A stretch of DNA of 64,000 bases from Carcharhinus amblyrhynchos (Eukaryota): the NCBI GenBank assembly GCA_965287045.1, contig OZ336877.1, positions 8,122,001-8,186,000 on the forward strand, given 5' to 3'. This document shows positions 1-64,000 of this stretch, one piece after another; within the stretch, counting starts at the first letter, position 1; each line of letters opens with the position of its first letter. The position numbers and the translations under genes were made by a program. The notes beneath the pieces were generated by a model, which did no database searches, was not told the DNA's origin, and was given only the letters and a program-made list of their open reading frames with translations.

Positions 1-399
1 CTGAAGTAACATTTTACCTTAGATAAGAGAAGACTGAAAACATTACAGGAATTTGTAACCGTTATTGTAACATCTTTGACATGTCTTGTGACTGAGTGCA
101 CTTCCTCCATGTCTAACCAAGTATATCCCACATTGCAAATTGGATATCCTTAACACCAGCGTAGGAAACTGCAAGCATGCAGAACTGCTTGTAAAAATAA
201 CTCTGCTATAAAGGGCTTGTTTCATGGAGCTTGAGTTCTTTCTGCAATATTTTTGTTACATAATATTGAGCTAATTAAATATTGGGTAGACCAAAGTCAT
301 TGTCTTCAACAGCTCTCTCAAACTTCATTCCCAAGGTAGGGGTTCCCTCCCCCTTCCCTGACCATTGTCCTAGACTGAGCCAGACTGTTTGAAACTTCA

Positions 400-1035
400 A
401 TATCCTATTTAACCCGAGGCTGATCTTCTAATGTCATATCCTCTCCATCAACTAGTCCACTTACTTTCACCTCCATAATATTGCTCATCAGTTGCTAAAA
501 CCCTCATCCATGAATTTGTTAACTCCTGATTTGGCTGGTCCAGTGATCATCTGGCTGATTCTCATCATACACTTTCTGGATACTTTGGCTTCTTCAAAAT
601 TCTGCTGCCAATATCCCACTTCACACCAAGTTCTGTTCCCCGGCTCCTGTGTCTGTCGATTAACGTTGGCTTTCGGTCCAGCAATGGATGTGTTGAAATC
701 CCTGTATAGCCTCATATCCTCCAATGCTTTTAAGCTCCTCCAGCTTTTACCACACTCTGAGGTGCTCCACTGTGCATACCCAGTTTCCTTCACTCCACCA
801 CTGGCAGCCGTGCCCTCAGGGTTGGCCCCAAACTTTGGAATTACTTCCCTAAGTCTTGCTGCCACTCTCTCTTACTCAACAATGCCCTTCAAAACTTATC
901 TCTTTGAACAAGTATTTGGTCACCTATCCACTATCTCCTGTGGTTCAGTATTTAGTTTGATAACTTTCCTGTGAGTTGTCTTAGAAAATTTTATTATGTT
1001 AAGTGTTATATAAATCTAAGTTGGTGCTGCTGTTG
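400..1035 (+). mobile_element. L2-clade LINE 3' fragment, decayed
   Basis: aaaaccctcatccatgaatttgttaactcc (KTLIHEFVNS, resembling the L2 ETLIHAFVTS motif); 3' end ...ttaagtgttatataaatctaagttggtgctgctgttg resembles the end of the copy at ~51600. Confidence 0.65.
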
Positions 1036-1504
1036 CTCAGTGGAAAAGTGCCTGGTTTGCTGCAATTCTCTACCATCCATTCATGCACTATCAGCCCAGA
1101 ATTAATTTCACCCTCATAAAAATCTTTCAAGCCTGATGCAGCCAGTCAACCCTTGCTGCCTAAGCAGATTAATCCCCTTTCAGAGACTGATTGTACACAC
1201 TCTCATTTTCCTGCTTGCTTTTTCATGTTTGAGTAGAAGAACGTCACAAGGGATTTCGTTTTGCTTATAAATATGAAGATGAGATAAAAAAAACTTTCCA
1301 GATGAAAGAACCCACAGAAACAAATCTCAGGAGACAAACGAAAGATCTTTTGGGAACACGTGTAGATTTATAGCTCTTCTGCTCAAAGTTGATTTTAGAA
1401 AATGCAGTGAAACAAGAGCAAATATATATTGATTATAAACTATAAACAAAGAACACCTTGTTATCAACATTTAAACTTAAATCTAGATGTCAAATAGTAC
1501 TTAA

Positions 1505-1965
1505 CGTAAGGTTTACTGGACTAATATCTGGAAAGGGGCTGTTGTCTTAGGAGGAAAGATTAGACAGGGTAGGCTGTGCCTGCTGGACTTTAGAAAAGGA
1601 GACTTGACTGAAACATACGAGATCCTGAGGGGTCGTGGCAGGGTGAATGTGAAGATAATGTTTCATCTTGTGAAAGAACCTAGAACTAGGGGGTTACTGC
1701 TTAAAAATAAGGGATGCTCATTTAATACAGAGATGAGGAGATTATTTCTTTCAGGGGGTCATGAGTCTCTGGCACTCCCTTCTTCAAAAGGCAGTGGAAG
1801 CAGTCTGAATATTTTTAAGGCAGAGTTAGACAGATTTTTGATAAGCAAGGGGACGAAAGGTTATCAGGGGTAGGTAGGAACGTGGGGTTGAGATCATTCA
1901 TGGTCTTATTGACTGGTGGAGCAGGCTGGAGGGGCTGAATGGCCTACTCCTGCTTCTTATTCATA
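1505..1965 (+). mobile_element. CR1-clade LINE 3' end
   Basis: ORF 1604..1873 resembles the CR1 RT C-terminus (ETYEILRG...RTRG...FKAELDRFLISKG); tail gaatggcctactcctgcttcttattc. Confidence 0.8.
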
Positions 1966-2223
1966 AAGTAGAACCTCTCACTGCAGCTGGATAAACATGG
2001 AAAAACATTCCTGCTTCAGTTCTAGAACTTTTTCTTCTCAAGTTTTGTCTGAAAAGAAACCATCTTCGAATCATTATTATCAATCACAAGGTGTAGTAAT
2101 GGAGGGTTAGAGCAATGTGCCCCCAAATAAAACAAGCTCCAATCACAATGCAGAAAAATTGGACATAACATTCACACAAATTCCATAATCCTTATTGCTC
2201 TACACAAACTAACAACAACATAC

Positions 2224-2303
2224 CATGCCAGGAGCTGGAAGGCAATCCTTGTGAAACATGTGCCTGCAGTGAAAGACTACCACACTGAATGTTTTTGCAG
2301 TGT
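2224..2303 (-). CDS. VPS41: VPS41 exon (~28), 80 bp: (D)TAKTFSVVVFHCRHMFHKDCLPAPGM, RING-H2 core
   Basis: tag|AC ACT...ATG|gtatgt; phase 1 to 0. Confidence 0.95.
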
Positions 2304-2359
2304 CTAAAATGAGGAAACACAAAATACTAACTTAAAGAAATTATGGACACAGATACAAA

Positions 2360-2560
2360 GGAAAATATTGCAGATGCTGGAATTCTGAAATGAAAACAGA
2401 AAACGCTGGAAATGTTCAGCAAGTCAGGCAGTATCTGTGGAGGGGAACACAGCTAACGTCTCAGGTCCTGATGACAGATAATCAAGACTGATCATGAACT
2501 CTGTTCCCTTCCACAGATGCTGTCTGACTCGCTGAGTATTTCCAACATTTTCTGTTTTAT
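2360..2560. repeat. Palindromic (hairpin) PLE-derived short element with a decayed hammerhead core in the loop
   Basis: Arms aaaacagaaaacgctggaaatgttcagcaagtcaggcagtatctgtggagg and ccttccacagatgctgtctgactcgctgagtatttccaacattttctgtttt are reverse complements; the centre contains CTGATGA. Confidence 0.7.
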
Positions 2561-5500
2561 TATACATTCAAAGATCTTACTCTAAGTACAGTAAAGAAAT
2601 AACAATGCTACAAAGAAGGGTATGAAGAAAGTAGAGTAATAAGCTTATCTGAGATCTGAGGGTAGTTGGATATTAGAGAGTTATCTCAGATCCAGATAAA
2701 GGTCCTATGCTCAGGTTTACGAACCACGGCCAGTGGTGCAGCCAGTGGATTTTTGCGGGTAATGGCAGAAGACGAGAACCTGGGAGGATAACGGCTGCTT
2801 ACAGGTAGTAGCAGATCCTTTGGGAAAAGGATATGTGCTTCATCATGAGTGCTCAAAGGAAACAAAGGGAAACTACCTCTCATGTTATTTTCCCTAGTCA
2901 TGTTGCAGATTGAAATTGAAAATGGGAGGCACTTATGAATCAACTGAAGAGGGAAGAGCAAGACCATGAGGTGTGGAGAAATGAACTACCCTTAGGTAGA
3001 TAAGCATTATATGGGAAACTTGAAACTGAGATAGCAAATCTTACTGAATAATGGAACCCTGACTTGATGCCCCATGGAGTTGAAAAACAACTAGGTCAAA
3101 GTTTATTAAGCTACTCTCATTGTCCAGACATGATGAATACTACATGGTAACCCAGACCACACAAAGGAAATCTGTCAAAGTTGAATGGGATCTTAACAGA
3201 GAACAGAGATTTGACACTTTACTGACTTTTCTTTCTTGCAGGCCATCTGGGACTTCTGTTCACTTGGAAACTTGGGACATTTTCAGAGATTCACCAAAAA
3301 TACGATGAGAACACAAAGATAGGAGAAAGCATATGCAATGCTAATTTCTAAACAGAGGCAGCCAATAAAGATGCGTTTGATAAACATGGATGATACTAAG
3401 TCTTTGGGAGACAATCAAGGCAGAAAAATCTAATGATTTAGTTTGAGAAGATAAAAAAAGCAACAGGAATTGTACATTTATAATTTTAGCAAAGTTTTTT
3501 GTCTGTAAAGATGGCAACGGGGAAAAATATTTTGGAAATGATCCGAATGATGCTTAATTAGAGGACGCAGTGTTATTGTACTTGGAGGTGTTCCAAATTT
3601 AGGAAAGGGATTGGCAATCATTCCATTTCGAATTCTAAACTTCAATTGCTGAGAATCATTGGCCCAATAAAGGATCATTAAAGGGCTAAAGAAAACGAGG
3701 TCTGATACCAAATACCATTCGAGTCAGATAAGGCTATGATTGCAATCACCACCGAAACATGAGCAAGGTGCCAGACACAATTGAACAAATCATGTAGAAA
3801 CTCAGAAATTTTACACCATTGTTAATAATGGAGTGGGATCGTAACTGGAGCATTCTAGCCACCCATGCAAGCCTACTTCACCACTTGGTTGATTTGTGCC
3901 TCAACTCCTGAGCTGAAATTTCCTCCGAGATGACAACTGCAGACCAAGTGGTTTACCACCCACACTATTTTCAAGGTAGAGTAGTGCGGATAGGCTGGAA
4001 TCAGGGTTGCTGTCTTTTGAAACAGGTGCAAGGCAGGAAGACAAGTGGGCAGACACCAAGGTGGACAGGTTAGAAGGCCTGCCTCCATTCGCTAGGACAC
4101 TGGTCTAATTTTGTACCAATGATAGACACCCTAGCCCTCATGCCTTCACTCACATCTGCCATCTCCCATATCATCCCCTGCTCCTTCTATACTCTCCTGT
4201 TCCTAAATATCTTTGCATGCCTTTTCTTCACCCCCCCCACCCCGCCCCACTCTGATCCCCCCACTCTCCCAATCATCCAATATTCACTTTGGACAGAATT
4301 CATGAGCCCAATAGTATTGGAAAGTCTTTGATATGCTTATGAAACTTAAAATAAACAAACAGCCATTTAGAAAACGCTTAAAACTTAATCCTCTAGGAGT
4401 TTATAAAACTGTCAATCTAAACAAAATCTCAAAATTCCCCTGGACAATTGTATCAACAATCCCTGTTGAGCTGAATCGATTAGTGGTATTTGGAGCTCGG
4501 CCAAGCGTCCGTAATGAGATTCCACTGCATTATATCAACCAAACCTCTGGAGCTGAACACATTAAAGCTTTTGAAGTAGTTAACAGACCTGTTGCACAGT
4601 TTCAAAGTCAAAACAGATGGCTGACTTGTCAACCGATGAAAAGAAATCCAGTACAGGAAGCTACTGACATAGTTAAATTGATTTCTCAATACTGTTCAAT
4701 GCAGAAAAGCACTTTAAACTAATGTATCTGAGAACTATTCCACTATCACAACGCTGATAAATTTACCTTTCTAAACAAAGCATCTATCATCAATCACCAT
4801 ATTAAAATCACACAAATTATAAAACAGCATTATATTATGACATGTAAAGTTAGCCACAGCCTTTGAATTTACCTATTAGAAGGTTTCCAATTCCATAACA
4901 GGCCTTCTATGTGGTTCACAAACCCCTGAATTGAATGAACCACATCTCCCATGTTGGGGATCTTTCAGAAGCCAGTCCAATTCCATGAATATTGCAAATC
5001 ACCACCACTGCAAAGGGGCTGTTTGCATTAGAACTGCTGTTTGTGGATTTGTGACCTGCACCAGTACCTGGTATACTTCGATATACCACACAACAGGAAG
5101 GGGGGTGGAAATTTTGGAACTGGCTCTTGTCCACCACTTTTTCTCCCCACTGACAGTTTCCCATGTTGGGATAACAAACTTTGGCCCCGTATATCCTTCT
5201 TAGCTTTATATTCCTTTAAACCTTAACTTAGTAATTAGAATATCCTGTTTTGAAAGCTCCCACTGTTTGGAATCTACTATTTTTGGGGTGGAGAATTGCA
5301 AATTTCTATTCCCATCTGTTGTGAAAAAGAGCTTTCTGATTTCCTTTTTAAATTGTCAAGCTCTAATGTTCAATGACGACCCCTCATTCTTGACTTCTCC
5401 CACTAAAGGGAAGGGTTCCTTGATCTGCCGATCCATCTACACGATCCAATCCTTTCAAACGTTTTAAACACCTCAATCCTCAATATTTTCAGTAACGAAA

Positions 5501-6153
5501 GGGGTTTCATAAATAAGGCCCTGAACTGAAGTCATAAAATAGCTTCTGTTGTAATTCGAGTCCTGTCGACAGAATAGGGTGAACTTGGATGCCACAAAAC
5601 AGTAGGTAATGATACCAGACTTGCACGCCACTGATTGTGGGGTCAAATCTCATCATGGCAATTTGCACTGTTAATAATAGTGAGAAAGTGAAAATAAAAC
5701 AGTATTTCACTTAGGCGGTTTGAGGAGGAATTTGAGACAGAATAGTTCGCCCGCCATAAATAAAACAAGTATTCTTTCCTGAGCTACAGACATATACCAG
5801 ATTGAATATTTTAGATAAGCCAATACATGAATGAAAACTCCACTGACTCACAGGGGCTGTTCTCTTTACTCAAAAGAGGAAAGGAATCGGGTAAATAATC
5901 CTGCATGCGAAGTGAAAATAATAATTCAACACTGAACTTATGATTTTAACATCAAATGAAGAGAAGAAAAGAAAGCTAAAAGAAATACATCTGCAGAAAG
6001 GTACTTTGACTAAACTGAACTGCTGTATCATGCATCCTGCCACTGAATATAGGTAAAATTACAGAGTTTTACTTTATACCACATAAAGAACATGACAAAG
6101 TGTTTTGTATTTTTTCAGATTTACAAGCCTTTTTCTCCATTTATGTTACCCAC

Positions 6154-6198
6154 CTGCAGGCAATATGGGTGAATGACATGATTCACAAATATTCTCTT
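6154..6198 (-). CDS. VPS41: VPS41 exon (~27), 45 bp: (E)ENICESCHSPILPA(D), start of RING-H2
   Basis: cag|AA GAG AAT ATT TGT GAA TCA TGT...GCAG|gtgggt; phase 1 to 1. Confidence 0.94.
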
Positions 6199-6375
6199 CT
6201 GCAAGGAAACAGAGTGATTATTGTATATTCTGTTGACAAGACATCATTTCTATCAAAGAATTGTTATCTGACCCCAAGCCAAATCATTCACAGAATCACA
6301 TTACATAGCAGGAAGTAATTTGGCCCATTGTATCTGTGCTGGCTTTTAAAAAATGCTACTCCTCTGCTTAAGTAT

Positions 6376-6690
6376 TAGAATTATAGAATCCATACATGCA
6401 GAAGGAAGCTATTTGGCCCATCCAGCCTGAACCAACAATCCCACCCAGGCTGTATCCCTGTAACCCCACATATTTACCCTGTTAGTCCCCCTGACACGAA
6501 GGGGCAAGTTTGCATGGCCAATCAATCTAAACCGCACATTTGTGGAGTATGGAAAAGCCAGAGTACCCGAAGGAAACCCACACAGACATGGGGGGAACGT
6601 GCAAACTCCACACAGTGACCCAAGGCTGGAACTGAACCTGGGTCCCTGGCTGTGATTCAGCAGTGCTCACCACTATGCCACCATAGTGCC
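6376..6690 (-). mobile_element. HE1-like V-SINE, tail type A
   Basis: tRNA-like head, V core (rc of gtggagtttgcacgttcccccc...gggtttcc), CR1-like tail. Confidence 0.85.
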
Positions 6691-6829
6691 TGGGATAAAA
6701 ATCAGTCTGAAAGGTACAGAATTCTTAGAATACATTCAGGAGAACCTTTTGAGCCAGTACATAGCAAGAGAAGTCTCAGTTCTGGGCTTAGTTTTAGGGA
6801 TAGAGAGATTGAGATGGTTTTATAAAATT

Positions 6830-7330
6830 ATTTCATGATGCGTGGGTTTCACTGGATAGGCCACCACTTATTCCCTCACTGCCCTTCAGAAGGTGCTGTC
6901 AAAGGAGGCTTGGTGAGTTGCAGTAGTGCATCTTGTAAATGGTATATGCTACTGCCACTGCACATTGGTGGTAGAGGAAGTGACTATGTAAGGTGCTAGA
7001 TGAGGTACAGTCTGCAATGTCCTGGATGGTGTTGAGCTTGAGTGCTGCTGGTGCTGCACTCCAGACAAGTGGAGAGTATTGCATCACAGCCTGACTTGTG
7101 CCTGTGGATAGTGGACAGGCTTTGGAGAGTCAGGAGATGACTTACTTGTCATTGTTGGCCTATTTCAGTTTCAGATTAATGGTAACCCCGCCCCAAGGTT
7201 ATGAATTGTGGGGGATTCAGCAATGGTGGCGCCATTGAATGTCAAGGGTAGATAGTTGGATTACCTCTTGTTGGAGATGGTCATTGCCTGGCATTAGAGT
7301 GGCTTGCATGTAACTTGCCATTTATCATAC
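6830..7330 (-). mobile_element. LINE 3' fragment (CR1/L2-related); its tail resembles the tail of the SINE at ~60677
   Basis: ORF 6899..7087 (MQYSPLVWSAAP...LNTIQD) is RT C-terminal-like; related fragments at ~28680-28805, 42670-42722 and 47660-47845. Confidence 0.6.
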
Positions 7331-7339
7331 CAAAATGAT

Positions 7340-7660
7340 GAGGAAATATTTATTTTTGTTCACAGTAAGATCATTAACCAGGGAGCACAAATTTAAGATA
7401 ATCCATGGAAAGGTAGAGGGGAATTGAGGAATAGGTTTTCATCCAGAGGGTGGTGGGGTATGGAATTCACTACCTGAAAGATTCGTCAAGGCAGAAATTT
7501 ACACTTGCATTTGAACAATATTTGGAAATTCACCTGAGGTGCTTAAACCTAAAGGGCTTTAAAATAAAAAATAGAAGGTGGGAGAGGCTGGATAACTTTT
7601 TTTCAGCCAGCATAGACAATGGGCTGAATGGCCCCCAACAGTGCCACAAATATTTCTACG
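7340..7660 (+). mobile_element. CR1 LINE 3' fragment
   Basis: accagggagcacaaatttaag...cagagggtggtggggtatggaattcactacctga...gggctgaatggcc. Confidence 0.7.
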
Positions 7661-7689
7661 TTTCTCTGTCTCCATGGGACTGCAATGTT

Positions 7690-8600
7690 TTCCTTTTTAA
7701 ATACATACCCAATCCCTTTCTGAACGTTACTACTACATTGACTTTAACCACCCTACCAAGCAGTGCATTCCAGATTATCATAACCTTTTACATATAAAAA
7801 AAACCTCACTAGTTCTTTTGCCAATTATCTTAAATCTGCATTCTTTGGTTATCAACCCTTGTGCCCCTGGAGGCTGTTTCTCCTTTTCATTCCATTAAAA
7901 TATTTCATAGTTTGACCCTTGTTAAATGACTCCTTAACTTTAGTGCTCTAACAAACAATCTCATCTTCTCTAGCGTCTCCACATAACTGAACTCTCTGGT
8001 ACCATTTTAGCAAATCATTTTTACTACACCTTTTCCAAACCTTTGCATTGTTTATAAATTGTGGTACATAGAACTGTGCATTACTACAGTTGAGGGCTAA
8101 CCAATGGTTTCTAAAAGTTTAGAGTAACGACCTTGCTTCTGTATTCTTGATGTACTTATAAAGTCTTAGTAACTTGTCATATCATCTTCAAAGATTTAAA
8201 TATGTAGAGCCACAGGTCTCTAATTTTGCATTCTTTAAAATTATACAATTTCGCTTTTATTGTATCTCATTCTTCCAAAGTGCATCACTTAAAAGTATAT
8301 ATAAAATATAATCTGCCGTGTCTGCCCATTGCACCAATTTGTCTATGCCCTCCTTTAGTTTACTACTATTCTTCTTAATGATTGCAAGATCTGAGTTTAA
8401 TGATGTCTGCAAACTTTGGATTATGCCCTCTGTAACTGTCCAGATGATTAAAATACAGCAAAAATGTAGCAGTCTTAATACCGACACTTGGTAAACCCCA
8501 TGGTGTATTTATTGCCCTCTGTTTGAAGGGTGCCTTTCACCACTACTTTCTGCTTTATGTCCCTGTGCCACATTTATAGCTACACCATCACTCATTCTTT
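7690..8600 (-). mobile_element. CR1 LINE fragment, decayed
   Basis: ORF 8257..8487 (...GIDKLVQWADT...) is CR1 RT-like; the sequence resembles the reverse complement of a CR1 3' region. Confidence 0.65.
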
Positions 8601-8951
8601 AGTTTGACAGACAATGATTTAAAAACATTAAAACCAGGAGCGACCCCAAGGAAGTAGCAAGAAAAAGTCAAATTCCATCAGGTTTTTAAATTTAACTGTA
8701 TTGACCGTGATGTTTCATCATTAGAGTTAAATTTGTATTTTAACTTTGAACACAATTTATTGAAGGTTGAACAGTGTGATGAGTCAATAGTTATTCAGTG
8801 TGAAAATGTAATTCCCCACAGAATATTTCTAAGGATAAAGCAGAAATACTCAATAACATTGACTGTCAGCACAATTTTAATTACAGCTTCACTTGTACAC
8901 TAAAGGTGCAGCAAACTCTGTTGAATGGATAGACTCAAAATTTTATTTTAC

Positions 8952-9051
8952 CATCAACGCAAACTCCTCTCAGCTGCGTTTTATGCATTTTTTTCAGCAA
9001 TGTCAGACAATCAGAAACAATAATCTTTTTACATCCCTCCCTCAGCAAAAT
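8952..9051 (-). CDS. VPS41: VPS41 exon (~26), 100 bp: ILLREGCKKIIVSDCLTLLKKMHKTQLRGVCVD(E)
   Basis: cag|ATT...GATG|gtaaaa; phase 0 to 1. Confidence 0.95.
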
Positions 9052-9199
9052 CTGCAAGAGAAAAAAAAACAAGTACAGCTGTAACAATAAAAAATATTTT
9101 ATCTAAGACAATTTACTATTAAGATACCACCAAGGTGGGCGAGGAGGTAAAGAGAGAGGTTGTGTTCTACTCTTGTCATGGAACAAAACTGCTGTTGGA

Positions 9200-9600
9200 T
9201 AACAGTAAAGTAAGAACTTGCATTTATGTAGAACCTATGTCCCTTGGATATTCCAAAATACTTTGCAGCCAATTCATGAGGGACACAAAAAAGAATAGCC
9301 ACTAGTTTTTGAAAAACAAGGTTCATAAACAACAAATAAGTTGAATGATCGGTTTATTGGTTTTAGATGGTGTTGATCGAGGGAAGAACATGGGTCAGGA
9401 CAAAGAGACAATTCCCTGTTCTTCAGATAGTGCCATGGGAACAGGGGAGGGGGGTGGGGATTGAGATAATGGTTTAATCTAACATCTCAACTGAAAAAAG
9501 GCACCTTTGAGAATTACACTGAATTGTTACTCTACATTATGCAACATTCAGATTTGAACCAAATTGATTCAAAGGTAAATTGACACTATTCTGCACTAGT
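9200..9600 (-). mobile_element. SacSINE1/DeuSINE-like ancient SINE, decayed
   Basis: ggtcaggacaaagagacaattccctgttcttcagatagtgccatggga resembles the reverse complement of the recalled Deu domain; aacttgcatttatgtag resembles the L2-type tail. Confidence 0.55.
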
Positions 9601-10957
9601 TAATTGAAAACCAGGAACCATGTGACAGTCAGCTCAAAAGCTTCTAACTTATTAAAAACTTGCAAGAACCTGTCCTCACTTGGAGCTCATTCAGTTGAGA
9701 TTTGAACTCCACTATTGACTAGATAAACCCAAAAATTGAGAACATTAAAAATGGAGTCACTTACAAAAATACATGTGTTAAAACTTGCTGTACTGCCTCA
9801 CTCTTTACAAGCATTGGCATCTCTAATGAGATCAGATGACAACTCTTGTCCTAATGCACTAGTTTGGAGTGCCATGATATATATGAGGAGGCAGGGTGTG
9901 GGGACTGAAGGCTGACAGACTATTGCAGAATATTTGAGTGCGAGGCTGGGAGAGACACTTTTGTTCCTCGTGGTGCACAAGCAGGGCTGTAGAAAGCAAG
10001 AACCTCCTCAATCCATTCTGCCCTCAGCTGTTACATTTCCAGTGGTTTGGGAAACCCATGTAGGATAGCGTTAACTTAAACTCACTGTCAAACTATCATT
10101 AACAATGCCTCATATGTTATAATTTATGTGTCTACATATCCTCAAATGCTCCAAAAGCCTCGGTGGTTAAAATAAAAGGAGTTGAGTTTTGATTCCATTG
10201 ATCTCACTATTTAACTCTACTTGCCCCTCAGTGATACTCTTGAGCTTAAACACCGTCTGTCCTCAGCAGTTTGTTCTGGTTGTCCACAACATCTCATCAA
10301 GTTCAGCCAGTCAGTGGCTGTGGAGATCATGTGGACAATGGTAATGTCACTGGAAGCTCTAGATTCAAGTCAGGACTTGCTGTCCATGTAAAGAGCATTC
10401 AAGATGCAGTTTGACATTAAACCAGCTAGGAATCCTTCCACCACCTCCCCACTATTAACCAAAGGGAAAAAGTGTGAAGGTGCATAAAAAAAGGTCACTA
10501 AACTCCACACAGATTAAGAAGGTCCTAGGCTTGATTCCTGGTTTGCACTGAGGAACACAGGAGGGCAAAAAGTAAAAAAAAATCTAGCAAAATGACTCAT
10601 GGTATATTCAGTCCCAGCTGAATCGTGCCTGAGTGTGATGTTTATAGCTAGTGTCTGTTCTCCCTAAGACCTTCAATATATACTAGTGGATTGCCTACTG
10701 GGGTCAAATTGGACACTTTTTTGGATTATGGTTTTATATCAAATGATATTACCATGGGCATTGTGGATTGCTGAGAACGGGGCCAGGGAGTTGATATAAG
10801 TGAAAATCTAGTTTCCCACTTCTCAGTCCCCTCTCCACAGATCCCACTGCGTTTCTATCTCTCAGTCTTCTTTCGCCAAACTCCCGTGGAAATTCTACCC
10901 AATGCTTTCTTTGCTCTTTTTCTTCCAATTCCCCTTATGTCTCCCACTGAAACTGAC

Positions 10958-11094
10958 CTGCAAGTTATAATCTTGAAGGATCTTCACTAGCGAATCCCGC
11001 AGGTTAGGGATCTCCATGCCTTCCTTTATTCGGTAAATCAAGAGGATAGGATCAACATGTGTCCCAATATTGTTCAACAGTCCAGTTATGAACG
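10958..11094 (-). CDS. VPS41: VPS41 exon (~25), 137 bp: (P)FITGLLNNIGTHVDPILLIYRIKEGMEIPNLRDSLVKILQDYNLQ
   Basis: cag|CG TTC...CAG|gtcagt; phase 1 to 0; in ORF 10895..11149. Confidence 0.97.
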
Positions 11095-12559
11095 CTGTGG
11101 AGGTAGAATAGAAGCTATTGTTAGGAGGCAGTTTTATGTCCTGGGCCAATGCACAATATTCATGTGCTTCTCAATTCCAAATCAACGTCTTACCTAAGTG
11201 CTGAATTCCAACCTCTCAATCCCATTCTACCCTGTAGAATGTTAGTGCTCTTAAAATAATGAAATCTCTTAAAGACTAGTTTGGAAACCACAATTAGCAA
11301 CTGTTTGGAATAACACCATAATTCCCATTTTCCTCAAATGTAGCCAAAACAAGGAAGATCATCAACAATTAGCCAAACCTGAATCAGACACTAAGTTAAA
11401 CATATCTTGTAAAGTTTGATCCAGAAGCCTTTTCTGTCCATTGACACCCAGTTATAAGATAGATAGCAATATTGGGGTTGCCCCTATGTTCAATCACAGC
11501 CAATGCTAGGCATTTAGACTTCTACATAACTACATGTATTTTATCTGAATGGGTCATGGCATTAGAGTATTTACTCTGAGGGATTCTAATTATACCATCA
11601 TCAGTCTAAATTATATACACTTCAGGATACAATAAAATCCTGTGTTTTAAAAAGCTAGGGTAGGTACTTGTGATCCAAGTTATTTATTGATTACATCTGG
11701 ATTTATGAAAATCAGAGTGAATGAGAAGCTAATTCAGTAACTCAAGTCACATTGCATTTGATCATAATTTCATCTTGAGGGCAAATTACTTAACACGTGA
11801 CAAGTTTGATACTCAGACATAGAATGATTTTTGATATAAATGCTGCAGCCCATAAACAATTCCTGTGACTGTTGTAGCCTTGTAAGTACAAAGCCCAGCA
11901 GACTAAATAAGTGGCTTCCTCTGAGGAATGAACCATCTGAGAATGATAGAAGGACATGCCTCTTATTGCACTTTTTTTTAGTGAATCTTCTCAGGCAATC
12001 AATTAACTGGCGGTTTAGGTTTCACCAAAGACCTGGCGAATACTCTCTCAGAGGTGATGCTAAACGTCACTGTAATGAACTTCAAATCTAAAGCACAAGC
12101 ATTAGAGAGGTAAGTAAATTAAGACATTTAGGGAGAGATCCAGAGTTTAGTAATCCAGATCTCCCACCCAACCTACTCAACTGGAGAAGGCTGCTGGTCA
12201 CTCAGGGAAATAAACTAAAGGGGAAAGAAGCCAGAGGATAGGAATTCAACTTAAATATAAAATTTTCAGTTGTGGTGTGGCATTATTTTACATCACTCAC
12301 TGTAAGAAACCAGATATGCTCAGGATACAAAATACATCTTGAAAAACAGTGAAAACTGTACAAGCATGAGAATAAAGATAGATAGAAAGGTGATGCTTTT
12401 TCTCTCATAACATTTTGGTAACTCTTTCGAACTTTTAAGTTTACTAAGTTTGGGAAATTCAGTCTTGACTACACAGCATTTATTAGTGACTTGAGGCTGA
12501 TCCAGAATTGGCCTCAAAAGATCTCCATATAACTATGGACATAAGCCATAAGTAATTTC

Positions 12560-13890
12560 TTCTTAGAATACAATGAAACCATTCCAAAGATGGCTCCGCA
12601 GAACCATAATGAGACAATAATAGGTACCAAGCCAAAGCAGGCAACATCAGGACAGGAGACCAGGAACCTGATCACAGGAGCCCATTTTAAGGACCAAAGG
12701 GAGAGAGTGAGGGAGGGACTTGGAGAAATCCAAGGGGTGGAGGGAATTCCAGAGATTAGGGCCTCAGCAAAGGAAGTCGTGACTTTGCCTGCTGCTATGG
12801 ATGAGTTGGAGAAGCACAGAAATCCAGAGATGGAAGACCAGAAGGTGTTTTTGAGGGGCAGAGGGCACGGTTTGGCAACTGTAAGAGTACAGAAGTAGGA
12901 AGAGGCGAGGACACGAAGGACCTTAAAAAAAGGATGAGAATTCTAAACTGAAGAATTTAGGGACTGAGTTAATTTTGGGCATTGAGCGCAGGGGTGATAG
13001 GAATGTGGATCTTGGTGAGTTAGTATTTGGGCAGCAGAGGTTTGGAAGAGCTGGAGTTCACATGGAAAATACAAATTTGGCCAGGACATCACTGAAATAG
13101 TTGAGTCTAAAAATTAATGATTGAGCAGCAGATGAGGGGTGAGGTTATGGAGATGGAATTAGGCACTCTCTGAGATGGAGAGTATATGCGATCTGAAGTT
13201 CAGCATTGAATAAACTGTGAAGATTGTAAAGCACCTGGTTCAATACGACACAGTGATTGGACAAGGGGAAAGGATCAATGAGAAGGGAACAGGACAGTGG
13301 TGGGGCTGAAGATTATGACTTTTTAAATCTCCCTCATGTTGAACTAGAAGAAATTGAGATCAAGACCAGATGTTAAGCAAGTAAAAAGACAATAGAAACA
13401 ATGGAGGCATCATGAGAAATGGTAGAGACAGTGCTGGGATTTTATTGGCAGACTTGTGTAAACTGGCCGCATGGCTTTAGATGATATCCTCAAGGGGCAG
13501 CATCTGGCTGAGGAACTGGAGGGACCAAGGACAGATTCTTGGGGGGGCTCCAGAAATGACAGCACAGTGGAGTTTGAGGAGCTATTTGTGGAGATTCTGT
13601 GGCTGTGATGGGTAGATAAGAACGGAATCAAGGGTAGTCCAATGATACTAGATAATGGGGGAGGATAGTTGGATTAACTGCATCATAATTTGCAGACAGA
13701 TTGAGAAGGCTAGGAGGAGTGCATCATGACCACAATCACTTCGAATGTCATTTGTACCTTTGATTAGGGCTGTTTCATGCTATCGAAGGGACAAAAATGT
13801 GATTGGAGAGTTTTAAGCATGGAGTTACATGAACAATGGGCATGGATTTCAAAGACAACCTCTTCAAGGACTCGAGTGTAAAAGGGAGAT
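12560..13890 (-). mobile_element. L2-clade LINE fragment
   Basis: Minus strand encodes PQESVLGP (GVPQGSVLGP RT motif) near 13530-13550; resembles the reverse complement of the L2 copies at 400-1035 and 50230-51650. Confidence 0.7.
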
Positions 13891-14154
13891 TGGAGGTGTG
13901 GCAAGTGTGTGTATTATGATCCCAGCTGATTTTACTACTGGACGGTCAGGTTTCATACAGAACCCTGGCTCAACAGACCATGATTTTTATTTTTTGTTTA
14001 GAGATATGGATGAACAGAGTCACAGATCTGCCTATTAACTTTTTACAAAAGAATAAAACATTTGCTAAACATGAAAAAATTGACTATCATTCAGTACTCG
14101 TTCACCTCACTGATATCTTCACAATGACAGACTTTAAGGATAGCACAAACCTTT

Positions 14155-15282
14155 AATAAAGTTCCACATGGGAGATTTGTAAAGAAGATAAATTCATATG
14201 GGATAACAGGTAATTTAATAGTGGTTCAAAATTGACGCAGTTGTAGGAGATAGAGGGTAATGACACAAGGCTGCTTTAGTGACTGGAAGTCAGTATCTAG
14301 GACACAGAGATCTGTGTTGGGCTCCTATAATTCATCATTTATATAGATGACTTTGATGATTAAGTTGGGGATAGAATTGGTTGGTTTGTGGATTACACAA
14401 AGATTGGACGGGTGGTTAACAGAGAGGCAGATGACTTGGGCTACAAGAAAATATAGATGGAATGGCCAAGTGGGCAGATAAGTGGCAGATGGAATTTAAC
14501 CCTGAGAAGTGTGAGGTGATACACTTTGGGAGGAGTAATTTGACGAGAAAGTATTCAATGAACGGTTGGACGCTTGGAATTTCTGTGGAACAAAAGGGAC
14601 CTTGGCGTCTTTGCCCACAGATCTCTGAAAGCAGAAGGGCATGTTAGTAGGGTGACTAAAAAGGTATATGGGGCACTTGCCTTTATCAATTGAGGCATAG
14701 ATTACAAAAGCAGGGAAGTCATTTTAGAGTTGTATAGAACTTTGGTGAGGTCACAGCTAGACTACTGTGTGCAGTTTTGGTCATCACATTATCGGAAGGA
14801 TGTGATTGCAGTGGAGGGGGTGCAGAGGGGATTCACCAGAATGCTGCCTGGGATGGAGCACTGAAGTTAAGAGAGGTTGTGTAGGCTTGGGTTGTTCACA
14901 TTGGAGCAGAGAAGATTGAGGGACATCCCGATCGAGGGGTACAAGTTTATGTACAAGAGTGCAGAAGGAGCAGCTATTCTCCTTAGTTGAAGGGTCAGTC
15001 ACGAAGGGACATAGGTTCATGCTGACAGGCAGGAGGTTTGGGGGGATGTGAGGAACAATCTTTTTACCCAGAGGGTGGTGACGGTCTGGAATGCTGCCTG
15101 GAAAGTGGCAGAAGTGGGTTGCCTCACATCCTTTAGAAAATATCTGGATGAGCACTTGGCACTTCATAACATTCAGGGCTATGGGCCAAGTGCTGGCAGA
15201 TGGGATAAGGGAGGAATTAAGGTGTTTCTAATGCATCGATGCATTAGGGCCTCTTCTGTGCTGTATGATGTTATGATTCTAA
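14155..15282 (+). mobile_element. CR1 (HER1-like) LINE, RT 3' part and tail
   Basis: KWADKWQMEFNPEKCEVIHFGRSN and FTQRVVTVWNA motifs; tail gggcctcttctgtgctgtatgatgttatgattcta resembles the HE1 SINE tail. Confidence 0.9.
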
Positions 15283-16288
15283 TATTTTCGTCAAGCAGAC
15301 AGTCCATGTGAACTAACAGGCTAACTGTGGCCAGGCACACCACACTCTGAAACCAAGTGGCAGATGCCACTCAATACAGCTCTCGTGGATTTCTCATCAA
15401 ATCCTCCCCCGTTGCTTGTCTCTCCCTGTGAATCAACTGGTCTCACTGGAATTGACTTCCACATGGCTGTTTCCAACTCTACTCTCAAAGAACACGCCTT
15501 AGAGTCTTCTCCCAAACAACTCTCTCTCTCGGATGCCTTCACCAAGGATCTATGCCAAGGATTTCAATTTCTTCTTTCAGTATTCCTCTGCTTTGAACTT
15601 CCATGTGTGTTTAAGCTTCTACACAACCTCTCAGCTACACAGCCATGCCAATCACAGGATGTTTTCAGGTGTCACCAACCTTAGTATTACTTTAGATGTC
15701 TGACTTATCATTAGCCAATTTACCCAGCTCTTAACCTTACAGCTCTATCTTTAATTTCACTGAAAAATACCCTGTTCAGATTCCAGTTCTTTGTCCCTTT
15801 GACTTCAGTTTTCCTGGGACTCTTCTTTTTATCCCCTGGTTTCTAGAATATCTGTTGTTTGGCTTCTGGGACTTGCTGCTCCATACTCCATTGCACCCTG
15901 CCTCTCTGTTGACAGTTTCTGTGAGGCTGCTTTCTTCTCAAGTACCTGGTTCCAACTGAACCACAACTGCTTATGCTTTTCAGCCTGGGTCCCTGGTTGC
16001 TAAGCATCAACCTAGTCTTTCTTTAAACTCTATTTGTCTTCACACTGTGAACCCTTTAATTATAACGGAGGTAAAATTTGAAATTAAACTAAAAACCCAA
16101 AGACACGCAGGCACCTTTGTTTACCATGAAGCTAATTAAAGTCTTAACCCTTTCTTATCTAGAAAGGCAACATTAAACTTACTTAAAGCTATACCATATT
16201 TCTAGAATTAACTTCTAATATTCGCAAATTCACAATGAAAGGTCAGCAAACTGTCTAAATTACTAATGGTTTAACACTATTTACATAC

Positions 16289-16429
16289 GTGGCTTGTCAA
16301 TGGAATGGGAAATGAGGTCCTCCCACAGTTCAGCATCATCCTGCTCCTTGGCAAACTCAATGGCTTTGTCTACGTCTTGCAGCTCCTCAGTTATCATTTG
16401 GAGTGCTCGCCGACTATTACCCATTCTAC
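16289..16429 (-). CDS. VPS41: VPS41 exon (~24), 141 bp: (S)RMGNSRRALQMITEELQDVDKAIEFAKEQDDAELWEDLISHSIDKP(P)
   Basis: cag|GT AGA...CCAC|gtatgt; phase 1 to 1. Confidence 0.96.
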
Positions 16430-16769
16430 CTGCATGGGAAAAGAAAGCATTAGACTTCAGTTGTGGAGAGGTGCAATCACTAATCCCTAAATGTTATTAA
16501 TTCTGCTCCAATAGAAATGACAGTGGGGTAGATTTTAAAACTTTTAACACTGGGAGGAAAATAGGTGATATCAGATTGAGCTCCCACTCCCATTTACACC
16601 CCAGTTTGATTTTTCTTTCTACTGATTTCAAAGGGAAAAAAAAACAAAAAAGCCAAGGATGTGAGATGACCTTCTCTCTAACACAAGATATTCTGAGTAT
16701 TCTTCCAGCTTTCTAAGTTACTCCCCACCTTAATATTCAGAGACTTGGTGACTTTTACGACAAGAACCA

Positions 16770-17064
16770 GGCTGGCACAGTGGTTAGCACTGCTGCCGCA
16801 CAGCACCAGAGACCCAGGTTCAACTCCCAGTTTGGGTCACTGTCGGTGCGGAGTCTACATGTTCTCCTGTGTCTACACAGGTTTCCTCCGGATGCCCCAC
16901 TTTCCTCCCACAGTCCGAAAGACGTGCTGGTTAGGTGCACTGGCCACGCTAAATTCTCCCTCAGTGCACCAAATAGGCACCAGAATGTGGCGACTAGGGG
17001 GATTTTCACAGTAACTTCACTGCAGTGTTAATGTAAGCTTACTTGTGACTAATAAACTTCAACT
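16770..17064 (+). mobile_element. V-SINE, tail type B
   Basis: Head ggcacagtggttagcactgctgcc...ggttcaactccc; V core; tail ttttcacagtaacttcactgcagtgttaatgtaagcttacttgtgactaataaactt. Confidence 0.88.
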
Positions 17065-17671
17065 TGAGATGTTTGCATAACTGAATTAGTGAAGGACATT
17101 TTCACTGATGGTCTGCAAATCCTATTAAAGAATGTGTCTAATCTGGTACTCAAACTTCACAGCTCCAAAATGGACAGTTAAATAATTAATTCCTCTGGGT
17201 GTGTAAATGGAAAATGGATTCGTCAATTTGAGGTGGCACATTATGGTGGTAGAAATAAAGAGGCCATGTGCTCCTGGGCAAATAACAACCCAAGCTGCAA
17301 AGAGCTGCAAAAGGATCAAGGGTTACAGGTACACAAATCATTACAGGTATCAAATAAAAACAGAAAATACTGGAAACACTCAGCAGCTCTGGCAGTTTCA
17401 TTGGAAAGAATAGAGGAACTTGTATCAGGTGGTTGGCAGCTCTCTGGAGGAGGATGGTGGGATTTCCTTCCCACATGAAGGTGCTGGTCTGTCTCCAGCT
17501 AATTAATGAGACATTAAGAAGCTGTGGGGCAGTCATTGGGAGGAGGTCTAAGCACCCCACTGACTGTTCCAGTGATGGGATTACATTTATGCCCATATTA
17601 CAAAAAGATTATGGAAGCACAGGAGAAAAAGCAAAATGAGAGAGGATGTAATTATCAGGACAAGATTGAAC

Positions 17672-17967
17672 AGTGTGGTTAGCACTGCTGCTGCACAGCA
17701 GCAGGGACCCAGGTTCAATTCCCAGTTCGGGTCACTGTCTGTGCGGAGTCTATATGTTCTCCTGTCTGCGTGGGCTTCCTCTGGTGCTCCGGTTCCCTCC
17801 CACAGTCTGAAAGACGTGCTGGTTAGGCGTACTGGCCATGCTAAATTCTCCCTCCGTGTAACTGAAGAGGTGCCAGAATGTGGCGACTTGAGGATTTTCA
17901 CAGTAACTTCATTGCATTGGTAATGTAAGCTTACTTATAACACTAATAAATAAACTTTAAACTTAAA
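17672..17967 (+). mobile_element. V-SINE, tail type B
   Basis: Same architecture as the 16770 copy. Confidence 0.88.
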
Positions 17968-18509
17968 CATTATCAATGTGTGTATTTATTGTCCTGTTTT
18001 GATATTTCTGAAGTCAATGTGTACAGAAAGACAGTAGAGGGCACTGTTTACCATAAAATCAAACACAATCGCGATGCTCTCAGATTTCAAAAAAATGCTT
18101 TTCCTTTTAGGCAGAAATTACAATAAACCTTCATTTTATCAATAACATTTTATCAGCTTTTGAGATTAATCTTGCAAAATTTCTGGATATGAGATTAGAG
18201 AAATGAATGGGTGACTCAAATAGTGGTGTGGATTAACTGATTGCGGTTTGTGAATTGTTGCTCGTCCCAGATCAATGGGCCAAACAGCCTCCTTCTTCAC
18301 TGTAGGGATTTTGTGATTCTGGGGAATTTCAAACTGAATAGCAGAGGCAAGAGATCAAACTTAGGAAGATGTGGTAAACCAAGAAGGCAAGAAAGATACA
18401 AGCACGGAAAATAATAAACAGACCACGAGAAGAAGGAACAGAGAGGAAGGACAATTCTAAGGGCAGATCAACAAATAAAGCTAGATGCAACACAAATAAT
18501 AAAAGGATG

Positions 18510-19790
18510 AAACTAAAGACTCTGTATCTAAACATATGTAGCATTCAAAACAAAAGAGATGGACTGATTCGTTAAATAGAAATGAATAAACATGATCTGA
18601 TAGCCATTACGGAGACAGGGCTATATGGCGATGGAGATTAGACACCAGAATATTAAATGGTACGTGGCATTTAGGAAGGACAGGATGCTTGGAAAAGTTG
18701 GAGGAATGGCTCTGTGAATTAAAGATGGTATTAGCACAACAGAGAGGGATGGCCTAAATTCAAAGAACCACGAGGTATAATCAGTTTGGATTGAGAGGAG
18801 AAATGATAAAGGCAAGAAATCACTTGTGGGAGTGGTGTACAGGCCTCCCTAACAGTAACCAGACAGAAGGATATAGTTATAAAAGAAGAGATAATGGGAA
18901 CATGTCAGAAAGGTAGTGATAATCAAGGGTATTTTAATCTACACATAGACTGGGAAAAAACAAATGGGCAACGATAATTTAGATAAGCAGTTGACAGAAT
19001 ATTCTCAGGAAAGTTTTTTTTTAGTACAACACGTTCTGCAACCAACCAAAGAGTGCATTATACTAGGCCTGGTATCGCGCATTGAGGAAGTATTAATTGA
19101 TAACCTCATGGCAAAGATATCTCTTGGTAGCAGCGATCGTAATAAGCTTGAATTTTACATTCAGTTTGAAGGACAGAAGAGTGTTTCAGAGACTCATTTT
19201 AAAATTAACTAAGGGCAATTATAAGGGCATGAAAGCAGAACTGGGAAACAAGATTAAGGAATAGATCAGTCGCGATGCAGTGGCAGACATTTAAACAGAT
19301 ATTTTAGAGTACATAGAATAGATACATTCTAATGAGAAAGAAATATTCCAAGGGGAGGACTCCTTAACCAATAAAGTTAAAAACAGTATCAAACTTAAAG
19401 AGAAAGCATATAATTGGGATAAAGACAGGTGGTAGATCAGATGATTTGACAGAATATAAAAAATAGCAAAGAACAACAATAAGATTAATAAGGAGGGAAA
19501 AATTAGAGTATGAGAGAAAGATGGTTAGAAATATTAAGATGGATAGTAAGAGTTTCTATGGTATTTAAATAAGAACTGAACAGGTATTTTACTTCACCAT
19601 GGACAATACACGTAGCATACAAGAACTAGCCATAAACAAAGGGATGGGAGGGAGAAACTCAGAAAAAAGTACAATCACCAGGGAAGTGGCATTGAGCAAA
19701 TCTTTGGGTCTCCAGCTGACAAATTCGTGGTTTCAGATGGGCTTCAATTCTTGGGTTTGAAAAGAAGTTGTAAGTGGGAAAACCTGAATA
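18510..19790 (+). mobile_element. CR1 LINE ORF2 endonuclease/tether region, decayed
   Basis: ctgtatctaaacatatgtagcattcaaaacaaa (LYLNxxSIxNK), atagccattacggagaca (IAITET), gtggtgtacaggcctccc (VVYRPP), LGSSDxN motif. Confidence 0.8.
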
Positions 19791-20681
19791 GGTTGGTAAG
19801 ATTTTTAAACTTGAATATTAAGACACTGACAGAACTGCCAGTATTAATTAAATGACTTTTGAAACAAGTTTATAAGTTAACAAGAAAGCAGTTTACACAT
19901 GATACTGTAAGATATTTAGAGAAGTGATTATGATCTTAATACATATATGCTGATATTATGAATGTATGAGTGTTTTTTTTATATTGTTCATTTTAGCTGA
20001 AAGCAATTTGCTGCAAAACATCATGGTAAAAGGCATTAGGGCAAAGCCATATTCCAAGAGAATGTTCAAATCTTGAGAATATGCCAGATTTATCAGTAAA
20101 GTTTTAGGCAGAGATAGCATTTAGAACATTTAATCACATTTCATGAATAGAGTTTATTCACTGTCCAGACAAGATGGATGTGTATCCAGATGTGGAGTCA
20201 TGTGTTAATATATTTGGCAGTGACTTTTAAGGGAAGTCATGGGAACATTCATTTGAACTGATGTCTGGAGGTTACTAGGCAACACAGGAAGTGGGGTCAG
20301 CCAAGACAGGGGTTTGCTTCCGGATTATACGGACTAATAAAATGCCATTATGCCAGAGTGCAAGATGCAATTGGCTAAGGTATATGACAGGTATTATTGT
20401 TGATTTATGTGTATTGAAGATGATTGACTTAAAGCTAATGAAAGGCAGAGTAACTGATAAGAAAAATTTATAATTCGTGTATTTTGAATTGCATGCATCA
20501 GATTTCATTGGAGAGGTCTTGCTGCTCTATCTCAGAGCTGCCTTCACCCTTTGATGGTCTCCTAGCAACTGCTGGTCAAAATAAAGTTATGTCTTTAAAC
20601 TGAGACACTGGCTTCGTGAGTCTTGTATTGCCTGAAGTTAAAGCAGTACCAGCCACCTCAGTAGCCCCACCAACAGAAGTA

Positions 20682-20984
20682 GTTAAAGTTTATTTAGTGT
20701 CACAAGCAGGCTTACATTAACACTGCAATGAAGTTACTGTGAAAATCCTCTAGTCGCCACAGTCCGGCACCTCTTTTGGGTACACTGAGGGAGAATTTAT
20801 CATAGCCAATGCACCTAACCAGCACATCTTTCAGACTGTGGGAGGAAACTAGAGCATGAGTGAAACCCACGCAGACATGAGGAGAATGTGCAAACATCCA
20901 TGCAGACAGTGACCCAAGCTGGGAATCGAACCTGGGTCCCTGGTGCTGAGACACAGCAGTGCTAACAACTGTGTCACCATGCCC
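20682..20984 (-). mobile_element. V-SINE, tail type B
   Basis: Reverse complement of the 16770-type element. Confidence 0.88.
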
Positions 20985-21049
20985 TGTACGGTGTACATGG
21001 TTAAGGAGATAACTGATGAATCGGTTTGCATTTTCTAAAATCGCAGAAG

Positions 21050-21210
21050 CTCTGGTTTCCTCCCACAGTCTAAAAGATGTGCTGGTTACGTGCATGGGCC
21101 ACGCTAAATTCTCCCATAATGTACCCATACAACTGCCGGAGTGTGGCGACTAAGGGATTTTTACAGTGACTTCATTGCAGTGTTAATGTACTTGTGACAC
21201 GAATAAACTT
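21050..21210 (+). mobile_element. V-SINE, tail type B, 5'-truncated
   Basis: tctggtttcctcccacagtc...ttcattgcagtgttaatgtacttgtgacacgaataaactt. Confidence 0.85.
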
Positions 21211-21502
21211 CAAAAAAACTTTAAAACTTTACAAAAGACTTTTTTTTTATAATTAAAAGTCCCATATTTGACAAATACATAAATCTTTCCTTTTTGGCCT
21301 TGTAATGGAAGGACTGATGCTGCACACACACACACACATCTCAGAAATAACAATGCAATAAATTCTAAAACACTTGGGCTTTTCATGTTAATGGACTGTC
21401 TCTTCACTTTCAGAATGACCCACTCTGGAGAGGGACAGTTCAGCTACAGTGAGTTCTCCCCCAACCCTCACAAAACGTGCACAACAATAAATACGTTCTT
21501 AC

Positions 21503-21557
21503 TCAAGAGAAAAACGGTCTCAGCGACAAAGTTCCGTTGCTGACAAATTTCAAGGGC
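21503..21557 (-). CDS. VPS41: VPS41 exon (~23), 55 bp: ALEICQQRNFVAETVFLL(S)
   Basis: cag|GCC...TTGA|gtaaga; phase 0 to 1. Confidence 0.95.
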
Positions 21558-23188
21558 CTGTGGCAGAGAGAAAAATAATTTAAATAAGTTGTCATTTCAC
21601 CTCATTAATAATTTAGTCCTACAGAGCCTGCTTTTTTTTCCCCCGTCAGAGAAATGCTTGGGATGTTTCTACAAAGTTGCACATGTCTGCATTTTACATA
21701 CATTTAACATTGAGTTTAAAGATATTTGCTTCTTAGGAAGATTTGGTTTTGGGAATGTGTTTCACACAGAATCAAATCTGATCTTAGCTTCTCTTTGTAC
21801 TTTATAGATCCTCAGGATATGTGATGTTCCTTCTTTAACCCTGTTTTTTTAAGATTCCCAATCCTTCATTAATGCCTCTGTAAAACAGCGATTTTTAAAT
21901 GTAAATATTTCTTGGCTTTTCTATTTACTTTTCTCCAATTTCAGGTGGTCTCCAGCAAAGGTATAGCCTTGATGCTGGATAATAAGTTACTCCATATTCA
22001 GTTACAACAGTCAAATGTTTCCAGTTATTTTGTTGTGGATGGGGGAAGCCTGTCACTGGATTTAAGTCACAAACAGTCATTTTCCTTTCTTGGTGCTGGC
22101 TGTAACATTCTTTGTCACAATCCCAGTACACCACCACTAGGAAACAATACAAGAGGGAACCTTTTAATCTGTATTATTTAAGAGCTCACTCACTTACTAA
22201 ATATGAGCCTTCGCCGGTTTACAAACTGTAACACCACTTATCTCTTCTTGCAATGTGTTTCCCCTCGTAAACAAACCTTTTCACACCCAGTTTACTGAAT
22301 GGATTTGTATGGAAATTTTCAGTTTCCTAAGATAAAGAGCAAATTCTCAACTTCTGGCCCTGAATCACCTCAATGGCTAAAACAAATTGCAGTCAAATCT
22401 CCAAGTTAAGGAGGCCCCATACCCAAGTCTTGCAGGTCCATGAAAAGCACTTAACTTTGTTAAGTGATGTTCCAACCTCCCAGTGCCTTGGTATACTCCA
22501 GCTTATACAATGCCTGAGTTTATCACATCATCCAAGTAGCATCCAAACGAGAGAAAGTATTTTGAAACATTGGGGGAAATGGGGCAAGGCGAGATATTAA
22601 AGTGTAATAATCCGTCTTGTATTTCCTGTACTTTTAACAAGTAGTAATCAGAACAAAAGCCAAAGCAGATATTAGGAGTAACTAAAAGCTTGGCAAAGTT
22701 GTGGGCTTTATGAAGGGTTTTTAAGGAGAAGGTGATAGAGACATTTAGGGAGGAGAGTAATTCATTCTAAATAGTTGTTTATTACATTATTTTCTGCCTT
22801 TAACCTTTGGCACAAAACAAGATTTAAAGATTAAAGAACAGAGCCCAGTTGATAAAGAAACAACAAAAGAGCATAACAAAGGACAGTACTTATGATATAG
22901 GCTATTTCCTCTCCATATCCCAAACAATAGCTTTTAACATGAATATATCCTATTGTATTTATATTAGTGCATTGTGAAGACAGGTGGGCAGGGAACTGGT
23001 AATACAATAATATTATAATCACAACTAGGCAGTAGCTGAATGCCAATAAAATATAATACAACTGGACGGTGCTTGCAATAGCAGGCATTGATAGCATGGG
23101 GCAGGTGGCACAAGGCTATGTGCAGTCCCTGCTGTAGTCAAGTGCAGATCTCAGAAAGGATACCAAGACACATAAAAGAGCAATTTAC

Positions 23189-23326
23189 TTTTTCCAGTGG
23201 ACAATGGGTGCTGTCTCTTAAGAATGGCAACAGGTTTGGTCGATCATATTCGGCATACAGACTGATCTGTTGCTCGTGGAACTTCTGTCCTTTATGGTGA
23301 TCTCGCTTGAACAGGTGGTGCAAATA
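23189..23326 (-). CDS. VPS41: VPS41 exon (~22), 138 bp: YLHHLFKRDHHKGQKFHEQQISLYAEYDRPNLLPFLRDSTHCPLEK (CHCR repeat)
   Basis: cag|TAT...AAA|gtaaat; in ORF 23138..23350. Confidence 0.97.
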
Positions 23327-24009
23327 CTGTTTAAAGAAAGCACAGAGCATGGCTGAAAACAGAACTATATGACATGCTAGAGATAAACTTGAGAATAAAA
23401 TTAAATACGTTTAGCATCCATAAAATATTTTTATAATTACACCCTCCAAGGCAAACTAGTGATAAGGACATGTTCAGAAATGTTCTCTAATTCAGCTTGC
23501 AAAAAACATGCTTATGACAAAACGGGTAAGAGCTAAATACACTTAACGGGATAGAAATACCAAACTTTTAACCTTAAATTAAACTTCTGCAATTTTCTGG
23601 CTGTAATTCTGTCTGAGGATTGTTCACTTTGGCTCACATCTTATAGTCAATGGCAAAAAAATGGCATTGCTGTTGCTTTGAAGAAGGCTATTCAAAATTT
23701 TGAGTATGTTTTCCCCTCTGGCTTGATGGCATCACCACTATTAAAAATAGATTAACCAGCCACTCACTTCATTCCCATGTGCAGGACTGTGATCAGTGTG
23801 AAATGGCTACCACATTTGCCTGGATAAGACAGGGTTTAACAGTTAATTTGAAAGACAACATCTCAAAGACAATGCGGCATCGATCAAAGAAACTCCTCAG
23901 GATTTTATGTTTCAACCAGGTCATTGTTTACTCTTTTAAACTCCAATGGATACAAGACTGACAAGTCCAACCTTTTCTCATAAGGCAACTTGTCCATTCT
24001 TGGTATTAG

Positions 24010-25505
24010 TCTAGTAAACAAAGAAATGGCAGAGGAACTGAATGGTTACTTTGCATCAGTCCTCACAGTGGAAGGCACCAGTGGGATGCCAGAGCTCCAA
24101 GAGAGTCAGGGGGCACAGGTGAGTGTGGTGGCCATCACAAGGGAGGTTCTGGGGAAACTGAAAGGTCTTAAGGTGGATAAATCTGGACCGGATGGACTAC
24201 ACCCCAGGGTTCTAAAAGAGATAGCTCAGGAAATCGTGGGGACATTGGTGTTGATCTTACAGGAATCACTGGAGGTAGGGAGGGTAAACACAGTAAGAAG
24301 TCTCACACACCAGGTTAAAGTCCAACAGGTTTATTTGGTAGTAAACGCCACTAGCTTTAAGGATTTTCCCCTTCGTCAGGTGACTGGAAGCTGGTGGTGT
24401 TTACTACCAAATAATCCTGTTGGACTTTAACCTGGTGTTGTGAGACTTCTTACTGTATTTACCACAGTCCAACGCCGGCATCTCCACATCATGGCAAGGA
24501 GGATACCGGAGGACTGGAAAGTAGCTAATGTAACACCGCTGTTTAAGAGAGGAAGGCAGCAGATGGGAAATTATAAGCCTGTTAGCCTGACTTTGGTCAC
24601 TGGCAAGATTTTAGAGCTCACTATTAAAAATGAGATCGCAGAGTACTTGCAAGCGCATGTTAAAGTAGTACTGAGATAGCACAGCTTTGTCAAGGGGAGG
24701 TCATGTTGACAAATCTGTTCGTGTTCTTTGAGGAGGTAAGAAGGAAGTTAGATAAAGGAGAACCAGTGGATGTGATTTATTTAGATTTCCAGAAGGCCTT
24801 CGACAAGGTGCTGCATAGGAGACTGTTAAATAAGAGTCCATGGTGATAAGAGTAAGATCCTGGCCTGGATAGAGGATTGGAGGACTGCAGAAGGCAGAGA
24901 GTGGGGATAAAGGGGTCTTTTTCAGGATGGTAGCCGGTGACTCGTGACCCTGTGCCTCAGGGGTCAGTGCTGGGACCACAACTTTTCACGATATACATTA
25001 ACAATTTGGGGGAAGGAACTGAAGCACCATTGCTAAGTTTGCAGATGGTACAAAGATATGTAGAGAGACAGGTAGTATTGAGGAAGAAGGTGGGCTTCAG
25101 AAGGACTTGGACAGGTTAGAAGAGTGGGCAAAGAAGTGGCAGATGGACTACAATGTAGAAAAGTGTGAAGTTATGCACTTTGAGAGGAGGAATGGAGGCA
25201 TAGACTATTTTCTAAATGGGGAAGTGCTTAGGAAATTAGAACACAAAAGGACTTGGGAGTCCTTGTTCAAGACTCTCAAGGTTAACGTACAGGTTCATTC
25301 GGCAGTTAGGAAGACAACTGCAATATTTGCATTCATGTTAAGGAGGCTGGAATACAAAAGTAAGGATGTACTTCTGAGGTTATATAAGGCTCTGGTCAGA
25401 TCCAATTTGGAGCACTGTGAGCAATTTTGGGCCCATATCTAAGGATGGATGTGCTGATCTTGGAAAGGGTTCAGTGCAGATTCACAAAAATGATCCCTGG
25501 ATCTC
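24010..25505 (+). mobile_element. CR1 LINE ORF2 (RT), frameshifted, interrupted at ~24282-24493
   Basis: GPDGLHPRVLKE, PEDWKVANVTPLFK, YLDFQKAFDKV, PQGSVLGPQLFTIYIN and KCEVMHF motifs. Confidence 0.92.
24282..24493. repeat. Palindromic PLE-derived short element with a hammerhead-like core (minus strand 24349-24382), inserted in CR1
   Basis: ~60-bp inverted arms cagtaagaagtctcacacaccaggttaaagtccaacaggtttatttggtagtaaac and gtttactaccaaataatcctgttggactttaacctggtgttgtgagacttcttactg; minus-strand core CAC-CTGACGA-A-GGGGAAAATCCT-TAAA-GCTA-GTG. Confidence 0.8.
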
Positions 25506-25878
25506 TGAAAGGAAATCCGTCATGTACCAGTGCAATTGAATAGCATCTGAAGCTGTGATTTTTGAAAAAAAATTGCTTTAAAATTTTTGAAATAAGAGTG
25601 GTAACTTGGTGCAGTTTGATTCATATAGTAAAAATGGGATAATCTCCAAAAGTGTCTAGTTTGTCATGTAAGTGACCTGATTTTAAATAAGTAGGAGTTT
25701 CTGATAATTGCGCTCATGTTTGAAGTCATTTTCAATGATGGTTAATTCAATCTGGGATGGTTTTGAGGGTAGAGCCATATTCCAACATGATTCATTTCAA
25801 ACTAACCCAAGAGATTATAAAAATCTGATTTGCAGCAAGTGCTATGTGCACTTGAAAATTTTCATCTTCTATGTTTAT

Positions 25879-26181
25879 TTATTTTATTTATCATTTATTA
25901 GTATCACAAGTAGGTTTACATTAACACTGTAATGAAGTTACTGTGAAAATCCCCTAGTCGCTACACTCCGGTGCCTGTTCAGGCACACTGAGGGAGAATT
26001 TAGCATGGCCAATGCATCCTAACCAGCATGTCTTTTGAACTGTGGGAGGAAACTGGAGCATCCGGAGGAAACCCATGCAGACACAGGGAGAACGTGCAGA
26101 CTCCACACAGACAGTGACCCAAGCCGGGAATTGAACCTTGGTGCTGTGAGGCAGCAGTGCTAGCCACTGTGCTACCCTGCC
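25879..26181 (-). mobile_element. V-SINE, tail type B
   Basis: Reverse complement of the 16770-type element, with an (ATTTT)n-like end on the + strand. Confidence 0.88.
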
Positions 26182-27604
26182 ATGGTTAACTTCTGATGAT
26201 TTGCCACTGAAATTCAAGTGCAACCTAATGGAAACTCTAGGCCTCTAAAGTTTATAATGAGTAACTGATGTTAACATTTCTAATTTGAGGTGTTCTCACA
26301 GCACCTGATGCAATAATCAATGTCAGCATTATCTTATAAATTACAATCACTAATATCTTTAAACTGCATTTCATCGTTATTTTTATAAGAATTATAATGT
26401 TTTATGTTCATCTTCACCTATAACTCTACTTCAGCACATATTAGGGGTTAGCATATGAAATTATCTAGATAATCCTGATTCAGAGTTTAATTTCTTTAAG
26501 ATCCAGCATAGATCTTCGATCTAAATAGCTGCATTATTGCTTGTGTATAGCACAACACTGAGAGCAGCCATCCACAACTAATAATCACACTACCCCCTCT
26601 CTTAAATTTTCCTCCTCTTAAAATATTTATCCAATTTTCCCTTGAAAAATGTAATGGTCTCTCGCATAACCACTCTCTGCGACAAAGAATTCCATGGTCC
26701 AGCAACCCTGTGTGAGGACATGCTGAATAACCTCCCTTCTCACTTTTAGTGACAATTTTAAACTGATAATCCCCTTGTCTCTGACTCTCTTATTGGATAT
26801 AGCATTCGTTCCCTATATCTTCCCATCAAAACCATTCATAATTTCAAATCTCCTGTTATTTTTCTCTGTTCCACTCTAAATAATGCCATTATCTCATGTT
26901 TCTCTCCATTATCTCTCATCTTGTGCCCAAAATCAGTTCTTTCCTGTCTCATGTAGTTACTTACATTAACCAAAATCTGTTCTTTTACAAGCAGCACAGC
27001 AACACTGCAGGGAACAAGAACATCTTATCAGGCTTCATGGGACGCTGCACACCAGCCACAATTTTGAAACAGATGAAATGCAGTCACCTCTTACTTTGAG
27101 TACATTGGAAATCAATAAGTTTGTCTTCTTGTTACAAGCTTTGAAAATTGATAGATAAACCTTCCTGAAGCATGCAATAGTAAAATAAATCCTTTTTGTC
27201 ACAGAACAAGTTTTTAATCATTGAGACACAAGTTGTTATCTCCATGCAACTAATCACTTGATGACAAATTCCAAGTTTCCAAATCACTGTAAAACCGATT
27301 AGAGGAACCCCGTATGCTACAAAAAGCTGAACAGTTGTTTTATATTATAGCCAGATCCCAGCACATTACACGATTGTGGTTGAGTAGAATGGGGTTAGAT
27401 CAATTAGAATATCTCAAAACACACTGGAATTATAAGCATACAGATAGGTGGCATAGGCCCTCGAGCGTCCTCAGCACTCAGTCAGATCCTGGTTTATCAG
27501 CATTTCCAACTCCATTCACCCACCTTTGCTCCATGTTCCTAATGCAGAACAAAAATCCACCTGTCTTCAAAGTCCTAATTTACTAAGCATCCACAATCTT
27601 CCGA

Positions 27605-27918
27605 GGGTGACACAGAGGTTAGCACTGCTGCCTCGCAGTGCCAGGGATCTATGTTCAATTTTGGCCTCAGGTCACTGACTGTGTGGAGTTTGCACATTGT
27701 CCCTGTGTCTGCGTGGGTTTCTTTCAGGTGCTCCGGTTTCCTCCCACAATCCAAGATGTACGGGTTAGGTGGATTGGCCATGCTAAATTGTCCCTTAGTG
27801 TCAGGGGTACTAGTTGGGGTAAATGCATGGGGTAATGGGGATTGGGCCTGGTTGGGATTGTGGTCGGTGCAGACTCCATGGGCCGAATGGCCTCTTTCTG
27901 CGTTGTAGTGATCCTATG
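27605..27918 (+). mobile_element. HE1-like V-SINE, tail type A
   Basis: tRNA head, V core, tail ggtgcagactccatgggccgaatggcctctttctgcgttgtag. Confidence 0.88.
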
Positions 27919-28455
27919 GAAGAGCGTTCCAGATTTCCACCATCCTTTACGCGGACAAAGTGCTTACTGATTTCTACCTCTGAATGGCTTAGCTCTAATT
28001 TTAAGATTGCATTTCCTCATTATTTATGCTCCCAATAGAAAGCAGTTTCTCTTCATCTACCCGACCAAATCCTTGAATGTTCTTGAATACGGGATTTTTG
28101 TTTTGTTTATATCCAATTCAAACCAATTAAAATCCAATTCAAAGTCTCAGCAAGTGAGACTTCCTGTCTTGGGTTTGGTCTACATGATCCAAGCTGACTG
28201 CAGTTTCTCCAAGGCTTGATCTCATTTGCAACTTAGCCAAAAGGCCCAGATGCCACTTTAAAAAATTGCTTCGAATGAAGCCTCAGTGTAACCTCATGAC
28301 TTCAACCAAGTGCAGGATGTTGATGTTACACTTGATTTTAGCCAAAAGGCCGAGAAGCAGGATATTAAAGGCGATCTAATCCAGGCATTTAAAACTGTAA
28401 AACACTGGTTTCCGTTCTCCTACTTAAAAGTTAATGTCAAACTCTTATGTTATGA

Positions 28456-28497
28456 TAAGAAGTCTCAACACCAAGTTAAAATCCAACAGGTTTATTT
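28456..28497 (+). repeat. Single arm fragment of the 24282-type palindromic element
   Basis: taagaagtctcaacaccaagttaaaatccaacaggtttattt. Confidence 0.65.
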
Positions 28498-29002
28498 ATT
28501 ACTGATTACAGGATGCTTTGTTAGACATTTTACGTCTAACGTGGTTTGTTTCCTTGTTGGTTATAAAAAATATTGGGCAAATTTGGACAGATTCTTTATG
28601 CATTAATAGTGCAGGAACTTCAGGCAAAGGGCAGTTGGATTGTTAAATGCTAACATCCAAATGTTATTTTTCATTAACTGATGGGATGTGAGCATCACTG
28701 GCTAGTCAGCTCTCATTGCCCCTGAGAAGACAGTGATGAGTGGCCTTTGAGAATCACAGCAGTCCATACAATGTACGTACACCCACATTGCAGTTAGGGA
28801 AGGATGCTGCTTTCTGAGTTGCAAAAACAATATTTCACTTTCTGTTTCACTGCTGACGGTATAGACAAGATCTAAAGTCACAGCTGCAAACCCACATCCA
28901 ATAACTTTTGTTGTATCTTCAAATACATTACGTCATTTTCAAAAGCAATCATTTTGAACAGAGATATTTGATGTTTATACAAAGCAAAGGAGGCAAACTA
29001 AC

Positions 29003-29053
29003 CACATGCTGCAATTCCGGTTGATCCTTCAGCTCCTCCACAACTTTGTCAAT
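29003..29053 (-). CDS. VPS41: VPS41 exon (~21), 51 bp: IDKVVEELKDQPELQHV
   Basis: aag|ATT...GTG|gttagt; phase 0 to 0. Confidence 0.94.
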
Positions 29054-29361
29054 CTTTAACAGAAAAGCACAATGAAAATTAATCAGAAGTGAAAACAATC
29101 TAATCAGATGTCCACCTCCGATCACGGTTAATTCTGGTTCCTTACACCCTGTTCCAAAGCATTTATCAATTGCACTGTTGATATTCTGATATCACAACAA
29201 ATGACTACAGTTCAGATGTATGTCATCAGCTGTAAAGTACTTTATGATCGCCTGAGATTTTGAAAGGCACTATTGAAATGTAAATCTTCTTTTGTGTAGT
29301 TACATTTTGAAGCTGTTTTCAATGAAAGGTAAAATTGTGGCTAAAACGGTTCGCTACTTAC

Positions 29362-29403
29362 TGAAATTTTATCTTCATTGTCCAGGAGCATGTTAACTGC
29401 TTG
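29362..29403 (-). CDS. VPS41: VPS41 exon (~20), 42 bp: QAVNMLLDNEDKIS
   Basis: cag|CAA...TCA|gtaagt; phase 0 to 0. Confidence 0.94.
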
Positions 29404-31235
29404 CTGCAGATGAAATATAGAATAATGGTTAAAACAATGTAATGTTTAAAACGTACGCAAGAATGAGTCAAATAGCTTTTTTTGATAAATTGCCACCCAG
29501 TTAGCTCCTATGTCCAGCACACATTGGAATTTGAGATCACCTGCTATCAGTGGTATTTTAGTCACATATTCCTGATACACTGGAATAGGCACAACTTAGA
29601 CGGCATTATTAATGGAGAAAAACATTCCAATGTATTTCATGTTGTGGGACAGAGAAATTAATGGCAATCCCTGGGGAACAATGAGGATGCAACTGAAATT
29701 TTTTGGATAGGATATATTTAAATACTTTGACTAAGGGAGATTCATAGAGGTAAGCAAACATTTAAAACCTTGTGGCACAAGGGGTCATTTAACATTTAAA
29801 ACCTTGAAGGCACAACAAGGGATTCTATACCAATAAGAATGCCCAGAGGTCCCTATGGAATTGGCATTACTGCTTGACTTGCGCACTACAGAAAAAAAGG
29901 ACATAAATGTTTGTTCTAAGGACTTCAGCAATAGTTCCAATGGAATTCCTTGTGCTTGTAATGTCAAAGAACATAACTGAGGACTCATATTCACAAAATA
30001 ATTGTTCATCTTTGTTCCAAACATAACAATGTACATTACGGTTGTCCGAATAAATTCACTGTGCAATGTGCAAGCTGAGTGTGCTTCTGGCACAATCCCT
30101 AGTCTCTAATGAGTTAGTTAATCTCCACTAGGCACTGGCAGAAACAAAATTGGGCCTCAGTCTCTGCACTGAGTGGTGGTGAAGGAATCAGCCAATATTC
30201 CTGTTTCTGACTAACAGTCTACAAGAAAATTCCCTTGTGATTTACATTGAGCTCAGCTGTGCTACCTTCTGTGGTTGAACATCCTGCTGAAGCTCAGCAT
30301 CTAAGCTTACAGATGAGGAATGGTCACTTGGAGAAGATACCAGAGAACGGTGGATGCCTATGGACTCATGTTGCTATCGGAAGAAGAGTTGCGAATGCTA
30401 GAGGTAGAAAGGCGAGAGGGGTTCTTGAACTTCGTTGAGAGCCTGAATTTACAGGGATCAATAAATAAGATTCCCATCAATGAATCATCTAAATTTTCAC
30501 CTTATGATGCAAGTTAGTGGGTCCAGTTAAGGAGAAGATTTAAGCATAGGATAAACTTGAGGTAGAGATTGGCCAGATAATTATTTAAAACACACTGGCA
30601 TGCGAAGGAATGACCTGTGGTCAATGTCACACCAATTTAGACCTCTCGTTACAGAGTTGTTGATATGTGACTGCATGGTGAATTTACAGCAGCTTTCAGT
30701 TAAAATATACTAAATGTGCCGAATTGTTACTAATTATGACCTTCCAGCCAAGGAATTTGATTTTGATCTGTTGTATATACCATATGTACCAGCTTTAGAA
30801 TGCATGTAGACATATGTGCATAGGCCCAACAGCACACTGATACCAGCTTGCATGCATATAGCGCATCAGCTGTGGGTTCTGGCCAGATAATGGGCCTTAT
30901 ATCTGACACTATAGGAATTAGCCCATTTAAAACTGATGTATGCATGTACTGATATTTTGGCTGTACATTTCCTATGTTGCAAGACAGGAGCAGAAGTAAG
31001 CTATTCGGCTCATTGAGTCTGCTCTGCCATTCACTGAGTACATGACTGATCTGATATGATATTCCTCAACTCCACTTTCCTGCCTTATCCCAAAATCCTT
31101 GATTCCCTTTCTAATGAAAAATCTGTCTATCTCAGCTATGAACATGCTTACCAATTCAGTTTCTACAGCCCTCTACAGTAAAGAATTCCATAGGTTCACT
31201 ACTATCTCAGGGAAGAAATTCTTCTTAATCTTTGT

Positions 31236-31947
31236 CACCATGGCTAACACTGTTGCCTCACTGCACCAGGGGACCAGGTTCAATTCCAGCCTGGGGAGAT
31301 TGTCTGTGTGGAATTTTACATTTCCCCGTGTCTGTAAAGGTTTACTCCCACGGTCCAAAGATGTGCAGGTTAGGTAGACTGGCCATGCTAAATTGCCCCT
31401 TAGTGTCTCAAGACATGTGGGTTAGATGGGTAAGCCATGGTAAATGAGTGGGGTTAGAGGGATGGAATGTATGGGGGGGGGGGGGGGGGGGAGTGATATG
31501 GGCTTTAGTAAGAGATTCTGTCAGAGAGTCATAGTATCATAGAACCTGACAGTGCAGAAAGAGGCCCTTCGGCCCATCGAGTCTGCACCAATCACAATCC
31601 CACCCAGGCCCTACCTCCATATCCCTACGTATTATACCCACTAATCCCTCTAACCTACGCATCCCTGGACACTAAGGGGCAATTTCTTAGCATGGTCAAT
31701 CAACCTAACCCGCACATCTTTGGACTGTGGGAGGAAACCGGAGCACCCAGAGGAAACCCACGCAGACACGAGGAGAATGTGCAAACTTCACACAGACAGT
31801 GACCCGAGCCAGGAATCGAATGCAGGACCCTGGAGCTGTGAAGCAGCAGTGTTAACCACTGTGCTACCGTGCCGCCCACGGTAGGCGGTGCCTAATCAAT
31901 GGGCCGAATATCCTCCATCTACATTGTAGGGATTCTTTGATTCTATG
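31236..31947 (+). mobile_element. Older HE1-like V-SINE, split at 31528/31878 by a younger antisense copy; internal poly-G at 31473-31491
   Basis: Head and core at 31236-31528; tail aatgggccgaatatcctccatctacattgtagggattctttgattctatg within 31878-31947. Confidence 0.8.
31529..31877 (-). mobile_element. Full-length HE1-like V-SINE, tail type A
   Basis: Minus strand begins gggcggcacggtagcacagtggttaacactg; same structure as the 57606 and 50493 copies. Confidence 0.92.
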
Positions 31948-32419
31948 TTTTTTTTAAAATGGACAACTTCTTACGCCCTCTGGTCCTAGAGCCTCCCACA
32001 AGAGAAACAACCTCTTAGCCTCCACCCTGTCAAGCCCCTGAGAATCCTGTATGTCTCAACGTCACCTCTCAGTCTTCAAAACTCCCGTGAATAGAAGCCC
32101 AACTTACCCTCATAAAATTCCTCTGCACCCAGGATCAACCTAGTGAACATTCTCTGGCCTGCCTCCAATGTCAGTACATATTTCCTTAGATCAGGGGATG
32201 AAAATTATTCACTGCATTCCAGGTGTGGTTTAACTAGTGCCTTGTATAGTTCTAGCAAGAATTCCCTATTTTATGCTTCATTCCCTTTGAGATTAAGGCC
32301 AACATGCTGAACTTGCATCCTAATGACAGATGTTAAGCTAAATGGCCTATAGCTATCTGTTTTTTGTTTCCCTCCCTCATGTTAGTGAATATACTTTAAG
32401 TAGTACTTAGTTAATGGGG

Positions 32420-32555
32420 CAATACAGATGAACGGTCATTGCCCTGAAATGTTAACTCTGAATCTATCTCTACAGATGCTGCCTGATCTGTGTATTTCCA
32501 GTATTTTTTGTTTTCATTCATTTCAGATTTTCAGCATCTATAGTATTTTGCTTGT
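32420..32555 (+). repeat. Half of the 2360-type PLE-derived element with a mutated hammerhead core
   Basis: cagatgaacggtcattgccctgaaatgttaactctg...tacagatgctgcctgatctg...tcagattttcagcatct. Confidence 0.65.
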
Positions 32556-33289
32556 GTATCAAACATACTTTATTGATTGTGATGTACTTTGAGACAACTT
32601 AAGTAATGATGGTGCAAATATGAACACAAATTCCCTCTTTTTTGTTTCTTTAATGGCATTAGTTCAAGTTAGATGTGGTGTGATGACATCCTGCTATGGG
32701 AACATAAGTATCCGTTAAATATAGCAAGTGTGTCCTTGTTTCCAGCTCACACTGCTTCAGCAACTCAGAACTGTCATTTAACATTCAATAAAAATGATTT
32801 AGAAACATTTAATTATTTGGATAAAAAGCAGTCCTTAAAAAAAAATACAACCAGTTGATTTTCAACCCATGTTACTATCGATGAAAATAAACATCACTTG
32901 TAACACTTCCCTGGTATTGACAACTCGGCTAACATAAAATGAAGCAGATGCTAACATTTCTTGTTAGAGAATGCTGGTTTGTCTCCAAATATAATGATTA
33001 GCAACATACATTGAATGCATCATTTAGCAGGGTCAGTACATACCTCACTAACCAGTAATGTTGGCATAAGAAGGCTACTCAACTTTACAGATATATGCTA
33101 GAGTCATGGGGTTATTGATTGTATCCATCTGACTCATGACCAAAAAGGGTTTGCACTTCAATTAACGCACTGGCAGTCTACAGCCACAAACACAGAATTA
33201 CGTAGCCTGGTCGCTTGTTAGCTCAATGCTTTTCACAGTCCCCATCTCCTCTTGCCTCATTTAAAGGAATAGATGAAGGGCAACTTTTA

Positions 33290-33760
33290 AAACTCTCACC
33301 AACTTCTGCGGATGCACCATAGGAAACATTCTTTTTGGATGTATCGTAGCTTGATATGGCTCCTACTCCGACCAAGACCGCAAGAAACTACAAAAGGTCA
33401 TGAACAAAGCTCGTCCATCACGCAAACCAGCCTCCCATCCAATGACTCTGTTTACACTTCCCGCTGCCTTGGAAAAGCAGCCAGCACAATCAAAACCCCA
33501 CCCATCCCGGACACGTTCTCTTCCACTTTCTTCCATCAGGAAAAAAATAGGAAAGTCTGAGGTCTCGTACCAACCAACTCAAGGACAACTTCTTCCCTGC
33601 CATCAGACTTTTGAATGGACCTACCTTGTATCTTTCTTTATACTTAGCTATAACTGTAACACTACATTCTGCACCCTCCTTTTCTTCTCTACGAATGGTA
33701 TGCACAAGAAATAATACTTTTCACTGTATGCTAATACACGTGACAATAATAAATTAAAAC
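33290..33760 (+). mobile_element. Rex1/Babar-type LINE 3' end
   Basis: Frameshifted QDRKKLQKVMN / SITQTSLPSNDSVYTSRCLGKAASTIK / HPGH C-terminus; ends ttttcactgtatgctaatacacgtgacaataataaa. Confidence 0.75.
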
Positions 33761-34038
33761 CGTTTTCGAATGGAATCATTGTGACAGCTCGAGACAGAAA
33801 GAAAGCACAGATGTTTCAAAGTCAACAATACCAGCCAGATAATTTTGGCCAAACCATTACAACCATGAAATAGCATTTAGATGGACAATAGGCAAGAGGA
33901 TACATTGCAGTGTAACCCCAAGATTTGGACACTTATTGTTTTCCCATAAAGAATGTATTTGCATACAAAGAAACCTTGTTATTGAGCAAAAACAACTGAA
34001 AATAATTTATTCTGGAAAGTTAAATGCCAGTTGTTACA

Positions 34039-34145
34039 ATTTAGATAATATACACAGTAAAGTGTATTTAAATAATGTACACAGTAAAATTTAGATAATT
34101 TACACAGTAAAGATGAAGTAAATTTAGATAATGTAACACAGCAAG
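34039..34145 (+). repeat. Degenerate minisatellite, ~4 copies of ATTTAGATAATNTACACAGTAAA
   Basis: The unit recurs four times with short spacers. Confidence 0.75.
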
Positions 34146-34673
34146 ATTACATACTCTACTGGCTGGTTATTAGGGGTAGTGGAACATTATACGTGATCTC
34201 AGATGATATGTAGCACAACATATAATCTGACTGCTACCATGATCTACAACTATCGCTGCATCCTCTTATGTACAACACTCCATCACATGCTATGCAATCT
34301 GCCTCCAACATGCTCCATATTCTTTCCCTTATTGTACTCCACTGCACATGCTGTTCTACTTCAATTCACCATTAGTGACACTGTATTCAGCCATCATGCC
34401 ACTGACCTCCATTTAAACCTTCCCCTTCACTACCACTTCCCTCTCCTTCAAAAGCCTCCTCAAGAACTACCTAGCTGACCTCAAGATCAGCTACCTTTCT
34501 TTCTCTCTACTCAGTGGTTCCCCCATCCAGGATTTATTCTACAGAAGAATGTGATAAGATTCCATGCATTGAAGAGATGATCATTTCTGGCTTTCCTGCA
34601 TATAAGAAAAAGAACTAAAATAAACAAGTGAAAAGTTAAAATGGAGAGGAGCATGAAAATTAAACTTCCATAC

Positions 34674-34818
34674 CTCCTTATCAAACTCCATAAGAAGAAC
34701 AATCTTATCCTTAATGGAGCTGAAAAGATTGTGCTTGTGTATGAGCTGGAAGACATCTTTATGTCGCAACTTTAAGTAAATTTCAAGAGCTTTGTCGTAA
34801 CGCTGGTCATAGGTGTAC
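34674..34818 (-). CDS. VPS41: VPS41 exon (~19), 145 bp: (L)YTYDQRYDKALEIYLKLRHKDVFQLIHKHNLFSSIKDKIVLLMEFDKE
   Basis: cag|G TAC...GAG|gtatgg; phase 2 to 0; in ORF 34581..34856. Confidence 0.97.
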
Positions 34819-35655
34819 CTGGGAGCAACCAAAACAAATGTCAACCTTGATACCAAGTACTGTCTGCATCTCTTAATTCAAAGTTACTTAATTCGATATC
34901 TGATCACTTGTTTTTACAGCAGGTTCCCATTTTTCTATTTTATTGAAGTTGCTTAAATTTTGGAATAATTCCAACTTTGTAAGCACAAAACTACAGTTTA
35001 GATTATAAACCCAAGTAGGTTAACAACACAGCAGATACAAAAACATCACAGGTTCTAGAAAATTATTGCAGAATTAACTAGAAAGGGCAAATATTGTAGA
35101 ACAAATTGAATAGAATACATATCTGTACAGAACAATAGAAGATTAAGTTTAATACTTAAAACGTAGGAAAGACAAATGATCCACACATGTACCTGAATAG
35201 CATTGAAATATCTAAGGATGTCCATACAAAGGTTCCTAGATCAGTTGCAAAGCTCACGCTGGACATGTCTGACCAATGCAGGGCAGCAATCAATAAAACC
35301 AATAGAATGCTGATTACTTTGTGCAGAAGCAAATGATTTTATAGAGGCATATACCATAGTTAAAGACATGGAGAAGGACAAAAACTGCTTTAAACCAAAT
35401 TGTGTAGGACAAAGGGACGCCTGTCCAAACTGTAAAGGCAAATTTAGGATTGTTTAACAGGAATTTCTTCTTTGCACAATAAACAATCAACACAAGGTGG
35501 ACTCCTAGAGAGAGTAGGAAAATCAAATCCCTGCCATTTATAAGAAATAGTTAGAAATAGCCAATATGAGGAGGTGGACAGTGACGACTATATGGTCTTT
35601 GTGAATGGGTGAATTAAGTTAGGCTAAATAGCCTTTCTCATCAACTTTGATACCA

Positions 35656-35988
35656 AGCACAGAGCACAGTGGTTAGCACTGCTACCTCTTAGCTCCAGGG
35701 ACCTGGGTTTGATTCCCAGCTTCGGTGACTATCTGTGTGGAGTTTGCACGTTCTCCCCGTATTTGTGTGGGTTTCCTCCGGGTGCTCCGGTTTCCTCCCA
35801 CAGACCAAAGATGTGCAGGTTAGGTTAATTGGCCATGCTAAATTGACCCTTAGTGTCCTGGGATGTTTAGGTTAGAGGGTTAGCAGGATAAATGCACAGA
35901 GTTGCAGGGATGGGGCCTGGGTGGGATTGTTGTCGGTGCAGACTCCATGGGCCGGGTGGCCTCCTCCTGCACTGTGGGGTTTCTATGA
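35656..35988 (+). mobile_element. HE1-like V-SINE, tail type A
   Basis: tRNA head, V core, CR1-like tail. Confidence 0.9.
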
Positions 35989-36269
35989 ACTTAACATTCA
36001 CAAAATCACAGTACAAAAACAGACCGTCAAGTTTGTGCTGATCTCCTGCTCTACACTGGGCTGCCGAGTCTAATCGGACTGTTTTGCCTTTTCCCCATCT
36101 CATTTAATATTTGCCCTGCCCATGCAAGCATTCAATTCACTGTTAAAATATTCCTTAATGCACTCAGGTTCAACAAAGGTTTGCAGCAGGGAATTCAACA
36201 TTCCAGCTATTCTGCGTCTATCTTAGTTTAGTATTGTAGCAAATTGCCCTTTTAGCAACGAATCTCTGA

Positions 36270-37285
36270 GGTCTGTGATTGATGAAGTGCCACGTAATAG
36301 GCTTGTCAGCAAGTTAAGGCCCATGGAATAAAAAAGACAGCGGTGGTATGGATAAGTTAGCTGAGTGACAGCAAACAGAGAGTAGTGGTAAACAATTGCT
36401 TTTCTGACTGGAGAAAGTTATTTGGTGGTGTCCCCCAGGGATCTGCAATGATACAAAGATCATTGCTTTTCTTGATATATTTTAATGACTTAGACTTTTG
36501 GCAAATAAAATTTAATAGCGAGAAATGGGGATTGATGCATTTTGGAAGGAAGAACAGGAAGAAACAATACAAACCAAGGGTACAATTCTCAAGGGGGAGA
36601 GAGGTAACACACAGATCTGGGGTATGTGTGAATAAAGCACTGAAAGTGGTAGAGGGCAGCTTGATAAATTGGTTTAAAAGGTACACGGGTGCATTATGGT
36701 AGGGGGCATTATAGATCGAGTATAAGGTATAAAACCGAGGAATTATGATGAATTTTCATACAACACCGGTTCAGCCTCAAATAGATAATTGTTTCCAATT
36801 CTAGACACTACACTTCAAAAAGAACGTGAAGCCTTTAGAGAGAATGCAGAAAACATTTCGAGAATGGTTCCAAGGATGAAGGGTTTCAGTTATGAAAACA
36901 AATTGGAGAAGCTGGGGCTGTTCTCCTCAGAGAAGATTTGACAGAGGTAATCAAAATGACGAGCAGGTAGAGAGAAACTGCTCTTTTTGGTGAAGAGTAG
37001 AGGACAGATTTTAAATGAATGGTAAAAAATCCAAAGCTGGCATGAGAAAACACTGTCTCGTCGGTGAACAGTTTGGATTTGGCACGCATTACTTGAGAAC
37101 GGGGTAGAGATTGATTCATTTCTGGTTTTCTAAAGAGAATTTAATAATTATATGAAGAGAAAAATATGCAGAGTAATGGTGAATGGATAGGGAAGTGGGA
37201 CTCATTGAATTGTTCTTGCAGAGAGCTGGAGTAGACTTGACAGGCCAAATGGCTTCCCTCGACAATGTAAACATTTTATGATCCA
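36270..37285 (+). mobile_element. CR1 LINE RT 3' fragment with internal deletions
   Basis: FSDWRKLFGGVPQGS...WQIKFNSEKWGLMHFGRKN; CR1-like tail ending ~30 bp from the exon ~18 donor. Confidence 0.8.
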
Positions 37286-37314
37286 AGGACATTGATGAGA
37301 ACAGAGAAACTCAC

Positions 37315-37442
37315 AATTCTGCTAGTGTTGTCAACAATGTTCTGTTACTTGGAGCCCGATCCAGATGATCCAACACAGAGCGAACGACAGTCATATTGTT
37401 ATAAATATCACCTGGCCACTCTCTTATTAAGGATGCAAATCC
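37315..37442 (-). CDS. VPS41: VPS41 exon (~18), 128 bp: GFASLIREWPGDIYNNMTVVRSVLDHLDRAPSNRTLLTTLAE(L)
   Basis: aag|GGA...GAATT|gtgagt; phase 0 to 2. Confidence 0.95.
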
Positions 37443-39299
37443 CTTAAAAAATAAAATAGCATGCATGAATTATGAGACAAAACTGGTAACTGCTATAGAC
37501 CTTCATTCTTTGTATGCAATACTCCCTCTATACAATGGAGGGATGAAACCTGGTGGATTGACTTTGGGCTACTGCAGAATTTCATGAGTGAGCAATTATG
37601 GCTTTGCAAACATGCTTCAACTCTAGCTTCATATAAAGCCCACAGGACCAGTATAATTTAATCTGAAAGAAAATTGTAACAGTCTTGCTGTTATACTTTA
37701 GCACTGCACTTAAAGTATTGTTAATCATGAAGGCTCAGTGTTATGCGAATAAAGTCAAACTTATAAGATTGATAATAGAGATTTCTTCATCAACCATCTC
37801 CACACACCATAAGATTATAACAAATATAAATAGAAGGAAGAGTTCTGCAATAGAAGTATAATGCAAAGTGGTTCAGCAGACTGCCAGTGACGTTAACTAT
37901 GCCCTTGTCAATAAGTAGAAAGGTGGCTTCATCTGGTGGCTCTGCAAATTTTTTCAGTCAGAATATGACTGACAAACTTTTAGGATGCAACTGTGCCACT
38001 CGTGGGATAATCTTTAATCTGCTCCAGGCCTTTTCCCTGTAAGTAGCGGAACAAACTACCTTTAGTTATCCACTGCCTGTCACTAGCTTGATGTGGACTT
38101 TGCAACATGCTAAACAATGGAACCGCTGAGATGAAATAATTTATCTTGTAGTCTTCAAAATAGTTAAGTTAAAATGGAAGTAGTCACTTGTTCCCAAAAA
38201 TCAACACAGAAGATACTTCACTGATGACAGAGCAGGAACTTTTGTGACAGCTCATTTTAAGGAGTGTGCATGGCATTCCTGCAGGGTGATGTAAAAGTTG
38301 GTGACTTACAGATGCTAGCCAGACCCCTGGCATATCCTTGATCACTTTGAACCTATGCTATTGAAGAACATTTTTAAAACACTTAGGTCTATTACTAGAA
38401 TGACCCCTATCTTGTTGAAGAGTATTAAATAACTGCAATAGAACTGGACTTGGAGTGAAGTGTCTAAATTATTTCACTGTGATCTAGTCTTTCAAATTTC
38501 ACCTCGAGTGTATTTTTGCCACCTAGTGCTGCCATTAAGGCCTGTGCACTCTAAAAATGGGCCAAAAGCACATCAGTACATCATCAGCATTGGAGAAAAG
38601 GCAAAAGGCCAGATCAGCATTGTTCAGTACCAAATGTTACACAAACTGAACAAATGTAACTTTGCCCCGAGGTGGAAACATTTGACTGAGTACATTGCCA
38701 TTCACATTGGTCTGACAAACTCTCTGCTGAGAAGCCATCTTCCTGTACTATTTTCTGATTTTTGTCCTCAACCATGAATGGTCTACTGCATTTTGGACAG
38801 CATACAGAAAGACTTTAGCAGCAGCTGACACTGACAAATGGCTACCAACACTCTTAGTACATTTTGAGATAGACAGCAAGGTTTCCTCCAAGCTGTGCAT
38901 TAAGCAGTTTTAAATTAGTGCACCTGCCTGGCTCTGCCAGATAATTTAAAGGGGTTGTACACTTCAACAAATCACGTGTACAATCTCGGGAATAATTGGT
39001 AGACAGTTCTATGGATCAGCATTGATGAATGACCATAACCTTGCTGGAGAGTGCAACATTCAACTTTTGTACCTCAGCCCATATATTTATGTATTTTGTG
39101 GTTCTCTTGGAAATGGATGTCCAAACATTGGTCGACTTTCTTTCCACACCTCCTGCCTTGTTTAATTGTGCTCATGTCCCAATTAGAACTGCACCTCCTT
39201 ACATACTGTTTCTTCTCCAGCTTTGCTGGTCAGTGCCAACCATCCTGATAATCAGATTCACTGAAAGGAAAAATAATTAAATACAAAGTGCCTGAAATT

Positions 39300-40890
39300 C
39301 CTTCTTCTTCAGCAGTCCCTTAGAGTTGAGGATGATTTTTTCCACACTAAAACTGAGTTTTTAGGTGACTGAGGAATCCAGTGTGCGATATACTGTCCCT
39401 GGTGGGGCAGATAGTGGGTGGAGGAGCAGGGGGTTGGGGTGCCTGGGTAGCCACATGTTCCTTTCACTGTTGTTTCAGCTTTCTCTTGACGATTAAACTT
39501 GGGGTGTTCAACTCCCTCCCGGAAGCTTTTCTTTCACTTTGGGAAGTCTTGAACCCTGGATTCCCAAGTGACGGTGAGGATGTTGCACTTTTCAAGGAGA
39601 CTTTGAGGGTGCATTTCAAGCATTTCCTCTTCATCCTGAGGGTTTCTCATCACATCGAAGCACCAGGTAGAGCACTTGTTTTGTTCTCCGCCAGGTATGC
39701 AGATGATGTGACTTGTCTCGCAGAGCTGATGGGGTATGGTCAATGCTTTGATGCTAGGGATGTTGGCCTGAACAACAACACTGATATTGGCATGCTTATC
39801 CCGCTAATGGATTTGCAGGATCATGTGGCGGCAGATATGCTGGTACAACTCCAGGGTTTTGAGGTGCCTGCTGTACATTCTCCATGTCTCTGAGTCATAG
39901 ACAAGAGAATCACTAGTGCGCTGTTGACCATGAGCTTGGTGCAGGGTCTGATGTACTGGTCTTCAAACATTTCCTCAGGTGACCGAAAGCCATGCTGGCA
40001 CACCGAAGACGGTGTTAAATCTCATTGTTGATCTTCTCCCTTGTTGACAGTACGCTACCAGGTATGGACAGCAGTCCATGTTGTCACGTATTTTTGTAAT
40101 CAGGGAGCAGTGCTGTGGTGGTGGTGGCTGGTTGGTAGAGAACCTTTGTCTTACAGATGTTTATTAAGGCCCCATTGAAGGTGCTGACGATGGCTTGGAG
40201 TTAAAATCCCTGCGTGTACGCAGATACAAGCACTTTCTGCATACTACAGTTCAATGGCAGAGGATGGGGTGCCCTTGGATCTGGCTTTTAGGCAGCAGAA
40301 GTTGAACAGATGCTTGTTTCTTCAGAAGTTTAGTTCTACTGCTGAGGGTGAGATGGAGCATTGTAGCAAGGAAGATTGAGAAGAACTTTGGTGCAATGAC
40401 ATAGCCTTGCTTGACCCCAGTCCAAATGTGATTTCAGTCTGTGGTGGATTTGTTGGTCAAGATCACCGCTTGCATATTATCATGAAGCTGGTGGAGGAGG
40501 ATGCTGACACACAGCCAAGATGAAATAGGATGCGCCATAATCCCTTGTGGTTGACAACGTTGAGGTCAAAGACCATGTACAAATGTTCCCTGAATTTCTC
40601 TAGTAGTTGCTGTGCAGTGAACATCAGGTCCATTGTGCCCCTAAGTGGTTGAAATCAGCATTGCAGCTCTGGGAGGTGCTCTTCAAACACCGGGACAAGG
40701 TGATTAAGAAGGATTCTTGCAACGACCTTCCATGGTGACATCAGGGAAACTCCTCTGTAGTTACAGTATTCATACTTGTCAGCTGGCTTGAAGATGGTCA
40801 CAATTATGGCATTGCTATCTCCTGACATGTTGTCCTTCTTCCAGGAAAGGGAAATGAGGTCATGTATTTGTTCCAACGTATGCATCCGAA
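39300..40890 (-). mobile_element. RTE-clade LINE, 5'-truncated, decayed, with (GAA)n tail
   Basis: ORF 40655..40885 (NAIIVTIFK...NYRGVSLMS...KVVARILLNHL...LPELQC, continuing xFQ) is an RTE-type RT N-terminus; cttcttcttc at ~39301 is the tail. Confidence 0.8.
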
Positions 40891-41439
40891 ATATAATAGA
40901 GTAAGGACTTCCTTGTTTACCGCAATGCTGTGGCTAAGATGAAAACTCAAAATTCTAACAATACCTGTAACTCAAGGAAAGAAATAAAGATCTAGCACTG
41001 TTCCACAACCTTATATAACAAGAACTACTTTTTGAAATAGTGTAGTTTATGTGGGCAAGGCTCACTAGTAGCAAGTGGTTGAACAACAAAACAATTCCTT
41101 TTCTTTTTAAAACACAGCACTGATAAGCAGAAGAGCAATCTTTTCATGATGGGGAAAGAAATTAACTGCACAACGTTGCAGGCGTTGGTGTGACTTGTAA
41201 CCTATGGTACGTGGCTGCTCCAGAACCAACAAAGTTGAGAGTTTCCTCCTTAATGCATGTGATGAATAATTAGAGGAATAATGCTCACAGAAATCATTTT
41301 CATATTGCTGCAGAATAAAATATTTTACAAATTTGTCTTCTAACTTCTGTGTGAAATCCTCAATATTGGGTTATTGAGTAACTGAAAGCAGGGGAGCGCT
41401 GATCTGGTTGTCTGTCATAGGATCTGTTGTTTCCTATGA

Positions 41440-41622
41440 AGTAAGAAGTCTCACAACACCAGGTTGGAGTCACAACACCAGGAATCTTCCACACACCTGA
41501 CGAAGGAACAGCATTTCCGAAAGCTTGTGGGTTTACTATCAAATAAACTGGTTGGACTTTAACCTGGTGTTGTGAGACTTCTTACTGTATTTACCCCAGT
41601 CCAACGCTGGCATCTCCACATC
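41440..41622 (+). repeat. PLE-derived short element (24282 family) with short left arm and full right arm plus tail
   Basis: gtaagaagtctcacaacaccaggtt...aaataaactggttggactttaacctggtgttgtgagacttcttactgtatttaccccagtccaacgctggcatctccacatc. Confidence 0.82.
41494..41529 (+). ncRNA. Putative minimal type I hammerhead ribozyme (PLE-type)
   Basis: CAC-CTGACGA-A-GGAA(CAGCAT)TTCC-GAAA-GC-TT-GTG: catalytic boxes, 4-bp stem II, palindromic AAGCTT stem III, CAC/GTG stem I. Confidence 0.55.
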
Positions 41623-41879
41623 GTTTTCCATGGAGACAGGATCAGAATTGAGTGTTGAATCTGTGCCTTTCAGCTCATTACCTATGCATGGTTGTAAAAG
41701 GTGGCAAATTTTGGAGACGGACAGGAAGTTGATGCTGCTCCCAATACCTCAAGGGTTCACACATCTGGGTGCCATATTTAAAGGGAATCCGGACAGTTAC
41801 TAATTGTCTGACCCCAGAATGGCCTCCTATTGCCATGCACCACCTTTGAGGTTGACAACCCCATCCCTGCAGTGGACAG

Positions 41880-42100
41880 ATGTCTGAAACCAGAAATCGT
41901 GTGGCCTCATGTTTCAGTGACCCCTTGTTGCAGGTTGGCCTCCAGGCTGTCCAGGAAAGAGGGATGTTCTCTTTTCCCAGGGATGGTAACAACAGGCTAT
42001 CCCATCTTCCCAAGGCAGCCTGGCTGGGGACAGAAATACAAGTCAGTGGCCATGGGACCTACAGGAGAACCTGGCTCCAGTGCCACAGAGGATGAGTGAT
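41880..42100 (+). mobile_element. Decayed Myb/SANT-like DNA-binding ORF of a PIF/Harbinger transposon; the element may span ~41690-43566
   Basis: ORF 41880..42095 (RVASCFSDPLLQVGLQAVQER..FPRDG...KAAWLGT...VS...RRTWLQC) fits the Myb_DNA-bind_5-like pattern; TIR-like end ggccagaaaactccaccc at ~43549-43566. Confidence 0.6.
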
Positions 42101-44094
42101 GTGCTGCATGCTGCGAGGGTGGGTGCCACCATCTACTCAATGCACAGTCACATTTATGGGGGCATGAAGCATTATATGTTTGCAGTTGTGGAAGGTTGAC
42201 ACAAGGGACGTTTCAAGCATCTCCATTAGATGCATCATGTGGGCTGAGTGTGGAAGTTGATTAATGCTTTGAATGTTCCATAACATTGTCAGTGGGTCTC
42301 AAGCCTGTGCAGAGGTTCAAAATAAAAACAGAAAATGCTGGAAAAAGCTCAATAGGTTAGTCACTTATCTCTGCGTAGAAAGTCAATGGTTCTGGTCTGT
42401 GTTTCAGAAGTGGGAATATTTAACATATAATAGGTTTTGGGCAAATGGCAGATGGGGCAAGGACAAAAGTATAAAAAAGGCTAACTTTTGAACAGGGCAG
42501 AGAAATCTCAAGTACAGAGGAGCAAATGTGTGCCATTTTTGTGAGTAACGTAACTCTTTGCCGAGACAAAACAGCACGCATTCAACAGCTATCACTGTTC
42601 AATTTCCCATATCAGATTCTTCTCACTAATAAGGCAAGCACTGAGAAGAACACCTGACTTTTTAAAAACATTCGTTCAGGGGATATGGGTAGCGCCAACT
42701 AAGCCAGCATTTTTTGCCCATCCCATTATCTGAGCCACCTGTTCTGTCCATTTCTGTGACCTATCCCAGGCGACCAACCACTACCCATACATTACCCGAG
42801 ATCTGCCACCTTACCTCAGGCCATCACACTTGCTCACTGTTGTTAATGTTTTTGTCTGCTGCCCAATACCCACATTTCAACCTCACTGTTGACACCATCA
42901 ACCCTGCCTTTTAGGGCTTTCTTTTTTCCACCATCCCTGCCCTGAAGTCCAGCCCCATCCAAAAACAAGACCCTTCTCACATCCCTACACCCTTGCATTC
43001 TCTCCTTCCCACCCTCCCCACTGACCCTCATACCTGCACCTGGGCCAAAGTCCCTCCTCCTCCACTGACGCTACCTCCCTTGTCCAACTTCTGTGATTCT
43101 GCCAGTAGACTCCATACATCCTCCCTTAGTCACCCCTTACATACTTTGGAGAACCGATGCCTGAGCTTAATCATAGCCTCCTACAGAAAGATACTCTTAA
43201 CAGAGAACAAGGTAGTGGCTGCTCACTCCAAAGTGGAGGAAGAAGTCTATCACTCCTCATACATTCCTCTTACACATGGTCAAGTTTCTGAAGGCATGTT
43301 TTTCTCACTCATTACTAACAAGATTATGACTGTAAATGTAACAACAGGAGACTGGGGTTTTAATGAGTTTGCATGCTATTCCAATGAATGCAAAAGGGCA
43401 TCCCGATCATCAGATAGATACGTCAACTGCTTGAAAAAAAAAATTTGTCTATATTAATGACAAAAATTTAACCCACTGTCAGTACTCTGAATTCTGGCCT
43501 CCCACACAATTAAGTTCTTGCTCTGGCTTTTCTCCACACTCAAGGTGGGGCCAGAAAACTCCACCCATTGTTTCACTACAACTACAACATAGAAAATGGA
43601 CAAGAACATGTATTTAATGCAAAAATCTCCATTCAATAAATTTTATTGAATTACACAGCTGCTATACTGTGAATTTATTTGATCACTTTTAGTAGAAATT
43701 CTAATTTTAGTAATCAACTGGAGACAGAGAGAATATTTTTTGCAATTTAGACTTATTTCTGCTTAGAATAGAATTGCTGGTGCATCTGTTTTGATCCAAA
43801 CAATAGTGTAAAGTATCATTTTAAGTTTATGCTTTCTTATGTGCCAGCACACTGCAGCTAGATCAATTAGCTAGAAAACCACAGTCATTTTGAAATGATC
43901 CATCTGTTACAGATCACAAGCATTACATGTACACTAAATGGGAACAGTGCCTTTTAATCCAGTGAGGCATTCTTCTAAATGCGTGAGATGAAGGCATTTA
44001 GACCACTTTTATCGTGGAAACAAAACACCTTTAGTAATTTTTAAAGGAATTGATTAGCCCAATATCTCCGAGTGCACTGGTAAAATGACTGATG

Positions 44095-44460
44095 TGACTC
44101 ATAGCTCAGTCGTAACATTCTAAGCAAAGACAAAATGATTCCAATCCAAATTTCAACAATGTGGGCACATAATCTAGGTTTGCAGATTTACTAAGGGAGT
44201 ACTACACAGTTATAGTTGCCATAGTTTCATTTTGAATTTGAACAAAGATGCTTGCCCTCCCATTCAGATTTAAAATTCCACAGTACTATCTGAAGAGTAT
44301 CCTGGCAAATACGTATCCCACATCAATTAATCACCACACCAGATTATCTGGTTATTTACTCTATTGATTTTTGGGGAACCCTGCTAAGTTTCCTATGCTA
44401 CAGCAGCAACTACACTTCAAAAGTATTTTATTAGTCGCAAAGCTTCGGGACATGTTAAAA
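44095..44460 (+). mobile_element. SacSINE1/DeuSINE-like ancient SINE, decayed
   Basis: tRNA-like head catagctcagt, then gcacataatctagg, tcctggcaaatacgtatccc, cagattatctggtt and actacacttcaaaagta. Confidence 0.55.
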
Positions 44461-44849
44461 TATTATTTTGTTCTTAATAGTGTTAGGAATAATTGACTTC
44501 CGTGTTAATGCAATCCCACCTGTTAACCATCATTTCCACCATATTTGAGTTTTATGTGGATGTTTCATGTTAATTTTACACACACCAAATCTTTCATAAT
44601 GAACAGATAAACATCCAGATGTTAAGTCAGTATTTCCCTATACAACTTTTCATTTTGCATAAGTAGTTGTCAGCCATGCAGCAATTTTAAATGAATCACA
44701 ATTGAGAAAATAGTTAAGTGAACACGCTTTCAGTGCTTTAAAAATATCAAAGAGCAGTAGTTTTACTACATGCCCACTTCCAAGTTATTCACCTTCATGT
44801 CTTATGTCCAAGAGTTTCAATCAATAGCATGTAAGCAATTTTAGCTGGT

Positions 44850-45840
44850 CACTCAAAATACACATTCTAATGGTTTCTGATCCTGTCACCATAGCAACAC
44901 CTTTGGAATTCCCCAAAGATATATCCTTGGTCCCTTCCTCATCTCAATATTTTCCTTGAATAACATTGACCAAAAATACACAGGGAAATTCCAAATGAAT
45001 GCTGCTGATACCCAATTTTAACTCCCCAAAACCTCTCAACTGCTTCATTATCTCTATGTTGTCAGACTTTATGTCTGATATCCATTTTTGCACGAGCTTC
45101 AATTTTGTTGCTACACATAGGAAGAGTGAAGCCATCTTCAATTCCCAACAAAAACCCTATATCCTTGTCACATATCCCATTCCCCTCCTTAGTCACTGTT
45201 TCTGGCCCAGCATTGAGCTTCTGACCCAATATCCTCTTCATCACCAATGCTGTCTACTTCCACCTTCATAGTTTCAGAGGTATACACCTGTGCCTTAGCA
45301 TGCTGATTACTGATGTCTTTATCATCTTCAGATTCAAATATTCCAATGATTACTTGAATAATTTCTCTCCCTCCACATACTATAATTTCGGCTCATCAAA
45401 ATCGCTGCTTCCCAGTTCCTATCCCACACTAGATCTTCTCAACCATCACCTTAGCCTTTTCTGACAAAAAAATTATTCCAACACTTACAATTTTAAAATT
45501 CTTATCCTTGTGTTTAAACGGCCTTGTGCCATTCTATTTCTGTGTGTTCTTCCAGCCTCACAGTGCTCCAAACACATTCCATTCCTCTAAGACTAGCCTT
45601 TCACAGATATCCTTTTTTTTAAACTCTGTCCCACCGCCTGTGCCCCAAGATCTGCAATTCTCCCTCTTAAACACTCCACTTCCTCAACATGCACCTCTCT
45701 GAAAAAGTTTTAGTCACCATTGCTGACATTGCCTTCTTTCACTTAACCTCCCGATTTTTTTCTGATTCTGCTTTCATGAAACACCATGGGATTTTTTTTC
45801 CTACGTTATTGGCACTACAGACATTCAGGTTCTTATGACA
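44850..45840 (+). mobile_element. L2-clade LINE fragment, highly decayed
   Basis: ggaattccccaaagatatatccttggtccc (GIPQxxILGP); 3' end similar to the other L2 copies. Confidence 0.55.
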
Positions 45841-46211
45841 ATACCTTGCTCAATCTTCCTTGTCGCGTATACCACAAATATAGTCCCTATTGCCCCTCCA
45901 GAGTCACATATAACACATATATGGCTCAAAACAGCCCTCATTACTTTTTGTCATAGATAATCATATTTCCCCAGATATTATTTCGTAAAATGATACATGA
46001 TTGTACCTTCTATAGAGTGCTGTAATAAGCTGCTTTGTGGAAAGTCATATTTCGAACTGCTGAGCACCTACAGTCTGAGAAAATGGATCCAACTCAGTTG
46101 AGAGCGAGTTGACTTGATGACTGAAAATAACCCTTCAGGGATTGGCAATTAAATGCCCAAATACTTCAGCTACTGAACCAGCACGCTTATAGGAATCAAA
46201 AATCAACGTAC

Positions 46212-46304
46212 CTCATAATCACTCTCCAGGAATTCATACAAGATCATTTCATATATTGCAGGCCTCAGGCGTAGGTCACCTCTTGGTAAGTACTGACTAA
46301 TTGC
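46212..46304 (-). CDS. VPS41: VPS41 exon (~17), 93 bp: AISQYLPRGDLRLRPAIYEMILYEFLESDYE
   Basis: tag|GCA...GAG|gtacgt; phase 0 to 0. Confidence 0.96.
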
Positions 46305-48310
46305 CTAAAAGGAACAAATTAACTTGGTATAAGTACAGAGATCAACGTGTAAGAATTTTGACAATAGCCGACAAAAAGGTCAACTAGTTCATTCCTTTCT
46401 TTTATAACAAATTCGTTTAAATCTGTGACACTGAAATGTATCTAACTATGTGCACAGAGTTTTACACCATACATAGGAGAAATTGCTGCACCAGTATTTC
46501 CAAAAAAGGAGGTTGCTGTGGTTGAATATTATAAGAAATGAAGCCCATTCAGAGCAAGGCACATTCCTTTGGGAAATTGATTTGGGATGAGTACTCACTC
46601 TATCCAAGGAAATCAAACTCCCTTGTCTCCCACTAGATGCGACTGCACCAGAGCTTCAAGGCCAAAAATCTTTTGTTTTTTGCATCCAGTCATATATGAC
46701 AGACCTAGTGTATGGTGCCTGTAAATCTTATAACTTCTGTCTTAAGGTCTAGAATAAAGGGCAGCTTTTGCTTCTGACTCCATTTTAGGAGCACAGGGTA
46801 CATCACCATCTCATTAAAGTTCTTTCCAAAGAATAGAAATGTTTCTTCTTTCTGGTCACATCCGTACTGCTTTGGTTTGTAGTGCCGTTCATCGTCAAAA
46901 AAGTTACTTCTAATAAAAAAGTTATCTGAAATCACAAAATGCTTTTGTTACAGATGCCCCATTAAGTTGCCTCTGTTTCATGGATATAAACCCTCAAATT
47001 ATTCAAGGGGCATTGGTTAATTGCCACGCCACTAATTTTCAACTTGTTTTATTGGAAGAATTTTCACAAGCATTACATTAGCAGATTTAACAATTATTAA
47101 CATTATTTCCTCATGTGTTTTGGATTCAGTGATGGCAAGATAAGACTTTCAAAGACCACTTCTCGAATCTGTGCACAGCATGACATACGATGATGATTAC
47201 TGTTAAGGGAACTGAGAAAACTGAGGTGCCTGCCAATAAATGGCCATTTTACTGTAGCACATTTCTAATTTAACCTTAGTTTTCAGCATCATGTTTTAGA
47301 TCATCAGACTGACACGTTTTTCCTTAATGTATCAATGCAAAATTGAATGAATTCTTACTGTCCATCTTCGTCAACGTTACGCATGTAGAGATGGTCACCA
47401 TTTGAACAGAGGAGCTGCTTTGCTTGTTTTATCCCATTACTTCTACATATTAGAACTGCATGAATTTTTTTCTTCTCTCTATCTTTCTTTCACTCTCTTT
47501 GTGCATTTTTTCTGGGAGTTGTATACACTTTGGAAATTGTGCAAATGCCCCCTCTTCAGTGGGTCCGATTAGACAGCTGCATTTTCACTTGGTGATTCAC
47601 ACCTCTCAAGCGAGCCTGGGCAGTCACTGGCAGCAGGGACAGAATTTTTCTTGAATCCTTTCACGGGATATGCGCATTCCTGGCAAAGCAACAGTGATTG
47701 CTCATCCCTTATTGCCTTTGAAAAGATGGTGGTAAGCTGCCTCTTGATCTACTGCAGTCTGTCAGGAGTAGGTGTGAAGAGAGTGCCAGGATTTTCCCCA
47801 AGAACGATGAAGGGATAGTAACACCGTTATAAGTCAGAAGGACGGTCAGTCCTGGTAAATAGAAATTTTCTCCAAGCAAACATTGGGAAGGCAGACTTAT
47901 GGTTTTCAATCCCACTGTCTAACTTTGTTCCCTCTCCAGTGACTCATCCCTCTGACTAGCAACTGTCTGAACATTGAACCAGACTGTTTCCAAGCTTCAA
48001 ATGTCAGACTAGAGATGAGCTTCCAACCATGTATCTGCACTCTGCCTTATTGCGACCCCTCTTAATTATATTAAGCTCCTTAAAAAGCACCCATTTATCT
48101 CCAAGCTTTAGATCTGCAGAAGCATCTTCAAGCATTGATGTAGTTTTATTTTTTTTGCAGATATTAATAGATACTTTATACATTGCCAGCATTTAACATC
48201 TTTTAGCGCAGCAACACACACTGAACATGACCTTTCCTGGGCATCCGAAGGGATTTTTGGAAACTCCTTAGTTGGAAAATATATCAGAACATCATGAATG
48301 AGAAATAACA

Positions 48311-48654
48311 AGGTAGCACAGAGGTTAGCACTGCTACATCAACACCAGGGACTTGGGTTCAATTCCAGCTTTGGGTCATTGTGTGGAGATTGCACATTCT
48401 CCCTGTGTCTGTGTGAATTTCCTTCAAGTGCTCCAGTTTCCTTCTACAGTCCACAGATGCACAAGTTAGGTGGATTGGCCATGGTAAATTGTCCCTTGTT
48501 GTCCAAATATGTGTAGGTTAGGGGATTTAGTGAGATAAATATGTGGGGTTATGGGGATAGGGCAGGGAACAGGCCTGGTTAAGATGTTCTTTCGAAGAGT
48601 TGGAACAGGCTTAACGGGCTGAATGGCCTCCTTCTGCACTGTAGGGATTCTACG
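48311..48654 (+). mobile_element. HE1-like V-SINE, tail type A (older)
   Basis: tRNA head, V core, tail gaatggcctccttctgcactgtagggattc. Confidence 0.85.
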
Positions 48655-49447
48655 TAATTGAATATTCAATATTTGCACATGCTTATTTGCTGCTGGAATT
48701 TTTGGTCGCATGTCAGAGAGTGAGGCAATGCCTTACTACCATTCTATTGATAATGTTGCTTTTAATAGGCTCCAAATAAATGTATTTCCATACGATTCTT
48801 CATCCAATTATTTTTTTCCTCTCCCCGCATCCCACGTGCCCAGGAATTATTACAACGTAAGCTGCTTTTTTATCAGAGTCAGGCATCGGGAGAGTAAGCT
48901 GCACATAATGTGTGCAAGTGCACAATAGTGATTTCATGTCCACAATTAGCAACATGAACGTGTATGATGATATTATAAGCCTATTATCACCAACTTGTGC
49001 TGTAGCAGCCAGGGCACTGTGACGATCCTGTGAATAGCCTCGACATTGAGGAAACAGTTTGCAAAGGGGGATCTTATTAGCAAATAGCCTAAAGAAATGC
49101 AGGATTTTATATCCATCTGCTGTCAACTGCTGAAGACCCAAACTACAGGAACCAACTAGAGAACATCAATATAAAAGCAGCTTAAAGTTCAATACACAGC
49201 AGCTCAGTGGATTAAACCTGCATCCTACTGCTTGGTTCCATTTCACTTCACTGCACCACTAAGCTGCAACGTTTACATTTGGTTTTATGTCGACACAAAA
49301 AAGAAACCTAAAAAGACAAATTAAATGAAACGAAATTTTCAAAGGAAATATATTTGACAGAGGTTTCTTATTCATTTCCAGAGGTTTCTTACCAGGAGCC
49401 ATTGCCACCCTAACATAAATCACAGCCTCAGCATACGCTTTACTTAC

Positions 49448-49529
49448 TTTAAGTTGCCCTATCTTTTTAAATCGGTAGACTTCATTTTCCCAGAGATCCA
49501 TGTTTTTGCCAAGAATCTTCTGACATTTT
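49448..49529 (-). CDS. VPS41: VPS41 exon (~16), 82 bp: (R)KCQKILGKNMDLWENEVYRFKKIGQLK
   Basis: tag|A AAA TGT...AAA|gtaagt; phase 2 to 0; visible in ORF 49259..49552. Confidence 0.96.
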
Positions 49530-49613
49530 CTAGAAGACAGCAATGCAGACATTTAAAAAAGTGTATGAAATTCTCTTTATGGTAACCTTTAAAAACAAGT
49601 TAATGCGTATTAC

Positions 49614-49675
49614 CTTGCAGCTCCATGATAGTCTCCTTTGTCCACCAGGTAGTTTACATAGGCTCTGCCAATATC
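49614..49675 (-). CDS. VPS41: VPS41 exon (~15), 62 bp: DIGRAYVNYLVDKGDYHGAA(R)
   Basis: tag|GAT...GCAAG|gtaata; phase 0 to 2. Confidence 0.94.
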
Positions 49676-50229
49676 CTACAAGATGAAAAGCGGTCAAAAC
49701 AGACATTGAATTCTGACATATTTCCAAGCAACACATTTGTTATTACCTATTGTTGCGGTGATATTTGAATATCTTTGCCATTTAGAATGCATGAGCTGCT
49801 TGCTCATAATTCTCATTGTGTTTCCATCTTCTGGCACTCATTAACTGTAGCCTATCGAGTGACAGTTGTCACAACAGGTTGAGGGAGGGATTCAGATCAC
49901 CTGTGTTCTCCACTATTCTCCTATTTGCATTTGAAAAACAGTAGGGTTTAGTGCTCTGTTCCTCAGAACTATATTCCAGCCTTTGATCCATATCTTTTGC
50001 TCAAACATCTGTCAAACTCTGCTTTGAAAATTTCAATAGACCTGGCTTCTACGGTGTTCTTGGGGAGAGAATTCCAAGTTTTCACAATGCTTTGTGTGGG
50101 AAAATGCTTCCCATGTTTAGCCCCAAACAGCTCTTTCTTTATACTGTGAAATTCTAATAAATGACAAAGCTCAACTTTATGCCAAATACCACAAATACTG
50201 TGACAACTTACAGTTGCAACCCACAGTGG

Positions 50230-51650
50230 CTTCTCTTTCAGTTCCTACACTGTTACCTCTGGTGTCTCCCAGCTCCTACATCTTTTTCTCTGGCATTCCC
50301 CAAGGATCTACCCTTGGCCCCCTCCCATTTCCCATCTACATGCTACCATTCAGCAACATCACCTGAAAATGCAGTAGCTTCCATACGTACCCTGGAAATA
50401 CTGAACTCTACCTCATCACAAATTCTTTCAAGTTTATCTGTGAATGATCAAATTACTTATCCAACAATACTTTTGGACGAACAGCACTTTTCTCATAGAA
50501 ACCCTACAGTACAGAAAGGGGCCATTCGGCCCATCAAGTCTGCACCAACCACAATCCCACCCAGGCCCTAACCCCATACCCCTACATATTTTATCCACTA
50601 ATCCCTCTAACCTAAGCAACGCAAGACAGTAAGGGGCAATTTTAGCATGGCAAATCAACCTAACACAAACATCTTTGGACTGTGGGAGGAAACCCGAGCA
50701 CCCAGAGGAAACCCATGCAGACACGAGGAGAACGTGCAAACTCCACACAGATAGTGAACCACGCTGGGAATCGAACCCAGGTCCCTGGAGCTGTCAAGCA
50801 GCAGTGCTAATCACTGTGCTACCGTGCTGCCCACAAATACTGGAAGAGCCTCAGCGCTGTCTTCTGCCCCTATCACAAACTCTGCTTGCCAGCCACTGAA
50901 TCCATCCTTATCCCTGAAAGCTGTTTGAGGCTGAAATAAACTGCTCACAACTTGATCCTCATACTTGACTTCAAGATGAACTTCTAACCACATATCTGCA
51001 CCATCAATAAGATTGCCCAAGTCCTCTTCCATAACATATGTTGACTCCTCCCCTACCTCAGCTCACCTTGTACTGAATCCCTTACCCTAGCCTTTGTTAC
51101 CTCTAAATTTATGTGGTTCCAATGTCAGCTTTCCATATTCTATACTCCATGAACTTGAGCTCATCCAAAATTCTATTGCCCATTCCTAACTTGTGCCAAG
51201 CCTCATTCACTTAAATCCTCTTGTGTCTGCTGACCTACATTGAGGAGTTGCTTAACCAGGAAATAAATTCTCACCTTGTTTTCCAATCCTCCATGACTCT
51301 TCCCCTCCCTATATCCGCAGACTCATCCAGCCCCACAACCTTCTGAGACATCGGCATTCCTCTTGTTCTAGCTACTTGAGCATTCCCAATTAAAATTGCT
51401 CAACCATTCGTGGCTGTGCCTTTGGCTGTCAGTCCTAAACTCTGGGATTCCCTCCCTACACCTCCTACCTCTCCCTTTCCTCCTTTAAGACGCTCCTGAA
51501 AACCTAGTTCTTTGACCAAGTTTACAATGATCGCCTTAATCCCTTTTTACTTGGTGTGGTGTCAAGTTTTATAATGCTTTATAATGTTCTTATGAAGCCC
51601 CTTAGAATATTTTATTATTTCAAAGATATAAACGCAAGTGTTATTATTTA
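50230..51650 (+). mobile_element. L2-clade LINE 3' part, interrupted by a SINE at 50493-50832
   Basis: SGIPQGSTLGPLPFPIYMLP motif at ~50290-50350; 3' end ...gatataaacgcaagtgttattatt. Confidence 0.75.
50493..50832 (-). mobile_element. Full-length HE1-like V-SINE, tail type A
   Basis: Minus strand begins gggcagcacggtagcacagtg; V core; CR1-like tail. Confidence 0.92.
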
Positions 51651-51670
51651 TTACCACGTGCATAAGTTAC

Positions 51671-51727
51671 CAGTATGTTATGTCTTTTTATATTTTTCTG
51701 GCTGATCTCAGCTGCCATCATAGCTTC
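51671..51727 (-). CDS. VPS41: VPS41 exon (~14), 57 bp: EAMMAAEISQKNIKRHNIL
   Basis: tag|GAA...CTG|gtaact; phase 0 to 0. Confidence 0.95.
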
Positions 51728-51851
51728 CTAAAATACAAGAAGAAAGAAAAATAAAAATTGAACAGCTATTCCAGAATCCTGCAATCATAAAAACAGTTTT
51801 TATCATTTATAAACAGAAGATGAAAAAAAGCTAAAGGGAAAGAAAACTTAC

Positions 51852-51967
51852 TTCATACTTCTTTTTCCCAAGTAGCCATTCAATGTGGTCATCTTGGTCC
51901 CGTTCCTTTGCCACTACAATGTCCCTTGGGCTGATGATATAAAACAGCGATTCACCCTCAGAGTGCT
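51852..51967 (-). CDS. VPS41: VPS41 exon (~13), 116 bp: (E)HSEGESLFYIISPRDIVVAKERDQDDHIEWLLGKKKYE
   Basis: cag|AG...GAA|gtaagt; phase 1 to 0. Confidence 0.96.
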
Positions 51968-52494
51968 CTGTATGACAGAAAGGATATTTTTCTTTTAAAT
52001 TAAACCAAACACATTTCTTTCATCAAATTTGGCTGATCAAATTTTAATTTTGAAGTAGCAACTGTTTACTGAAATTTTGCTCCAAGAACATATCAATGTG
52101 ACAACAATCCTGCACTTAACACAGTGGCAGGTGGGAAAACATGATCAACACAAAATGCATGCCATGATTACATCAGAAAAAAATGTCATTATGAAAAATA
52201 TAAATCAAACCAATTACTGTCAAATTAACGATGCTAAATTGTTTAAAATATAATCAAAAATTCACCAAATGAATAAGTAACAACAGGTAGAAAAATTACA
52301 ATGAAGAGTCAGCAAACAACTGCACTGAACAACAAGCAAACAAAGGGTACTGCTAAACTCATTCCAAATATTATCTGAAAATAGTTTCAGTCACTGTCTT
52401 TTATTGTTAATAATCAGGCCTGTACCATAACAAATGTAAAATTACTTCACAAAAAAGTTCTTTAAATTGATTAATGAAATAGAACACGTGGGTC

Positions 52495-52700
52495 CCTCTT
52501 GTAGCACAATCTTCTTTGTTCCGTACTGGCACTCTTGCCTGACTTTTAAGGCTGTGGTTGCAACAACTTCACTAGACACTTGAGCCCACAATCTGTGTGG
52601 ATTCTTCTGTATAGTACTGCAGTCAAAGGTGCTGTCTTTTCCATGACATGTTAAGCAGGGAGCCTTTCTGTCCTCTCCATGAGGACATGAATCATTTGTC
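52495..52700 (+). mobile_element. SacSINE1/DeuSINE-like 5' half
   Basis: ggcactcttgcctgac...cacttgagcccacaatct...ggtgctgtcttttccatgacatgttaagc. Confidence 0.5.
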
Positions 52701-53693
52701 AAGTTTGCTTTAAACTGAACTGGAAGCTGGTGATTTTGTTATTCTTGTAGACTAAAATCCTGACTTTAACTGAATTTGTGTCATTACATTTACCACAAAT
52801 GTAAATATAATTGTGTCAAAGTCACATTTTGGGGGAAATTGTTGGGAGTGTGTATCCAAATTCTACAGCTGTACTCTTGATAGCTGTGGATTCCAAACAT
52901 CAGCAAAAATTTACGAAATGACTTGATGAAAGTTTGATTAAGAGAAATTCAAGGTAGTAAAATTAAAAATGAACTTCTAACTTTGACCACCACTTTTAGA
53001 AATTAAAATAAACCTTTTTCTTTGCTAATCTCGCCTTCCAGCACTGACACTTAACTTCCAGACTCTTGAAAAGTTATCCTTTATGGAGGTGTGAGACTGC
53101 AGTGAGTCTTGGTGGCTATTCGAACACAGCACATCATAGCCAAGCTTGAACCGGCCTTCAAACATTCCAGTGGCGAGCATCAGATAGAAATCAGGAGAGA
53201 GAAACCTGGCTGTTGTTTCTGCTTCGTAGATTAGGACCAGGATACCAATTGCAGTTTCTCAAACACAACCCATGCTGAGATTTGCAAACCAAACCTGGCA
53301 CTTCTAAGCTCCACGATTCAGTGCTACAACTGCACCAGAGCTATAGGGATCCAAGTCGATTTGCACCTGACCTGGCTATGTGACTGTTCTCAAAGTTAAC
53401 CATGGCAGACATTGGAATGGGTGATCAGTAAATATTCTGCAACTTTACCTCGATCAAATGTTATAGCAGAATTGCATAAAAGATGTTGATTTGGGTTAGG
53501 CTGAAGACTACTTTCAAACTGATTCATGATTCAATGTAACATTCAAATAATAAGACTGATTTCTTCACCTTGGAGTTTGAGTGTAAGAAACAAAATCAGC
53601 TTTCTAAGGCTATGTTAAAATCTACACCGCTGATTTCTAATGTCCCCTACAACAAAGCTCACCTTCATCAGTTAATTACTGTATATTTCTCAC

Positions 53694-53823
53694 CTAAGCT
53701 GTAGTCTCTGCATTCATTTTCTTGAAAACCTCTTACGGATAGAGCATCAGAGGATATCTCCTCATACGAATCAGGCAAGTGATGAATGATGTCAAGCCGA
53801 GGCCTTGCACAGTGTTCTTTATC
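53694..53823 (-). CDS. VPS41: VPS41 exon (~12), 130 bp: DKEHCARPRLDIIHHLPDSYEEISSDALSVRGFQENECRDYSL(E)
   Basis: tag|GAT...TTAG|gtgaga; phase 0 to 1. Confidence 0.95.
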
Positions 53824-54385
53824 CTATTCAACAAAAAGTGTCATTTCCTATTCACATAAAACACAGGAAAAAAGTACTGTCCTTTGCCTTTCGCTTTCTC
53901 CTCCCAAAACATCCCCCACTGTTTGATTTATTGCTTCTGTGCTATGGAATGGATCCTTCTGGTCCTTTCTATTATGTTTCCCCCAATTTCAGCAAGAACA
54001 GCAAACTTGCCCTCCATTGAAAGATGAATTTTAAATGACAGAGAGAACTGGGATGTTACTCTGGTCTTCCAATGCACATGTCCATGCCAACATTGGACCT
54101 TGACACATGCTTGTGGTGGATTATTTTCAACCACGTTTAAAAGCCTCTTCTGTGGACACTCTGACACTAACAACCAATGTTTCAATACCAGAGTGTGACT
54201 CTAAAGCAAGTGATGTTAAATTTGTTAGATTGGCCTGTTTTAACACCTGATTCACAGCATATTTTATATGTTGAGATTACTTCAAAGAATTATATCTATT
54301 ACAGGATGTGAACATTTTGGAAATTGCACTTTTGTTTTGCACCACACCAAATCCCTCCAGACTTTTTCTTGCCTCATGACAAAAT

Positions 54386-55900
54386 AATTTGAGGATTGCT
54401 GAAAAAATACATTTTGTTGAAACTTTTCGTCTTGCTTTCTTCAGGACAATCACAAGAACACAAACATTAACTTTATACTGTATGAGAGTGCTGAACGGTT
54501 GCAAGTGGACTTTGATTAATAGATATGCTGTTACCGAGAATGCGCCAGTGGATGGGTGATTGTCAATCAACTGCCAAGCAGTCTTTAAAAAGTTAAACCA
54601 GATAGCTTGAATGATTGGTCAAGGCACTGCCCAGAGGAATGCACCAGCAAATGGCCGTCATTCATTTTGTTTGGTTGAAGCAGGCAAAATGCATGCGCGC
54701 ATTATTTCTGTCTGCAAAGACCTGGGCTCTGTGTAATGATAAATAGCTTCCTATTCTTGTACATGGCTCAGGCCCTCTTCATAACGTTGTCAATAAGGAC
54801 AATCCTATAGCATGTGTAACTGGAAGAATCGCATCATGTATATTGATAAATGAAGACAAGTTTGCTGTGAACCGTGGTAGAAAACCCTTGGCATGTTTCT
54901 CAACGATACGTCAAGGAAAGGGAGTTCATTTGATTGCTCCATTTCAAAGATGAACTTGAGTACATGATGGAGCCCATTAACAGATGCAAGAAAATCATGC
55001 CACCACGCAATCTTGATGCTGAAATAGGCCACAAAGACATTCTTTGGACAATGGCTACCCTGATAATATCATTTCATACCGAATATCATACAAACCTATG
55101 ACGGACCCAAGGCTGTCAATTTCAGCCCTGAAAAGTACCCAGTCTACCCTGGAAGGGCAATGTATCTCAGAAATTTGAGCAATAGGTAAAGCTAACTGTT
55201 TCACACTGTTACTAACTAAGCTATAGCAACATGAGGGTTTTCTCCATTAATTGAATGCTGCCATCAAGCCAAAAGACATTCTGCTTATTGCACAAAGGAG
55301 TAATGTTGTAAATGAATTTTAGTGCCAGATATGCAGGTCATACGTCCCAAAGACTAACGGATTATATCTAACAGCACGTCCCTTCCGCTGTTCGCAATGG
55401 GCAAGGTACAGACTGTATCCAACCAGCCCTTGTAAAACTCATAACACACTGTCCAACATTAGATGGGATTCTGCGATTGGGCAACATTTGCTAAATAATC
55501 CTCACCGTACTAAAGATTATGCTGACAGCCAATTTAAAACTATCAGTCAGGATCACAGTGTGATGTATTTTCGTGTACTGGAAGCCATAAAGAACACGCA
55601 CACACATTGCGCCTGTTTCAGATAAACAAAAGTGATAACCATTCATAGCTTTATTCCACAAGGCAATGCCGTGACCAGGGTCAAGTTGCCTGATTTAAAT
55701 CTTCAAAGAATGCTTGACCATTAACTGGTGCATTCTGTATGGCAATACCACGACCAGAGTCCACTTGCCAACCTATCAGCACCCGTTTTTCATGTTGTAC
55801 AAAGTTGCTGTTCCCCAGATATTGGCATTCTTGAGATTTTGCTGATGAATGCAAAATGAAAACCTGCGACAAAATATCCTTTCTCAGCAATTTTCAAGTT
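54386..55900 (+). mobile_element. Penelope-like retroelement remnant: inverted pLTR, inverted RT piece, linker/GIY-YIG endonuclease, pLTR
   Basis: Minus ORF 54805..55032 (NGLHHVLKFIFEMEQSNELPFLDV) is PLE RT-like; plus strand has DNGYPDNII, RSNVVNEF, GHTSQRL, QHVPSAV, DSAIGQHLLNN and RVLEA (GIY-YIG); the termini are reverse complements, each with a CTGANGA..GAAA core. Confidence 0.85.
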
Positions 55901-56706
55901 TTATTACACCAAATGACAGCAAAATAATTCTTGATGTGGCTTAATTTATTTGCTATACACAGATCACAAACCATGGTTATATTTTCAAAATTGCAAGGAA
56001 GAAATACTGAAACTTGTAGAACTTTAGATACAATTTCATCCTTCAGATTACCCACAGATGCATTAATTCACACTTTCATATATAGTTCAAAACATTAAAT
56101 TTGGAGAAACACTAGAGTAATTTCTAACTGCAAGTTTTAACATGGTACAACAGTCTTTTTAGACAGATTAGATGCAAGGACAACTGTATGCAAAGTAACT
56201 AGGCCACTCCATCTGATCAGATAACAGACTGATTCAATATGCAAAAATATGAAATAACAAGATGCATGAGAGCAAAGGGGGGAGTTTGAAGAGGAAGGAC
56301 TGTGGGCAGTATAAGCAGGTGGTGAATATCACTAAAGATTTATTCCCTTTGTGATGATGAAGTCAAAGCTTAGTTAGTTATTGACGATCGTAATTCTCTA
56401 ACATAGAAGAATAATGGTACATGAAAGAGCTTCTCAAGGAAGTCGTTTTGATTTTCCAAGAAGAGATTGCAAACTACAATATCCCAGTTGTAGCTGTGCC
56501 AGTCAACAAAGGGCGTGTGACACAACAGATACCTTTGGCACAATGGGCAGTAGAAATCTGAAATTAAAATAGAAAATACTGGAAGCACAGCTTTCCTCCA
56601 AAAGTCTGTGATGCTGCGCTATTGGAGCTTTCAAGGCTGAGACTGATGAAGAGTATCGTTAAATGTGCATCAAGGGGCCCAGAGCAAAGGTGAGTAAATG
56701 AAGTAG

Positions 56707-56878
56707 AGAATCATAGAATCTCTGCAGAAAGAGGCCATTTGGCCCATTTAGCCTGTATTGACAATAATCCCACCCAGTCACTATCCCCGTAACCCCACAT
56801 ATTTACTCTGCTAACCTCCCTAAAACTAAGGGGCAATTCAGCATGTTCAATCGAACTAAGCAGCGCATCTTTGGACAC
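56707..56878 (-). mobile_element. HE1-like SINE, 3' half only
   Basis: gaatcatagaatc...gaggccatttggccc...gcgcatctttggac. Confidence 0.8.
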
Positions 56879-57605
56879 TGTTGAAGGGTACAGATGAAAT
56901 TAAGTAACTGAATTGTGGAGTAGGATCAATGGGTTAAATGACCTGGTTCACTCCTTACTATTTTTTAAGATAGGGAAGGAGTTGGCAAGGCAGAGATGCA
57001 TCGAGACAGAAGCTATAAAAAGCTGCTGTTTGATTTCACATCAAAGATGCTTTTAAGATGTTGTCCTCTTACTTGTATATGAGACACATTGCCATAATCC
57101 TTCCGATACCAGTGATTAGGTCAGAAGAGGCAAAAACAGTGGCTGGTGCATCCTGTTGAATTGGAAATTGGGCTTCTTCCATCTGATTTCCCATTCAGAG
57201 TCACTTTCACCCAGCAACAAAAATGTCTCTCTCATCCTCAAAGGAAATATCCCAGAATGTTTAAATTTCTCCACTCATTTTTGTCTTCCCTTTATTGAGG
57301 ATGAGGATTGGTAATTTGGAAGCTCTGACAGCAGTCTGGCTTCTATCCTTTCAAGAGGAGTTTCCTTCATAAGAGAATGATAATACCTTTCCACTAAAAT
57401 TCAGGAGGACTTGGAAGATATAGCTAGGCAGACAGGAACATTCACAGCTGAGACTTTGCACTTTTTTTTTAAAAAGAGTCTTAATAGGAGAAACTAAACT
57501 ACTTGTATTGGCCATACCCTTTGGACCTGATAAGCAGCCATTCTTATTTGCAAAAGGATTCGCTACATTGAATTTCATCTACTTTTGTCCTACTAACATA
57601 TTTCT

Positions 57606-57949
57606 GGGCGGCACGGTAGCACAGTGGTTAGCACTGCTGCTTCGCAGCTCCAGGGACCCGGGTTCAAATTCCAGCTCGGGTCACTGTCTGTGTCAAGTTT
57701 GCACATTCTCCTCATGTCTGCGTGGGTTTCCTCCAGGTGCTCTGGTTTCCTCCCACAGTCCAAAGATATGCGGGTTAGGTTGATTGGCCATGCTAAAATT
57801 GCCCCTTAGGGTCCTGGGGTGTGTAGGTTAGAGGGATTAGCGGGTAAATGTGTAGGGATATGGGGATAAGGCCTGGGTGGGATTGTGGTCGGTGCGGACT
57901 CGATGGGCCAAAGGGCCTGTTTCTGCACTGGAGGGTTCTATGATTCTAT
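57606..57949 (+). mobile_element. Full-length HE1-like V-SINE, tail type A
   Basis: gggcggcacggtagcacagtggttagcactg (A box), ggttcaaattcc (B box), V core, tail ...ttctatgattcta. Confidence 0.93.
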
Positions 57950-58464
57950 AATTTCTCTAATTCACCCTGCAGTTCCCAAGCTACCTCCTCAATTGGCTTC
58001 CTGCTTTGGTAGTTATGAGCAAATTCAACGACTGTGCATTGATTTTCTGAATGCAAGTTTTTGATGTAATTTGGGAACAATAGAGGTACCAATCCGAAAG
58101 ATACCAATCCAGCACATCCTCTCATCACTTGACATAATAAGCAAGTATCTGCTATATCCTTCAGCTAGTTTTTTTTTTAAACCCATTTCCTAGTTTTACC
58201 CTGAATCCCATAGCTTTGAGCTTAACAGCCATGTGAAACTTGTTCACAAGTAATATCACAGTGATCTGACAGAAAACAGAGATGAAATGGTGGACTTTTG
58301 TTTTACAAAGATCAAATTTCTCCACAACACAAATCTATTATTATAATACTGCTTTTAAAAACGAATGCACAAGGGGAGAAGAATTTGAAAAAAAAATCCA
58401 TCCTACTCTTCACTTTTCCTTTAACTGCAGTGTTTAAATCACTATCATTTGACTATTCCTTTAC

Positions 58465-58562
58465 CGTTTGTTCCATCATCTCGTTCACATACATTAGGAG
58501 AACTAGACGCTCGCCAAGTGGTGCAAGTCCACTGATGTGAAACTCTGACTCGAAGGCAGATA
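58465..58562 (-). CDS. VPS41: VPS41 exon (~11), 98 bp: (V)SAFESEFHISGLAPLGERLVLLMYVNEMMEQT
   Basis: cag|TA...ACG|gtaaag; phase 1 to 0. Confidence 0.93.
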
Positions 58563-60676
58563 CTGCAAAGAAAAACATTACACGTCACAGGCACTTTTAA
58601 AAAATTCTTCAGACATGTAAAACACTATTAGTTTACTCAAGTTATGACCCAGTTAATGTTTTTATTTCGTAATGAATATTGATAAATTGTTTCTAGAAGG
58701 ATGAAAGTGAGTAATAACAGTAGGCGGACTCTCCAAAGAGGCTATACTTCTGCTAAAAATAACCTTTTCCGTGTGTCCTAATTTTATACTTTGTAAGACT
58801 ACAGCTCTTAAAAATACTATTACATACTAAGTCCTGAAAAATGTCTAAGTGCATCATTATATTCATAAAGTCACACAAAACCCATTAGGTCTGAAAAATG
58901 ACTCTTGTCATTTTTTAAAATCAAAATACTCAGAAGAATTATGGTAGAGCAAGCGCAAACGTTCAACACAACTGCCAGAGCTATATGAACATCTTAAAAT
59001 CCAGGGATCTCCAACTCACTCCACTTTTTGACTGAGCGCTCCGCGATCGCCTGCAACCTTTACTTCAGGAATTTAGTAATTTATCAGTTATTGACACCAG
59101 AAATGGTATTGCAGGTCATAACCGTAGAACATCTGTCATTTGGACAATAGCCCATGCTGTTTTTGCTTGAGTAGCACTAGGTTAAATGATGGATCTTTTG
59201 ACAAATGAGCTCCTTGTGGGGTTGGGGGAATGGCAATGCTTTGAGCAACTAGAAATGCAGAACTTAGTTTTAGACAGATCCAGCTTAGTGGAACTATGAC
59301 AGTGGAACCCCTGCTATGAATCTTTGTCAGACAGATCCTCGCTGCTAGAGCCTAACTTGGCCTTTGGCTGAGGAAAAGCAGCCTTAGAGTAACTATGGTG
59401 TTTATAGACTGCTAGCAAACATTGGATCTCATTATTATAGAATCATATTAAACCAACTACATTGCATTAAGAGGATATTCAGTGACCTTGGTCTGCAGGC
59501 AGAACAGAAAAATATCAGGCATATTGATATGCTGTTGGAAGTTGGCAGCAATCATTTTTGGCTATGGACAATAACATGTTACTGTACTGCAGGAAAGTGG
59601 TCTCCATGGTAGCTCACTATAAAAGCTTTTTTTTAACTAAGATATTGCACAATACACAAAAACTGGAATCTCCTTTAATGCAAAAATACTATCATGATTT
59701 GGTAGCAGGGTTGAATCTGGAGTTTTAGTAGCCAGAGTCCAACAGCTTGCACCTTCTATTCCAATGGGAGCACAGAGCTCTCCCCACATTTCTTCCAGGG
59801 CACTGCACCCACTCTAGAAGACTGCATTTGCCACCTCAATGCTCAAGTTAGTTAAAGAAAAAGTAGAACCAGATGATAAAATACACATGAGTTTTGAATA
59901 AACTTGTGCAGCTTGTACAGTTACTATTCCCATTACAGAGGCTGTGGGTCACCTTTCCCTAAAATGGTGCACAAAGTGAGATCTGTTATAAACCCAAATA
60001 AATAAGCCATTTCTGTAGTTAATCCCAGTTGCGCATTCGAGAAACCCCAAATGTCTCTTGTAATCATTCAAGCTGTGCTCCAAACAATGGTTATGGCCAC
60101 TGATGAGCCTAATTGTCCAAATGCTTGTTGCATAGACTTTGAAGGTCTTTGGTGTGATAATTGGTCGACGACAAACAAAAAAGGAGAAACACGCTGTTCT
60201 GTGAAGAATTATTTTCAGTGCAAGGAAAGCTTTTCGGCATGAGGAATGACAGTGTATCCCTTGATGGCAAACTTAGATACAGTGCAAATCGTTTCGACCC
60301 TGACAACCTGGGCTTTGTTCTGACCAGGTTTGGGCATGAATAGCTAAATGACGACTTGATGGCACAATTGTGCACCAACAACAGAACATTGCACTGTTTA
60401 CATATACTTTTACATTACACAAAATTGTGGGTTTCTCACACGTCAGCAACAAATCCTTATTAGGAAGGTTTTGTACGTGAATGAGGTATGTATTTGTTTT
60501 GCTCATGGGTATATTTGCACTTTGCATGATTCAATGCTCCTGCAAAAACGCCATCATGTACTTTCTTTCCAAAGTTCAACATCCCTTCAAAGTGGAAAGA
60601 GGTTTTTTTTGCATAAGCAGCCTGCCAAAGCTCATTAAAACTGACAATCACAATAAAAATAATTATACAACACAAT

Positions 60677-61010
60677 GCGATGGCCTAGTATTATCACTAG
60701 GCCATTAATCCAGAAACTCAGCTAATGGTCTGGGGCCTCATGTTCGAATCCAGCAGATGGTGGAATGTGAATTCAATAAAAAATGTCTAGAATTACGAAT
60801 CCACTGATGACCATGAAACCATTATCAATTGTTGCAAAAACCCATCTGGGTTCACTACTGTCATTTAAGGAAGGAAATCTGTTGTCTTTACCTGGTCTGG
60901 TTTTCATGCGACTCCAGAACCACAGCAACACGATTGACTTTCAACTGCCCTCAGGCAACTTGGGATGGGCAATAAATGTTGGTTAGTCAGCGATGCCCAT
61001 GTCCCACAAA
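60677..61010 (+). mobile_element. tRNA-derived SINE of a separate family; its tail matches the LINE fragments at ~6830, 28680 and 47660
   Basis: Head tggcctagt...gttcgaatcc; body aaacccatctgggttcact...ggaaggaaatctg; tail gggatgggcaataaatgttggttagtcagcgatgcccatgtccca. Confidence 0.7.
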
Positions 61011-61147
61011 TACATTTTGAAAACTAATTGCTGAGCCTGAAGTTCCTGCATCTCTCAACTAGCTAATGACAGAGATACTATATCACACAGATGTGCTGAA
61101 TATGCCAAAGTAGAAACGAGACTGACTTAAGAGTAGAAAATTCTTAC

Positions 61148-61214
61148 CAATTTCAACATAACGAGTGGGCAAGTCCCTTAGATCAGTGGGATCACGCTCC
61201 TTCACTACACATAC
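61148..61214 (-). CDS. VPS41: VPS41 exon (~10), 67 bp: VCVVKERDPTDLRDLPTRYVEI(V)
   Basis: cag|GTA...ATTG|gtaaga; phase 0 to 1. Confidence 0.95.
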
Positions 61215-62475
61215 CTGAAAAAGCAAGGTGACTTGCACATTAAAAGTCAAAGCTTCTGATTAGCGGCTGCAGCATTTTATAATTTATGAGGTGACACTGT
61301 GTTTCAAAGCCTAATGCTTAGCTTTAAAAACATTTGAAAGAGCACGTGAATGACAGTGCACCACATTACAAGGATGCTTACTCCACACTCATGTCAACAT
61401 CAGTAGGTTTTATTGAAATATGTTAAAGATATTGAAATATTTCCCAATTTTTTTATTAGTATGGAGTAAAGCTGAAGATACAAAAGTGCTGTTCCCTTGA
61501 TTTGAGTGATTTTGACTGAAAGTGTTTTAAAAACACATCTCAACTCTCAACATCCACAAAGAACTCCAAAACAAAATTGTGCTTCCAATATCTGCATTTA
61601 CAACCTGTAAATGTAGCCTGTTTCCCCAGCATTTCCATTTACTGTCTCTATATCTCCACCCCTTCCTTCAGCACCTTCATTCACAGTCTTTAGGTTGCTC
61701 CCCATTGCCTTAGCAAAGCATTCAGTTTACAGCCATTGCCACCCACCCGACCACTGCTCACATCTCTACTTGCTGAAAGAGATCAGTTTTCAGGCTACTC
61801 AGATGTCAAGCCTCTACCCTGTGCCTCTAACAGCAACCTGTGTGGGTCTACCTCCAGTGCAAAGTTTATAATGTGTAGCAGAGTCAGACAATGAGGTTTG
61901 CTGGAAAGTAGGACATAATTCCTTGAGATTCCCCATGGTGAGGATACTGGTCTTTTCATCAGAGAAAAAGTCAGAGAGATTTAGAATACATTCAAACTTT
62001 ATCTTAGATGAAAAGGAAATAAAAAAGCACTTGCTGGACTTTATTTCCCCTTCAAGTGTGTGGACAGTAAAATTAATTGATAAATGACAGTTTTTTTTTT
62101 GCAAATTCTAACAAATCTCTTCATGGATCAAGATATAAAACAATGCAAACCAATAGTTCTACTGAATGGCACAAACTTTAAAAATGCACTATAAATCATG
62201 TGTGCTAACACTTGCCGTAGTGGACCGAGACAGAAACAGCAGAATGGATTTTTATTTGAACAGATTTTAATCTATTCAGCTTTATTTTTCATTTTAGGTA
62301 TTCTGAGCAACTGTCAAGAAAATGACCAGGGAAAGAATGTATAAAATATTTCAAATAAATTTATTATGAGCTACTTTTGATTTCACTGGTGTTGTTTACT
62401 TTTTGTCTTAAGTGCTTTGGCTTTACTGTGGCAAAGTAAATCTTTTAAAAATTATTACTGCATTCTGAAAATTTA

Positions 62476-62800
62476 AATCATAGAACCATAGAATCCCTAC
62501 ATTGCAGGAGGCGGCCATTTGGCCCATCGAGTCTGCATCGACAACTACCCCACCCAGGCCCTATCTTTGTAACCCTTCATATTTACCTTGCTAGTCCCCC
62601 TGATATTAAGGAACAATTTACCATGGCCAATCCACCTAAACCGCACATTACTAGACTGTGGGAGGAAATCGGAGTACCCGGAGGAAACCCACGCAGGCAC
62701 GGGGAGATTGTGCATACTCCACACAGACAGTGACCTAAGGCCGGAATTGAACTCGGGTCCCTGGCACCGTGAGGCAGCAGTGCTAACCACTATGCCACCC
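62476..62800 (-). mobile_element. HE1-like V-SINE, tail type A
   Basis: tRNA head, V core and tail on the minus strand. Confidence 0.9.
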
Positions 62801-63049
62801 TATCAATATCTATTACGTACATTAAAAATGTCTATCTTTCCGAGGCATAGGTATATAACCTATTCTTCTCTTCTACTTTGAAATTTGATCACGTCACAGT
62901 CTCATCACCCGAGAGCCGAGAAGCCTCATTCACGCCTCAACCAATGCTGCTGCTGCCAAGGAGATTTTCAACAAAAGGCAAAGGCAAAGGCAAAAGGCAC
63001 GTCCTTCAAAAATAATTCACGCAATCTCAAGGTTAAAAATCTTTCAAAA

Positions 63050-63780
63050 TAAGAGGCATAAAGGCATACACTTTAGCAGAGGCCCTTCAATCCATTGAAT
63101 CTGCATGAACAAAACTACACTAATCCCACTTTCTCGCACTTGGCCCATAACCTTGCTCATTCTAATTGCTCATTCACATACTTTTTAAGGGTTTTGAGGT
63201 TTCCCGCCTCTACTACCCTCTCAGGCAGTATATTCCAGACTCCCACTATGTGGGTGAAAAACGTTTTCCTCAAATCACCTCCAAATCTCCTGCCCTTCAC
63301 CTTTAAATTATACTCTCTCGTTATTGACCCTTCAACTAAGGGGAACAGTTGTTCTCTGTCCATACAACTCATAATTCTATACACCTCAATCAGTTCTCCC
63401 CCCTCAGCCTCCTCTGCTCTAAAGAAAATAACCTGAATCTTTCCAGCCTCTCTTCATAGCTCAAATGCTCCACCCCAGGCATCCTGGTGAATGTCCTCTG
63501 CACCTTCTCTCGTGCAATCACATCCTACCAAAAATGAGGTGAATAGAACTGTACATAGTACTCCAGCTGTGGCCTAACCAAAGTTTTATACACCTTTAAC
63601 AGAACCTTCCTGCTCTTATAATCTATATTGTAACCGATAAAGACAAGTGTCCTGTATGCCTTAACTACCCTCTTAACTGTTCTACCTTCAGGGATTGTGA
63701 ACAAAAACCCACTGTTTCCTCTGAGCTCCCTAGTGTCCCGTCATCCATTGAGTACTCCCTTGTCTTGCTATTCCTCGTCT
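63050..63780 (-). mobile_element. CR1 LINE 3' end
   Basis: ORF 63157..63384 (REQLFPLVEGSITR...LKVKGRRFGGDLRKTFFT..VGVWNILPERVVEAG). Confidence 0.85.
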
Positions 63781-63863
63781 TTAGACTAAGACATTAGGAT
63801 TACTTGCCTTAACTGATGTTGGGATAATTTACAAAATGGCCTTTGATCTTAACTGGAACGTAC

Positions 63864-64000
63864 CTTCACAGATGTTGCCCAGCCAATAATGAGCGTTATG
63901 TTGTCTTTCCAGCAGAGGCTGCAAAGGTACATATCAGGACGAAAATTTATATTGTCTCGAGATATGTTTGTGATTCGTTGCTTTGAGCTGGCATCATATA
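63864..64000 (-). CDS. VPS41: VPS41 exon (~9), truncated by window edge: YDASSKQRITNISRDNINFRPDMYLCSLCWKDNITLIIGWATSVK
   Basis: Translation matches the WD40 region; donor AAG|gtacgt, phase 0. Confidence 0.95.

What the first reader, a model, noticed from the sequence alone, without database searches (positions are those of the whole stretch)
41440..41622. Apparently intact minimal hammerhead ribozyme inside a ~180-bp non-coding hairpin element
Seen: at 41494-41529 the + strand reads CAC CUGACGA A GGAA-CAGCAU-UUCC GAAA GC UU GUG. This has both catalytic boxes, a closed stem II, a self-complementary AAGCUU stem III and a 3-bp stem I. It sits in a short non-coding element whose arms recur at 24282-24493 and 28456. 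Known: Penelope-like elements carry minimal type I hammerheads with palindromic stem III that cleave as dimers. Inference: this may be a mobile, non-autonomous ribozyme-carrying family (retrozyme- or MITE-like) moved by PLE machinery in sharks. I do not know whether it has been described. It lies antisense to VPS41.
Basis: partly seen in the sequence, partly recalled or inferred. Interest (0 to 1): 0.7.

Follow-up and report, generated by a model that had tools for sequence, protein, structure and literature searches.

The report
Stub of a Penelope jumping gene
The small self-cutting-RNA motif is really there, but it is the standard end piece of a very abundant Penelope-type jumping gene, left as a one-off, likely dead mirror-image stub in a VPS41 intron; the one fresh detail is that such stubs stop at one sharp position just ahead of the motif, which likely marks the start of the element's uncut RNA.

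Summary
Observation confirmed; interpretation only partly. The minimal type I hammerhead at 41494-41529 is real (1 in the window, 0 in 100 shuffles) and lies antisense in a VPS41 intron. It is the pseudo-LTR (pLTR) hammerhead of an autonomous Penelope-like element (PLE): 893-aa RT + GIY-YIG ORF, whose ATG directly follows the stub's last base. The genome holds 42,067 exact motif hits. The hairpin is the published head-to-head inverted pLTR with a one-sided 36-nt tail. Paired copies carry 10-14-bp target-site duplications (28 of 39; controls 0 of 195), run from 115 to 1,123 bp, and this copy's junction is unique. So it is not a self-copying MITE or retrozyme family. Truncation is not random, though: 36 of 87 arms start 1-25 nt before the core (8.4 expected), peaking at -15/-14, and both arms of an insertion share that class. 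This copy starts there. That likely records the RNA's 5' end, uncut by the ribozyme. The scan has reported this element type many times on other DNA.

The parts
41429..41441 (+). Candidate left target-site duplication (13 bp, decayed; overlaps first 2 nt of the inverted arm)
   Evidence: 10 of 13 identical to 41623-41635; 28 of 2000 random flanks reach that. Family TSDs are mostly 10-14 bp.
41440..41471 (-). Short inverted pLTR arm ending at the inner 3' end ('A end', 36 nt before the ORF start)
   Evidence: Complementary to 41551-41586, 92% over 37 columns; A+B pairing in 37 of 39 paired copies
41470..41482 (+). Junction filler: 13-nt second copy of 41451-41463
   Evidence: Seen directly; junction unique in the genome at up to 1 mismatch
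41482..41622 (+). Direct pLTR arm, from position -15 (relative to C3 of CUGA) to the outer 3' end ('B end') just before the element's ATG
   Evidence: 95.7% over 141 nt to ORF-linked pLTRs L016, L017, L180; ATG follows the same end in full-length copies L061-L063
41491..41532 (+). Minimal type I hammerhead; predicted cut between 41526 and 41527
   Evidence: stem II covaries across family variants. Cleavage untested.
41587..41622 (+). One-sided 36-nt 'tail' between the A and B ends
   Evidence: 3' ends cluster near +89 and +125; matches the 30-40-bp tail of PMC8557442 and PMC11167929
41623..41635 (+). Candidate right target-site duplication
24285..24493 (.). Second, independent inverted insertion of another variant: long A arm with a dead hammerhead (G12 lost) on the minus strand, short B arm with tail and ATG on the plus strand
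   Evidence: best flank 13-mer 10 of 13, reached by 16 of 2000 random flanks
28456..28497 (-). 42-bp single arm fragment without hammerhead

Best explanation
This is a single, old, 5'-truncated insertion of the hammerhead-bearing end of an autonomous Penelope-like retrotransposon, likely made when the element's protein primed reverse transcription from both strands of a staggered cut and copied the short 5' leader of its own, likely uncut, RNA. Shown: pLTR identity, link to an RT + GIY-YIG ORF, two fixed 3' ends (A and B) 36 nt apart with one of each per insertion, TSDs in the family, variable unique junctions, and a sharp pile-up of arm starts at -15/-14. Inferred: one target strand primes at B (just before the ATG) and the other at A. 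The B-primed cDNA ran off the RNA's 5' end at -15/-14, the A-primed cDNA stopped after about 30 nt, and the two were joined head to head through a 13-nt templated filler. The hammerhead is inherited from the master element, where stem II is kept by compensatory change. Here it likely does nothing: it is single, has no dimer partner in cis, and the VPS41 transcript carries its complement.
For: Full-length copies L061 and L063 have pLTR-hammerhead, 893-aa ORF, pLTR-hammerhead; RVT_1 E 1.5e-9; C-terminus nearest to GIY-YIG clusters at 0.96. L017, the same stem II group as the window copy, runs into this ORF at 91% aa identity. A+B pairing in 37 of 39 and 16 of 17 paired loci; TSD in 28 of 39 and 14 of 17 against 0 of 195 and 0 of 85 controls. 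The A arm is the longer one in 43 of 79 pairs, which fold-back from one cDNA cannot give, because an A-primed cDNA lacks the tail. Arm starts: 36 of 87 at -25..-1, 8.4 expected, P 1.6e-12; repeated in arms not used for picking, 33 of 53 that pass the core. Pairs: 14 both in the hotspot, 23 both beyond, 3 mixed, Fisher P 7e-8. Base -15 is G in 26 of 36, base -16 matches the template A in only 8 of 36. PMC11167929 shows in vitro that a PLE protein cuts and extends both strands, starts at two internal sites that bound the tail, and uses uncleaved RNA.
Against: The TSD of this copy is weak (10 of 13; about 1.4% by chance). 45 of 87 arm-picked loci had no partner arm found, so inversion is not obligatory. 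11 of 90 pairs scored A+A or B+B (some look like mis-pairings). GIY-YIG stays below the Pfam cut-off (E 0.0099; no hit on the full protein). The RNA 5' end is inferred from DNA only. The TATA-like word lies about 20 nt before it, closer than a canonical TATA box (recalled spacing), and -15/-14 is also a CAG|A splice-acceptor-like site. In D. virilis the start site lies 46 nt before a 75-nt intron (PMC2377424), not next to the hammerhead. Samples came from the first-listed hits on contigs C1-C2 and from exact patterns, which favours less decayed copies.
Confidence: 0.85

Rival explanations
1. A non-autonomous, self-propagating family (MITE- or retrozyme-like): the ~180-bp hairpin is transcribed and re-inserted as a unit by PLE proteins.
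For: Short forms are very common: 29 of 39 paired arm-picked elements are 115-268 bp. A preferred 5' boundary exists. PLE termini can act in trans (PMC3846280, passages).
Against: Lengths are continuous to 1,123 bp. The 30 best matches show differing junctions and this junction is unique. No head-to-tail tandem of units at this locus, which defines non-LTR retrozymes (bioRxiv 2026.07.22.740005). The core decays in dispersed copies: 74 of 115 motif-blind copies intact.
Confidence: 0.05
2. Same PLE stub, but the -15/-14 boundary comes from splicing: a 75-nt 5' intron ends at CAG|A just before stem I, as in D. virilis Penelope, and short copies derive from a spliced RNA or a released 3' exon.
For: CAG at -17..-15 in 88 of 93 long pLTRs, and an AG|GT about 75 nt upstream in most (L063 1956-2030). 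The D. virilis intron is 75 nt (PMC2377424) and ends at helix I (PMC4209133).
Against: Only 1 of 50 arms breaking near -14 has anything like the upstream exon in front, and that one is explained by its inverted arm. A spliced RNA would let the cDNA continue into exon 1. These motifs are no more conserved than neighbouring columns.
Confidence: 0.2
3. Same PLE stub, but the mirror arm is made by fold-back self-priming of one cDNA or of an antisense template (as proposed in PMC3846280), and the boundary is a reverse-transcriptase stall or a microhomology hotspot.
For: Arm lengths are equal within 5 nt in 17 of 79 pairs. Short palindromic words lie around -25..-7. Templated fillers occur at junctions.
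Against: The A arm is longer than the tail-bearing B arm in 43 of 79 pairs. Partners of long arms fall in the hotspot only 3 of 26 times, against 36 of 62 overall, which a sequence-intrinsic stall would not give.
Confidence: 0.12
4. The ribozyme at this locus is active and host-relevant (cuts an antisense RNA or affects VPS41).
For: All core residues are intact; stem II forms with probability 0.57-0.75 in the folded element.
Against: An intact core is the common state (74 of 115). Stem I probability is 0.23. Single metazoan min-HHRs did not cleave in vitro (PMC4209133) and the anole one needed protein (PMC11167929). The host transcript is on the other strand.
Confidence: 0.03

Closest known systems
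Minimal hammerheads (min-HHR) in pLTRs of metazoan PLEs (Cervera and De la Pena 2014, PMC4209133; read parts 1-2 of 4)
   Same: CUGANGA/GAAA core, one extra base before stem II (A in 165 of 167), G10.1-C11.1, palindromic 15.2-16.2 (GC in 156 of 167), many variant families, mostly single motifs from truncated PLEs, opposite-strand pairs.
   Different: Stem II is 4 bp here, not 7-8. U17 dominates (146 of 167). 42,067 exact hits against about 4,000 and 9,000 reported for coelacanth and Xenopus (different search methods). No shark named in the parts read; supplements not seen.
EN+ PLE insertions with inverted 5'-truncated pLTR, one-sided 30-40-bp tail and TSD (PMC8557442, PMC3846280, PMC2377424; passages)
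   Same: Head-to-head inverted pLTRs, 36-nt tail on one side, TSD, frequent 5' truncation, partial tandems (L063).
   Different: Here neither arm reaches the ORF. The tail ends at the ATG rather than inside the ORF as in Pen2a_Av. TSDs are mostly 10-14 bp against 8-10 bp. The fixed -15/-14 boundary was not in the passages read.
Poseidon element PAc of Anolis carolinensis (Frangieh et al. 2024, PMC11167929; read parts 1-2 of 4)
   Same: Two internal RT start sites bounding the tail; both target strands cut and extended; uncleaved RNA as template.
   Different: In PAc the hammerhead overlaps the start codon and the start sites lie about 111-118 nt inside the ORF. Here the hammerhead is about 125 nt upstream of the ATG and the sites are in the leader. 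This ORF has a C-x4-C-x2-C linker, the Neptune/Nematis mark.
Non-LTR retrozymes of animals (bioRxiv 10.64898/2026.07.22.740005; part 1 of 5 and passages)
   Same: Non-coding, type I hammerhead, derived from PLE pLTRs.
   Different: Retrozymes are head-to-tail tandems with a hammerhead per unit. This is a single inverted insertion with one hammerhead.

Membership tests
Minimal type I hammerhead of PLEs | Intact CUGANGA and GAAA...UH core with stems I and II | tested here: met
   0 of 100 shuffles
Minimal type I hammerhead of PLEs | Compensatory change in stem II across variants | tested here: met
   45 of 48 cells Watson-Crick in 16 variants seen 3 or more times; shuffle mean 25.5, 0 of 5000 reach it. 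The variants are related, so this is about three stem types, not 16 events.
Minimal type I hammerhead of PLEs | Located in the pLTR of a PLE | tested here: met
   L061, L063; L017; 95.7% match of the window arm
Minimal type I hammerhead of PLEs | Self-cleavage as a dimer or with protein | not testable with these tools
   Needs an in vitro assay
EN+ Penelope-like element | Single ORF with RT followed by C-terminal GIY-YIG endonuclease | tested here: met
   893 aa; RVT_1 E 1.5e-9; GIY-YIG by atlas 0.96, Pfam E 0.0099 below cut-off, T4 endonuclease II E 0.87 (weak). Met for the family; the window copy holds no ORF.
EN+ Penelope-like element | Direct or inverted pLTRs with a one-sided 30-40-bp tail | tested here: met
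   A+B in 37 of 39 paired loci; 36-nt tail at 41587-41622
EN+ Penelope-like element | Target-site duplication | tested here: met
   Family 28 of 39 against 0 of 195. For this copy only a decayed candidate, 10 of 13.
Neptune clade of PLEs | CX2-5CxxC zinc-finger-like linker between RT and EN (PMC8557442) | tested here: met
   C-x4-C-x2-C read in L061-L063 before the nuclease; shared with Nematis
Neptune clade of PLEs | Placement by RT phylogeny | not tested
   No reference PLE sequences were fetched
Non-LTR retrozyme | Head-to-tail tandem units, each with a hammerhead | tested here: not met
   One hammerhead in an inverted layout
Non-LTR retrozyme | Circular RNA intermediate | not testable with these tools
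   Only assembled contigs were available
MITE-like non-autonomous family | Many copies of one fixed unit with shared ends and interior | tested here: not met
   Lengths 115-1,123 bp; junction unique

The most novel reading that the evidence does not exclude
These stubs are a genome-wide fossil record of 'leader-primed' PLE insertions. The protein primes at two fixed sites near the 5' end of its own mRNA, one per target strand, and both cDNAs run off at a defined 5' end 14-15 nt before the hammerhead core, possibly reading the cap as a G. About half of all arms that reach the core are of this class. They end at the RNA's start and not at the ribozyme cut site, so the template is uncleaved in the living animal, and the hammerhead would act as a decapping switch 45 nt into the mRNA rather than as a maturation step for transposition.
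Probability: 0.5. Interest if true: 0.5.

Novelty: new member of a known kind. Interest (0 to 1): 0.27.

Why it matters
The locus itself is an ordinary fossil. The family is useful because it is very large (42,067 motif hits), includes copies with open 893-aa ORFs, and has sharp insertion ends. What PLE hammerheads do, and how the inverted-plus-tail structure arises, are stated as open in PMC8557442 and PMC11167929. The strict one-A-one-B rule and the two template classes give testable genomic support for priming from both target strands on uncleaved RNA, and predict an RNA 5' end at a single position.

Tried and rejected
Rfam scans found no hammerhead family in the window or in 5 related loci: the models there miss this minimal form, so this is not evidence against it. 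Fossil trace of cleavage: 5 of 25 arm starts downstream of the core's first base lay within 1 nt of the cut site in the first sample (P 0.019), but only 2 of 23 in arms not used for picking (about 1.5 expected); rejected as unsupported, and the palindromic stem III offers microhomology anyway. The large 'downstream' class (values +57 to +61) is an artefact of the tail's own self-complementarity; it was ignored there and filtered. The apparent pile-up at +20..+23 came from using one reference for several stem II variants and vanished with 93 references. Expression and splicing: no RNA holder listed on record; 8 runs guessed to be RNA, all contigs, showed no joint at the putative intron and cannot show RNA ends; no conclusion drawn. 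A sequence look-up in earlier findings returned nothing. Literature searches with no description of this family or of the -15 boundary: (0 papers). Repbase and Dfam could not be searched and supplements were not read, so the family may already be catalogued. No structure prediction or RT tree was run.

Full report
1. The observation. A scan of both strands for CUGANGA, a stem II of at least 4 bp and GAAA finds only this site; the full motif arose in 0 of 100 dinucleotide shuffles. The 183-nt element folds into a long hairpin, -76.5 kcal/mol, z -8.3. Stem I is 3 bp plus an A-G mismatch plus 2 bp. The hammerhead-compatible monomer fold scores -5.2 against -6.1 kcal/mol for the best fold, and in the whole element stem II has probability 0.57-0.75 and stem I 0.23. 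Related pieces lie at 24282-24493 (hammerhead on the minus strand, G12 lost) and 28456-28497 (arm only). VPS41 domains map exon by exon on the minus strand; the element is in the intron between window 46212-46310 and 37308-37448, so the motif is antisense. Rfam did not score it.

2. It belongs to an autonomous Penelope-like element. The window is G000:C8:8122001-8186000 in a 2.92-Gb assembly. A DNA search gave 2,701 candidates, 40 scored. All 30 fetched copies share the hammerhead arm and nearly all the same 3' end. L017 continues upstream through about 210 nt of untranslated sequence into an ORF end. That peptide has 31,068 candidates, 150 scored, three in 917-codon open frames. Those three (L061-L063) encode 893 aa from an ATG that directly follows the last base shared by the short copies; L061 and L063 carry the hammerhead pLTR on both sides. 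The protein has RVT_1 (E 1.5e-9) and a C-terminus whose nearest named clusters are GIY-YIG (0.96; Pfam E 0.0099, below cut-off; T4 endonuclease II E 0.87). It has the DKG motif and a C-x4-C-x2-C linker, which PMC8557442 ties to Neptune and Nematis. L017 is 91% identical to L061 over 177 aa. The window's direct arm, 41482-41622, matches ORF-linked pLTRs at 95.7% over all 141 nt. Exact patterns give 347 hits for this stem II group, 1,851 for the arm and 42,067 for the general motif, against 0, 0 and 1 for reversed controls.

3. The hammerhead is kept in the master lineages, not in the scattered copies. Among 167 motifs in fetched loci, 16 stem II variants occur 3 or more times; pairs 2-4 are Watson-Crick in 45 of 48 cells (shuffle mean 25.5; 0 of 5000), switching between G-C and A-U. 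The variants are related, so this amounts to about three stem types. In 115 copies picked without regard to the motif, 74 keep an intact core and 60 also a stem II of 3 bp or more; C7, G8 and G12 are 78-80% conserved while invariant flanking columns are mostly 93-100%, as expected from CpG decay (my inference). An intact core at this locus is therefore unremarkable.

4. The hairpin is the insertion footprint. I took 88 of the first 100 listed hits of the arm pattern (12 skipped as already held or as the second arm of a fetched element; 1 more dropped as a duplicate), n = 87. The 3' ends fall at two places, about +89 (A) and +125 (B) from the core. Of 87, 39 had an inverted partner, 45 had none found and 3 could not be typed; 37 of 39 were one A and one B. 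TSDs were found in 28 of 39 (controls 0 of 195), mostly 10-14 bp; in 30 hammerhead-picked loci, 17 were paired, 16 A+B, 14 with TSD (controls 0 of 85). Lengths run from 115 to 1,123 bp. This is the head-to-head inverted pLTR with one-sided tail of PMC8557442 and PMC3846280 (passages read). The window copy has a short A arm (41440-41471), a 13-nt duplicated filler, and a B arm; its junction occurs once in the genome; its TSD candidate is 10 of 13, reached by 28 of 2000 random flanks. A replicating MITE- or retrozyme-like unit is not supported.

5. Truncation is not random. With 93 natural long pLTRs as references, the 87 arms start at: beyond -295, 10; -294..-26, 16; -25..-1, 36; inside the hammerhead, 9; within -3..+2 of the cut, 6; further down, 10. 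The hotspot rate is 3.3% per base against 0.8% and 0.4% on either side (36 seen, 8.4 expected, P 1.6e-12), and arms not used for picking repeat it (33 of 53 and 14 of 35 that pass the core). The peak is -15 (13 arms) and -14 (7). Base -15 is G in 26 of 36 while base -16 is random. Among 79 A+B pairs (of 90 scored), 14 have both arms in the hotspot, 23 both beyond it and 3 are mixed (P 7e-8); the A arm is longer in 43, the B arm in 19, equal in 17. The window copy starts at -15/-14. Against a cleavage imprint: 5 of 25 starts near the cut site in one sample (P 0.019) but 2 of 23 in the second. Samples are from contigs C1-C2 and exact patterns.

6. Mechanism. Shown: the parts, their ends and the counts above. 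From PMC11167929 (parts 1-2 of 4 read): a PLE protein cuts and extends both target strands, starts at two internal RNA sites that bound the tail, does not need hammerhead cleavage, and its hammerhead cleaves only with protein. Inferred: each target strand primes one cDNA, one at A and one at B, and the two are joined at their far ends. Simple fold-back of one cDNA cannot give the 43 pairs where the tail-bearing arm is the shorter. A stall would not spare the partners of long arms (3 of 26). So there are likely two templates: the inner or 3' pLTR of a long RNA, giving long arms, and the RNA's own 5' leader, giving arms that cannot pass -15/-14. The simplest reading is a transcript start there. 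A splice-acceptor-like CAG at the same place (88 of 93) and a donor-like site 75 nt upstream echo the D. virilis intron (PMC2377424, PMC4209133), but only 1 of 50 junctions resembles the upstream exon. RNA data could not decide: only contigs of runs guessed to be RNA were available.

7. Comparison and novelty. The motif is the min-HHR of PMC4209133 (parts 1-2 of 4 read), which already notes single motifs from truncated PLEs, opposite-strand pairs, and no cleavage by monomers. It fails the tandem criterion for non-LTR retrozymes (bioRxiv 2026.07.22.740005, part 1 of 5 and passages). PMC6155905 was seen as passages. I found no paper naming this family or the -15 boundary; Repbase, Dfam and supplements were not seen. 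The scan has met the type often: 269 notes in at least 17 genomes and 22 in this one, including twin priming; one note reads a single copy as starting at the cut site, which my samples do not support as a trend. A word search for the upstream hotspot returned none. Verdict: new member of a known kind; interest 0.27, resting on the population-level boundary, not on this locus.

Noticed in passing
window 28175-28361 (-): U2 snRNA-like sequence, 36.1 bits, below Rfam's gathering score of 46, E 0.0013; likely a decayed retrocopy in a VPS41 intron, 95 bp from the 42-bp arm fragment at 28456.
   Followed up: no
window 24100-24700: The second PLE stub interrupts what looks like LINE (CR1-type) coding sequence; the label is recalled, not tested. 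Its hammerhead is sense to VPS41 and dead, while the intact one at 41494 is antisense. Two cases only; a genome-wide strand bias would be worth counting.
   Followed up: no
window 41551-41558 and 41599-41606: The arm and tail carry a short self-complementary pair that flanks the A end; it may form the stem-loop that positions the two priming sites. It caused the artefact.
   Followed up: partly
L061-L063; L064, L065: Three copies with open 893-aa ORFs suggest recent activity. L064 and L065 are multi-kb head-to-head palindromes of long ORF pieces, the large version of the same footprint.
   Followed up: partly
G000:C1:5337805-5527888: A repeated pair of two different hammerhead variants about 5-6 kb apart occurs four times (listing), probably a larger tandem duplication. 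L135 and L149 also share flanks.
   Followed up: no
window 2431-2520: A 90-bp hairpin with weak mir-3202 scores on both strands (E 0.22 and 0.98); probably another inverted repeat.
   Followed up: no
L129, L177, L178, L191 junctions: Junctions often hold short templated repeats of nearby element sequence, like the 13-nt filler here, suggesting repeated re-priming during joining.
   Followed up: partly
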